Origin: Pseudovirgaria hyperparasitica | Lineage: Eukaryota | Assembly: GCA_010093815.1 (NCBI GenBank) | Contig: ML996570.1 | Strand: one strand, 5' to 3' | Length of the DNA stretch: 64,000 nucleotides | Shown: positions 1-64,000 of the stretch, one piece after another | Layout of the letters: every line of letters starts with the position of its first letter | How positions within the stretch are numbered: position 1 is the stretch's first letter | Made by a program: the position numbers and the translations under genes | Notes under the pieces: model-generated | What the model was told of the DNA's origin: nothing | The model's database searches: none | The model's input: only the letters and a program-made list of their open reading frames with translations

Positions 1-411
1 CTGAGCAAAGTCGCCGCGCACCAATTGACCCTTTTCAGCTCCCTTGTCCGAATTGCACACGAGGATGGGATCCTTGCGCTATATCAGGGAGTAGGAGGGG
101 AAGTACTAAAAGGGTTCTTCTCTCATGGTCTGACCATGCTCATGAAGGAACGCATACATCTCGCAATCATACAGCTGTACTATCTGATTCTAAAGGCATT
201 GAAGAAATATCCCACCCCAGAACAAATGGCTGAATCGGCGAAAGAAGGTGCTCAAGCTGCTGCAACGAAGGGTCAAGAAATACTCCAGCAAGCGTCAGAG
301 TCGACGCAGGAAGCGCTTTCGAAAGGGAAAAAAGAAGTCGAGAATTTGTATGTTGAGAGCAAGGAGACTACGAAGAGTCTTTTGTGGGGCGTTGTTGATG
401 ACGATGAATAA
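1..411 (+). CDS. ANT1: Mitochondrial-carrier-family protein, most like peroxisomal adenine nucleotide transporter (3' partial)
   Basis: Frame open from base 1 to TAA at 409-411. The C-terminal carrier-repeat motif 'LVRIAHEDGILALYQGVGGEVLKGFFSHGLTMLMKE' is typical of Ant1-like carriers. Confidence 0.7.
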   Translation: MSKVAAHQLTLFSSLVRIAHEDGILALYQGVGGEVLKGFFSHGLTMLMKERIHLAIIQLYYLILKALKKYPTPEQMAESAKEGAQAAATKGQEILQQASESTQEALSKGKKEVENLYVESKETTKSLLWGVVDDDE

Positions 412-1051
412 TAAAATGGACAGGGATGGCTAAGGGATAATATTGGGTGTTCGGGAGTTAAAGAAATGTGATGGGAAGCTTCATGCGACAAATTCGCAGA
501 TATTTCGTTTGAGATACCAAAATGCAACCATTTGAGATTCAATAAATATGTTGCCTATTGCTGAGAAGTATTGAACACGAGGGTGACACGACTTATTGTT
601 GACTGCCTGATCACATGCGGCTTAAACTTAAATCCCTTGCCCTGACAACGCATGGACCAGGATCGTTAGTTTACGCCCAGCCCCCCTCGCCTCCCACCAC
701 AATATACGGAACAAGACTGAATCACGTCAAGCACTCCTACTCACCACACCACCAGGCAGGATACTAACAGCAGCAGTTACGACCACCGGACCGGACTTGG
801 ACATCAGGAAAACACGACCCACGACGCACCGCACGCCAGCAACACCCCCAGGACTCTATACAGATCGCGCCAGGACCCGCAACCCTCACCGACACATACA
901 GTTAATCCCACAACACGCTGCGCCGAGGGCCTTTCCCAATCGATAGGATATTAATTCAATCACGACTCTGGACATACTTCACCAAAGAGTCGCAAGCCCC
1001 TATACCACCACTGTGCGGAGCCCTGGGAGCCCGCGCACTTGAACGGCCGCC

Positions 1052-2803
1052 ATGACCTCTACCGAGGAGCCACCGTCTTCGCCTGCGTTGCATAGTGGCT
1101 CATCACTAGAGGAAGAACTAGCATACTACAAGTCACAGTACGAACAGCTTGAGCTAGAGCTCCAAGACTTCCAGGCCAGCAGTAAGGATCTTGAGGCGGA
1201 ACTGGAAAAAGATGTGGAGGCAAGCGAGAAAAGAGAGCGGCAGCTCAAGGAAAAGGTGGAGAGCTTGGGCTACGAGGTTGACGAGTGGAAGGCAAGTAAT
1301 TTGGAATAATCCTGTCATGTCAGACTGTAAATCTAACGAGTAGTGCAGACAAAGCACAAACAGTCCAAAGCTGAGGCGAATTCGGCACAGAACACGTTGC
1401 AGAAGGAGATCACAGCATTACGCGACAGCCAACGCACACTTCAGTTAAAGCTAAGAGATGTTGAAGTCGTGAATGACGACTTCGAGCGCCAAGCCAGGAA
1501 CACTAGCTCATCGTTGGAAGATGTAGAACAGAAGTACAATCAGGCTATAGAGCGTGGTGTGATGATGGAAGAGGAGCTCAAAGTCATGGAGCAGGAGCGT
1601 GAACAATTGCGCATAGAGACTCAACGGCTGCGCGATGAGCTCTCGGACTTGAGAATCGAAGCGGAAATCACCCACGAGAAGCTTCGGCACGCAGAGGAAA
1701 CAATTCAAAGACACCATGAGTCCAGATCGATTTTGCATTCGACGGATACCTTACGCCCGCCCTCTCCGATGTCCGAGGCATCGACCTCTGCCACCACGCT
1801 TTCTTCTCCCACAAATTCTACACCACCCTCGAAACTAGGGGCATCGATAAATGCACCCACGCCTCCTTCACCGCCTCTATCAGACGCCGCTCCTGTAGCC
1901 CATAAGCGCACTCCGACAACACCTGCGCCGATTCGAAAGCAGACCGTGGTCGATGCAAATGCAACACCAAGACCTGGATACTATAGCTCACGTGCCCCAC
2001 GTCACTCAAGAGGGCCTTCAATACCTGTTAGTGCGTCCGGACGCACAACGCCGTCAGTACCAGCATCAGTACCTCGACGAACAACAACATCAAGACCTAG
2101 CATGAGTCTACAGCCTGAACTCCCACGCTCTGGCTCCCTCATGCAGATTCGTGGGCTAACGGCAAGACTTCAGAAACTTGAGGAGCGTGTTCACACAACG
2201 AGATCCAAGCTTCCTGCACCAGTCAACACGCCGCCACGTGCATCGCCTCGCAATGGTTCGGCATTGGGGCATCACATCCCAACGACGGTCACTGTACGTA
2301 GTAACAGGAAACGTGCAAGTGGCAGTACAACGTCGTCTGTGGTGATAGGTGGTAATGGAGATACAGGCAGCCGGCAGTCCGTCTCGCGGCTCTCCTTTGG
2401 GATGCCTCAACGACCGCCGTCGGCGATGGACAGGACTACCGCGAGCAGCAGACCAAGCAGTCGGGCGAGCATCGGCGGCAGCCAACAACATGTCCGACCA
2501 AGTAGCAGGAGCAGCATGTCTGGCGCGAGGACACCACTCGGGCACTATCCATCAAGGCCCCGGTCAAGCATGTCATTAACAGCCGAAGACAAGGATATGG
2601 ACAGCGGCATTCCTACGCCAGTCGTACGTCGGACCACACTTGACAAGAATTCTACCGGTATTCCTACTCCCTCCGGACTCCCACGTCGGCAGAGCGGTGG
2701 CTTTCCTCCGGCTCGGCGGACCAGTGCTGCAGGGATCGAAGGCGATATGCCACCACCAGCAAGTCGCCATCGGAAACTGAGTGATCTTGGAGAGACTTAC
2801 TGA
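1052..2803 (+). CDS. nudE: Nuclear distribution protein NudE/NDEL1 (dynein regulator), 2 exons, about 564 aa
   Basis: N-terminal coiled coil '[30 protein letters not shown]...[12 protein letters not shown]' followed by a Ser/Pro-rich tail. Exons 1052-1291 and 1349-2803 are joined by a GC-AG intron 1292-1348 (AAG|GCAAGT...CTAAC...CAG). Confidence 0.93.
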
Positions 2804-4791
2804 TGGTGTTTGGAATTGTTGATGTTGAAAGGCTTACGAACTGGTATATTAATGAACGGCTTACGAGCGTTTGGGGAAGATGGATAGATGGGGCGAGTGG
2901 GAGTTTGGGTTGAGGACCAGATCAAAACATCTGCAACTCACTCCACGAACTTGTTTTACGTGTGAGGCGCTTCGCAACGAATTGATACCACTGAACGGAG
3001 ACTCATCCAATCCGCTTTCATATGACATGACCTTTTATTTGTTGAACAACGAGATTTAGTCAGCGTCTGATGTGACATATCGCGCACGCTCCTTTGGACG
3101 AACCTATCCGGGTCTGGGGTGGAGTACAAGGCTGACTGACCATGGAGGATGACAAGGCCCGACAGGGTTGCGGTTCAAGTAGGGAACGGGGACGGGTGAA
3201 TAGTGGAGCTAGAATTCCCGTGACATGACCCAACATTGAGTGGTAGCAAATTAGCAAGCGTAAAAACGTATTAGACCTATCCACTTCATCAGAGATGAGA
3301 GTAAATCAGCAAGCTCTCAAGTCGAATGATACCTATACACCTCATCAGAGGTAATTAGCCATGTTGGAACAAGCATACAAATCTCGATCTCCGCCCGTCC
3401 CAACCAGACCTGCCTTCGAGCTTAAGCATCGCCAGGTGGCCAGACACCCTCACTGCCAGCTCTGGGCCTTGAGAATTTATCCAACTATGCCGATGTTAGG
3501 CACCACCATCGCACCTTTCAGTGTCGGAGATGTCTCATTATCACTCGGCATCGGGGAGCGGACTCCGCAATATGCCTTGGAGAGCCGACACCGTGTCCGA
3601 CGTCTCGGGGTAGGTGTAAGGCGGAGTAAAACTGTAGTGACACCCGACAGCGATTATTGACTGCTGGACTCGGCACCACAGACAAGACAAGGGACACTCG
3701 TAACTCGTGTTCTCCAATCTCTCTCTATCGAGGGGATCGATTGCTGCTAGCTGGTAGCATCGAAGAGTAGACGGGCGATCGGCGTAGCCTGCCGCTGGCT
3801 AATGCGACGTCATATTTAGCAGGGAGTCAATGTCAAGCAGACAGCCTTAACGAGACGGCGGGCCCCCAACGCTCGCCAGCGGCAGGTGTTGATCTTTGCT
3901 ACCGTCGTCCCATCAAGTGTATTGTGTACTCTGTCCAACACCAGCACCGCTTCATCTTCGCGACGGTGTATAGCGTGTCGTCATGGCGACTCACTTGCGG
4001 AGGATTCTAAAGACGAAATTAGTCGCGTAGATATGAATGGAGTGGCTCAGTCAGGGCGCTCTGCTATGCTGAGTATACTCGGTGCCAGAGGAGCATCAAC
4101 AAAGTTGGGACACAGCAGGGACCTGTGACGCCAACCGGGAAATATTTTGGGGTAAATTTCAGGGCTCTGCAGTTCTTTCGAGTCGTCCGGGTACTGCACT
4201 GGCCACTCTGGGGAGCTAGCGTGCTAGTCTAGCCTCTTTGGGCATCGCAAGACCCACCCACGCTCAACAGCTCCATGCTGAGGAAGCTCTGTGTTTCTCC
4301 CAAAGATTCTATTCATAATAATAATAATCTTTTCTCGCGCTCCTCCGCAACCTTCAACTGTCTCGCTCTACATCCTCATCCTACTCTCCATACTCTGCCT
4401 CATATCTCACCTCTCGTCCTGTCGATTAATCGCACCTCCCAGCCTCTCCTCTACAAAGAAACTACGTCTCGGCGTTAGCAAAAGGATCCCCGGCCTTTTC
4501 TGCGCTACCGGACACTCCTGCGATTTTTTGGGGATAAAGTGTTGTCTTCTTCACAACCTCACTCCGAACTTTTTAGAGATCCCGTCCCGAGGATCCCTTT
4601 GTATCTCATACTATACTACGCTATAGGCGCACTTTACAATTCTTGTAATCGCCTGTACAGAGTCTGTCAGACGCCTCATCTGATCATAATCGGGTCCCAG
4701 CTCTCCGCCCGGCCCCCGTAACTCAACAAATCACGCCTCCCTCGAACTTCTTTTCTTTCACTTTCTCAGTCAGCGAGCTCTCTACATCACA

Positions 4792-7700
4792 ATGGCGCAA
4801 GCCAACGGACACTCGAATGGCTATCCCAGTGCTAATGCCGCAAGATACGACCTCCCCGCTCACTTCATCGGCGGCAGCCATCTTGGTGTCGCCAGACCGA
4901 GCAAAGTCAGAGAATTCGTGGCTGCGAACGGCGGCCACACTGTCATCACAAATGTGAGTAGCAGAACGGATCCGAGGTTTCCCACGAGACCGAAACAATG
5001 GTTGTGCTGTGGATGTTAACGAATGTTCTAGGTACTAATCGCAAATAACGGTATTGCGGCGGTCAAAGAAATCCGCAGTGTCAGAAAATGGGCATACGAG
5101 ACATTTGGCGACGAGCGAGCTATTCAATTCACAGTTATGGCTACACCAGAAGATTTACAAGCCAATGCAGACTACATTCGCATGGCTGACCAATATGTTG
5201 AAGTAGGTCGAAAATGCAGCAAAGCACAGAGCATTACCAGACATGCGCAGAGTGGATGACTGACATTGAGCTCTAGGTTCCTGGTGGGACCAACAACAAC
5301 AACTACGCCAATGTCGACTTGATTGTCGATGTTGCTGAACGCATGGGTGTACACGCCGTGTGGGCTGGATGGTGAGTTTTTGTCGATATTTGTGCCTGTA
5401 GCATCACTGATGGAAACTCTAGGGGTCACGCATCTGAAAATCCGAAACTTCCTGAATCTCTCGCCGCATCGCCAAACAAGATTGTGTTCATCGGTCCTCC
5501 GGGATCAGCGATGCGATCTCTGGGTGACAAGATCTCGTCCACTATAGTTGCACAGCACGCCGGTGTGCCGTGTATACCCTGGTCGGGCGAAGGCGTCAAG
5601 GAGGTCGAGATCGACGACAAGAACATCGTCACGGTCCCAGATCACGTTTACGACAAGGGTTGCACACATTCTCCCGAAGAAGGTTTGGCAATGGCTAAGA
5701 AGATCGGCTTCCCGGTCATGGTCAAGGCTTCAGAAGGAGGTGGTGGCAAGGGTATCCGCAAGGTCGAGGACGAAAAGTCTTTCCATGAGCTGTACCGTGC
5801 AGCCGCAAGCGAAATCCCCGGTTCACCCATATTCATCATGAAACTCGCTGGAAACGCGAGACATTTGGAAGTGCAATTGTTGGCCGACCAGTACGGAAAC
5901 AACATTTCTTTGTTCGGTCGAGACTGCTCGGTGCAACGACGTCACCAAAAAATTATCGAGGAGGCCCCGGTCACAATTGCTGGCCCCGAAACTTTCCAGG
6001 CTATGGAGCGTGCCGCTGTCTCGCTCGGAAAACTGGTCGGCTATGTCTCTGCTGGAACCGTCGAATACCTGTATTCCCACTCCGATGACAAATTCTACTT
6101 CCTAGAACTTAACCCGCGTCTTCAAGTCGAGCATCCGACAACAGAGATGGTTAGCGGTGTCAACCTACCCGCGGCTCAGCTACAGATTGCCATGGGTCTG
6201 CCACTTCATAGAATCAGGGACATCCGAACACTCTACGGCGTGGATCCACACGCTGATACTGAGATCGACTTTGATTTCAGCAAGGAAGGTAGTGAGGTGA
6301 ACTACCGCAGACCAAAGCCAAAGGGTCACACGACAGCTTGTCGTATCACATCCGAGGACCCCGGTGAAGGTTTCAAGCCATCCAGCGGCACTATGCACGA
6401 ACTAAACTTCAGGAGTAGTTCTAATGTTTGGGGCTACTTCTCTGTCAGTTCGGCGAGTAGTATCCACAGCTTCTCGGACAGTCAATTTGGTCACATTTTC
6501 GCTTATGGTGAGAACCGAACAGCCTCGCGAAAACACATGGTCATCGCGCTGAAAGAATTGAGCATTCGCGGTGACTTCAGGACGACCGTCGAATACCTAA
6601 TTAAGCTTCTTGAGACTCCGGCTTTCGAGGACAACACTATTACGACGGGCTGGTTGGATGAACTCATCACCAAAAGACTTACTGCAGAACGCCCAGATCC
6701 TATGGTGGCCGTCATTTGTGGTGCTGTAACGAAAGCTCATGTTGCAAGTGACGCGTGTATGTCAGACTACCGTGCCAGCCTAGAGAAAGGTCAGGTTCCA
6801 CCCAAGGACTTCTTGAAGACTGTATTCCCGGTCGACTTCATTTACGAAGGCAACCGCTACAAATTTACTGTTACTAAATCCAGCGCGGACAGCTACACGC
6901 TTTTCATCAACGGCTCGAAGGCGCAAGTCGGTGTGCGAGCTTTGGCAGATGGCGGTCTTCTGATTCTGCTGAGCGGCAAGAGTCACAATGTATACTGGAA
7001 GGAAGAAGTCGGCGCTACGCGTATTAGTGTGGACAGCAAGACCTGCTTGCTCGAGCAAGAAAACGATCCAACCCAACTCCGCACTCCTAGCCCTGGTAAG
7101 CTAGTCAAGTTCACCGTGGACAACGGTGCACATGTGAGCAAAGGTTCGGCCTTCGCCGAAGTTGAGGTCATGAAGATGTACATGCCTCTCATTGCTCAAG
7201 AGGATGGTGTTGTGAATCTTATCAAGCAGCCGGGAGCAACGCTCGAAGCTGGAGATATTCTCGGTATACTCGCTCTGGATGACCCAAGCAAAGTCAAATC
7301 CGCACAGCCCTTCTTGGGCCACCTTCCCGATCTCGGTCCACCACAAGTCATGGGTAGCAAACCTCCCCAACGATTCGTATACCTTTTCGGAGTATTGCAA
7401 CACATCCTAGAAGGATTCGATAACCAGGTCATCATGAAAGATTCTTTAGAAGAGCTGATCGAAGTGCTCCGCAACCCAGAGCTCCCATACGGAGAATGGA
7501 ATTCGCAAGCTTCTGCTCTGCATGCTCGTATGCCGCAGAAGCTTGACCAGTCCCTGGCTCAGATTGTCGAGCGTGCGCACCAAAGAGGTCTCGAGTTTCC
7601 GGCTAAGGCCCTCACGAAATGTTTCAACAAGTTCCTAGAAGAGAGTGTCTCCTCAGGTGATCGCGACATCCTGCGATCCGCTTTGGCTCCCTTGGTTGAA

Positions 7701-10700
7701 GTGATGAAGAACTACACCGAGGGTCTCAAGCACCACGAGCACGACGTGATGATAAGTCTTCTCATGCACTACTACAATGTTGAGAAGCAATTCTCATCCC
7801 GTGACTCTCGCGATGAAGAGGTCGTCCTAGCACTTAGAGATTCCAACAGGGATAATCTGGGTATGGTTGTGCAAACTATCTTATCGCATACTCGATGCTC
7901 CGCGAAGAACAATCTCATAGTTGCCATCCTCGATGTTTACCGACCTAACAGGCCTAATGTTGGCAACGTCGCAAAGAACTTCAAGAGCACGTTGCAGAAA
8001 CTCACTGAGCTTGATTCCAAGCCCACTTCTAGAGTATCTCTCAAGGCCCGCGAGCTGCTTATCCAGTGCGCTATGCCTTCGCTCGAGGAGCGCACGTCGC
8101 AGATGGAGCACATTCTCCGGTCTTCGGTTATCGAATCGAAGTATGGTGAAAGCGGCTGGGATCATCGCGAGCCCATGTTCGAAATCCTCAAAGAAGTTGT
8201 CGATTCCAGATTTACGGTATTCGATGTCCTACCTCAGTTCTTCGCGCATAAGGACCCATGGGTTGCCTTGGCGGCTCTGGAGGTCTACACCCGCCGAGCA
8301 TATCGTGCCTACCAGCTGAGAGCTATCCACTACAAGACGGAAGGAGAAGCACCCTTCATTCTATCCTGGGACTTCGCTTTGCGCAAGGTTGGCGAGTCTG
8401 ACTTCGGCTTACCAGTCGAATCATCACACCCGTCGACACCTAGTACTCCACTAGGAAATGATGGGTTCAAGCGTATGTCATCGTTTAGCGATCTTAGCTA
8501 CATGAATCGTCGCGGCGAAGAGGAACCCAGCCGCAAGGGTGCCGTGGTCCCGGTCGAGTTCCTAGACGATGCTGAGGAGTACCTCGCCCGCGCTCTTGAA
8601 GTCTTCCCTTCCGTCCGGACACGAAAACCAAGTGGACCTGCTGCTCCCCTCACTGACCCTGCCAAAGCGCGTCGGCCTGCTCCAACTCCTCAGATTGATA
8701 CATCAACTGACGAGCTAACGAACGTTTGTAATGTCGCTGTCCGTGATGCCGAGAGCTACGACGACAAGGAGATACTGGCTCGTATCACATCCATTGTCAA
8801 TGACTACAAGGAAGAACTCCTCGCTCGTCGCATTCGACGTCTCACATTCATCTGCGGTCACAAGGATGGTACTTACCCTGGATACTACACATTCAGAGGC
8901 CCCAGATACGAGGAGGATGCCAGTATCCGTCACATCGAGCCTGCCTTGGCCTTCCAGCTCGAACTCGGACGTCTTTCCAAGTTCAACATCAAGCCGGTAT
9001 TCACCGAGAACAGAAATATTCACATTTACGAGGCTATCGGCAAAGGTGTAGAGAACGACAAGAGGTACTTCACCAGAGCTGTCGTACGATCTGGTCGGCT
9101 TCGAGAAGACATTCCACCGTTGGAATACATGGGATCCGAGGCCGACAGATTGATGAGCGACATTCTCGATGCCATGGAAATTATTGGCAACAACAACTCG
9201 GACATGAACCATATCTTCATCAACTTTTCTACCATACTTCCAATCGAGCCTAGCCAACTAGAGGAGGCTCTGGCAGGATTTTTGGAGCGCTTCGGTCGAC
9301 GACTGTGGAGACTTCGCATTACGGGTGCCGAGCTCCGCATTGTCTGCCAAGATGCAAACACAGGAGAAGCCTACCCGATCCGTGTCATTATCAGCAACAC
9401 CTCCGGTTACATTGTCCAGGTCGAGCTATACGCAGAGCGCAAGTCTGACAAAGGAAAGCAATGGCTATTCTACAGCATCAACGCTGCTAAGCCCGGATCC
9501 ATGCATCTATTACCCGTGGCTACTCCATATCCTACGAAGGGAGCTTTGCAACCCAAGCGTTACAAGGCCCACGTCATGGGTACGCAGTACGTCTACGATT
9601 TCCCCGAGCTGTTCCGCCAAGCCGTTGAGAATAGCTGGAATCAAGTCGTCGCCAAACACCCCGGTCTCAAGTCAAGCCAGCCAAAGAAGGGAGAGTGTAT
9701 CGAGTACAATGAGCTTGTTCTGGACGACACTGATAACCTTGCTGAAGTCAGTCGCGATCCAGGCACCAACTCCATTGGTATGGTCGGATGGATGGTGACT
9801 GCGAGGACTCCGGAGTACCCTCGTGGCCGCAAGTTCATTATCATTGCCAATGACATCACCTTTAAGATTGGTTCGTTTGGTCCTTTAGAGGACAAGTTCT
9901 TCCACAAGTGCTCAGAGCTTGCCAGAAAACTAGGAATACCGCGAATCTATCTTTCTGCAAATTCTGGTGCACGTCTTGGAATGGCCGAGGAGCTCATTCC
10001 CCACTTCTCTGTGGCTTGGAACGACCCTGAAAACCCGCAAGCTGGGTTCAAGTACCTCTATCTGACACCCGAAAAGAAGGCGCACTTCGAGGAGGCTAAG
10101 AGAAATGTTGTCATCACCGAGAAAGTGGTCGAAGACGGTGAAGTACGCCACAAGATCACCACTATCGTCGGAGCTGAGAGCGGTCTTGGTGTCGAGTGCT
10201 TGAGTGGATCCGGTCTCATCGCTGGTGCTACTTCTCGCGCTTACGAGGACATCTTCACAGTCTCCCTCGTTACTTGCAGATCCGTAGGTATTGGCGCATA
10301 CCTCGTCCGCCTTGGACAGCGTGCTGTCCAAATCGAGGGCCAGCCCATCATCCTCACTGGTGCTCAAGCCATCAACAAACTCCTTGGCCGACCAGTGTAT
10401 ACGTCGAACTTACAACTTGGTGGAACACAGATTATGTACAAGAACGGTGTCTCTCATCTCACAGCTGCGGATGACTTCGAGGGTGTGTCGAAGATTGTTC
10501 ACTGGATGTCGTTCGTACCGGACAAGAAGGGCAATCCGGTACCAATCTCGCCATCCATTGACAACTGGGACCGTGACATCACCTTTTTCCCGCCACAAAA
10601 GCAACCTTACGATGTGAGACATCTGATCGCCGGCAAGCCAGATGATGAAGGTTTCCTTTCAGGCCTCTTCGACAAGGACTCCTTCGAGGAGACTCTAGGT

Positions 10701-11801
10701 GGATGGGCCCGCACTGTCGTCGTTGGTCGCGCTCGTCTTGGTGGCATTCCGATGGGTGTCATTGCTGTTGAGACACGTTCTGTTGAGAACGTAACGCCAG
10801 CTGACCCTGCCAACCCTGACTCCATCGAGCAAGTCGCTTCTGAGGCCGGTGGTGTCTGGTACCCCAACTCCGCTTTCAAAACCGCTCAAGCACTCAAGGA
10901 CTTCAACAACGGAGAACAACTCCCATTGATGATTCTGGCCAACTGGAGAGGTTTCTCTGGTGGTCAGCGTGATATGTACAACGAGGTCTTGAAATATGGT
11001 TCCTACATTGTCGATGGTCTCGTGAAGTACGAGCAACCAGTTTTCATCTATATTCCACCATTCGGTGAACTTCGTGGAGGCTCATGGGTCGTGGTTGATC
11101 CTACGATCAATCCACAGATGATGGAGATGTATGCCGACGAGGATTCCCGAGGTGGTGTCCTTGAACCAGAAGGTATCGTCGGCATTAAGTACCGTAAGGA
11201 CCGACAACTGGAGACGATGGCTCGTCTTGACCCTATATACGGCGAATTGAGAGAGAAGCTCACCAAAAACAACCTCCCTCAGGAAGAAGCCGCGAAGCTC
11301 AAGGCCAAGATGACCCAGCGTGAAGAACTCCTTCTTCCAGTCTACGGTCAGATCAGTATTCAGTTCGCCGACTTGCACGATCGCGCCGGCCGCATGCATG
11401 CCGTCGGTGCGATCCGCCAACCGCTGCGCTGGCAGAACGCTCGCCGCTTCTTCTACTGGCGTTGTCGACGTCGTCTCAATGAGGAATATATCCTCAAGCG
11501 GATGGCCGCAGCTGCACCGGCCGACCTTACCAGTCGTGGCAACAACCTCGCACACCTCAAGGCGTGGTCTGCCGTGGCGGACTTTGACAACGACGATATG
11601 TCGGTCGCGATCTGGTACGAGGAGAACCGCAAGGAAGTTAATGCTAAGGTGGATAGCATCAAGAAGGATGGTGTAGCGAATGAGGTGTCGGCGCTGTTGC
11701 GCAAGGACAAAGACAGTGCGCTGAAGGGTGTTGCACAAGCTTTGAGTGTGTTGCCAACAGCAGAAAAGGAGGAATTGTTGAAGATGCTACAAAAAGCATA
11801 G
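4792..11801 (+). CDS. ACC1: Acetyl-CoA carboxylase, 4 exons, about 2268 aa
   Basis: Exons 4792-4953, 5032-5202, 5277-5371 and 5423-11801 with canonical introns. Biotin carboxylase motifs ([35 protein letters not shown]), biotin-attachment motif EVMKM, carboxyltransferase motifs ([16 protein letters not shown]) and a Snf1-type phosphosite region RMSSFSDLS. Confidence 0.98.
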
Positions 11802-12177
11802 ACAAGACGATGAAAATCCAACTCTGAAGTGTTGTTGCGGCTAGCGAAGTTGATAGGATTCGGGACCCTAGAGACGGACCTGGACACAAGGCGCTGAGAC
11901 ATGGTATCATGTGTAATTAGTAGATCTTTTTATTCTGCATTCCTGTTGCGTTTGGACGGATGTCAAGGGACTTATGAGGATACGTCCTGGAATCTGACTT
12001 ATGTTTGTATTTAGCATGTAATTCTTCTCATTTTCAATGCTTGTTTTATTCGAATCTATATTTGATATTCGCATAGACTATAAAGCTTCTCGTCTACATC
12101 CGTTAGGCTACTACAATACCTGCTCTCCCTAATTGCACAAGTTTTCTTAAACTACGCCATGCATGGCTACTACCGTA

Positions 12178-12850
12178 TCACAGCTGGTTCTTGCTTGTAC
12201 TTCCAACTTCCAAGAGTTCCGAGTCTGGATGTGGTGCATAGTCATATCCGTGACATTCTAGAACTGAGGTTGGGCGAATGACCAAACGCTCAAGCTTAAC
12301 CTCAACTCTCTTTTTCTTGTTGGGGTTCAGTACAACTCCATCCCCCTCCTTCCCATATTCCAATGTCACTTACATACATCAAACCGCGCGGGGGCAGCCA
12401 AGCTGTCCATCGTGGCAAGGAGACCCTCCTTCCATCACCGGAGTCGAGTCAACCCAGATCCCCTGAGGTGTCGGCGAGAAGATATACATTCGATCACTAC
12501 ACCCAGTCTTCTTAGGAAGTCCAGTAGGTGGAAACTTTTTGCTAATGTAGTCATGATTTATAGCAAGTATGGATGCTGATGATTGTGCTGGTGTATTTGA
12601 GGTTTAAGGTGGGGAGTTCTGGTTTGTACCCTTTGGGAGGTGTGGGGGGGAGGATTTGTGGATACGGAGATGGGGGTGCTGTGGTATGATGAGTTCTGCT
12701 ATGGGTGTACGTGGATGTACTCTCCGCTCAGTTGCGTTTTTGACGCCGTGTAATGCTGCAGAGTTGTCATGGCTACTGGTGCTTTGATGGGCGAGTGTAG
12801 CATCTCTGGCATACTCTACTTTTCTGGATAGTAGTTGTGTATGAGGGTTT
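12178..12850 (-). pseudogene. Possible degraded coding remnant (unidentified)
   Basis: Several protein-like minus-strand stretches of about 30-80 codons interrupted by stops and frameshifts, e.g. 'KFPPTGLPKKTGCSDRMYIFSPTPQGIWVD...*CM*VTLEYGKEGDGVVLNPNKKKRVEVKLERLVIRP'. No family recognised. Confidence 0.25.
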
Positions 12851-15126
12851 TTGAAGTGGATGGATGTGTTTGTTCACTGGTCCCCTATTGTGTACTGATA
12901 CTAAAGCAACATGAGGAGACTTTTTCTTGGTTGTTAGACCTGTTCATATACCAAATGGCTGACTGACCTGGCACAGAGGACAGAGTGAGGAGTATCAGCT
13001 TGATTCTGCAGAACACACCTCGCCTCTTTTTATTTATATCATGCTTCCTTCTATGAATGACGGCTATATGTACGTCGAATTATGCTGTGTCTTTCGAACA
13101 GATTATCGTCCTAGGCCCGGAGATGGTTCATGGTGTTTTGGGGGATATGCTCAGGAGTACAGATATTGATTGTCTGTTTGTTGGCCTACTCGCCTAAAGC
13201 TCTACTGCACTACTCGAGGAATCCAAGTCAGGCCGTGAACAAATACGCTTAGGGGTCTCTACTAGCCAGTGTTGACTACGACGCCTATTCCTTATGTGGT
13301 AGTAAAGGCGGAGTTTACAAGGGAAATATAGATAGTAACACGAGGTCGTGAGATAACAAAGATCGACTGGCGAGATCAGTGAAATATGAGCATTACTACA
13401 ATCTTGGAGTCGGTTATAGCGACGACGAGTGGGCTTGATAATGTAAATCTGCGCTGAACTGTTCATCGATGTCGTACCCATAGCAAAAATTTATGGGAAT
13501 CCGATCCGCAATTCCGGTGGAGAGCTTACTCTCAATGGCAATGGTAGTTGCTGCTTGTGCTTGCGAATCAACATCGTCTCTCTGAACGGATATGATTAAG
13601 TCCTCTGTCCTACTGAAGGCTAGGGAAGTAGTTGATGGTAAACTTCTGCAGGGCGGACACCACACCTGTGTCTGAACCATTGCAATTTGGGCCAGAATGG
13701 AGTCCCGTACTTTGGGAAAGGTAGACTTGGGGGAAATTTGGCCTTCAGGCAACTGATATTGGTCATATACGAGTCGACCACAGCTCTTGTCGAGTTTGGC
13801 TCGAGTTGGTAGTACAGTAGGAGCCATTCTACATCGACTGTAATTATTCCTACTGGTCTATAAAGAGCATACCTCTATCATACTGTAGATATTTGAACAA
13901 TATCAACATCTGAGAAAAGCGGTCATTATAGAGGCTGTAACCGAGCTCAGTGTTTCTCCTCCTTGTGCCCAATTTTCGATATGTTTTGTAGCAGCAATAT
14001 ACTACATATCAATCACACAAAACTTGGAATATCCCGCATCTGGTAGCTTTAATTATGCCCCAGACTCTTGATATATGGAAAAGTCCATCCAAGTAACGTA
14101 GCGCGACTTGCCCCGGGACCTACGATCATTTGATGGCTGAAGGATCACAAACGAAACCCAATGGGCTGGAGTAGACTTATCAAAAGCTTCTGTACTACTT
14201 CTTACATGCTTGAGTATATGGTTATATCTCCATTGAAAGAAATACGGTCTTTCATCTTTGGCGCATGTCACCATTGCGCTTGACACCCGTTGTATGGGCT
14301 GAAGTGCTTCGTTTTTGTGCAATGTTTTGGCGTGTATATCGTTGGTCGGTTGTCTCACTTATTCCGATGGCACAGCACATAGAAATGTAAATGTTTTCTC
14401 TATTGCTTAGCTTGGCGGCATTACACAGGATCAGCTCCGTATTGGAGTGCGGCGCGCAGCTTCTACCTACTAGGTTCGCTTGTCGATCCATGCTGACTAA
14501 ACATCGGAGCTTGCAACTTTCGCACACAACGTTGAAGTCGCAAGTATTCACAATCGACGAGCTGCAACCCGTGCTGCATGATAGTCCTCTTACCTATTAC
14601 GATATTCTCCAGATCTACGCTATCACAGAGTCTCTTTGAGCAATGAACGGCGGTACCGTAGCAGCACGAGATCGGGAACACGCGCTCAGGCCAACCTGAA
14701 TCTATGCCTGAGGCATTGAATATGACGGGAGCAAAACCGCCGGCCGGCATCCTATGGGTGAAAGTGCCTATTAGCAGGTGGAGTGGACTCGACTTGATTC
14801 CGGCCTTGATCCTACTACTGCTACTGTTACCTTTCACCCGACTCAATCCTACACAACCTCCACTCGAGTTACTTCTACACGATTGAACACAGCCATCACA
14901 ATGCTCAGTCCATATTCGAATCTGACTTCCGAACTCACCTTCACTCCCTCCACACTTTAAAGCTCTAAAGAGCTTTTGGCCGCCTCGTCCCTACGCGAAT
15001 CTACGCTCTGTTCCACAACCATACCACGCCCGCACTTCTTGCCAATTGGCAGCTGTACGAAAAATTCCTGATCACATCCTAGCGCATGAGAAACTTTGCT
15101 CACCGTTTTCGAGATCTCTTCCAGTC

Positions 15127-17048
15127 ATGTCACAGCGTCAACGGTCGCGTACCTCACAACCGCTGCCCAGTGGCACTGCGCATAGCAATTCCTCCTCCTC
15201 GACATCTTCTACACGCGCAGACCGCGTGACACGATCCATAAATAGACACCAATCCTCCAACAAATCCTCTACGCCTCATTCGTTGTCTTCTGAAGACGGT
15301 GACGAGCCGCTGGCGCTTGCCCAGCACAGCGAGCCTCCACAAACTAGACGCCGAACACGAGCACAAGACGTCGTTGACGATAATACGAAACTAGAAGATG
15401 AAACCGGCGAAGATGCCGGTGAAGAAGACGAGATCACTCGTTGTATTTGTGGTAACCAGGACTATCCTGGTCCACCAATTGATTTGACCAAGCCGATCGA
15501 GGGCCAGCTTGGGGCCGCAGTTGGTGGTGACCCTTCGACTGAGGGAGACTGGTTTCTAGCCTGCGATAAATGTTCTGTCTGGCAGCACGCTGGCTGTGCG
15601 GGCATGATGGTTGAGGCCTCCGAAAATCCTCCACAGTATTTCTGTGAATTATGCAGACCTGATCTTCACAGAGTCGCGCAAAATTCAAGCGGGTATGTCG
15701 TATTCTACAATCCTTCGTATTTGCTACCGTCGTAGGGGTCATCTGAGATTGGTATCCTTGTATGACGGCAATCATGTCACATTATATCCTTGAGAGCTAT
15801 GCAACACAGGCTGACACTGCAATAGACAACGCTACTCTCTATACATCACAGTGCAAAAAAGGGTCCTGCCCAAACCTCCAGTGCGCAAGAGTTCAGTGCC
15901 AAAGGAGGCAGAAGATAAAGCAAGTCGTGAGCGGGCAGCGCGTGAAGCGCTACAAAAGAGACGGTCAACCATGAACAGTCGGGCCGCCGAAGACGAAGAA
16001 GAAGTGCTTCGCAAAGTCATGGAGGAGAGTAAAACGGACGTGGACACTGTTGGGGCAGAAGAAGGTGCCAGTCGCAAAGGCAAGAGGAGCCGCGATGAGA
16101 GTGAAGAGTACGTGGTCCGCTCCCATTCCCTGACAGTGCGATCGCTAATAGTCTGAAGAATACAGCCGGAGCTGAAACGAGCCCGGACCGGATCACATTC
16201 AATCGCGTCTTCCCCTGTTCTAGACTCTGATGACGATACCCCTCTAGCAAAACAGAACGGAAAGAACAGGCCGCGTGGAGCGGCAGCTAAGAGTCAGAAA
16301 GAGAAGGAGTTAAGAGACAAGGAACGTGAGAAAGAGAAGGCTGAGGCAGCCAACAAACGAAGAGGTCGTCTAGAAAGACGGCATGCAGACAGTATGTGTT
16401 ACGGGTTCCTCCTGCATGCGTAGGCTAAAACAAGCAGATCCGGATCTTATAGAAGAGACACCTGTCAATGAGGATACGCCCGTCCCAGGGGATATTCCGG
16501 AGCCCCAGCCTCTCGAGCATGCGCCAGCGAGCGGGCAGACCGCCCCAGCAAAGAAACCACCCCGACCAGCCCCAAAACGGACTAACAGAACAGGGAGAAA
16601 TCAATATACTCGCGATAATCCCACGCCGAACGCTGCGGTATCACCATCACATCTAGACCAATCGCCAAAGTCTCCGCAGACACGCACAAATGGTCAAGAC
16701 ACTGGGACTGGAAGCGATGCTGTCAGTAGCAAGCAAAGACCTAAAAACTCCAGGCTAGAGAAGACAACCTGGCATGAAATCCGCAAGCCAGCCAGCGCGA
16801 TGCTACAATACATTCAACAGCGTCAATTAGAGATGGCAGACAAGGGCAATTCGGTGGCATCTACTACTCTTGGTCGGACAGCAACAACTCTGAATGGCAA
16901 AAAGGAAACCAAAAACATTGATGGAGAGGATACAGATGTCGCGGCAGAGGACTCTTTGGCAAGGTTTAAGAAGCTGAGTCCGTTGGAAATGATGGACCAC
17001 TTGTCACGAGATCTTGAGTTGTGGCAGCAAGCTATGAAAGACTATTGA
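15127..17048 (+). CDS. CTI6: PHD-finger protein, Cti6-like (Rpd3L histone deacetylase complex subunit), 4 exons, about 563 aa
   Basis: PHD finger 'TRCICG...FLACDKCSVWQHAGC...YFCELC' followed by the 'KRRSTMNSRAA' motif. Introns 15693-15825, 16108-16158 and 16392-16437 keep the frame. Confidence 0.8.
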
Positions 17049-18022
17049 TAAATGACTGGGGTGGGATTCGTATGCAATTCAAGCATTGCGGAGGCGTATA
17101 CGGGGAGGGGTGTGGATGCATGAGTCTCTATGGGAGATGCGTATTTCTCAAATTCCAATCTGAGGGATCATTATATGGCGTCAGTGAAGCAGGTCTGGCT
17201 CGACAGTTCACAAAACGATTTTAGGGTATTCTGGCAAGGATCGTATGCAGTAAGGATTATTGTAGTGGCTGTCTACCGCAGGCGTTGGTCAGACAAGCGT
17301 GAAGTCGTCATTGAAACCATTGTACATATAGCAATTGCCCAACACGACACAGTGGAGCAGGATGGTCGGATTTCCAGAGCAGAGATGGGTCCACGGCATT
17401 AACATGTGGACGGGAGCTCATGCAGTAAACCTAAGGCATTTACTACTACTGGAAAGGGGATGGTGGGGACATGCAATTCCTCACACGCATTGGGCAGTTA
17501 GTGGGCTCCTAAGCGTCAACGTCGCACTTGATCTCCGTACCTATTCTCGACAAACTCCTTTAAGTTCATCTATCTACCGTTCACATATCCAAACCATCTT
17601 GTTAGTCTTGCCGTACTCCCTGTGTGGGTCTGCCCTCCTTACTGATGGTTGGATTGCAGTTGCTCTTCGGCTCCAATTTCTAAGCAGTGACTACGTGGAC
17701 ATTGTCCGAGAGCGACCCATTCACCACGTCAGGTACCTAGCATCCTCGCACCACTCTTGTGCTCTGGAATCCAACTCATACATTCTGAGAGTCTCTAGGT
17801 TCGATATCTCCAACGCTTTGGCTACCATTCGTCCTCTGTACATCTGTCCTCCGCAGACGGACTATCCGCCACACAAACAGCTACTTGAAACCGCCGCTAG
17901 AGCTTCAGGATAGCACAGTGGCATTGCTGAACTCGAAGAGACGACGGTAAAGGATCTGAGCAAGCGAAAGACGTCAGAAAATTCAAGAAGAACGGTCTGC
18001 AATCAGGGTCGAAATACCCAGC

Positions 18023-19997
18023 ATGGCAGCTGTTACGGCGGGTGAGTGAAGCCCAACCAGGATTTCTTCCAAGTCTATGCCGACCAACACTTCATTTCTA
18101 TTCCTTCACTTATCACTGCCACACAACACATGACGGTGTTTTCATATTCACTTTGCAATAACATTGCTAATTTGACATCGCTCGCTACAGGGTATGACTG
18201 GCCCCGTTCATCGCCTATGCAACATTCATCTTCAGACACAGCTTCACCGGTTTTCCCAGAAAGACCAATACGGCCCCTACCAAAACGTCGTCTTAGAAAT
18301 CGACTGTCTCCCGAGCAAGCTGACTCCATCGTTTTTCCACCTGCACCTCCAAGCTCAGCTCAGTTATTTAGCTTTCCGTACAGTTCGGTAGACAGAGGGA
18401 ACAGTGCATCTTTTAGACCTCCACGAGCGAGCCAGCATCAACATACCTGCAACTGTGGCCATCATAATTCAGATATAGAAAGCGAGTACGAGGAAGATCA
18501 TCCAATATCCTACGATTCGTCTCCCACAGCGGACAGAAGCTTTCTGAGCGCCCGATCTAATAACAAAGGCCCGGCTATCACCAAGGCTCTCTCGACGACG
18601 TCTTCAGCGGATGGGTACGAGTCGTTCGAGAATACGAATAACAAGAAAAAACGCAAGATACCAAATACAAGCAGCAGTAGTAGCCAGCAGACAAATCTGT
18701 CGGCAGAGATGGCTGGTATGGGTCTTTCACCTAATGGTCGACATGCTGTCGATGATCTTGAAGATGGCCATGTACGTGCATCACCCTCCGCAGCAGCAGC
18801 GACTACTCGAGTGGACATGTCTGGTGCTGGAAGGGGAAGAAATAAAGGCCGTCCACATGGCCAGCGTGTTTCGGGTGCAAATACAGTCAGTATGGGTAGC
18901 GGTTCCAATGGTGCGATGATGCATGGCCAACGTCAGGCGGCCAATGACCCAGGTATGCACGTTCATTGATCCGTATAAACAATATTAACAGCATAGATTC
19001 ACGATCGCAAGGAGGCATCATCTCGACCGCAATTGCTAATGCACAAGCCCAACCGCCTCTAGCTGAAGACGGCATCGGGATCGGGAGCACCAGCCTACTC
19101 CAGAAGCAGGCGTCACGATCATCCCCGAACGCCGGTCAATTCACCTTCACGGTCGAGTCGGAATCTGCGAATCGGATGGTATGGCCAGGACAGGCTGGTG
19201 CATACCCTCCTGGAGTTGACACTCCTGAGGCTAGACGATTGTATGATGCGAACAGGCAGACTACAGGCAGATCTGCTGTTGACGCTGGCAAACGACCCGT
19301 TCATGAGGGCTCTCATCGCAACATGACCGCACATGGAACTCAAAGTGGCCCTGCTGTCAACGGTGCCTATGGGGCAAAGCAGCAATACGCCGAGCACCCG
19401 CCACCTCATGGTGCAGCTCCCAACCAGCAGGCTCCCTCGCCTAGAAAACCACGTCGTAGCCCTGCTAAACAGTATGAGATCGCCGCGCGTCAGCGGAAGA
19501 TTCAACAAGACTTTACCAATTGGCATCATCCACCTCGGAGGGAAGACATGTGGATATGCGAGTTTTGCGAATACGAGGCGATTTTTGGCAGGCCACCTCG
19601 AGCTCTCATATACCAGTATGAGAAGAAAGACAAGCAAGAAAGAAAGAGACTTGCGGAAAAACGGAGGCTTTTGGAGAAGGCTCGGATGAAGGGCAAGAGG
19701 GGTAAGAAGGGAAGCAAGAACTCAAAGGCCAACAACGGCCAACAGACGAATGCAACCAATGCTCATCACACTCAGGTCGGCGATGAGAATATGCGTACAC
19801 ACCCCGATGATCCCTCACAACAAATGACCCAGGAAGAATACTACTCTGATGAATTGGACGACGGAGGTATAGAAAGGCATGATCTTGACTCAGTCGGACA
19901 TCCGCACCACAAAGGACATCGGCCTGCTCCCAACACTGGCCAAGCTCCTGGACCGCCTATAGTAGGTCCTGGGAAAGGGATAGCAAATGGGGCATGA
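18023..19997 (+). CDS. Conserved fungal hypothetical protein (low complexity, basic NLS-like motifs, CxxC motif), 3 exons, about 593 aa
   Basis: 19-nt first exon 18023-18041; introns 18042-18190 and 18953-18996 join in frame. Motifs PERPIRPLPKRRLR, YESFENTNNKKKRKIP and WICEFCEYEAIFG. Confidence 0.75.
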
Positions 19998-20743
19998 TGG
20001 TTACAAGGGTTGGCTGTTGTTGTAGGCTTGCGTGGAACACTCTTCGTTTGGATGTTCCTCCGCTACTGGTTGACTATAGCTTACAACTGGTCGAAGCAGT
20101 TGTTCTCACTAGACATGGTCCCCTCCAGCTCATTTCCCGGCACCTAAGAAACTGAGCTGTGAGTATACTGGCTTATGGCCATCGGGTCCTCCAGTCAGCA
20201 CGCGAGCCGACAGCCTGGCCACCCTGATATAGTAGCCTATTTCCTGTACGTCCCTTTCTTATTCATCTGCGTCCTAGTAGTCCTCGTCCTTTGCATTCTT
20301 GGTTAGGTAGTTCTCGTCATATCCTCATATCACTTCTCCACTCTCTTTAGACTCGTTGCATTGCGTGATGAGCTGGCTGCGCCGTATTCGTCTCGCCCCC
20401 TGGCATGCCACCCATTGCAACACTATGCTTCGGCTCCCAGGCAACCAACCCATGTCACAGTTGAACCAGACATACGACTGACAAGTGAAATACACGTGAT
20501 TGACGGAAGTCAGGTAATGTCGGGATAAGTGCTGTTTGATTCTTCGATCCTTCGATTCTTCGATCAAAAGAGCTGCTTGATACTTCGAAATTCGAATTGA
20601 AAGAGCAAACACGATGGTTCAGGGTTCGTGCAATGGAACAGAAAAGCACCCCAAGCATTGATCAGGGCATTTGAACACGTGGAAGGCCGGAAATCTATAT
20701 CTCCCTCCCCTTTCCCCGGTTGAGCAGCTCCGCACGCTGAGCT

Positions 20744-20838
20744 AGTCAGTCAGTCAGTCAGTCAGTCAGTCAGTCAGTCAGTCAGTCAGTCAGTCAGTCA
20801 GTCAGTCAGTCAGTCAGTCAGTCAGTCAGTCAGTCAGT
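20744..20838. repeat. (AGTC)n tetranucleotide microsatellite, at least 23 perfect copies, running into an assembly gap
   Basis: Directly visible in the sequence. Confidence 0.97.
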
Positions 20839-20973
20839 NNNNNNNNNNNNNNNNNNNNNNNNNNNNNNNNNNNNNNNNNNNNNNNNNNNNNNNNNNNNNN
20901 NNNNNNNNNNNNNNNNNNNNNNNNNNNNNNNNNNNNNNNNNNNNNNNNNNNNNNNNNNNNNNNNNNNNNNNNN
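20839..20973. other. Assembly gap (135 N)
   Basis: Run of N. Confidence 1.
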
Positions 20974-21350
20974 GAGAAAAAAAAAGAGAATTGGATATAG
21001 TCGTTTTCTAGGGATAGAAGACGAGGGAATTGGAAACGTTGGGGGGGGGGCTTGGTTTTGAGAGAAACCACGAGAGGGCTAGCATTTGTCTTAAAGTAAG
21101 GGGTTTTGTGAATCGTTTTGCGCTAATGAGTGAGTGCTCAAGGCGATTTGGATGACTCTGCTATTTGATGTGATTTGAAGATTTGCGTCTAGGTTTTGAG
21201 AAATAGTATGTAAAGACGACATAGTTTATGTTGAACAAAACGCTTAATGGAGATGAATGCTAGGTGTTGACAGAAACAGGAAGAAACAAAACTACTATCG
21301 TAATGTGAACAGCCAGCCAGCCAGCCAAGACCTGTCTGTCAGCAGCACAC

Positions 21351-23505
21351 TCAAACCGCCACCTCGCCATTCGCATTCTGGTCCTTCAAGACGTCCGGAT
21401 TCAGAGGCTTACTCGCATCATACCCCAGCTGTTTGACAATGCCCAACCCTTTCGTCCGGCCCTCACGGAACAATATCCTATCGCCAACAGCGAGATACTC
21501 CGGGCGCTGCACGAAGCGGAAAGCGACAGTCGCGCGGTCGCCCGTGCGGATATAGCTGCGATCGATGTCGATGATCGCACAGGTCTGCGACACGGGTCCG
21601 ACGTGCAGCATGGCCTGGTACTTTGTCTTGATGGTAGTAGCGTGGCTGAGGATCAGGACCTCGGCGACGAAGTCGCGGTATACCTTTGGTGCGGCGGCGG
21701 CGGCGTTTTCGGGCTTGTGCAGGACGACCATGCCTTTGCGGACGTCCTTTCGGCGGACGTTGCGGAGGGCGAGCGAGGCGCTTTGGCCGGCGGAGCAGGC
21801 GGGGACGGGGATGCGTTTGCGCTCGATGGAGCGGACTTTTGTGGTTGTGAATTGGCCGAGGGAGTCTGGGCCGACGAGGATGGTGTCGCCGGTGTGGATG
21901 ACGCCGGATTTGACGACGCCGGAGATGACGGTGCCGACGAAGGGGACGGAGAAGGTGTCGTTGACGTGGAATTCGAGGGGGGCGTCGGCGTTGTAGTTAC
22001 CGTGGTGCGGCAGGATGTTGAGGAACATGCGGACGAGATCGAGGGATTGGCCGGTGACGTTGGAGACTTGGAAGATGGGGCAGATGCGGCGGGAGACGAA
22101 TTGGGTCTGTCAAATTGTTAGGACGAAGGGGCGGATAAAGGGGGTCTAAAGAGTGCTTACAGCGGTGTTGACGCATTCTTCGCGGTTCTTGATGAACACT
22201 GGGATTTTGCGAGCACCTTGGGATTTGAGGATTTTAGTCAATTGCGTTATGGTCTGTTCCAAGATATTTGGCGGGCAGATGTCGATTTTGGTTATGACCA
22301 CCATGACTGGGACATTGAGCGCCAAGGCGATACCGAGATGCTCTCTGCATACAGGTTAGCAAGGTGGAGACAAGGGCTGTAAGTACATAAACTTACTTGC
22401 TCATACCGATGAGGCCGTTATTCGCAGCAACCATTAGAAGACAGTAATTCGGCTCGCTGCTAAGCAGACCAAACACAGTGGTTCGTAGATAACGTTCATG
22501 GCCTGCCAGATCAGTAAAGCTTATCACTTTCGCCTACAGCAAGTCAGGAAAGATGGCGCAACAAGCAAAACCATGACTCACTGATCGTCGTCCAATCTCC
22601 TCCCATGTGAGTTTCCTCCCAGGGACATTAGATGTCACCACATGGCCTTTGGAGTCGAAACCCATAATCTCCATGCCGACCGAGCTAGTTCGACCACTCT
22701 CAATCTCATGTTTATGTCGGAACAGGTTCACACGCGCTTTACCACGGCCATCGTCGAGACCTCCTTTCACCAAAACTCCCAACATGGTACTCTTGCCAGC
22801 ATCCACTGCATGTATCTGTCAGCCAATGCAAATCGAAAGGGACACTCTTGAACAAAGCACTCACCATTTCCAACCACCGCAATCCGCGTCTCAATCACGT
22901 CATCCACCGTCTCTGGCTTCCGACGTATCATCAACTTCCCCGACGAACTCTTATCCTTCGCATTCGCAGGCCCGACATCCTCCTCACCACCCACATTCCG
23001 CGTCATGAGCAATCGACACTCCGCATTCGCCACCACGGCAGCCGCCTCGAGCCGCTCGAGCGCAAAGCCCCAGTCGTCGATGCTGAACCCCATCGAATCG
23101 CCATTATCCTCCAGACCGAGGTCGAACAGCGTCTCGTTGTGGCCCTCGTCCATGCGCACGGTCAAGTGCTCCGCCAGCGCCCTGACGCATTCCTCCGCAT
23201 CCGTCTGCTTGTCCAGCAGCACCTCCCTCAGCCGGATATGGCTAGATTCCTCGTCGAGACCGAGCTGGTCGATTATGTCGAGCTCGTCGTGCTCTTCGAG
23301 GGGGGGCGCCGGGGCGCCTGGTGCTCGTCGGAGGGTCTGTTGCTTCTGGACGTAGTCGGCGAAGTCGCTGAGGGCCTAGTTGTGCAGAGTGCATTTCAGC
23401 TGCTGTTCTACTGGTGCTTCTTCTCCCCCAACAGGTCATACGTACAGATTCTCCCTTCCGGCGGTCTTGTGGTGTCTGTGGCACCTGTTTGGTGGTTGGT
23501 GCCAT
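21351..23505 (-). CDS. GTPBP1/GTPBP2-like translational GTPase (EF-Tu/eEF1A-related), 6 exons, about 623 aa
   Basis: P-loop GN|VDAGKST, '[12 protein letters not shown]', DLAGHE, TKID and C-terminal beta-barrels ([12 protein letters not shown]). Introns 23376-23445, 22806-22864, 22534-22581, 22345-22396 and 22107-22160 give an intact frame. Confidence 0.92.
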
Positions 23506-24161
23506 GCTTGCTGTCGTTGGCTCGTGTGTATATTTAAAGTTCGTGCTCAGGTCAACGTTCGTAATATCCGTAAATAGAGTAATATACGAGTTATGTGGGT
23601 GACGTCCATTAAGTTGTGCATCTGCGCAAGACGAGGTTTCAAGGAGGAGGAGGGAATTAGAAACAAATTGGGGCTGTGAGGGCAATCAATGATCTGTTGA
23701 TTGCTCCTAGAAAGGTGCACGTTGGAGGCAGCGCAGCTAAATAGATATGTGGAGACTCTAATCGATAGAGGAGTCATTGTGGAGTGACTAGTCATCCATG
23801 CTTGGGCCGAGTTCCTGCATTGAGATACCGCCTGTTCCCTACGAGCTTGACTCATTACCATGAACATCTACACAACCACAATTAGTAGTAGCGCACAAAT
23901 AGATACAATGAGTGCGGTCTCTCTGCTTGGACATTATTCGACGATCATCATTACAGGTTCACATGTCGTGTTGTAAATGCATAGATTTACACAAGAGGCA
24001 GATGCTTGGCAAACCAGATCGCGAAGATCCCGTTACTATGGAGTAGGCTAGCTACTGCTACTCCTTCCCCCTTCCCAAAACATTTGGTTACCGAACTTCA
24101 TGGTAATCATTACATTTGTCGGCCTGTTGGTAGACAGCTCTTCCCTAGTCTCAATGGTCAG

Positions 24162-24201
24162 GAATCCAAAGACCTGCAATGAATCCAAAGACGGGCAATG
24201 A
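24162..24201. repeat. Short 19-nt tandem duplication (GAATCCAAAGACnnGCAAT x2)
   Basis: gaatccaaagacctgcaat followed by gaatccaaagacgggcaat, downstream of the SET gene stop codon. Confidence 0.7.
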
Positions 24202-24231
24202 GCAGTCAGTCTCTTGCTCGACCTGCTCCCC

Positions 24232-26577
24232 TCAGCCTATAGTAAAGTGCTTGATAATCTTCTGGTCGTAAGAAGGATCATACGTCTCGTCTTCGCCAAC
24301 AGCTATTCTATAGGCAACCTTGGCGTATCCCTCTGCCTGTATTGCTTTCTTTTCCGCACCACTTGCCCGAAAAGCGGAGCGTACATGCTGGAAAGCCTCG
24401 ACTACGTGATCCAAAAAGTGGCCCCAAGTAACGACACGGAATTCAACATCCGATGCTTCGAAGCCTGTCACGACGAAGCCAAGTGATTCGAGCGCGCTCT
24501 TGCCGTGCACCAGAGCGTCCATATACTTCTTGTCTTGGATGAGGAAGCGTGTCAGGGCCAGTTGCGGGTCAAATATTTTCACACGTGGAACGGCGCTTGT
24601 TGGCTGCGGATATGTCTTCTGCAGAGCATCCAGTGTCCGCTGGATATTGCGAATTGTATCAGGATGATTTAGAGCTAAATCGAAATCTCGCTCTAGCCTC
24701 TTGTGAATCTGTTGTCGCTGCTTCGTGGTCGCTGGCTTGGTCGTTTTGGTGTCAAGACAGATGGTGCACTCGCAACGGAAGCCCCAGTGCTCAAATACAT
24801 TTTCAAGCTTCTTTGCAGGTCTGTAGGTGAAGAGGATCTCGGCGCCGGGCTCGAGATCTCTGGTTGCGCGGACTACCATCATGTCACCAATGAAGGACCT
24901 GTGCGCGTTACTACGACAAGAGTGATTGATGTAGGACGCCTTGATCCAAAAACCGGAGCTGTGGTGCACACTATCTTCTTTTCGACTCGCCGCCATCATT
25001 GTGTCTTTCCATATGCCGATGCTAGAGTCTGGGCAGCCAAAGACATTGAGTGTCATGATACGCTCGACGAGGAAGCTGTGAGCAAGTGTCAGTACAAGGC
25101 TTGTGTTGAGAAGTTTTCTTTAGAAGTATACATACGTATCGACAATTGGTTTATCATCGACAAATGGTGTGCTGGGCGACTCATACTGGCCATGAAACAA
25201 TGTCTTGAATGCTGGTGCGCGAGATGGATTACACCATAGCTTTCGAACCAGTTTTGTCAAGAGATCAGCTTGCGTGCCCAAGAAACCTTGGTTTGTTTCA
25301 ATGTTCATCAACAGAGAGATCTTCGAAGTGTCTCGATTCACCACGGACCCTTCTGATTCGGCGTATGCGTAGCCAAATGCCTTCTCACACAGAAGCAGGT
25401 CGCCAGCCTTGATGGCCTGAGTAGCGAACAGACCGCGCCCTTTGGATGCAGTCTGCCGCACCTCGACAGGCCCAGTGAACGTAGCATGATTCAACTGAGG
25501 AGGGCGCATAGTTCGAGCTAAAGCCTGCATTCTCTTGAAAGGATAGATGCCGGTTGTTTGCTCCGTGATCCTATCACGCGCTCTTGCTAGGGCAGTTGGA
25601 CCATCGCTGTCATTAGAGAAGGCGGAGCAGAATAGCTCGAGAGTCTGGCAGCATTCATCGTATCGTTCAAGATTGTAGAGAGTATCAGCAGCACGGAAGA
25701 GTGCCTTGTTGTTAGGCTGTGCACCAAAGGATGGAAACCCCGTGTCAAGAAGCGCTGCATCGAACTGTCCAGTCTTCAGATATGCTAGCGCTCGATTTCT
25801 TTTGAGCATGGCAAGCTCCTCTTCCGTGACATTTTCATGGTCAATACCCTCGGAGTAGCTGCACGAGTTAGCTGTCAGGCATATCCGAAGTCTCGAAAGA
25901 GGAGTTTCTTACAAATCGATGGCCTCATGGTAACGCTTCTGTGCCACTGCATCATTGCCTTTCTTCTTTAAGGCCTGCACCGAGGCTTTCACCTTTAGCA
26001 TTCGAGATCGCCACTTGGCAGGTACCATGGAGTCGTCATGTTTGGTCCAGACGATGTCCGACAGATGGTCCACGCGAAGGCCGTATCGACCATCTGACGT
26101 GGCCTTGAAGTAAGGCTCCTTGACGATCAGGACTGTACCTTGGCCAAAGAAATCGGTTGCTCTCCGAACTTCCTCGTCCTCCTGTTGATAGATCATCAGC
26201 AGTACCACGTCATCTTTCTCATCTTCCGTAATTGCCATGATAGCACTCATCCTGTTAGGCGGGGTTATGGTCCTCAGAGTGAGGAATCTGCCGCGATGAT
26301 GAGTCTCGAGCTGGAGGTCCTTGATGAAGATAGGTGTCAAATCGACAATGGATGTGGCACAAGGTGCGTAAGCTGGCGGTACGAAGGACGAATGGATTTC
26401 GTGTTGTCGACTCTGCATCACCGTCGAAAGGTATCCCATCATGAAAGTGTTATACGCCTCATCTCGCGATTCGCGGTTGTGCAGTCGCTGACCACGACGC
26501 GACTGAGCTTTATGAAGCAGCTGCCTCTGCGCCTCCAGCGCCTTCATGTATGGTCCCAGGAAAGTATTTGAATCCAT
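24232..26577 (-). CDS. TPR- and SET-domain protein (SMYD-like putative lysine methyltransferase), 3 exons, about 743 aa
   Basis: TPR helices (KKKGNDAV...NRALAYLK...KALFRAA), SET motifs 'KGRGLFATQAIKAGDLLLCEK', 'ASYINHSC', 'EILFTY' and post-SET 'FRCECTIC'. Introns 25859-25912 and 25076-25135. Confidence 0.88.
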
Positions 26578-26920
26578 GATATAGGTGCTCTAGAGTTCGT
26601 CTGAGTTGGGTGAAGGAGAGGTGTTCAGAGACAGGATCAGGCTGGCTATATATATAATGAAATAGATCACATGACAGAGGTAAAGAACTTGTCTTGCGAT
26701 CATGCACTGAACAATCATACGAGGTTGATGTATAGAAGGAAACACATACGCAAACGCACAGATGTTTAAAAACGAAACTCTGAACCACCTTTGAGTATTT
26801 CCATAGCAAAGTCGTGATTGCTGTTCACCTGCTGGATGTGCTGTATTTGTTACAATCCCTGCGTGTGAAATTAGTGGTTGAAAACTGCATTCGCCGAGTT
26901 TCGCGCGTCGAATGGCATTT

Positions 26921-28736
26921 TCACTCGTCCTCCACTCGGAGCACGTAGCTTCCAAACTCCCTCGCCGACACACCCTTCTCGAACAACAGATCAAGCTCCT
27001 CGAACGTCCTCCCACGCGTTTCCGGAATTCGAAAGTACGCCCACGCAAGACAGATTGCTGCCAGCCCGCCAAAGAAGAACCCCAGCTTCCCGCGCAGATT
27101 CGCCTCGTCCGGCGCGATCATAAACGGTATTGCAACCGTCATGGCTATTCCAAGAACGGCCTGAACAGCCGTCGCCACAGCAATAGTCTTCGCTCGCACC
27201 TTCGTCGCGGAGCATTCGCAGATAATCACGAAACAGATCGGCCCGACGCTGATGCCGTAGAAGAAATTCCACACGAGCATTAGCGCAGATTGTGCCCAGA
27301 TGATACCCGTGTTCGTTTCGCGGCTCGGCACGCAATCGAGGACGCCGATGATAAGCTGAATGATGGCGAGCATGGCCAGTCCGGAATTGTAGATAGTACG
27401 CCGGCCAACGCGTACCATCAGCGCGAACGAGATGAGCGTACCGATAAAGCCAACACCCAGGAAGCCGATAGACATATCGAAGGCCTTGTCTGTTGACAGG
27501 CCAGCCTGTACGAAGAAGTACGTGCCATAGTTGATGAGGTAGATGCCACTTAGCACCTGTGTCGCATATACGCCGATAGATATCTCAGTACGGCGCAAGT
27601 TGATGCGCCGGAAACAGTCCCAGTATGTGCTTCCCGCCTCCATCTCCTGCTCCAGTCGATCCGTTTCAATGATCATAGCGAGTGTGTTTTTAACGTTCAC
27701 GCGCGGCGAGGCGAGACGGCGAAGGGATTTCTCAGCTTCTTCGAATCGTTCCTGGCGCGCAAGCCACCAGGGCGATTCCGGCGCAAAGGGTATTCCAGGC
27801 AGGATGATTGCAATCCAAACCCATTGCAGGGCAAAAGGGATGCTATATGCCCAATGGCTGTCCAGCTTGCTAGTTCCTGCGGCGACTCCGTTCGCGATGA
27901 GTTGTCCGATAACGAAGCATAGGTTGATATAGCTCGTCAGTTGGCCTCGAATGGCTACGGGACAGACTTCCGAGGCATAGGCTGGAGCAATGACGACGTA
28001 TGCTCCCAGAATGAGACCTCCTAGAAGCTCCCCCACGAGAAGGACAGGCAATGAGCGAGCGAAGAATTGGATGAAGACGCAGCCACATGTACCCATGACA
28101 CATACCGCAAAGGTTTTGCGGCGACCATACCATTCCATAGGGTACGCCGAAAAGAGAGCGCCGACGCATTGGCCGATAGGATTGCCCATAGAAAGACCCG
28201 ATTGCCAAGGTGCAGAAATGATATACTTATAACCACATCAGCGAGTGTGCATCTCACAATGAAAGTAGTCCTTCCTACAATGCATATGCGGACAGAGTAC
28301 TTACCTCGCCCTTGAATTCATATCCAAAGTCCCGCTGAAACGCTGGGACAGCGTACAGGTTTCCAAGCAGCTGCGGATCAAACGCAAGCATAATAACCCC
28401 TAGCGAGAAAAAGACCGACCAGCCGATTGCTTTTGGATACAGCTTCACAGCCTCGACAAAGCCCATTTGGTGCTCAGCATCGAGCGCATCCCGGACGTTA
28501 TCATCCTTCATGAGACCTTGCGGAGTGTATGCCTCCTCCACAACAGCTCCATGATGCTGTTCAACGTCCTTCGCGCCCATGATACCGTTCAAGGAGTCCA
28601 CGCTCTCCGTCTCGTTTTCGTCGTCACCTTCCTGGTCTGCGTTAGATTGTAGAAGCGGTTGCGTTTGTTCTTGCTCTGGGGCACAGCGGTCAGATATAGT
28701 TTGTCGAGAGAATGGAACCCCCCTCATGGCCGGCAT
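26921..28736 (-). CDS. MFS sugar porter, maltose/alpha-glucoside permease-like, 2 exons, up to 578 aa
   Basis: Motifs 'YASEVCP', 'PESPWWL', 'RRTEI' and 'PETRGRTFEELDLLFE' with about 12 hydrophobic segments. Intron 28226-28304. An alternative start at 28580 is possible. Confidence 0.9.
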
Positions 28737-31700
28737 GTAAGGGTAGTATCATAACGTCTCTTCTATGGGTCCCTTGTTGATCTGGTTATCTCTCGGGATG
28801 CCTATCGCATCGTCGGTTGACGTCGCGGAAGAGCCGCCCAACTGGCCGAGACCAAGCCAGCAACGGCAAGTGGATCGCTAGATAGGGCTAGCCCGATAGG
28901 GGTGTAATGGACTAAGTCCGTCCAGTCATGTGTTTTGCCTTTGTTTATCACGGCCTCACAACTAAAATATACACACCAACATCCTGTTTTTACCTGCAAT
29001 CAAAGTCCTACACTCATAACAGGGACGTGAAGTGATTCGCCCAAATATGAATATTTTCTATTCAGGCGCTCATAGCATGTTGCGTCAGCCAATGCTGACG
29101 GCATGCCAGGCTCACCAGATCAAGAAGCAAGCATATACCTACTCTGTTATTCCTGTTGGCATAGACTGCAATTCACTGCGAGCTTGTTTCACGCGTGCAA
29201 AAGTCATTGGAAGATGAATATGTAGGGACACCTCAATTTGATATCATCGCGCTAAAGAAAGTAGTCGCGTTGGAGGCGTGATGAGCATTAGTGGAACATA
29301 GGTTGTTACCTTCAAACTGGAGTTGAGCTACCCTCGGTTTCACTGACTATGTGGAATTTTCTTCTTCTCCTCGCGGAGGTTTGGTGATACTTCCTGGATA
29401 GATGCATTGCTATATTGTGCAGCCAGTGTAGAGGTTGGGGGCTCTATGTTCTTCGTGCCGGCTGATGCCACTATAATTGATTGATGGGAGATAGCCGTAC
29501 TGTATCTAACAAGTGCGAGTTATGCTGTGGTGCACAGTTAACAGTATCGGTGGCTGGCATTCGAGAGCTGATAGCGCTAAGCGCACGAAGGATCGAGTAG
29601 TTCAGTTGTCGGATTGCAATGATTGCAGGAGAGAGTCCAGATAAACATGCGTCACAAAGAATGTCGTACTGACGAACTCCTCTCCACCACAGACTCTTTG
29701 TCGTATCTTCATCGGAAGTTATAGGAATTCTCCATAGAACGTGACTATAACTACTTAGCTAGACCAGAGCCACAACTTCTATCGAAATGTAAGCTGGGCC
29801 CAAATCATCGGCGTTACATGCTCCAGTAAGCAGGCGCAATGCCAGGTTGAAAGCGTCGACGGAACGATCTTCTCGGCCAACGAGACACATGTGCACCATC
29901 AACCCAAGATCGCGCAGAGACACGGCCGGAAAGACTCTGTCTGCGGTCACCTCGAATTTATAACGCAGTGCAGAAATGCAACGGAATGGGAATCAAGGCA
30001 ACCTCGCACTTCAACCACCTCGGTGTGCCTCCGTCACCTAGGAAGGAACCACAGTCGGATCTACGACATTCAAGGCGTAAGCCTCCCTCTGCATCGGAGG
30101 GGTAGCGGCTTGCTATCGGTGCCACGGGCTGTGATTGGACCTTGTTAAGGTCATGGTGATACGAAGATGTTGCTCAGCACGAGATCTCTCCTGTGATCTG
30201 GCAAATGCTACCAGAAAGGTCGTCGCGACTTACAGATGCAGGATACAAAGCATCATGTGCTGTCTACGGACGTGGAAGACACCTGTGGTATGTTCTCGAC
30301 CTGACCCGAAGACGTTACGGGAAACACGAATGGGGGACGTGGGCCTATCGTGGTACAGCACACGCAATCGCTCCTCTCTAACGTCGGAGACGGAACTTGG
30401 GCATGGAGGCCGTGCTGGGTATGTCTACGATCTAGATGTAAGTAATTTGTAGTGCAGAGTCGATGCAGGTGGGACAAAGTCTCGCATATTATGCACAGGA
30501 CCAGAAATGAACGCGTTGTCTGTGTCTTTGCCAGGTCAACGCGTCGTCCAGTAGCCTTAGCTCATGCAGTTGTTGAGGACATGAATTGAGCAATTGTGGA
30601 AACCGAAGAGGTCACATTGAATCGTGAAACCACGTTCAATGTTATATGCGATTGACCGTAGGCCATAATTCTGGTGGACCTGGTTTTCGAAAATCTCAGG
30701 TGATAGCTGCGAATGTGGAGTTTCGTGTCCCTGGATAGAAATATGAGCTCAATAACAGATCCAAGACACGATCTACAACTGGCCTAATCTGCCGAATGCA
30801 GGCTCGAGTACGACTAGACATGAAAAGTATAACAGAGGCATAGAAAAATTGCGGTCTGTATCTCTATTTTCTCCCGCGTGCTACAGGCGTCGCGAACAAG
30901 GTCATGCAGTTGTGAGTCGAAAGGGCGGTGGACCGAAAGAGGTGAGATGAAGTGACGCCAATGGAACGATACTACCAGAGCGAGACGAGGACTAATTTGT
31001 GAATAGGGAGGTGTCATACATAGAACTGTTCATTAAGTTCCTCAGTATTACAATACCATGGAGAGTAGATCTGGCGGGCATATGCAAGCGATGCCGCCTA
31101 TTTCTGGAGACCTGTTGTGATAGATTATCATAGGGATAATAAATATCAGAACGAGAACTTTTTTCAGAGGAAACCGAACTGTCGTTATTGAATTGCCGAA
31201 TGGCTATGCAATCAGGTATTGCTCGGAGAAAGGGCACCTCGCTCACCAATGTGAGATCGACCAGGAAGACAATGGAGGCATTCGGTCAACTACGAAATCA
31301 GCGCAAGTATCATAGTGTTCAGGGCTCTTCCGTGCTTTCTACCAGCGTCTCCCTAATCTGCCAGTGCTGGACTTTAGGCTTTTGTGGCGCCCTTAGTCGG
31401 CTACAGGTACCGTTCGGCATCGAGGGAAATACGTGTTGAAGGTCCGCAGTGTTATTGATTTTGCAATCAATGCTGCTACTAAACGTCACGATTTAGATGG
31501 AGTGTTGCTTAAATACACACTCGGTTCCAAGAACAGGACAGCTTTTACAGAATGGTCATCGGGGAGACCAGATACATCCGGTTATTCTTCTGTTCGGTAA
31601 GATATAGAGTATTCGTCCGGAAGCTGAACGGTTGCGATAATTAGTGGTCAACTCGGCAGGACACAACTTGTAACTTGCGAGTCTCATGTGTTACACGTAA

Positions 31701-32537
31701 CTCCAGATCGTCTGCGACGGCAGATTGCTCTGCAGAATGTCTGCCAAGACGCAGGTTTTCTTGCATCAGAGTGGGACGTAGTTCCTGCAACGGACTCGAG
31801 CAAGGAACCACTCGGTCAGCTTTGGACTTGGACCTCTGTAGTAAGAAGGCGATTACGTGTCGTTGCCCCGTTACCAGCAGAAATGAGCTGGTGATGTATC
31901 CATAATATTAGGAGGATGGAGATGTCTCGGTGCGGGGTATTGTCGAGTCTGCGGCAGCATCCATGCAGGCGAGCGAAACATGTGCGAGCGGCCAAGGGAG
32001 GAACAATATGAGGGTTGTATTGTGGCGGTATATGGGCCTGATGAAGTGGAATCGGGATTGTTGGCCGTACGAAAGTGGAGTTGGGTCTCATGCTCCGGCT
32101 AGGAGAGCGAAGTAATGCATGCATGGCGTTGATGAAGCTGTGATTTCCGGGGCTGGATTAACTGACCCTCACTCAACCTCAGCTGCACGGTCGTTGTAGC
32201 TTCTCAGCACGAGATAGCAGGCTGTGTGGTGCTGATGATTCGATAGTCATCATGACTCCGGATCCAGGCATCTGAAGATCAAGTCACACGTCACGATGGG
32301 CGTGAGTGGTGAGAGAAGAAGCGGGAATGGGACATGCCAGGTTGTAATGTAGTGTGTGTGTCTGTGTGGTCCTAAGGTTGGTTGGTGTTGGGTTTGTGTC
32401 TAATTTGGGGCTTGATTGGGGCTTGGCTAATTATTTGCCCGCCAGTACCAGTAATGCCAGGGCCCCAGGGATGGCCTCCCTGCTCCGAAAGAATACTTGT
32501 CTCACCGGACCGGGGAGTAGGGGAGTAGGGGCGGAGG

Positions 32538-32563
32538 ATGAGGAGGAGGAGGAGGAGGAGGAG
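32538..32563. repeat. (GAG)n trinucleotide run in intergenic DNA
   Basis: Directly visible in the sequence. Confidence 0.8.
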
Positions 32564-35500
32564 CAGGTGGAGGTTGCTAGTTTCTCACAATCAATCATTA
32601 GTCGCGGCTGAAAGCGGTCTGGCATTGAGGTCTCGGAAAGATCAACATATGTCGTTAAGACACCGGACTGACTTGTCGTCGGCGCGTGGAGCTTTGACGA
32701 ACAAACATTATGCTCGTGATGGTTGGAGGAGCATTTTCACCTCTGTTCTCGATGCTCGTCTTAGGCAGGCTGGCAGGCAGGCCGGCGCGGACTGTCCCCA
32801 ATCTGGACCTAGCTGATGACTGCATTCAAATCCTCCGATGAAACCATATGCGAGTCGTTAGCTGGATGTTGATTGATGTCTTGGGTTAGACCATACAGAG
32901 ACCGAAGAATGATGGTTGTCGAGATTTTGAGGTGCCGAAAACTGTCCCTTGCAGACCTGCTTCCATGATGTTGTCGGTTACGTCGACGGAGCTGAGTTGG
33001 GCAAGACTTTCCACATACTGCAGTATTTGCCGGCCACACCGAGATTGAGATCGAATCCGTAGGGAACGGGGTTTTGGATTGATGGGCAAGGGAACGTGAA
33101 GGTCAGACGATTGACGCAACTGATGCACAGAGGTACCCGTGGACCTCAGGACGCGGTGTTTGACGAAGCGCCAAGAGGAAACCTTGGAAGCCCTAGGTAT
33201 CGAACTTTTACTATCCGGGCCCCGCCCTGCTGCACCTGTAGAGCCGTCAAATAATAATGTCACCGAAGATGACACCCTATTCAATCCTTGTAAGAATGAT
33301 GTGATACTTTTCACTGCTCAGTGGGAACCGGGGCATAAATTTAGCGTAGCAGCGGCAACGATCACGACGACCACAGGTGACAGCTTCTTTTCAGCTCTGC
33401 GTGAAACCTCGGGATGGCGGCGCGACAAACGTGAAATATGGTAATAATTGTAGCCATTGCACTATCGGACAGGATATCGATGTGAGTGGGCCGCCGGGAT
33501 CTGGAGATGCGAAAAAACGGATGACCACGCCACGGCAAGCGGGATCACGACTAATACTGAGTAGTGGGCAATTACTGGATTATTGACGTACTACAGCGAG
33601 TATTCTATAACACACTCGCAGCATTACTATTCCAGACTCAGATCTTTATCAGACGGTGAGCCACGGCAGACCGTCAATCAACCTTGGGCTGATTGCCAAG
33701 CTTGACGGCCTGGGAGGAAAACGAGAGTCGAGGTCTCCGTAGTCTCGCTCCAGTGTCCTTCCTCTCTGTCGCTGGATCTTTGGATCCTGCATGTCGCTAT
33801 CGCGAAACCTGACCCTCGAGGGATGGAAGATTTAGGCTAGAATTGAATGGCAAAGTCTACCACGGGCGTACGCAGCCAGAACCATGTCTAGGGGCCCGTA
33901 TGACGGACTCGGGCGGGTCTCTGTATTTGGTTAAGACAGGTAACAAGTCATTAACTTTCTGGCCTTTCGCCCTCCTTCCGCTTTGCAGGCGAGGCTCTGG
34001 AACATGAGCGATAAAGCGACGCGGGGAGCTGGGATCGACGGCAACGACGCGTGATGGCTGCACTGGCAAATACAAGCGAAAGTGCAGTACGGCAACGGAC
34101 GGAATCGTGTGAGGAAAAGCATTTTACTGTCAGCATTGCATCTTAGCCACTGCTAGTCCAGTTGCCTGATTCGCGGATGAAGGGAGTGAACTAGTAAGTA
34201 TGTTTATTACCAGCCTCGACGCCCAGCGGACTGGAATGTGAGAATATGAGATGGAGCAGATAATGCATTTGCATATCGATATTGCAACCGGATAGGGCTC
34301 CGTCCGCATTGGCTACACACGGAAGTGGCCAACTACGAATGATCAAATGCCTGTCTTTCATGCCGCGACGAAGGCAACACTCCCAGACGCTTATTCACAC
34401 AGATGACGCCGATATGTCTTTAGTGATCAGGGATACGAGGAGTGAGACTAGAGTGAAGCCCGACGTTAGCGGACGTGCTGTATGTATGAAGTTTGTCACT
34501 TGTGAAAGGGCCAGAAAGAACGATGTGACGATGGCAGGCCCAGGACCGAAAGACCCCACCATCATCCTTCACACACGAACAAGCTGATTTGCCTCGCCAC
34601 ATCCGCACAGAGACAAAGCACGCGCGCACTTTTTGCAATCCTAACGGACCGGATGGACCTGACCTGATATTCTAGCTTGGCTTCGTGGCGGTCGTCGTCG
34701 TGGTTGTGACTATCAATCGAAGACCTATCCGTCACGGTCGGGCGTGGCGGTAATACTAGGTAGACAGCCCTGCCCTGCCCTGGCGGCTGGATGCTAGATA
34801 CAGTGGCAGCAACGAAGTCGCTGTGCTCTGTGCACAGGGCGAGAAGGGCTGTTTGACATTAACAGCAAGCCATTACTAAAGAGGATCCTAGATGCACACT
34901 GCCATGTACGAGCGGCAGCAGTGAGGCGAGGGTGACAGCGACAGCGAGAGCGTGTGAGTAGTTGAGAGCATGAGCATGAGGCATGATGAAGGGGGAAGAC
35001 TGGAGACTGGCCAGGTGTCGCTAGGGGCACCGCGACTCGAGGGCAAACCTGTAACCTGTAACCTGTAACGACCGGGTGGGCTGGAACCTGCTAAGAGAGA
35101 GATGGAGAGAGTGAGTGAACAAGGGCTAGAGGCGCAATCATAGGGAGCAGCACGCAGTAAATAGCCTGTGGCCCCGAGATCAAACCGCCAGCAAAGGTCC
35201 TGACTTCAGACTATAATAACAATTAAGTACATGACCATTCTATACTTCCCCAGCATGCACTAACGACCTAGGCCGGCCAGCCAATCACGGATTGGCCATT
35301 GCGCTGAGCAAGACGATCCTACCACTTCTTGCTTTCATCCCGTTAGTGATCAGCCCGTTGAAGGCATGCCCAAAAGCCAAAAACAAAAAGGCAAACGCGC
35401 TGTCGCCGTAGGGGATCGGAATCTGGCTGCGACAGCAACCTAGAGGCTGTACCTGGGTATGCTGTGTGCCAAGGACAAAAGGATGTGCCCGGTTGGACAG

Positions 35501-37548
35501 CAACACCTAGCCCTCCGTGGATGCTCTTTTCCTTTTGGCGGCATGGTTCCGGTGCGTTGATCACGATGTTTCTTTGGTTCACTCTATCACGTCAGTGTCA
35601 GCATCAAGATGCACTTCCCAGTTGCATCAATCGGCGGTAAGTCTGGCATGAGCAAAACATGATCCACGGCCTCTTTAGTCAGGCCAACACACACGACACA
35701 CCGAGTGTGTAAACGAACGGCGACTGTTCTAGTCGCAAAGTCTCGGATAAGGAACATGGAATGGGAAAAGGTGATACTGGTGCTGCTTTCCGAACCCGCG
35801 CTATGCAGCCTCATGCCTGTCCGTCCTCACAGGCCGCAGGTCTGAGAGAACCGAGCTTTGATAAATGACCAAATGACCGAATGACCCTGTAGACCAGGTG
35901 GTCATTGTAACAGTGTCAGTGACTGAGATGCTGTAAACGTTTCGAACAACGAAGAGAGGCAGACGAGTACAAGCCACGACGGCCAGACCAGCTTGCGCGG
36001 CGCGGCTGATGAAGATGTTGCACCCCAGCTGTGTATGGAGTCTAGGAAATATACGTGGGTAGAGACAATCACTAATATAATTATGGAAAGTGATGATACC
36101 TAGGCTGACGATAGTGTTAACCTACTCTACTAGTAACCAGCCGCGTATATTTTCCAGCAACCGGTGACCAGGGGGGTGGGAGGGTAGAGAAGAGGTCACC
36201 ACCTGAATCAATGCTTAATATTAATAAAAAAAATTGCTCGATGCTCAATCCTCAAGCATGCCCTTCTGAATCTGCGCCTTGGGTAGTTTCTGGACCAGGG
36301 GCTCAGGGGCGTGCGTACGTAGGTACCTAGTAACCTACTACCTATTACCTACCTAGCTGACTTATTACACCTGCAGTCGGTAGTAGGTTGCCTCCAGAAT
36401 GCTCCGTAAGCTGTGTTTGAGCATATCCCTTATCATCCATCCGATTGTCTTTGCATCCTACGATTCATACCGAGTAATACCCGCGAACGGATCACAGCAA
36501 ACCGAGCGGGGATCCACGGTCAACCTTGCAAACGCTAACATACACATAGTAAGTTTGAACCCAAGCAGTGCACATTAGCACACGTACTATGTACTTTGTA
36601 CTTTTGTAATTCCACAACTTCCGTAACCAAACCGCAAAGTACTTGTGTCGGTCCCCACAGAGTGGATACTAAGACTAATTAGGTATTCTGCCTCTGTCCG
36701 CAAGGTCTAGGTTGAGTCTCACAGAGTCGACAGGATGACTCTGCTTCCTCCTCAAGCCAGCAAATTGCATATTATGGAAGCGTGTTGGACGGCACAACAT
36801 GCCTGCGCCATAAAAGCCCGAGTGCTCCTGGGCGGTGATAATATGGCTGGTATTGGCTTTCATTTCGAAGCATATCATCCCGTTTGTCCCATGCATGCAG
36901 TGACTACTGTGGCTGTCTGGCCACAGGCGGTGCTTTCTCCTGTGAATCGTGAACCGTAAACCGTGGACCGTAAATCTTGAATCGTGGAATCGTGAGTCGT
37001 CGAGCAACGGAGGTTAGTCAGTACTCCTTCCAACCACTGGCACGAATACGGCCCAATCCTGTCTATCTATGATTGCCAAGTGACCTACCTCTCTGTTGCT
37101 CAACCCTCCACGCACGCGATCCGCCGCCCTTGATGGAGGCGCAGGCGCGAATTTGGTGTAATGATTTCAGCGCTACGGTGCACAGCCAAAATCGACTGGA
37201 GACGTGACTGTGCCTCGATGAGAGTCGACGTGGGCCAGAGACAGACAGCACCAGCATCAGCCAGCCCTGCAAGTCTCCTAACGTCGCTCCCAGGCTCCCC
37301 GTGTGGTTGTTGGTGTTTGTATGGATGAGTGATGATGAGTGGCGTACGGTGTAATAGTTGGAGGGAGTATCTAGATAGCAGACACCTAGTAGCTATGTAG
37401 CAGGTACCTCCTCCTTCCATTTCTTAACTTTCCTTGCCTTTTCCTTTCCAAGATCCAGTCCGGGACCCCCCTCCCTCCTCTCGCTCCGTATAGTAGAATG
37501 AATCCATTCCGGTTCATCCATTCCAGTGCAGCAGCAGCAGCAGCACAG

Positions 37549-37854
37549 GTGAGCAAAGTCCTTCATATCCCCGGTCAGTCTAGCACTTTGTACCGGACCC
37601 GGCGCCCGCTCGCTTGCTTGACTTGACGCCAATGCCCCCAATGCCTCCAATGCCTACCCCCGGCGTGGTGGACGCCTAGGTGTGTGTGTTCTGGCTAGCT
37701 AGCTAGGTACGCCTATGTCTGCGCCCTCGCCCTCGCCCACCCGACCACACCCACGCCCAGCAACCAACCCCCCAACCCGCTCGTGCAATCACGACCTCGT
37801 TTGTTGGCGCCGCGTCTATCATCATTCATCAGTGCTTTTCTAACGCTCCATCAG
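37549..37854 (+). other. Putative 5'-UTR intron of the cyclin gene
   Basis: Donor CAG|GTGAGC at 37549 (alternative TAG|GTACGC at 37707), branch point TTCTAAC at about 37838-37844 and acceptor CAG at 37852-37854. A CT-rich TSS-like tract lies upstream at about 37410-37490. Confidence 0.45.
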
Positions 37855-38171
37855 CTTGTGCATAATATCCTGCAACCTGGACTGGGCCTCGCGCGCAGGC
37901 TGTGTGTGTGGTCCACCCCCCTCGCTCCACTCCACCCGTCGGCCTCCACCACAACAACCACCTCCTCCACCACCAACGTCGTCGTCGTCGTTGTCGTTGT
38001 CGTCGCCCTTTACTATTCCCCTCCCCCCCCCTAAAAAATCTTAGACTATTCGGAGCAGGGCACTGTCGGCGGTGCGCGGACCACTATACTCTCCACGCAC
38101 GCACATGTCAGAACGGGCCTGAGCTCATGTGTCTTTGTTCCATGTCTTTTTTCGCATTTGCTCCCAAGAGT

Positions 38172-38172
<1 letters not shown>

Positions 38173-38213
<41 letters not shown>

Positions 38214-38330
38214 CACATACACACCACACACACCCACACCCACACCCACATTCACCCACTCATACACTGACGCACACATGTTGATTTGACACACACACAC
38301 ACTCACACACACACATATCCTCCTGCACAC
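38173..38330. repeat. (CA)n microsatellite with degenerate CACACC extensions
   Basis: Directly visible in the sequence. Confidence 0.95.
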
Positions 38331-38361
38331 TCTCTCCTGTTACTCGCCCTCACTTCACAAT

Positions 38362-38659
38362 ATGTCACGCTATATCCTGGCTAACGCCCTTCCAATTATG
38401 CCTGGAACCTGCCGCGCCTGCGATGACCATTAAACCATGGCCATGGTCCACTCCACTTCATTAATAGTGATGGACGATGCACCTACCGACTCCAAGGATA
38501 CCGTTTTTATCAAAACAGTTACCTCCGCTGCCGCCATGGTCCATTGTCCACGCATACCGAAACGCCTCCTTCCGTCACGCTTCCTGCCTTGATCCATTCC
38601 CGGCCTTTTTTTTAGTTTACTTTCCTTTCATTGTCTTCTCAAACCTATCAACTGCCTAA
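38362..38659 (+). promoter_or_regulatory. Cluster of nested upstream ORFs in the predicted cyclin 5' leader
   Basis: ATG-initiated uORFs 38362-38433, 38423-38464, 38437-38592 (internal GCCGCCATGG at 38536) and 38477-38659. Confidence 0.55.
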
Positions 38660-39078
38660 GCTCCACCTTTCTGTCTTTAACCTCCGTGGTTCGTGTCAGC
38701 GTGTCACCATCCTGTGCCTTCCTACTTCCCATCTACATATCTGCCGGCACCCTCGTCCGTCGACGCCTCCAGACTCCTTGCTTGCCCCAGTCAAGCTTGT
38801 TCCCGTTTGCGGCCAGCTCGGGAATCTCTCCACTGTCCGCCGAAGCATCCATATCTCAACCTACTCGACCGTGGTTGTCATTCCAACCGGTGCAAGAAAT
38901 GTCGTGAAAGGCAGCCGCTACTCTCTCCTCCACCTCCTGCTGCAGAACCAACCACAAACCAAGTCACCATTGCCAAGAGAGCTGTCCTTCCCTATATGAC
39001 TACCGCTCTGGCCTTTCTTCCCACTCACCTCCAACTTACCTCACTTCACAACTGTCCCCCAGCAGCAACTGCCTCTCA

Positions 39079-41048
39079 ATGCTGTCCATGCCTCACGCCG
39101 TGGGCCGAACGCCCTTCGACACTCTCTCCCATCGCTCAAAGCAAGACCAGATCCTTCTACCGCTACCGAAGTCCTCATCCATACCTCCATTCAGCCAATC
39201 CACTGCATACTCAAGACCACCCTTGACAACTGCTCCACCGACACCTCCTACAGACATGAACTTCCACAATACCAGCTTGCTACCTTCATATGCTCCTCCA
39301 AACGCCCACACACATTCTGATGCAAATTGGGGAAATGGAAGAGGCATGGAGGAGGTCATCAGTCAAGCAGGAATGGGTCCAGGGACTTGCAGCTTCCGAC
39401 CCGTACAAGAAGTGTCGAACTCCAGTAGTTCACAGTATGTTGCGTCGGGGAAGAACCATTCACGGAAAAGCTCGAACAATGAAATTGCGCCCTCATTGCA
39501 AATTCCAGATACCATCAAGACTCCACAGTCAGGAATGCCACAGCTTGCTGCAGAAGTAAGTGCGTTGGCTGACTTCAAATCTACATACGCTGACACATAC
39601 TAGATTACCTGCCTGTTCTGGTTCGAAAGCTCTGCGACCCTACAGGAAGTCCTGCATCCAACTTCACCCCGAAAAAGACCTATACCATTGTGCCCGGAGG
39701 CGATGCCAAGCACTGGCTTTAGGAAATGGGTAGCTACAATTCTATCGACCACTCAAGTGACGCCAAACGTTATTCTCTTGGCGTTGATGTTTGTGTATCG
39801 CCTAAAGAAGTCGAATCCCACAGTGAAGGGAAAGCTTGGCAGCGAATATCGTCTTTTGACAGTAGCGCTGATGTTGGGCAATAAGTGTGAGTCTATACAC
39901 CGTTTACTATGACGCTAAGCTGATTATGGCCAGTTCTGGATGATAACACATACACCAACAAGACCTGGGCTGAAGTTTCTGGCATCTCCGTCACTGAAGT
40001 CCATGTCATGGAGGTGGAATTCCTTAGCAATATGCGTTACAGTCTTTTCACCTCCGAAAAGCAGTGGAATGAATGGCACGTGACATTGGGCAAGTTTGGC
40101 ACCTTCTTCGACAGGGCGTCGAGAGTAAACATGGAGCTCGCACAACGTCTAAGCGGGCCATCGACTCCGACCTTGCTTGTTCCTCCAACGCTCCCAACTC
40201 CCCCTACGTCTTCATGTCGTACATCGCCACCATTTGGACACAGCCAATCCCCGAATCACAAACTTCGTAACAATACTCCCTTGTTATACCCACAAACAAG
40301 CTCGACCGCTATCTCGCCCATCGGCCCGCTACCAGAGCAAGATTTCAGGCCTAACGGCCGCAAACGTAGTTACGACGATGCTTCTCAAGCTCCCCCTCCG
40401 AAACGGCTGCAACACCAATATCACCCCACGAACATCATTACCAACCCAGGAAGCACCGCGCAGATGATGCCGACTGTCGCTGCTCCAACTTTGCCACGTC
40501 TTCCTAACCTCTCGATACCACTCGGTCAATCTTTACAGTCATTATCGGTACCACAACTCCCACCGCCAGGCAATCGAGCAATGTCACTTGTCTACCCTCC
40601 CCCGAATCATTGGTCTCAGCCTCAAATGACACCAATGCCCACCACTACTACCAGCGGTCCTGTAGTCTCACAGGTTCCCTCTTCAAGTATGAGTGTGCAC
40701 GAGCAATCACGCCAGCTCAGTCCCTTTCCAGGATCTGCTAATGGCTCACCAAACTCGGTGCATTTCCCAGCAAGCCGTCTCTCTCCATCGTACTACTTGC
40801 AGCAGCGGCAATCACCGTACCGACCTGTTCGACATGTCCACACCCTTTTGCATCCTCCACCGTCCGCATCAATGCACAATCCAAACAGGAGCATGTCAAA
40901 CGATCAGATGCACTATCAGCCTCTCGGCCGTCCGTTGACGGAACGTAGAGCTGGTACCCTCCCATATATGCATCATGAGGCTTGGCCGGTCACTAACCAA
41001 TTCAACCAGTTTCCAGTACTTCCGCAGCCGGACTTTTCGCGGGTTTGA
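39079..41048 (+). CDS. CLG1: Pho85-family cyclin-like protein (Clg1/Pcl type), 3 exons, about 624 aa
   Basis: Cyclin box 'FRKWVATILSTTQVTPNVILLALMFVYRLK...SEYRLLTVALMLGNK|FLDDNTYTNKTWAEVSG...MEVEFL' with a Pro/Ser/Gln-rich tail. Introns 39556-39603 and 39887-39933. The true start is uncertain. Confidence 0.85.
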
Positions 41049-41840
41049 ATTTGAATCACTGTCCGATTGCAACGATTCCCTTGCAGCTATCCGCGGAGTC
41101 CGGGCGCAGTAGCGTCTTTCACTGGATGGATTTATCCGACACAGCGGACTAGCATTTTCTTTTATGGAGTTTCGAAAAATTGCCATGCATTCATAGGAGT
41201 TCTGGAGGATATCGGCTGTCGCGATTATCCCTTCCATTTTTCGGGTTAACGGCGTCTTTCAGACGTTTTATCATCAGCAGGAGCATCTGCATTGGACGGC
41301 GTTTATACATAGCTACAGGCTACATCTTTTTGACTTGCATTGTTACGAAAGGATTTTTTATATATCCCAGGAGTAGCGCAGTGCGCAGCTACTCCACTGG
41401 TTCATCCAGCTCTGTACGATTATGGGGATTCCTTGAGGAGGACAGAAGAACAGTACACAGCGGAAGATGTGCTGAAGCGGTGGAAAGTCTAATAACGCCG
41501 AGAGAGCCGGGACTCTGCTCAAGGCCTATCATACAAGCGAGTATGGACAGTTTTAAACAGCTGAGCCAATAGCCAGCTTTCCCCGATTGGCTTGATCTGA
41601 TGTTCCACACTGCACTTGACGCCTGATCTGAGTGAGCTAAGCCTTTGGCATGAATGTGTGTCATGTGAGTAATGTGTGTACCGGCCATGGAGCTGCGTTG
41701 AGGTAGAGGAGTGACACTTCTTTAACGACTGCTTCCCCATCAGACAGACAGGCAGGCATCACCTAAAAGAGAGAGACAGACAGACATACATATGAAATAA
41801 ATGGATGATTGGGATTCTGGACGTGCTTGCTGGTTGAGAG

Positions 41841-42340
41841 GTGTATATGTGTGTTGTGTGTGTATGTGTATGTGTATGTGTGTGTGCATAAATATAGATG
41901 ACAGGAGGTAATATAGGCTGTGTTTGTTTTGTCGTGTCGTGTCCTGTCTTGTGAATGGATGGATGGATGAATGGATAGATGATAGATGAATATGTGAATG
42001 AATGAATGAATGAATGGTCATAATGCACGTGCAATGCGCTATGCATGCAGCACTTTGGTTGTAAGATGAGTTTACGGGAAAAAGGGTCTTGTCTGGTGGT
42101 GGATATGGATATGGATATGTGTATGTGTATGTGTGTATGTGTGTATGTGTATGTGTATGTTTTATTTGCTCAGCATGGAAATGGAAATGGATGCGTATGA
42201 TGGAAACAAATTTGTGATGGTGAAGCGTGAGTGTGATGATACGATATAGGTGACTGTTAGTTTCGATCATTATTACTATCGATATATCTCATTCTGTGCG
42301 TGGATGGGTGGATGGATGGATGGATGGATGGATGGATGGG
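41841..42340. repeat. Compound microsatellite field: (TG)n/(TGTATG)n, (GAAT)n, (GGAT)n, (GGATAT)n
   Basis: Directly visible downstream of the cyclin gene. Confidence 0.9.
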
Positions 42341-43950
42341 TCGATGGCTAGAATACTCACTCACGCGTTCGCTCGTGTATATCGCTCGCTCCTCTATAGA
42401 GAGAGGAGAGGGGGGGGGAGGGGGAGAGTTTATAATGGAATTACTTTTGCCTTGCTAATACGTACTATAGAGACACACGGGATGATGATAGTATGCTCTC
42501 TTTCACTTTCCTGTTTCCGGTTTTATACTTTTCTGCTGTAGTTGTTACGGGTAGATAGATGGGTACGTAAGTAGCTTACGGGTAAGTAGTCAATGATAAA
42601 GGATAAATGATGAACGATGAATGATGAATAGTAAAGCGGCGAGCTTGTTTCTGGGGGTTTGCGAGAGAGGAGAGGGAGGGAGTGAGGGAAAGAGGGAGGG
42701 GATGTGTGCTATTCCATATAGCTTATCGACATGGAGTTTTAGTAGTAGTTTCTATGATTTCCCTTGTTTTTTGTTGCTAGTTGTGCGAGTGGTGAGGTGG
42801 GGTAATAAATAGCGAGTAAAGACAGACAGAGAAGGAGAACAAGAATATATTTTTTCTCTCTGTAGAGTGAGGAACGTTAAAGGAGGAGGTGCTGAGGGGT
42901 CGCTTGCAAGATGATAGCAGGAATCTGGGGAATGATGTGGGTAGTGTAGTAGTACTAGTGATGCGGTTTATACGATCCGTGGTTCAAGCGTTCCAGTGTT
43001 TTCCGGTGGTGTTCCAGTATGTGCTCTGGCGGGATTTGGCGGGCGGGGGAGTGGGAGGATGTTATTATGGTATGGGTACGGTATGTGTGGGCATGAATGG
43101 TACGGGAGTTAGTGTTTTGGACTTGTGGTTCTCACATAGTTACGTGTTATTGGAAGTTATGGAGAAAGAGACATAACGGGAAGTTTTTTGCTGTCTGCTG
43201 TAGTAGTATATGTAGGTAAAGGTGAGCTCGACGCATTACGAGGCTGAGATAGACGGCAGTAGATGGATAAGATAGACTGATGATAGGAGATTTATTCTCT
43301 GAGTGGTTTACAGACGGGCATGGAGTTTATTGGGATGGAATAGTGTTCGACTAGACGGCACCGTGGAGTTACCGGTGTGTTTTGGCCGGATGGATATGGA
43401 TGAGGTTGGGTGACTGATATGAGCGGAAAGGTACTCGTTTTTGTTATTTCTAGGTGATATACGAAAGCTTGAAGGCAGTTGTGCTCGAGTGGAATGGGAT
43501 GCCCTCGAAGGTAAGTGAGCCTGTCAAGCTGGATGGAATATATAGGCTAGAAGCATCTAGACAACTGGCTGCTGGTAGGTAAGTTGGCCCAACAATCATG
43601 TGTGTCCTCTCCAGCGAAGCTTGCAGAGTTGGGCTTGGTTTGGTGCTGCTCGAATGCATAGTAGAGTAAGTCGTGAGCACTGAACAGTTGTGCTTCATGC
43701 CTTTATTGTAGCAGGAACATTCATCTAAAACTGTGCCGTTTACAGGTGGCACCCGGAGAGCTGATCTAGTAGGATGTGGGAAGTACTGGAAGACCAAGTG
43801 CTGCATACCAACAAACCATCGACCGAAGCACAAGTAAGAGGGTAAGTCACGCCATCAAAATCCAAGGTATGTAGGATCGTCTTGCACCATAACAGAACAA
43901 AACACCAGAAGCGCCGATTCTTCTCAAGACTCTTTGCATTCCATGCCAGC

Positions 43951-46900
43951 TTAGCGCTCAAATTCCACAACATCCTCCCTGTCTCTCGTCGGACTCGGAC
44001 TCCTCGTCTTCTCCGTCTGCGACGCCTGTGCATTTGAAATAGTCGGCGCGCTTGCCTTACCACTCTCAACATCCTCCGTCTCCATACCCTCGAGCAGATC
44101 TCGATCTCCTTCACGGATACTCCGCCTCTCCTTCTCGGCCTCTTGGTCATCCTCGTCGTCTTCGTCTCCTCCCACACCACCGTGTCGTGCGGCCTCACGA
44201 TCGAGTTCCTTTTGAGCCTCGTCCATGCGGCGCTTGACCTCTGCTGCGACACGCATGCCGTCGGATACAATGTTGTCGAGCATGCCACGGAGTCCTTTGC
44301 CGGGTGGTACGACGCCGCCGGAGCCAGGAATTGGAATGGCAGGCTTAGCGGTGCTACCACGGCCAGTTGGGTTGGCGAACGTGTTGAGGTTGGAAGACGA
44401 CGATGCCGACGAGGGAGCTGGGGCATCGGCTAGGCGGAAGGAGTTCGAGAAATCTGATTCGAAAAACTGTTCAAGGATTTCGTCGGCGAGAATGACCATT
44501 CGGAACGTCGGGAGAGTGATATGCAGCGGGTTATTAGGGTCAAGAGCGACATTGGCAGCGTGTTTTTCAGCACGTGAAGAGGGACTAAGAGATTTGGAGA
44601 GTGTTTGTGAAGCTTGTGCAGAAGGATTGCTCGTGAGTTTAGGGGTGGAGGGTGCTGGAGAATCTTTAAGGTCGAGAAGATCTTCGTCATCGTCGTCGTC
44701 GCCTATGCTGAAGGCGTCGGGATCTGCTAGTTCTTCATCTTTCTTCTCCTCCCCCTTCTCCTCCCTCTTCTCCTGCGGCTCTACAGGGTTCCCAGCTTGG
44801 TTTACTGGGTGATCAGGATCGGCGTATTCAAAGCAGCGTCGTATGAAAGCAGATACACTACTGAGGAATTGCTCGTTCCTGCTTGGTCCGTCTGTGACAT
44901 GCAGGTCTTGCATGGCAGGGGACGAAGTCGCAGGGCTGTCTATCCCTCTTCGTGAGAGAAATAGGAGTGCCTCAGATATTCGCAGAATACCTTCGCGATC
45001 CACCTTGCCGTCTCCATCGTCGTCGTACAAGTCAAAGAAATACGCAATGTTCGACATGATGTCTTTCGTGCCCTTCACTTGCGCAAATCCAGTGACGACA
45101 TCTTGCAGGCTCAGTGAACTATGCATGTTGGTATCCCATCTCCGAAACAGTCTGTTCATGAACTCATGCTCTGCTGGCTCGGGTCCTGAACCCCAGGGTG
45201 ACATTTGTATACTGCGACTGCGCATACTGCCACCGAAGTACGAGTGAGATTGAGAATCATGACCATTCAACTGAGTGGAGGTTGGAGAATCAGTCACTGC
45301 CCATCGTGCTAGGCCTGGGATACATTAGCTGTTACCATCTTTAAAGTTAGAATGCGTCTGTCATGAGCATACCTGCCAAGAACTCCCGAAAGCCCTCATA
45401 ATCCATCTGTGTAGGACTGGGCCCTAGTGCAACTCGACCCATCTCCACATCGTTGCCAGGGATGCCGGTTACGATCTCAGTTGCTTTCGCCTTCCCAGCC
45501 TTCGCTTTACGATCAGCTTCCTGTTGAATGATCTCAGCCCTCTGCTGTCTTTCGTAAAGGACCCCGTAGAACCGATCGTAAAGAAAGCCAAGGTCGTTTA
45601 GACTCAGCTTCTTACTCTCAGGCCCAAGATTACGTATGGACGTCCTCTTGGCGAAGTTCTCGATGTTTTCGAGAACTGCATCTTTGTGTTTCGATCGTTG
45701 CTCCGATATCGTATTTTGGGTGATCCCAGCAAATTCTTTGAACGCAACAACCATCAACTCTTGGAACCGTGTTACTGCCCGCAGCTTTGGATTCTCAGAG
45801 CGCGGATGTGCTGACTCATCTAGTCTTGCAAAATACGTCTTCAGGACTGATATAAAAGTGCCATCATCCGCGGCGTCCAGTAGATCTTCACCATTTATCC
45901 TCAGAATGGCGAGTCCAATCTGGAAAAGCACTTTGGGTCCCTCAAGGAAGAAGACATCCAACACTCTAAAAGCAAATATGAGTGGCATTGAGTTGATGTA
46001 GAGTGAGAGGAACCACGGAAGTGACACAACTGATAACTGCACGTCCGACTTGACAAGGTGGTCCCATAGTATCGGCATAGTCTTCTCAACCAGAGATTCA
46101 AAGACACGTTGGTCTAGCAACGTACCGTACATCGTCGTGGAGTAGTAGCCAGGTAGGAGTCTATCGCAAAGAACAGATAAAAGGTAAAAAGCCTGAGATT
46201 CGGACATGTATCTGTATAACTAGGTTAGAGCATGTCAATGTGACGAAAGGATGAGGCATACATTAGCAAGGCAGCGACAACTATATTCATTGCTTGGCAG
46301 TAGCCGACCTCCTCATTCGTCCAACTGTAGGCTGTAAGGACCCTTCGAAGCCTACCGATTCCTTCTTCGCTCTGGAACCCAGGATACTCTGGAAGACTGC
46401 GATTTAAGTCTTTCTCAATCTCGTCTATTGCCAAGGACTGCTGTCCGGAATACTTGGCCAATGTCTCAGTGTAAAGCTTTGGATTCTGTAGACGCAGGAA
46501 GAATGAACCTGAAGTCAGCTCCCATATTTCTGAACGGAGGCGATTAGGTAGGCCGACGCGAATTAACTTGTGGAATGTTGGTTGACGTATGAGAGTTGCG
46601 TTCCGCCCGTTTTCTGCTACCAATCAGATTCTCCATACTCGTTCAATCTGGGTCATGCTTCTCACCTTTGAGATACTCTCGCCATAGCCGTATCTTGGTA
46701 GCGTCTCGCAGCTTTCGCGCATTACCTGGATATCGGAACACCGTCCCCAGGCCTGTGTCAGGAGGATCTCTTTGCTCCCCTGGCCCAGCATCTTTATTCT
46801 CGATGTCGGTAGCGATCAGATACTCCGAGTAGCAGTCGTTCACAACTGAACGGAGGTTATCTGTCCCTTTAACGCCCTCCCTTAGACCCTTCTTCAGTCC

Positions 46901-47470
46901 GTCGCAAAATCTCTCGCACTGTTGGCGACTTCCAGCGAGCTGAACTGTGAGCTTCTGGGGACCACCGATTTCTCCACTCTTGCTCTTGTTGTCAAATCCA
47001 TGCCATGTTGTTATCGCCAGAGCAAACATATAGCTTTGGCTATGCAGTCTCTCAACGCGCCTTATCGCACACAGGGGGAGAGTAAACCCATTGCCTCCGG
47101 GACCAGCGCCATGCGTTTGACCAGTGAAAGCACTCGAAGTGCTCAAGCTGGCAGAGTTCAAGAAACTTGATGCTTGCGTGGAGAAGCAAAGATACTGTTC
47201 ACTCAGATGAAGCTTCCCCACATAATGGATGCCCTGAGGTCTTTCCCTCTCTTTCTCCGGAGAATCACCTGAGCCTCTTGTACTATGGTGTGGGGAAAGC
47301 GTAAGCTCGGCAGTTATCTCTTGGAGAGGATTTTGCGAGTCCGGCAAGCGAAACTGGTGTCGGAATAGCGAGGCTTTGGTAGGTCTGCGGTCGCTTGAGG
47401 GGCTGGCAACGGAGAGGGTGGGTTCGATAAACTGCTGAGCTTTCTGGACTAGACTCTGAAAACTGAACAT
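43951..47470 (-). CDS. GYP2: TBC-domain Rab GTPase-activating protein Gyp2/Mdr1 (GRAM-like, TBC and EF-hand), 4 exons, about 1119 aa
   Basis: TBC motifs '[10 protein letters not shown]', 'LRRVLTAYS' and 'GYCQAMN'; EF-hand '[11 protein letters not shown]'. Introns 46614-46665, 46212-46261 and 45315-45372. Confidence 0.9.
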
Positions 47471-47621
47471 TGCTCAAAGCTGCATTGTTTTAAGCTCACA
47501 ATCTGTCTATGTCCAGTAGCCTGGGTATCACGGCGATACGAAGCTGAAGTGCGAGCTGCTATACATGGTGTTGCGGAGCTTGCCCGAAACCCCCGAGCGA
47601 GCTTAGCCTCTCAGCAGCCCC

Positions 47622-47628
47622 TCACGTG
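47622..47628. promoter_or_regulatory. TCACGTG E-box (Cbf1-type bHLH site) upstream of the Rab-GAP gene
   Basis: Motif lies about 150 bp upstream of the ATG. Similar sites occur at 53425-53431 (uL15m) and 62529-62536 (Maf1). Confidence 0.35.
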
Positions 47629-48044
47629 CTGCGGCTGTTGGGGCGTCGAATACTTGAGAGCCTCAGCATGCAACTAGCCAGGTTCAACGCATGAAAGCAC
47701 CGTTAGACTGTGATTAGCCGGATCGCCTATGGAATCCCTGGACGTCTCCTCATATCGAAATGATGCAACTTTAGTGGGGAACATGCTTGGTTATGGAGAC
47801 AGCATACGATAACAATGGTATGTAACCCGCAATGCTCATCAATTTTCTTTCAGACAAAACTTTCTATAGGGGGACGAGCCATGCTATTGACGGTCCGAAA
47901 GACACATAGCTAGAGACGCCTTGTCAAGGACCATGCTCCAAACTCCAGACTTGCTGCTGCGAACCATTACAATTTTCGACCATGTAAAATGTACTACAGA
48001 ACCATCTCGATGATTGATAATAGCAGTAAACCCACGACTCTTCC

Positions 48045-49292
48045 TTAGGTGACAGTGTATCCTCCATCAACGCGGAGATCGGCTCCTGTGACGTAAAGGC
48101 TCGCATCGCTCGATAGGAATGTAACAGCTCCCATTAGGTCTTCAGGCCTTCCCATTTTACCCTGAGGAATCAGGGAGGTCCACTTGTTCTTAAGATCTGG
48201 GTTGTCGTCGAGAATCTTCTTGGTTCTGTGTCACAGTCAGGGTACCATCAAGCACGAGGAGTTCGATTCATGACTTACAGTGCGGTAAGCATGTAGCCTG
48301 GAGAGATGCAGTTCACACGAATACCAGCGTGTGCCCATTCAACTGCCAAGCTGGCTGCCAAATGCCTCACAGCAGCCTTCGCGGCGTTGTACGGTGCCTG
48401 GGGCTGGGGGACATTGACAATAGCACCAGACATACTGCCAATCATGACGATAGATCCTTGTGCCTTGCGCTCCATCAGGTGCTTCGCTACACCTACGGAC
48501 CATAGGTATGTGCCATCCACGTTGACGCCCCAGAGCTTCTGAATACGGTCATGGGGGTAAGAGATGGCGTCATAGTTCTCCGTGAAGCCAGCAGATGTGA
48601 CGAGGTTGTCAATCTGGCCGTGCTCCTTGATGATCTCCGCAATCGCTTGATTGACTGAGGTTGGGCTGGAGACATCACAATAATGTGCTGTGACCTTGGG
48701 GAGATGCTCAACACCTGGATTCTCGGCCTCAAAGGTTGCCACTAGGCCCTCTGCAGACCTGGAAGCTTCTTCCTCTATGAAGATACATTAATAAGTGCTT
48801 TTGTTGTTACAGTCGTACCCAAGGGGTGTTGGACATACTGTTCATATCCACAAGGGCAACGTTCGCACCGCTTGCGACCAAAGCCTGGGCCATTACGAGA
48901 CCAAGACCACGAGCACCTCCAGTGACAACACCGACACGACCTTCTAGTGAGAAGGCAGCCAGTGTTCTTTTGAAATGGAAGCCCCCTCGACCTTGCACAG
49001 GCATACTGGAGGGGAGGTCTTCCTCCTCAGGATACTCCACCTTGATACTCTCATCTGTTCGAGCAAGAGCACCCTCGTGCTCACCAGACTCTCCAGGCTG
49101 ACCAGTCGTAGAGGCCGAATCATGGTCAGTATTGTCGTCCCATGGAGGCTGGTCGCGGAGACTGGAGGATTTCGATAGCCATCTGGCCTGGCACGGCGGG
49201 GCAACCTTCACAGGCCTCGTAGCGGCGCGGGAAGCTGTTGCTGAAGCTCTCAGAGCACTTCTGAGCATCTGTGGGCGGATAATTGAGGCCAT
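48045..49292 (-). CDS. Short-chain dehydrogenase/reductase, D-arabinitol 2-dehydrogenase/sorbose reductase-like, with mitochondrial-type presequence, 3 exons, about 376 aa
   Basis: TGGARGLG Rossmann motif, catalytic 'YNAAK', '[10 protein letters not shown]' and '[12 protein letters not shown]'. Introns 48775-48838 and 48226-48278. The N-terminus is Arg/Ala/Ser-rich and free of acidic residues. Confidence 0.88.
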
Positions 49293-52200
49293 GATGTGTG
49301 ATTGTTGGAGCAACAAAGCAGTCAATCAGTAGGATGGGAGTGTGATGTAGCAGAGAAGAACACAAAAGGATTGGAAGGGAGAGACACAGCTTATCAGGGT
49401 GGAATGACAAGCAGCGAACACGATGGACCCTGAAGGTTGAAAAGGAAAATGTTGAGTAGCAAGCAACGGGAGCTTAGGGCACAAGCACAGAGAAACAGCT
49501 GCCAATTGCCCCCTTCTTCCCCGCCAGTGATGGCGGCGACGTAATAAAATTGGACCTTGAGCCCATCGCGTCCGGCGACTGCAGCAACGTGCGCCGCCTA
49601 GCGAAGTATCGTGAAGTCCCAAGACTCGTGCCCCCCCACCCCGCCCACCGCACCGCATGGTGTTGATCCTGCTGTTCTTTTCCTTTTCCACCCTGAGATT
49701 TTCATCAATTGTCCAGCTACCGGTGCTTTCTTGGGCCAATCGATGTTCGATGCTGGCGAAGCGATGTTGCGAAGTCGACTCGTTACCATAACTCATACGG
49801 GTCTGACTGGCACAACGTCCACGTTCGCATCCGAATCGCGTTCGATCGTTTTGCCTTTCCGCCATGCATCGTGAGATTTTCCTGCCGTCCTGCAGGGTTC
49901 TGAGACGTCTCGTCCGCCTCGAACCGGTGTATAACTAACTATTGGAACCATCTGGAAGCTCAGGTCAGGCTCAACTTTCTCCTCCCCTCCTCCTTTCTAG
50001 TGCTTGCAATATTTTTCACAACTTTGCTACCCCTTGCTTTCGCTGTCGGAGTTTAATTCTTTCCAGTGTTGCATCACGGGTCCTTATCACTGTCATCGAC
50101 AGGATTCGATGCTTTACCTGGATGTTGTGCAGCACCCACCAAATACACAAAGCAACCTCCACGCATGCACATTGCACGCGGACATAATTAGTGTATCGTG
50201 AACTGCAGAATTAGGACCAGTCGGTCCTACTATTTATTGGCCTCTTCTTGTCACGACCGTAATAGCAGCGTCGAAGGAACATATTCCCTACCCTCCGAAA
50301 GTCGGCATTGGCTGAAGAAATCGCTAAGTCCCCCACTGTCGCGCCTATGATCATTCGCATCGGACCTCATCGTTCGCCTACACACTTGGATACCTTGCAA
50401 ATCATTACTTACTGACATCCCTTATCTACGCGCCGCACTGTTAACAGCACCACACGCACGCCATGTCAATGCGACAATCCTCTGCACTCAAATAACGCTG
50501 TCTTTCCTCAGGTCCCATACGTCTACTGAGTGGGCGTATGCCAAGAGCTTGGGTTGTCTTGACTGAATTGTCTGGCATCATCCAACGTCCACGTAATCAC
50601 TTTGGACATGTTTTTACCATGTAAAGATCACGATGGTGTGTGACACAAGTGGGGACCAACTGGACCTGCATACTTCTCGAAATTTACTCCAACCCAGATA
50701 GACACTTGCTGATGCTATCTGGGGTACATCGGCCCGGAACCACTTATATTAACGAAGCAAGGAAGGATGTTGTGCTTTCAAATGTGCTTCTATTAGCTTT
50801 CGCGGGCTCGCTTCCTCAATCCATCTGACACTGCGACTTCGAGTAACGACTCGTAATACCCAAGAATACTTAACAAGGAATCTGAAAATTTTCAATGCTG
50901 TTGTCCACGGGTAGCACAGACGGCCGTTACCAGCCTACATCGTAGTCCTCGGGCCTATTAAACGTTGCCTACAATGTGCACACGGTTTGTCCTTGTAACT
51001 TGTCTAGAATTACATCCCTGTAAGCTTGGCCTTACTAGACCTATTTATAACGTTGCAGTCTGCGAATGTGTCGCAAACGACCGCAATAGCGCTACATTGA
51101 CCCACATTTTTTGGGATGCGCAAGTCTGCCGTCAACCCATGTTGTAAAATCGCATGAGTACTTATGGATAGCGTCTTAGATGGCAAGACTGAATGAATAT
51201 GCATGCATAAAGGTACGTCCATAATGCACATCAGATCCTTTATTTTCTAAATTAAGTTATAAGCTATACTCCACTCGACTGATCGAATGCCGCGTGGGGT
51301 CTTGATGACATTAAAGTATCTCGACATCAACATATGGACACATCAACAGAGGCAATTCAGCGCCAATACTCCTCCATCGCTCATCACTCAAAATCGAGTT
51401 AGAGACCATCTCGATAGGATAACTCAGAGCAGTATTCATCTTTCCCAGAAATGACATTCAAATATCGAACCCGTGGACAAACGAGAGCGATGCCAAGACG
51501 ACCTCGACCGACGGGAGGAAGGGGACATGCTGGATGCGATGTTCAGAAGCTCTGCCAGAATACTTCGATCCAGCTATGTCACCCCGTGGGCCCCAAATGC
51601 TCCAACGAAGATGATAACAATCTATGAAGCCTCGACATGTCTGAATGGTCCTCATACTAGTCTCCAGGACCTAGCCAAACGTACATCTCCCACTTATATG
51701 CTCTAGAACTCTCCAAACGTCTTAGAAGAGCTGGTCTGGAATTAGCGACGGCGATAGCGACGTCTTTCCAATGCCGCGGAATGAGAGACAAGCTCAACGT
51801 TACGCGACACCTACGGTATGGGCGTAGTATGTCCGATCATAAATTGCTGGGTGCCCACGCAACTTGTCGAGTATCGCAAAATCTTGTATGTCACAAGTAG
51901 ATACCGGAGACTGACCTCACTGGGCGCGCACTTGGCTATGTAAAGATCGGTTACTTTGAATGATCCTGGTGGGGCGGTCCAGTCGTACATTGGGTGGTAT
52001 TCTTCTTCTAGCCAGCCTGTGCTCTCAACCTTTGAATGAATGGAATACTAAAGAAGCTCGTTAGTCGGCTGATGTTGATACTGAGCCGATCATCTATAGC
52101 ATATACAACATCCAACCTCTTCAGGTTCAACGACCACAGTCCTGGTTCCTAAGACTATCTTGCACACCACGGCTTATTGCCACCACCGCTTTCCCTGTTC

Positions 52201-53534
52201 TTGGACGTATGTTACAGAGTTGACTATTAGCTCAATCTGGTCAACGAGCCGTGAAACTAGAGCAGCATTGCAGATTTTGCTCCGCAATGTTGGAACGAAT
52301 TCTACATAGATCTGACATGTTAACATCGCTTACCGTTGTCATGCCAGCATCCAAATAGGCGCTCGGTAGCAGAGAAGGCCAATTCCAGCAGCCTGGAGCA
52401 CCTTAATGCTCTAGGGAGAAAGATGGTCGTTGACTCGATAGCCGATCATATGTGCTACACAGCGCCAACCACATACGAAGGGGAATAGAATTACCTTGTC
52501 GGATAAACGCGCCCGGAACTGTCTCAGGGTCTTGGACGATATGTAGTCAGAAGGAGTTCGAAGAACGTATCTGCTTGGTGCTACCCATAGTAATTCATCG
52601 GCGTCCAACTGAAGGTATGGTATGTGAGACAGTTTCAACAGCAGCATTTCCTTATGTCTTCTCCTGATTCTACGGACCTGGAGCCGCGATAGATGTGCTT
52701 AAAGCTAGCTGCCATTTAACTAAGGGGTTGCCCTTTCTTACCACGCCTGCCCGCATGAAGTGATAAAACCTGGGGCTCTCGTATCCTCACGTCTGCGAAT
52801 CAGAAGCGGCTGAGCTCAAACCTCAATGAATCTTTTGAACTTGTTACTGGATTGAACCACAGGTACTGCGGCTTGCGACTCACCAAATCTCAGATGTGGT
52901 AAAATTGGAAGGTCATTCTCGCGTCTTGTAAAACGTATCAGACCCTACTACGTCGCCAAACATATGTGGACGTCATTCTTGATTGCCACTAAGAGACATA
53001 ATGTTGGATCACTTCTTGCCGAAGAGCCAATTCCCTACAGGAATCAGGACACTTTTTTACTGCCTACAAGGTCTTGCTGAAGGATCCAGGTGGCCATAAC
53101 CCGCAAAACGCTTCCTACTTGTCTCCCAGAAGATTTCAATATCTTTGATTGTATAGGCTTCGATAGTTGTGATTTCTGAAAGAGTTGGCACAGTCAACAA
53201 TAAGCCAATGCATGCTCGGCGCTACTAGATTACTCTTCCATAGAGATGGAGTTGATGGGTGGCGAATACTGAGCGTGTTTCATATAGTTGGTGTCTGGCT
53301 AGATCCTAGATGAGAACGGCACGTGGTATGAATATACGGTCCATAGGCGCTCGCACTATAATGGTGAAAGTAGAAATAAAAATGGATCCGATGGGATTGC
53401 TTGACGATTAATGAGGACTTGGCGCACGTGATGCCTTGCTTGATGGCTAAGATGCTAGGAGTCGACTACAATTCTTAAAGTTTCTCCACAACCAACGGAC
53501 GTGACCTACCACACGTAGGATTGCGATATCCTTC

Positions 53535-54628
53535 ATGTCACCCCGATTGCAGCTCTTACGAGCCTGCACTCGCCCTCAATTTTCATCAAAGTCGACCTCC
53601 CTGCCAATTCAGTCGCCAATTGCGACATTTCTCGCGCCGATCCTCCTGCGCAGTGGACTGCTCGAGCAGACACGGTCCGCATCCATCCTTTCTTCAATCT
53701 CAGATACTCAAGGAGCATACAACAAGAGAATAAGAGTGGGAAGAGGTCCCGCTTCTGGGAAAGGAAAGACATCGGGGAGAGGTCACAAGGGTCAAAAACA
53801 GCACGGCAAGGTCCCCAGAGGCTTCACCGGAGGCCAAACGCCAGATGAGATTGTAAACCCGCCCAGGGGAAAAGATAACCGGACATATCGGTGAGACTCC
53901 GCTTATGCTTAACTGTTGTGTTTCTTTGACACAGCCGACATATTTCATGGAACATGGCTGATCTCCGCATAGCTTCACCCAAGAGTTCGCCAAAGTCAAT
54001 GTCGACCGTATTCAACAGTGGATCGATCAAGGCCGCCTCGACCCCAAGAAGCCCATTACACTGAGGGATCTGCAAAGAAGTCGTTGCACACATGGCCTGA
54101 AGGAAGGCGTGAAGCTCCTTGCGAGAGTGCGTATAATTACCACGTATATATTTCACTAGACTAATTAGCTGCGTACAGAACGCCGGTCAACTCACTACCC
54201 CGATCAACATCATTGTCTCCCGCGCATCCGCAGGTGCCATTAAAGCCGTCGAAGCTGCTGGCGGCACGATCAGTACACGCTTCTATACCAAAGCGTCCCT
54301 GCGACGCATCATGGCGGGCGAAACCGACCCCATAAACTCTCTTATGTCTGCGTTCCCTCCCGAAATCGCCGATCTGACATCAAGGCCTATAATAGATGCA
54401 GAGACTGGACTTAAGCTCACGGGCTGGAAATATCGACTGCCCGACCCGACGAGTAGAGCAGATATCGAATATTACCGAGATCCGGCGCATCGGGGATATC
54501 TTAGCCATTTGGTGAAGGATGGCGAGAGTCCAAGTCTATTCTTCAGAACTGCAAAGGCGGAGCAAGAGAGGAAGGCTCTTGGTAAGCAGCAAGCAGAGAC
54601 GCCCATATCGGAGACGAAGTTGTGGTGA
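53535..54628 (+). CDS. MRPL10: Mitochondrial large ribosomal subunit protein uL15m (YmL10), 3 exons, about 319 aa
   Basis: L15 signature '[23 protein letters not shown]', 'FTGGQTP', 'IDQGRLDP' and '[10 protein letters not shown]'. Introns 53891-53972 and 54127-54178. N-terminal presequence. Confidence 0.93.
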
Positions 54629-55059
54629 AGAATTTAGTGTTGCGGGAGGGACGTGTATGATAGATATGTCTCTCGGGGTATTATTGCGTTGCTGCTGCTG
54701 CCTGAAAGTAACAGTTCTCATGTATAAATATACGAGATTGTATATGTTCAAAGTCAACATAGACATTCCATGCCTTCTGAAGATGCTCGACACTTGATCA
54801 GCGCGACTACACACTTCATGTTGCTCATTTATCCCCAGATAATCTCACTTCCTACAGGTCAAAACTCCTCTGGCCAGGCATTCAACAGCGATCACACATG
54901 AGTGATGGTGCTCACGTAGAGATTCTTGGAGCAAACCCCGCACCCCAATGAAGGCAAAAAGGCAAACAAATGACGACTCCTGGTCACCATCCATGCTAGT
55001 GAGTCATACATGATTTGACTGCCTAAGAGAATACGTCATCTGGACGAAATCGAACCTGT

Positions 55060-56219
55060 ATGCCACCCTCTAGCACGTATGAACCCTTCGATGCCAGCGC
55101 GCCATCTTTTACTGATTCAACGATCTCAAGTTTCGGTTCCCAGTCCTCCATGTATTCTCTACAACAGAAGCTCAACCCTCAAGATCTCCTGGGCGGGTCA
55201 GTTGATGGAGTGGGCACTCTCGGCACCTCTTTATGGAGAAAGTCCTTGAAACGCTTCATTGAGGATGAGGATGAGGAGGAGGATGAGGAGGGGGAGGAGG
55301 AGGAGGGAGAGGAGGAGGTCCATCCATGGAACACAAGCCAACAGCAGGGTGCAACTCTTGAGACTCCATTCCTCAGATTATGGGACGAACATTCCGGAAG
55401 TCAGCCCAAAGACAACCATATGAAAGCAAGAGCAACACGGCAACGTCTTAACACCAGAGCCTCCCGTAAGGAATCTTTGTCTCTACATCTGAAGCACGAT
55501 ACACGGACACCAACTCCTTACATCTCATTTACAGTCTCACCATCGGCAATACGTGGTCTAGCCCCAAGAAGAACTGAAAAACGAGGGCCACAAAAGCTGA
55601 TTGTTGTCGATCCAATCGCTCGCAAGAGAAATCGAATGCCTTTTCTGCACGTCCTCGATGAAATGGACTATTATGATATACCCGACCCTTATAATCAGCG
55701 TAACCGTTACTATCGAGACCATTACATATGTCTCTGGGAGGTTACCCCTGACGAGGTCGTTGGGCAGTGGGATTATGATGACCTCTTGAGCACTAGTGAG
55801 GATTGGTACGAGGACATTATTCTGCCTGCTGTTGAGAATTTCAGGCAAAAGACTACAGCCTCAGATGCTGAGGAGCTGGCTAATCTGCTTGGAGGAGTTT
55901 CATGTAAGTCCGAGGAGAGAATCTTCCACGCGAGGAGCTAACAGCATGTGCAGTGGCGAACAAACCCAAGGCTCTCCAATCTTCTAGCAAACCCAACAAG
56001 GCTGTATCGGTCGAGAGTGCTGCTTTGAACGATCATGTGTCTAAAAAGGGGGCAGTTCTAGGTTCTGCTTCTGAGAAAGCTTCAACAAGAAATGCAACGA
56101 CAGGCAAGGCTAGGCCAAAGAAAGCTACACCGAAAGAGCCTTCGTCAAGCGAGACAGTTTCAGACAAACATAAGCCAAAGATCAAGCCAGTGAGACTCGC
56201 GTTCATCGAAGATGAATAA
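55060..56219 (+). CDS. Hypothetical protein with acidic tract and a domain resembling fungal DUF7587/ADP-ribosyltransferase-like folds, 2 exons, about 369 aa
   Basis: ATG ORF 55060-55903 joined through intron 55904-55953 (GTAAGT...GCTAAC...CAG) to 55954-56219. Motifs FLRLWD, PTPYISFT and DHYICLWEV; poly-Glu encoded by (GAG)n at 55261-55318. Confidence 0.65.
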
Positions 56220-56580
56220 ATTGGATCTCCTTTTACGGGGACCATCTCAGATGAAGAAACGCTAGGGAAGTATGCTTCAAACGACTCTAACGACCAGTGA
56301 CGGAGTCCCACGCAGTGGACAGTGCTATGGAAAGCTTGAATATGACTGTGATCGAGTTTCCTCTTATACAGGCAACGGGATATTGCAGTTAGCCCAGTCG
56401 AAGGATAACTAGAGAGCTGGACTCTTGATTTCTTTTTTTCTTACACATGTAGCTACTCTGAAAGAATATCGATGCTCTACTCATCCTATGCTGAAGTCGC
56501 AATGCGCTAATGAAAGCTGAGATTCATACAGTCACACCTCTCCCCATTCATCAACTCAATTTAAATCTGGCTACAAACCC

Positions 56581-57117
56581 TTACAAAGGGTACCCTTCTC
56601 CTTCAACCCTCGTCTCCTCCCCCAAGAGCACAAAGTCCTTCTTCCCCACGTTCACCCCCTCCTTCCTCAGAATCGCATACACCATACTCAAGTGAAAGTA
56701 GAAATTCGGCACCGCAAACCTCATCACATAGTCCTTCTTCTCCAACTCGTGCGGGCCTCCGAACCACTTCACCCACACCTTGCCCTCGCTCTGCGCGAAG
56801 CCTTCCTCCTTCACTCCCGCCAATACCTTCTCGACATCCGCAATCCGCGCCAGCGCATCGGCCACGGACGTTGGGTCAAAGGAGTCGTATTTCGGGACCG
56901 ATGCTTCGGAAATTGCGCCGACTTTGACGAGGGTTGTGGTGGCGACGCACATGGCGATTTGGCGGGCGAGCGGCCACATATCGTCGATGATACGGGCCTC
57001 AAGGATTGCGGAGTCGGAAAGACCATGGGATTGGGCTTTGGTCAGAAGACCTTTGAGGACTTCCAGGCCGTCTTGGACCTGCGGGACATACGCAGCGTAG
57101 AGAGTTTCGGCGGACAT
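56581..57117 (-). CDS. DUF1993-family (DinB-like helical) protein, intronless, 178 aa
   Basis: Signature 'ARIIDDMWPLARQI' and 'FAVPNFYFHLSMVYAILRKEGVNVGKKDF'. Confidence 0.85.
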   Translation of the reverse strand: MSAETLYAAYVPQVQDGLEVLKGLLTKAQSHGLSDSAILEARIIDDMWPLARQIAMCVATTTLVKVGAISEASVPKYDSFDPTSVADALARIADVEKVLAGVKEEGFAQSEGKVWVKWFGGPHELEKKDYVMRFAVPNFYFHLSMVYAILRKEGVNVGKKDFVLLGEETRVEGEGYPL

Positions 57118-57898
57118 GATTGGGTGTTTTGATTGGTAGATGTTTGTAATGCTTGTGGTGGCTAGGTCTGTGAGGTGAGATTTGTTGGTGTTGATAAGTT
57201 GTTGATTGAGAGGGAGGTGGCCTGGCGTTTGGGTGTTATATACTCAGTTTGGGCCTTTAGGGGCGGTGTGAAACTTAATCGTGACTAGGGATGGTATGCT
57301 GCACGTCGAGACTTATGGAATGAGAGAGCCAATAGAATGTGACGTTGTAATGACCTTCAAGCACTGTAAGTTGTATACAGGATGATAATCACCTCTCTGT
57401 CAGCATGCTTGTAAATCAATCGAGGCTGAGTGAAACATCAGTCCGTGGCACAAGAAATCTGCAGTACAACAACCGCCATTAGATAGAGGTGACCCAGAGC
57501 GCATGTTGTCTTCGCGGATCTAGCGTGGCATCCTGAAGGCGATCTCTCGGGCATTCGGTCCGTAGCGCAAGTGCTTACCTCTGTTGGTTCAATTATAGGC
57601 TAGCACGCCGTGGAATTCGAGCTTGATTAGTAATTGCAAGCGTAGTGTGTGAGGTGAACAACTGACTCTCCCAGGGAGTCCGATGTCTTCGTGAAACTTT
57701 TCGTGTTACAGCCCTACCAGTTTGAGGATTGTTATAAGGTCTTGATACATTAGGGAGTCAAGTCTTTGTAAGAGACGAGCTATTATAGTGATACCAGATA
57801 GGACGCTCATGAAGTAATTAGCGTGTCTTCTATCTTTACAGATAAGGCAGTGAAACCGAATATATTTACAGCTTGAAAGTCAATGATTTGAATTATCT

Positions 57899-59161
57899 CT
57901 ATGATCCCTCGCAGCTACGATCGTTAAAGAAACGACTCGTACGTGCTGCCGGAACGAAGCCACCTGCTGCGTGTGTGGCGCTGTACAGCAAACAGTGCGA
58001 ATTGATGTTGTTCATCTCGTACGTGAGGCAATTGGAAGCTGCAACACATCGGGTGCCACATACTGCTGGGGTATCAGCGGGTTGGTCGTCAATCAGATAT
58101 TGATTGTTCGGCCCTGGAAAGGCCGTGCCCTCCACCCCGCAGATTTGTGCATTCGGATCAGTAGTAGGTGTGGGAATCGTTGTATCAGTATTTGTCGTCG
58201 GGCTTCCTTCATCCGATGGCTGAGGGTCTTGGAAACAGGAGATATCGTAGAATGGCGGCTCGTCGCTGCATGAGTGGAAGGTGGCATGGTTCGCGGCGGG
58301 AGTATTGTAGAGCTTGCAGATAAGGTCAGAGGTGAGCTGAAAGCTGTAGCACAGATATGTTTGTAGACAGAATCGAGTACAGGCTTCCAGACTACCGTAT
58401 GCGGGGCTGCTTCCCCATGTCCGACGTAAGGATGTTCCTGAAATGCCACAAACTTGACCTGTTGGCACAATTGTGGAAGCAATACAAGACGGGGAAGGCG
58501 ATACTGAAGCTGACGGTGATACTGGAGCTGACGGTGATACTGGAGCTGTCGGTGATACTGACGCTGATGGCGATAGCGATGGGGTAGTGGCAGTCACAGC
58601 TACGGTCTGCGAGGCTGTTGAGTGTGTTGAAGAGGTAGTTGTTACCAACGATGTAGACTTTGACGTCGAGAAGTAAAACACGCTGGTGATTGACGAAGTC
58701 TTGATCGTTGTTGTTGGTTGATTTGGAGTTGAGAACGTTGATGATGACACGGTCTTAGCACCGGATTGTGTCTTTGACTTGCAGGCAGACTTTGATGGAC
58801 AATTGCAGGATCGATCGTAGAACGTTAGAGAGCCGGAATTCGAAGAGCGCGCCGATTGGGAACTACGAGATAGAGTCAGCGGTCGTTCCCATGGTTATTC
58901 ATATTGAACTTGCATGTAACTAGTGTATAGGCGACACGTCCCAGCACCAATAGCATATGTTTTGCATTGTCTGTCTCTTCCACAACGGGCTTTGCAGCCG
59001 CCTAATGTCGTACTGATAGGATCGCTTTCAGTGCAGTACGGCGAAATGACCTTCTCAACGCCTTGTATCTCGCATGTCGATGGTGGACAGTGAGAACGGC
59101 TATTACCAAAAGGGTTTGCCGCCACGAGTGATGAGAGTGTAATCAAGGCGAAGAACCGCAT
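57899..59161 (-). CDS. Secreted Cys-rich protein with three PAN/Apple-like repeats and Ser/Thr-rich linkers, 2 exons, about 403 aa
   Basis: Signal peptide MRFFALITLSSLVAA; three units of C-x3-G...C-x3-C-x5-C-x-[ST]-[YF]...C-x-LY...F[YN]D-x2-C. Exons 59161-58914 and 58862-57899 are joined by a GC-AG intron 58863-58913. Confidence 0.75.
58497..58575. repeat. 18-nt coding minisatellite, about 4 copies (GGTGATACTGGAGCTGAC; encodes PSAPVS-type units on the minus strand)
   Basis: Directly visible within the Ser/Thr linker. Confidence 0.85.
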
Positions 59162-59746
59162 GATCAGAAATGTACGGATCTAACGGTAGGGGCCCTGGCA
59201 TTGAACTTATACTTTGTGTTCTGTTCTGGCTGAGCATAGCTTCGGTAAAATGGGCCATATCCCCTGAAGGTTTAAGCCACACGGCGCTGGTCTGAAGGGA
59301 ACAATGCACAGTCGAGCTGAGCAGTCGAGCCGACTTCAGTGTTAAACGAATGTAGAATATCTACACTGCAGACTTAGGTCTAGGAAGAACATGTTGACAT
59401 AACAAATGGATGGCTAGATTGCCTAAGGAGGGTATAGTGCCCGAGTGTCCGTGCTCACTTTTGCCGAGTTTAGTCTTTGATCAAGGTCTAGATTCAGACA
59501 TCTAATACGGGGGAGCCGAAGCTGCAAAGTGTGGCTTTGAACGTCCAAATTCGAGATCGTCCTCAGGGTCGATCATTCTTACATGCAGATAATAGTGGGT
59601 TGGGCCATATCACTGCCAGGGGCGCCGACACTGAGCGCATAGCACCACATCTTTTTACAAGGAGTGGTGTGTATAGATGCAGGAGCAACCCACTCAGTTG
59701 ACGTAGGCCTCTTTTGTGTTGGGTATGACTCTCTGAACGTGTGCGC

Positions 59747-60785
59747 TTATGCCTCCAATGGTCGCTTTCGTGGATTCTCGTTCATGTCTGGGCTTGCTTT
59801 CAATTCTGCAACCGCAAAATATCCCTTGTTCTCAACGACACCCCGGTCTTTGATGACTGCAGTGTACTTGACCACAAATTCGGGCTCAACATCACCATCC
59901 AGGCGGCCAGCATCCTCTGTATTTGGATCAGCTAAGACTTCAACGCCATGCTGCCCTGAGCCAAGCAATTCGCGCAGCGTCCCTCGAGGCAAGATGTCAG
60001 TACAATCGTTGTGGGTCAGGAGTTCGATCTTTTCTTTTTTGGCAAAAAGTATAAGGGGCTTTGGCACTACGCAACAGTCGCGAAGGTTAATCTGATTAAC
60101 ACTCGGTCGTACTCGAGTTTGTGGCAGTAATTTGTTCAAACGTTGTGTGCCGAATTCTGCTAGGCCTAGCTTTCCGATTACCCCAACGTCATGGAGTTCT
60201 TCCAATGTCCGCCAAGTTTCCAGCATAGTAGGTATGTCTTCTGGGTCAGCTGGCGAGGAGTGAGCTTCTTCTGAGGAGTCAACGTCCGAGTCGGAGTCTT
60301 CATCATCTGCATCGAATGCAATACCAGGAAAGGACACTATAAGCAAGTCGATAGAAGTCACCTTCAGGGCGTTCAAGACAAAGTCAACCGCCTCTTTCGC
60401 TTGAGCACGCCGTCTTGAGGCAGGTATGTTGGGAAGGAAGAAAAGCTTGACAGTAATGTCGTATTGTGCGCGCTCTTCTATCAGCCCTGTCTCTGTGTTC
60501 TCTAGGGACGGAATATATAGTGTTGAACCAATCTGCTGCGTCCAAGCTTTAAAATCTGAGTTCGTGTTTGGGGAGTCTATTGTATGGGCTGGCTTATACA
60601 GTTCTTTCTGAGCAGTAAAATTCGCGCGTAGAGTATTTGTGAGTTCTGCGTTCGACTTTTCGATTGTTGGCCGACGCATCACTGTGGGCCCTCTGCCCAT
60701 GATGTTTCTATGAAGCTGTGGTCAGTTGATAGACTCTAGGGCATGCAGTACATGAAACATACGATGTTGAAAGTACGAGCTTCAT
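59747..60785 (-). CDS. Glutamate-cysteine ligase modifier (regulatory) subunit-like protein, aldo-keto reductase fold, 2 exons, about 327 aa
   Basis: Exon 1 60785-60763 (MKLVLST), intron 60708-60762. Motifs 'YDITVKLFFLP', 'IDLLIVSFP', 'LGLAEF', 'CCVVPKPLILFAK', 'LLTHND' and 'VVKYTAVIKDRGVVENKGY'. Confidence 0.8.
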
Positions 60786-61130
60786 TGCGCCGATTCTCGT
60801 TACCCGCTATCAGAGGTGTTTGGTGGTGCGCTACGGAGACTAAACAGCACGATGTATGGATGCGTCAAGCAGTACGGTATTCTAGCGATGTAGTGGTGGG
60901 ATTATATTTCAAAAATGATGTACTGCCCACGCCCATGAATGATCGCAAAGCAATTCATAATCCTAGCTGTAGGACATGCCCGACGAGCGGGGCACAGTAA
61001 ATGACAGCCTGAGGCCACTAATCTGTATCCATCCATGTCACCCACGGCAGAACATAGTTTTGCACCACAGACGATCTCCAAACTCCGGCCCGCCCTGCAA
61101 CCACGATTTATTCCTTTCCTTGTGGCCAAC

Positions 61131-61851
61131 ATGGCTATCAAGTGAGTTACATCTTCACGTAACAAAGTAGACGCTAATATCCACTAAGATACCTCATCCT
61201 CCTTTCACGCCAGGGCAAAGTGGTCAGTCAGCTTCCACCAACTCAACATCCCCTCGACTCTAGCTGACCAGAGACCTCCATAGCGATTGGCAAAATGGTT
61301 CACAACCCTTTCTCCCAAGGACAAAGCAAAGATTATAAAAGATGTATCGCAGCTGGTTCTGGCCAGACGGACACGGATGTGTAACTTTTTAGAATATAAA
61401 GGTATGATCATTCAAGGTGCTCCGGGTTATGACACTGACCGAAAGCAGACACCAAGATCGTTTATCGCCGCTATGCCTCCCTTTTCTTCATAGCAGGTTG
61501 TGATTCTACCGATAATGAACTCATCACACTCGAAATTGTGCATCGTTATGTCGAACAAATGGACAAATACTATGGGAACGTGTGCGAGCTCGACATAATC
61601 TTCAACTTTCAGAAAGCGTACTTCATTCTCGATGAACTCCTTCTCGCTGGCGAGATGCAAGAAAGCAGCAAGAAGAATGTCCTTAGATGTATAGCCCAAC
61701 AAGACAGTCTTGAAGATATGGAGGTACGTTTCAAGCTTCGTCAATCCCACTCTGCACCTCCCGTCATGACCACCCTTACCCACGATAGCACAGCGGCCAC
61801 TACTGATACCTCATTTAGACAGAGGATGATGTAGTAACAAAGATAATGTAA
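61131..61851 (+). CDS. APS1: AP-1 adaptor complex sigma subunit, isoform A (C-terminus [10 protein letters not shown]), 156 aa
   Basis: Exons 61131-61141, 61189-61222, 61284-61401, 61449-61723 and 61819-61851. Motifs '[13 protein letters not shown]', '[11 protein letters not shown]' and '[17 protein letters not shown]'. Confidence 0.92.
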
Positions 61852-61982
61852 TATTCGATCACGATCCGACGTACAAGTTCTTCACATCCCGTTCGTCAAG
61901 GCGCACGCTCATTGCCTGGTGGGACAACACGTTTTCTAGTGATAATTCTTCAAACATTGCCTAGAGCTAACAAGTACAACAG

Positions 61983-62030
61983 GCCGAAGAGAACCTGGTG
62001 AAAGAGCTTAAAAACTCTGGCATTGTTTGA
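61983..62030 (+). CDS. APS1: Putative alternative terminal exon of AP-1 sigma, isoform B (AEENLVKELKNSGIV*), 161 aa total
   Basis: GCTAAC branch point at 61966-61971 and CAG acceptor ending at 61982. Phase 0 matches the donor at 61724, giving 15 sense codons and then TGA. Confidence 0.6.
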   Translation, partial: AEENLVKELKNSGIV

Positions 62031-63008
62031 TTCATCACGGAGTCTCGCAACTTACAATATGACTGCATCGCAACGGAACACAATGGCGTTATAGGCGTTT
62101 GCATACCCCAGACTGTTAGGCCCAATGGACATGGTGTCACATTTTATAACTTGTCAATCATGCTTCCTGCTCAGCGGGATCAGCTCAGCATGCAATACAA
62201 CGAGATTGTTTCAGCTCTCACTCTTTTGAAAGTCCTCTGGGCCAATATCCAGTGCTACCAATGTGACAAGTCAAGTACAGCGTCGCCATGACGAATGGAC
62301 ATTCACGTATCATTTTTGAGATTCACTGACTTAGGTGCGTATCATGTCTTAGGAAATCGTAATCGATGACTTTCGGGTTCGACTGTTGGGTACTATCCAT
62401 TCACCAAACTTCGACAAGAACGACTCAATCATTGTTACCATTACTGATATACGCGTAAGACGGACAAACCCGGGAAAAGAACAGTCTATTCGGAATGGAA
62501 GCATGGCAGGGCAACGTCACGAATCCGTGTCACGTGAGAGGTCGCTGTGACGAGTCGAATGGCTGATGGGTGCAGGAGGGCGGTTTGATTGGCTACGCAG
62601 ACAGTTCAGCTGTCCACATCCACATCATCGCGCGACTTGACACTCACTCTACATCTTGCGATAACGACAGTCACTCTGTCAAACAGATCTTCTGACGATG
62701 CCTTCCATCACCTTCGCCGCTTCCTGCTAGACTAGACGGTCTGGCTCGAACAGTATAGAGAGTCTGGTCCTGCACCCAGCCGAAGCCTTATCTCTACCGT
62801 TGTACTTGCTCACACAGGAGACTCCCCGAGACCCGATACAGCCATCTCAACCGGCAAAGACCGACCTTGGTCAGCCTCAGCACAGTAATCCTGCAGTGAA
62901 CGGCACGACATACCATTTATATACACAAAGCACGTTCATGTCACGGTCCTCAAACAAAACGTCACCGTCGCTCCATCAGATTAGTCTTCGCACAAAGACA
63001 AACACATT

Positions 63009-64000
63009 ATGAAGGTATGACCTCACCACGCTCATAAACGCGCAATGCGACAGCCAAATTAACTCTACCTGTCCACGCGGCAGTATCTTCCGCTACGTGA
63101 TTTTGAAGACGTGACGAGCGCACTCAACTTTACCACGCCTGACTGCCACGTTGTTGGAGGGTGCGACCTCTACACCACCAAGGCCGCTGGCTCGGACAAG
63201 AAGCTCTACAAGTCCATTGAAAACACGCTCGAGACACAACACGCCTCCCTGCTTCGTTTGTCTGCTTCCCTGTCCCCGCCGCAACAAGAGTCTCTTGCCG
63301 ATTCCCTCAATCTCTCGCGTTCTTCACCATTCGGCCCGCTCTCACAGATATCCTCTCGCCGTACCTTCGCATACCTGATAGCAACACTCAATGCATCCCA
63401 CCCAGATTACGATTTCTCGCATGTTTTGCGCCCGGCAGACTTCCGGCGCGAGCGCTCTCTCCGCGGCGTAATGCACACCCTCGACACAACACTATCAAAT
63501 CTCAGGCCCTCCACACTTGTGAGCTCGCCTTCGTCATGGTCGTCCGGACCTATACCCTCAGGCCTTCGCACACCTGGAGGTAGTACAACGTGGGGCCCAC
63601 GAATGTGGCGTCTGATCGATGCTGAGATGGACTTGCGCAAATGTAGCGTATACGCGTACGCGCCTGAGGAAGATCCGTTCGACGGCGACGAGGGTGCAGT
63701 GTGGCGCATGGACTATTTTTTCTTCAATAAAGAACGAAAGAGAGTGTGCTACATGTATCTGCGCGGACTAAGCGTCATCAGCCATTCACCGGTGTTGCGG
63801 CCGATGGGCACTCCGAAGCGCACGCGCAGTGGCATGGGAGGAATGTCAGAGCCTACGACACCGATGACAAGTGGCGCGCGCAAGCGAGCGCGGTATTGGT
63901 TGGGTGAGCGGGCTGATGGGGATGATGTTGAGGGCGGATGGGGCGAGGACGATGAGGATGCTGGGATAATAGCTGAACCAGGCGACGATGAGGTCGATGT
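63009..64000 (+). CDS. MAF1: Maf1, repressor of RNA polymerase III transcription (3' truncated by window end)
   Basis: ATGAAG|intron 63015-63083|YLPLRDFEDVTSALNF...GGCDLYTTKAAGSDKKLYK...PFGPLSQISSRRTFAYLIATLNASHPDYDFS...YFFFNKERKRV. Confidence 0.93.

Follow-up and report, generated by a model that had tools for sequence, protein, structure and literature searches.

The regulatory inputs of Clg1 are treated as an open question in the discussion of PMC6880881, as far as the accessible part of that paper goes. A Clg1-like cyclin gene in the 64-kb stretch of Pseudovirgaria hyperparasitica DNA analysed here (the window) raises the question of whether its AUG-rich leader controls how the cyclin is translated. 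The gene lies on the plus strand at 39079–41048 (exons 39079–39555, 39604–39886 and 39934–41048), and its 624-residue product is identical to one named P. hyperparasitica protein. The PF08613 domain of this product scores 51.7 bits against a curated cut-off of 21, which places it among the Pho85-type (group II) cyclins. Seven PF08613 genes are visible in the same genome, and the nearest paralogue is L086 (37%, E 2e-19). Judged by sequence, the two would fit the pair of clg1-like genes that aspergilli carry according to the accessible text of PMC6078057, and the gene described here could be the counterpart of either ClgA or AN4984. An atlas search confirmed a cyclin and added nothing beyond that, and a PDB sequence search returned one weak, unrelated match. 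A literature search, mostly of journals outside subscription, turned up no paper dealing with uORFs or the choice of start codon in such a cyclin; bioRxiv supplements and the gene tables of ribosome-profiling papers, which lay outside it, could list the orthologue.

Leaders were compared in a non-redundant set of 33, made up of the window and 32 orthologue loci that span at least four named classes (22 Dothideomycetes, 11 from outside); these loci share ancestry, and the counts below are not counts of independent samples. A preliminary description of the locus had listed at least nine uORFs in an elaborate leader as a candidate control system. All nine that it listed were located at exactly the same coordinates, and further AUGs absent from that list lie at 37498 (upstream of a candidate splice donor, with a purine at −3) and, inside the listed uORFs, at 38142, 38398, 38443 and 38470. 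Compared with 1000 dinucleotide shuffles of 37855–39078, neither the number of ATGs (14 against 12.5 expected, P = 0.35) nor that of uORFs (9 against 8.6, P = 0.52) departs from chance. A tblastx search against 80 loci gave no match below E 0.02 and none that was collinear, and the frames and lengths differ among relatives; a conserved-peptide uORF of the arg-2/CPA1 type was therefore rejected. At 38105–38289, three uORFs overlie or flank a CA repeat; they have no match in relatives and are probably species-specific and incidental. For the whole of 33000–38350, no homology to relatives was found by blastn, by shared 10-mers or with a profile of nine Pleosporales upstream regions. With their number at chance, one group lacking counterparts and their peptides unconserved, nothing marks the nine uORFs out as a set.

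Further downstream, nucleotide sequence is conserved. The uORF at 38362–38433 contains block C (38396–38421), conserved as nucleotides and not as peptide, which is read in different frames among Pleosporales. Blocks I and J (38733–38789) are the top match in the entire 64-kb window to a profile of 12 Pleosporales leaders only, and the block J 10-mer occurs in 9 of 21 long leaders. Conservation whatever the frame, like the chance number of uORFs and their unconserved peptides, would be expected if the uORFs were incidental and the conservation reflected RNA-binding or DNA motifs plus protein constraint, with no translational role; a three-codon uORF nearer the start, considered below, also has 3′ bases that are better conserved in Pleosporales than its AUG. 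Another reading takes a conserved RNA hairpin to be the main regulator, since blocks A and B are predicted to form a stem of 11 pairs in 10 Pleosporales rows and PMC7270185, in its accessible part, refers to a conserved fold in the CLG1 mRNA of yeast. We regard the hairpin as very improbable: the pairs are invariant among Pleosporales with zero compensatory changes, neither the window nor loci with an inverted block A form the stem, and sliding leader windows fold below z −2 in only 1 of 22. Rfam gave no matches in 10 loci or in positions 28500–43500 of the window.

The 51-codon uORF at 38437–38592 differs from the other distal uORFs in its start contexts. The optimal Kozak contexts that had been reported at 38437 and 38536 are present, and four optimal RnnATGG sites occur in 37855–39078 against 0.8 expected (P = 0.001), all within this uORF (38437, 38443, 38470 and 38536), a statistic that was picked only after those contexts had been singled out. 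In alignment, a strong uAUG of Pleosporales falls on the AUG at 38437, and GCCATG is found in 14/27 leaders overall; outside Pleosporales its frequency is not significant (6/18 against 3.0 expected), and a strong uAUG was rejected as a conserved element there. Since four optimal AUGs sit in one uORF, little downstream initiation would be expected on an RNA that carries it. This argues for two promoters, with the blocks at about −700 to −450 acting as promoter DNA, a productive short transcript starting at 38600–38750, the upstream uORFs as passengers, and a long transcript from about 37450 that is untranslated, repressive or nonexistent. An octamer that we take to be CRE-like is present at −760 to −400 in 10/27 leaders against 5 copies per 94 kb further upstream, in either orientation, as expected for a DNA element, and in Pleosporales, as in loci of the Mycosphaerellales type, a C-rich skew sets in at about −600. 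However, the octamer is absent from the window, where the skew begins at −1600 beside the start of a divergent RNA; at several other loci the skew runs from −1200 or beyond, and the spliced cDNA L006 extends to at least −351 in genomic terms. We give two promoters a substantial chance, if a little short of even. Such an arrangement is compatible with a leaky-scanning account of the elements nearest the start codon.

The divergent RNA is a spliced, probably non-coding transcript on the minus strand that spans 35500–37380 and extends further left, represented by contigs of RNA runs X1 and X2 (one sample). The contigs skip a GT..AG intron at 36669–36722, the longest ORF after splicing is 116 aa, and the 5′ end lies at 37380 or beyond. 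None of the RNA contigs returned lies over 37400–41500, a gap that by itself proves nothing about the cyclin transcript. Together with the C-rich skew, which starts at about 37480, this 5′ end leads us to infer a transcription start for the long leader in 37400–37500, in what would be a promoter shared by both RNAs. The word share of the RNA runs is 0.77–0.78, where a start at 37450 with the intron would give 0.83 and a start at 38350 would give 0.72; lying between the two, it is unusable for choosing. A UTR intron at 37549–37854 had been proposed, and its signals are where they were described (donor 37549, branch 37840, acceptor 37854). Since equally strict signals occur three times in 17 kb of adjacent non-coding DNA on both strands, about 0.3 chance introns are expected in a leader of this length, and the intron stays a candidate. 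If it were spliced, the first uAUG (37498–37548, purine at −3) would open a 76-codon uORF. A second candidate acceptor at 38677–38699 has a branch-like site downstream of its pyrimidine tract, and use of 38699 would splice out every uORF from 38105 to 38659. The uORFs from 37498 to 38659 would matter only if the long transcript predominates, in which case 38437–38592 would be strongly repressive.

The search for conserved leader elements proposed earlier gave a divided answer: no uORF peptide is conserved, but the position of a proximal uAUG is kept. In the window this AUG opens an out-of-frame uORF at 38996–39226 that overlaps the cyclin start and has T at −3. A uAUG lies at −130 to −31 in 31/33 leaders, all except L044 and L068, against 19.6 expected. 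ATG ranks first of the 64 triplets in this interval, even when each triplet is allowed its best 100-nt window; outside Pleosporales it leads by only a narrow margin (z 3.01; TTG 2.98) and is second without the window. The end of the uORF varies, lying upstream of AUG1 in 15 leaders, at AUG1 in five and further into the overlap in 11, and two spliced cDNA-like contigs (L006 and L025) include the uAUG. A cpc-1-like in-frame upstream extension was rejected, since the stop at 38905 closes it.

That stop belongs to a minimal uORF, M-S-stop, at 38899–38907, with G at −3. An M-x-stop uORF at −220 to −50 is present in 9/33 leaders against 1.25 expected; all nine are among the 22 Dothideomycetes (0.66 expected), and eight of them have a purine at −3. 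In the window this strong three-codon uORF precedes the overlapping out-of-frame uORF by 88 nt, which is the ATF4 layout given in the accessible part of PMC5972666, and would suggest delayed reinitiation of the ATF4/cpc-1 type: 38899 would promote reinitiation, 38996 would inhibit it, and the cyclin would be induced through eIF2-alpha phosphorylation. Regulation of the paralogue PCL5 by uORFs in a stress response, reported in the accessible part of bioRxiv 10.1101/2023.05.11.540079, points the same way. Delayed reinitiation calls for a first uORF of 3–6 codons in good context, such as the one seen in the window; against this, 24/33 leaders, including all 11 outside Dothideomycetes, have no minimal uORF, and at several loci the spacing between the two uORFs is only 7–60 nt. 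It also calls for an efficiently recognised inhibitory uAUG, and only 3/31 proximal uAUGs carry a purine at −3; this uAUG is weak, as is the main AUG, in contrast to cpc-1 with its two optimal uAUGs (PMC5487733, accessible part). We consider delayed reinitiation unlikely as the main mechanism. It is compatible with leaky scanning, as one possible input.

The weakness of the cyclin starts is itself conserved. AUG1 (39079) and AUG2 (39088), at 39079–39090, have a pyrimidine at −3, as had been claimed. Across the leaders a purine precedes AUG1 at −3 in 0/33 (21 C, 12 T), so the base varies though never to a purine, and precedes AUG2 in 0/25, where a Pro/Ser codon supplies the base. Each of the other positions from −12 to −1 of AUG1 has 6–16 purines in 33. 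As a crude background, 43/67 other long ORFs have a purine at −3, and three paralogous cyclins of the same genome have G. AUG1 opens a 59-residue N-terminal extension (39079–39255) that contains Thr-Pro-Pro at 39241–39249 and is free of out-of-frame AUGs as far as AUG3 (39256–39258), which lies five residues past the Thr and is the earliest in-frame AUG to have a purine at −3. This corridor had gone unremarked in the preliminary description. A strong in-frame AUG is present in exon 1 at 31/33 loci, with none at the other two, and in the stretch from AUG1 to the first such AUG these 31 loci hold six out-of-frame ATGs, against 24 expected from synonymous resampling or 21 from codon shuffling; 0/500 replicates were as low. 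The depletion is seen in Pleosporales (1 against 6.5 expected) and in the others (5 against 18), and all six remaining ATGs have a pyrimidine at −3. Control ORFs, a rough background because internal exons are included, show no depletion (62 against 60; 37 against 30). It can be seen that the cyclin combines two sequence features expected of a leaky-scanning isoform pair, a weak first AUG and, across a stretch cleared of out-of-frame AUGs, a strong in-frame one.

Incidental uORFs would leave unexplained a purine-free −3 position unique among 12, the depletion of corridor AUGs and the retention of the uAUG amid varying flanks, and we hold that reading to be improbable. At the level of sequence comparison, the leaders demonstrate conservation of the uAUG position, the weak contexts and the AUG-free corridor. 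Translational control of the cyclin, as first proposed, is supported by this cross-species conservation; what carries it is the proximal elements (uAUG 38996, minimal uORF 38899, weak AUG1/AUG2 and the corridor to 39256) and not the set of nine.

The corridor also lies over a conserved protein feature. TP[P/S] is present in 32/33 leaders; among the 22 non-Pleosporales, the residue at +4 is Asp/Glu in 16 and Thr in three. In phosphodegrons of the Cdc4 type an acidic residue may replace the second phosphosite. Across 32 leaders the Thr-Pro-Pro codons differ by synonymous changes, and 10 Pleosporales hardly vary over the first 13 residues; from codon comparison, the extension is shown to be under selection at the protein level. 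Since the doubly phosphorylated Cdc4-type degron is (S/T)-P-X2-4-(S/T) (PMC7340321, accessible part), we infer that the Thr-Pro-Pro site may be a phosphodegron. The Met that follows it has a purine at −3 in 22/22; the G at −3 of AUG3 comes from the Asp/Glu codon and may be retained for the protein. The strong AUG follows Thr-Pro-Pro in 20/31 loci and precedes it in 11/31 (eight of these Pleosporales), and since two further loci have none, a degron-less isoform is not universal. A near-cognate start in place of AUG3 in Pleosporales was rejected, the codons being mostly CTC/CTT.

We therefore favour, as the probable mechanism, leaky scanning for low, tunable output, with both a full-length cyclin and one 59 residues shorter being made. 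Scanning ribosomes would first encounter the minimal uORF at 38899, and the weak out-of-frame uAUG at 38996 would then draw off a part of them. Initiation at the weak in-frame starts 39079 and 39088 would give the full-length cyclin with its Thr-Pro-Pro; ribosomes that bypass both would traverse the cleared corridor and initiate at 39256, giving the shorter form without it. If the leader AUGs are used in vivo in this way, initiation stringency or eIF2 activity could shift total output or the long/short ratio, and the cyclin may be gated by stress or nutrient state, as had been proposed. Across distant moulds and lichen fungi, the conserved layout of short uORF, weak starts and later strong start probably limits cyclin output, and it may yield a shorter, more stable form. 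It is doubtful, though conceivable, that start choice acts as a stability switch throughout filamentous ascomycetes, swapping an unstable long cyclin for a stable short one. Higher stringency or less ternary complex would then lead ribosomes past the weak uAUG and AUG1/AUG2 to start behind Thr-Pro-Pro, with one Asp/Glu codon supplying both the degron residue and the purine of the Kozak context. The half-life of a cyclin would be set by the choice of start codon if the short isoform escapes degradation, and the switch, if real, would link the state of translation directly to the choice of Pho85 substrates. Four single-base handles (the proximal uAUG, the minimal uORF, the −3 base of AUG1, and AUG3) make the question of Clg1 inputs testable in Neurospora or Aspergillus. 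The layout also bears on annotation of the N-termini of such proteins, several database models of the orthologues starting at the Met after the Thr-Pro-Pro site.

Parts of this layout recall known systems. In arg-2/CPA1, a uORF encoding an attenuator peptide lies ahead of a fungal gene; the cyclin leader likewise has uORFs ahead of a fungal gene, but without a conserved uORF peptide. The S. cerevisiae PCL5 leader also has repressive AUG uORFs ahead of a Pho85 cyclin (Pcl1,2 subfamily), though of a different paralogue and with a poly(A) tract that the window leader lacks, and the accessible part of bioRxiv 10.1101/2023.05.11.540079 does not describe conserved weak main AUGs with an internal strong AUG. 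N. crassa cpc-1, yeast GCN4 and mammalian ATF4 share the long leader in which a three-codon uORF is followed by a longer one, which in ATF4 overlaps the main ORF as in the window (PMC5487733 and PMC5972666, accessible parts); here, in contrast, weak contexts surround the second uAUG and the main AUG, the short uORF is confined to part of the Dothideomycetes, and many AUGs may lie ahead of it. Neurospora commonly shows leaky scanning and N-terminal isoforms, and weak/strong AUG pairs in Cryptococcus and Neurospora give two isoforms from a leaky AUG and a later strong in-frame one (PMC7049704, accessible part); those extensions are mostly mitochondrial targeting signals, whereas that of the cyclin is Pro/Ser-rich with a CDK-type site. 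In C/EBP alpha/beta, a first start in poor context is combined with a short out-of-frame ORF and with in-frame AUGs further on that give N-terminally shorter isoforms (PMC5487733, accessible part), an arrangement that here belongs to a fungal cyclin and not a bZIP protein, with the out-of-frame uAUG preceding AUG1 and a candidate degron as the segment that would be lost.

The cyclin reading frame that opens at 39079 on the plus strand is interrupted by introns at 39556-39603 and 39887-39933 and encodes a product of 624 amino acids. Exon 2 is a 100% match to a Pseudovirgaria hyperparasitica database protein of the same length, and the product scores over the PF08613 cut-off. The genome holds seven PF08613 genes, and the closest paralogue of the cyclin is L086 (37% across the cyclin box). 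This agrees with the cyclin set of the aspergilli, which, according to PMC6078057, comprises seven group II cyclins, two of them clg1-like; it is from this fit that we infer the label Clg1-like. The Dothideomycete orthologues begin ML(ELQLPxP)MPHA, which shows that the start at 39079 (AUG1) or 39088 (AUG2) is correct. In L086 (G000:C3), the second Clg1-like paralogue, an out-of-frame uAUG in weak context at -68 opens 64 codons overlapping the start; the protein also carries a Thr-Pro-Pro (TPP) motif near its N-terminus, but its first AUG is strong.

The preliminary description had placed nine uORFs in the cyclin leader, and all are present with the contexts assigned to them. Their number is nothing unusual, however: in 37855-39078 there are nine uORFs against 8.6 in shuffles, and 14 ATGs against 12.5. 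The one uORF or AUG statistic above chance is the presence of four optimal AUGs, all within the uORF at 38437-38592 (0.8 expected, P=0.001), a statistic picked post hoc. The proposed UTR intron at 37549-37854 has good signals, yet about 0.3 such sets arise by chance per leader length, and use of a second candidate acceptor at 38699 would eliminate all uORFs from 38105 to 38659. Aligned with that acceptor is the 3' end of a 65-nt GT..AG stretch that is present in a genomic relative (L008:5287-5351) and absent from a spliced contig (L006, at 20-21), representing either a deletion in the strain or a leader intron with a weak donor. Simple repeats, among them long CA-type ones, occupy 38165-38322 of the leader, and likewise 41800-42350 downstream of the gene.

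Contigs from two runs of one sample cover 35500-37380 but lack 36669-36722, which on the minus strand is a GT..AG intron, and thus represent a spliced RNA, with no long ORF, heading left from about 37380. This divergent RNA is placed at 33500-37380 (minus strand) and has no ORF of more than 116 aa; one of its contigs, 3725 nt in length, continues past the examined stretch. Some 10 kb around it (28750-39079) are poor in genes, and most orthologue loci are likewise without obvious genes over 4-6 kb upstream. A C-rich skew on the plus strand sets in near 37480; its onset is close to -600 in Pleosporales and Mycosphaerellales-type loci, whereas several other loci show it from -1200 or beyond. The start of the divergent RNA and the skew onset are both consistent with the long leader that had been suggested, read from a shared promoter.

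Orthologues were drawn from one scan of metagenome contigs, which gave 80 loci. The anchored set is the window and 43 of these, near-duplicates and loci with little upstream DNA being omitted, and the 42 leaders with more than 300 nt upstream form 33 clusters. A quick tree with named proteins groups the loci with Pleosporales (10), Venturiales, Dothideales, Mycosphaerellales, Leotiomycetes, Lecanoromycetes and Pezizomycetes, and in unplaced clades. Two loci (L031, L066) have ATA instead of AUG1, and this position was their anchor in the uAUG test.

Pleosporales have collinear nucleotide blocks in common over about -700 to -1. When the 64-kb window is searched with a profile built from 12 Pleosporales alone, the two best matches fall at 38733-38789 and 38396-38421 with strand and order correct, each being weak (E 0.12 and 0.14); upstream of about 38360 no matches were found in relatives. 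The reading frame of the blocks differs between species, so they encode no conserved peptide. Block A, which resembles a CRE-type DNA site, occurs in either orientation in 10/27 leaders at -760 to -400 (elsewhere 5 per 94 kb) and is absent from the window; a stem between blocks A and B showed no covariation, and a leader hairpin has no support from these loci. The most over-represented 6-mer at -700 to -300 is GATCAG (14/27 leaders, 1.5 expected), degenerate in the window. Farther upstream, Pleosporales have conserved non-coding blocks (L002:3780-4050; -1500 to -2300 in L007, L009, L010, L012, L018, L019 and L024) that are 60-160 nt long and 75-83% identical; their plus strand is rich in G, the four of these loci that were scanned gave no Rfam match, and the window has no counterpart.

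Conservation is centred on the cyclin start, beside it and within it. In 31/33 leaders, against 19.6 expected, a uAUG is found 31-130 nt ahead of AUG1, and ATG ranks first among the 64 triplets at this position even when each is given its best window, the lead being marginal outside Pleosporales. Spliced contigs (L006, L025) place this proximal uAUG within the mature mRNA. Its context is weak (-3 purine in 3/31) and its uORF end variable; the window's uORF spans 38996-39226, out of frame. The proximal uORF stop overlaps AUG1 as ATGA in L034, L043 and L080, and L066 (794-847), despite its ATA, retains the stop there as TAA. Ahead of the proximal uAUG, 9/22 Dothideomycetes carry a minimal M-x-stop uORF (0.66 expected; 38899-38907 in the window), among them three lineages outside Pleosporales; the remaining 11 leaders have none.

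For AUG1 itself the -3 base is C or T in 33/33 leaders, compared with 6-16 purines at each of the other positions from -12 to -1, and AUG2 has a -3 purine in 0/25. The crude background is 43/67, and three paralogues from the window's genome have G at -3. From AUG1 to the first strong in-frame AUG, out-of-frame ATGs number six in 31 loci against 21-24 expected, with no depletion in control ORFs and none in the window's 39079-39255. That strong AUG follows the TPP motif (39241-39249 in the window) in 20/31 loci and precedes it in 11. The motif is conserved despite fully synonymous codon variation, which argues that the N-terminal extension is translated as well. Asp or Glu stands at +4 of TPP in 16/22 non-Pleosporales, and TPP may be a Cdc4 phosphodegron by the consensus given in PMC7340321.

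The simplest reading of this five-part signature, and probably the right one, is damping by the proximal uORF combined with the use of two or three in-frame starts through programmed leaky scanning. In the window these would yield a long form of 624 or 621 aa and a short one of 565 aa that lacks the TPP site. What is conserved is a real layout of translational control, known in kind and narrower than the nine-uORF system first proposed; gating by stress or nutrient state may be its role. The open literature, supplements and subscription papers aside, yielded nothing on the leader of a Clg1-like cyclin or on the start codons there. In Neurospora, leaky scanning is common, and among Pho85 cyclins yeast PCL5 is known to be under uORF control. 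Another paralogue, L088 (G000:C1), which appears Pcl5-like, has uORFs of 33 and 2 codons with a common stop at -291, a pair that recalls yeast PCL5. In the window, the minimal uORF stands 88 nt ahead of the overlapping one, an arrangement that resembles ATF4, whereas a defining feature of cpc-1 is missing, the second uAUG being weak; by this comparison, the leader may work partly like an ATF4/cpc-1 system rather than belong to that class.
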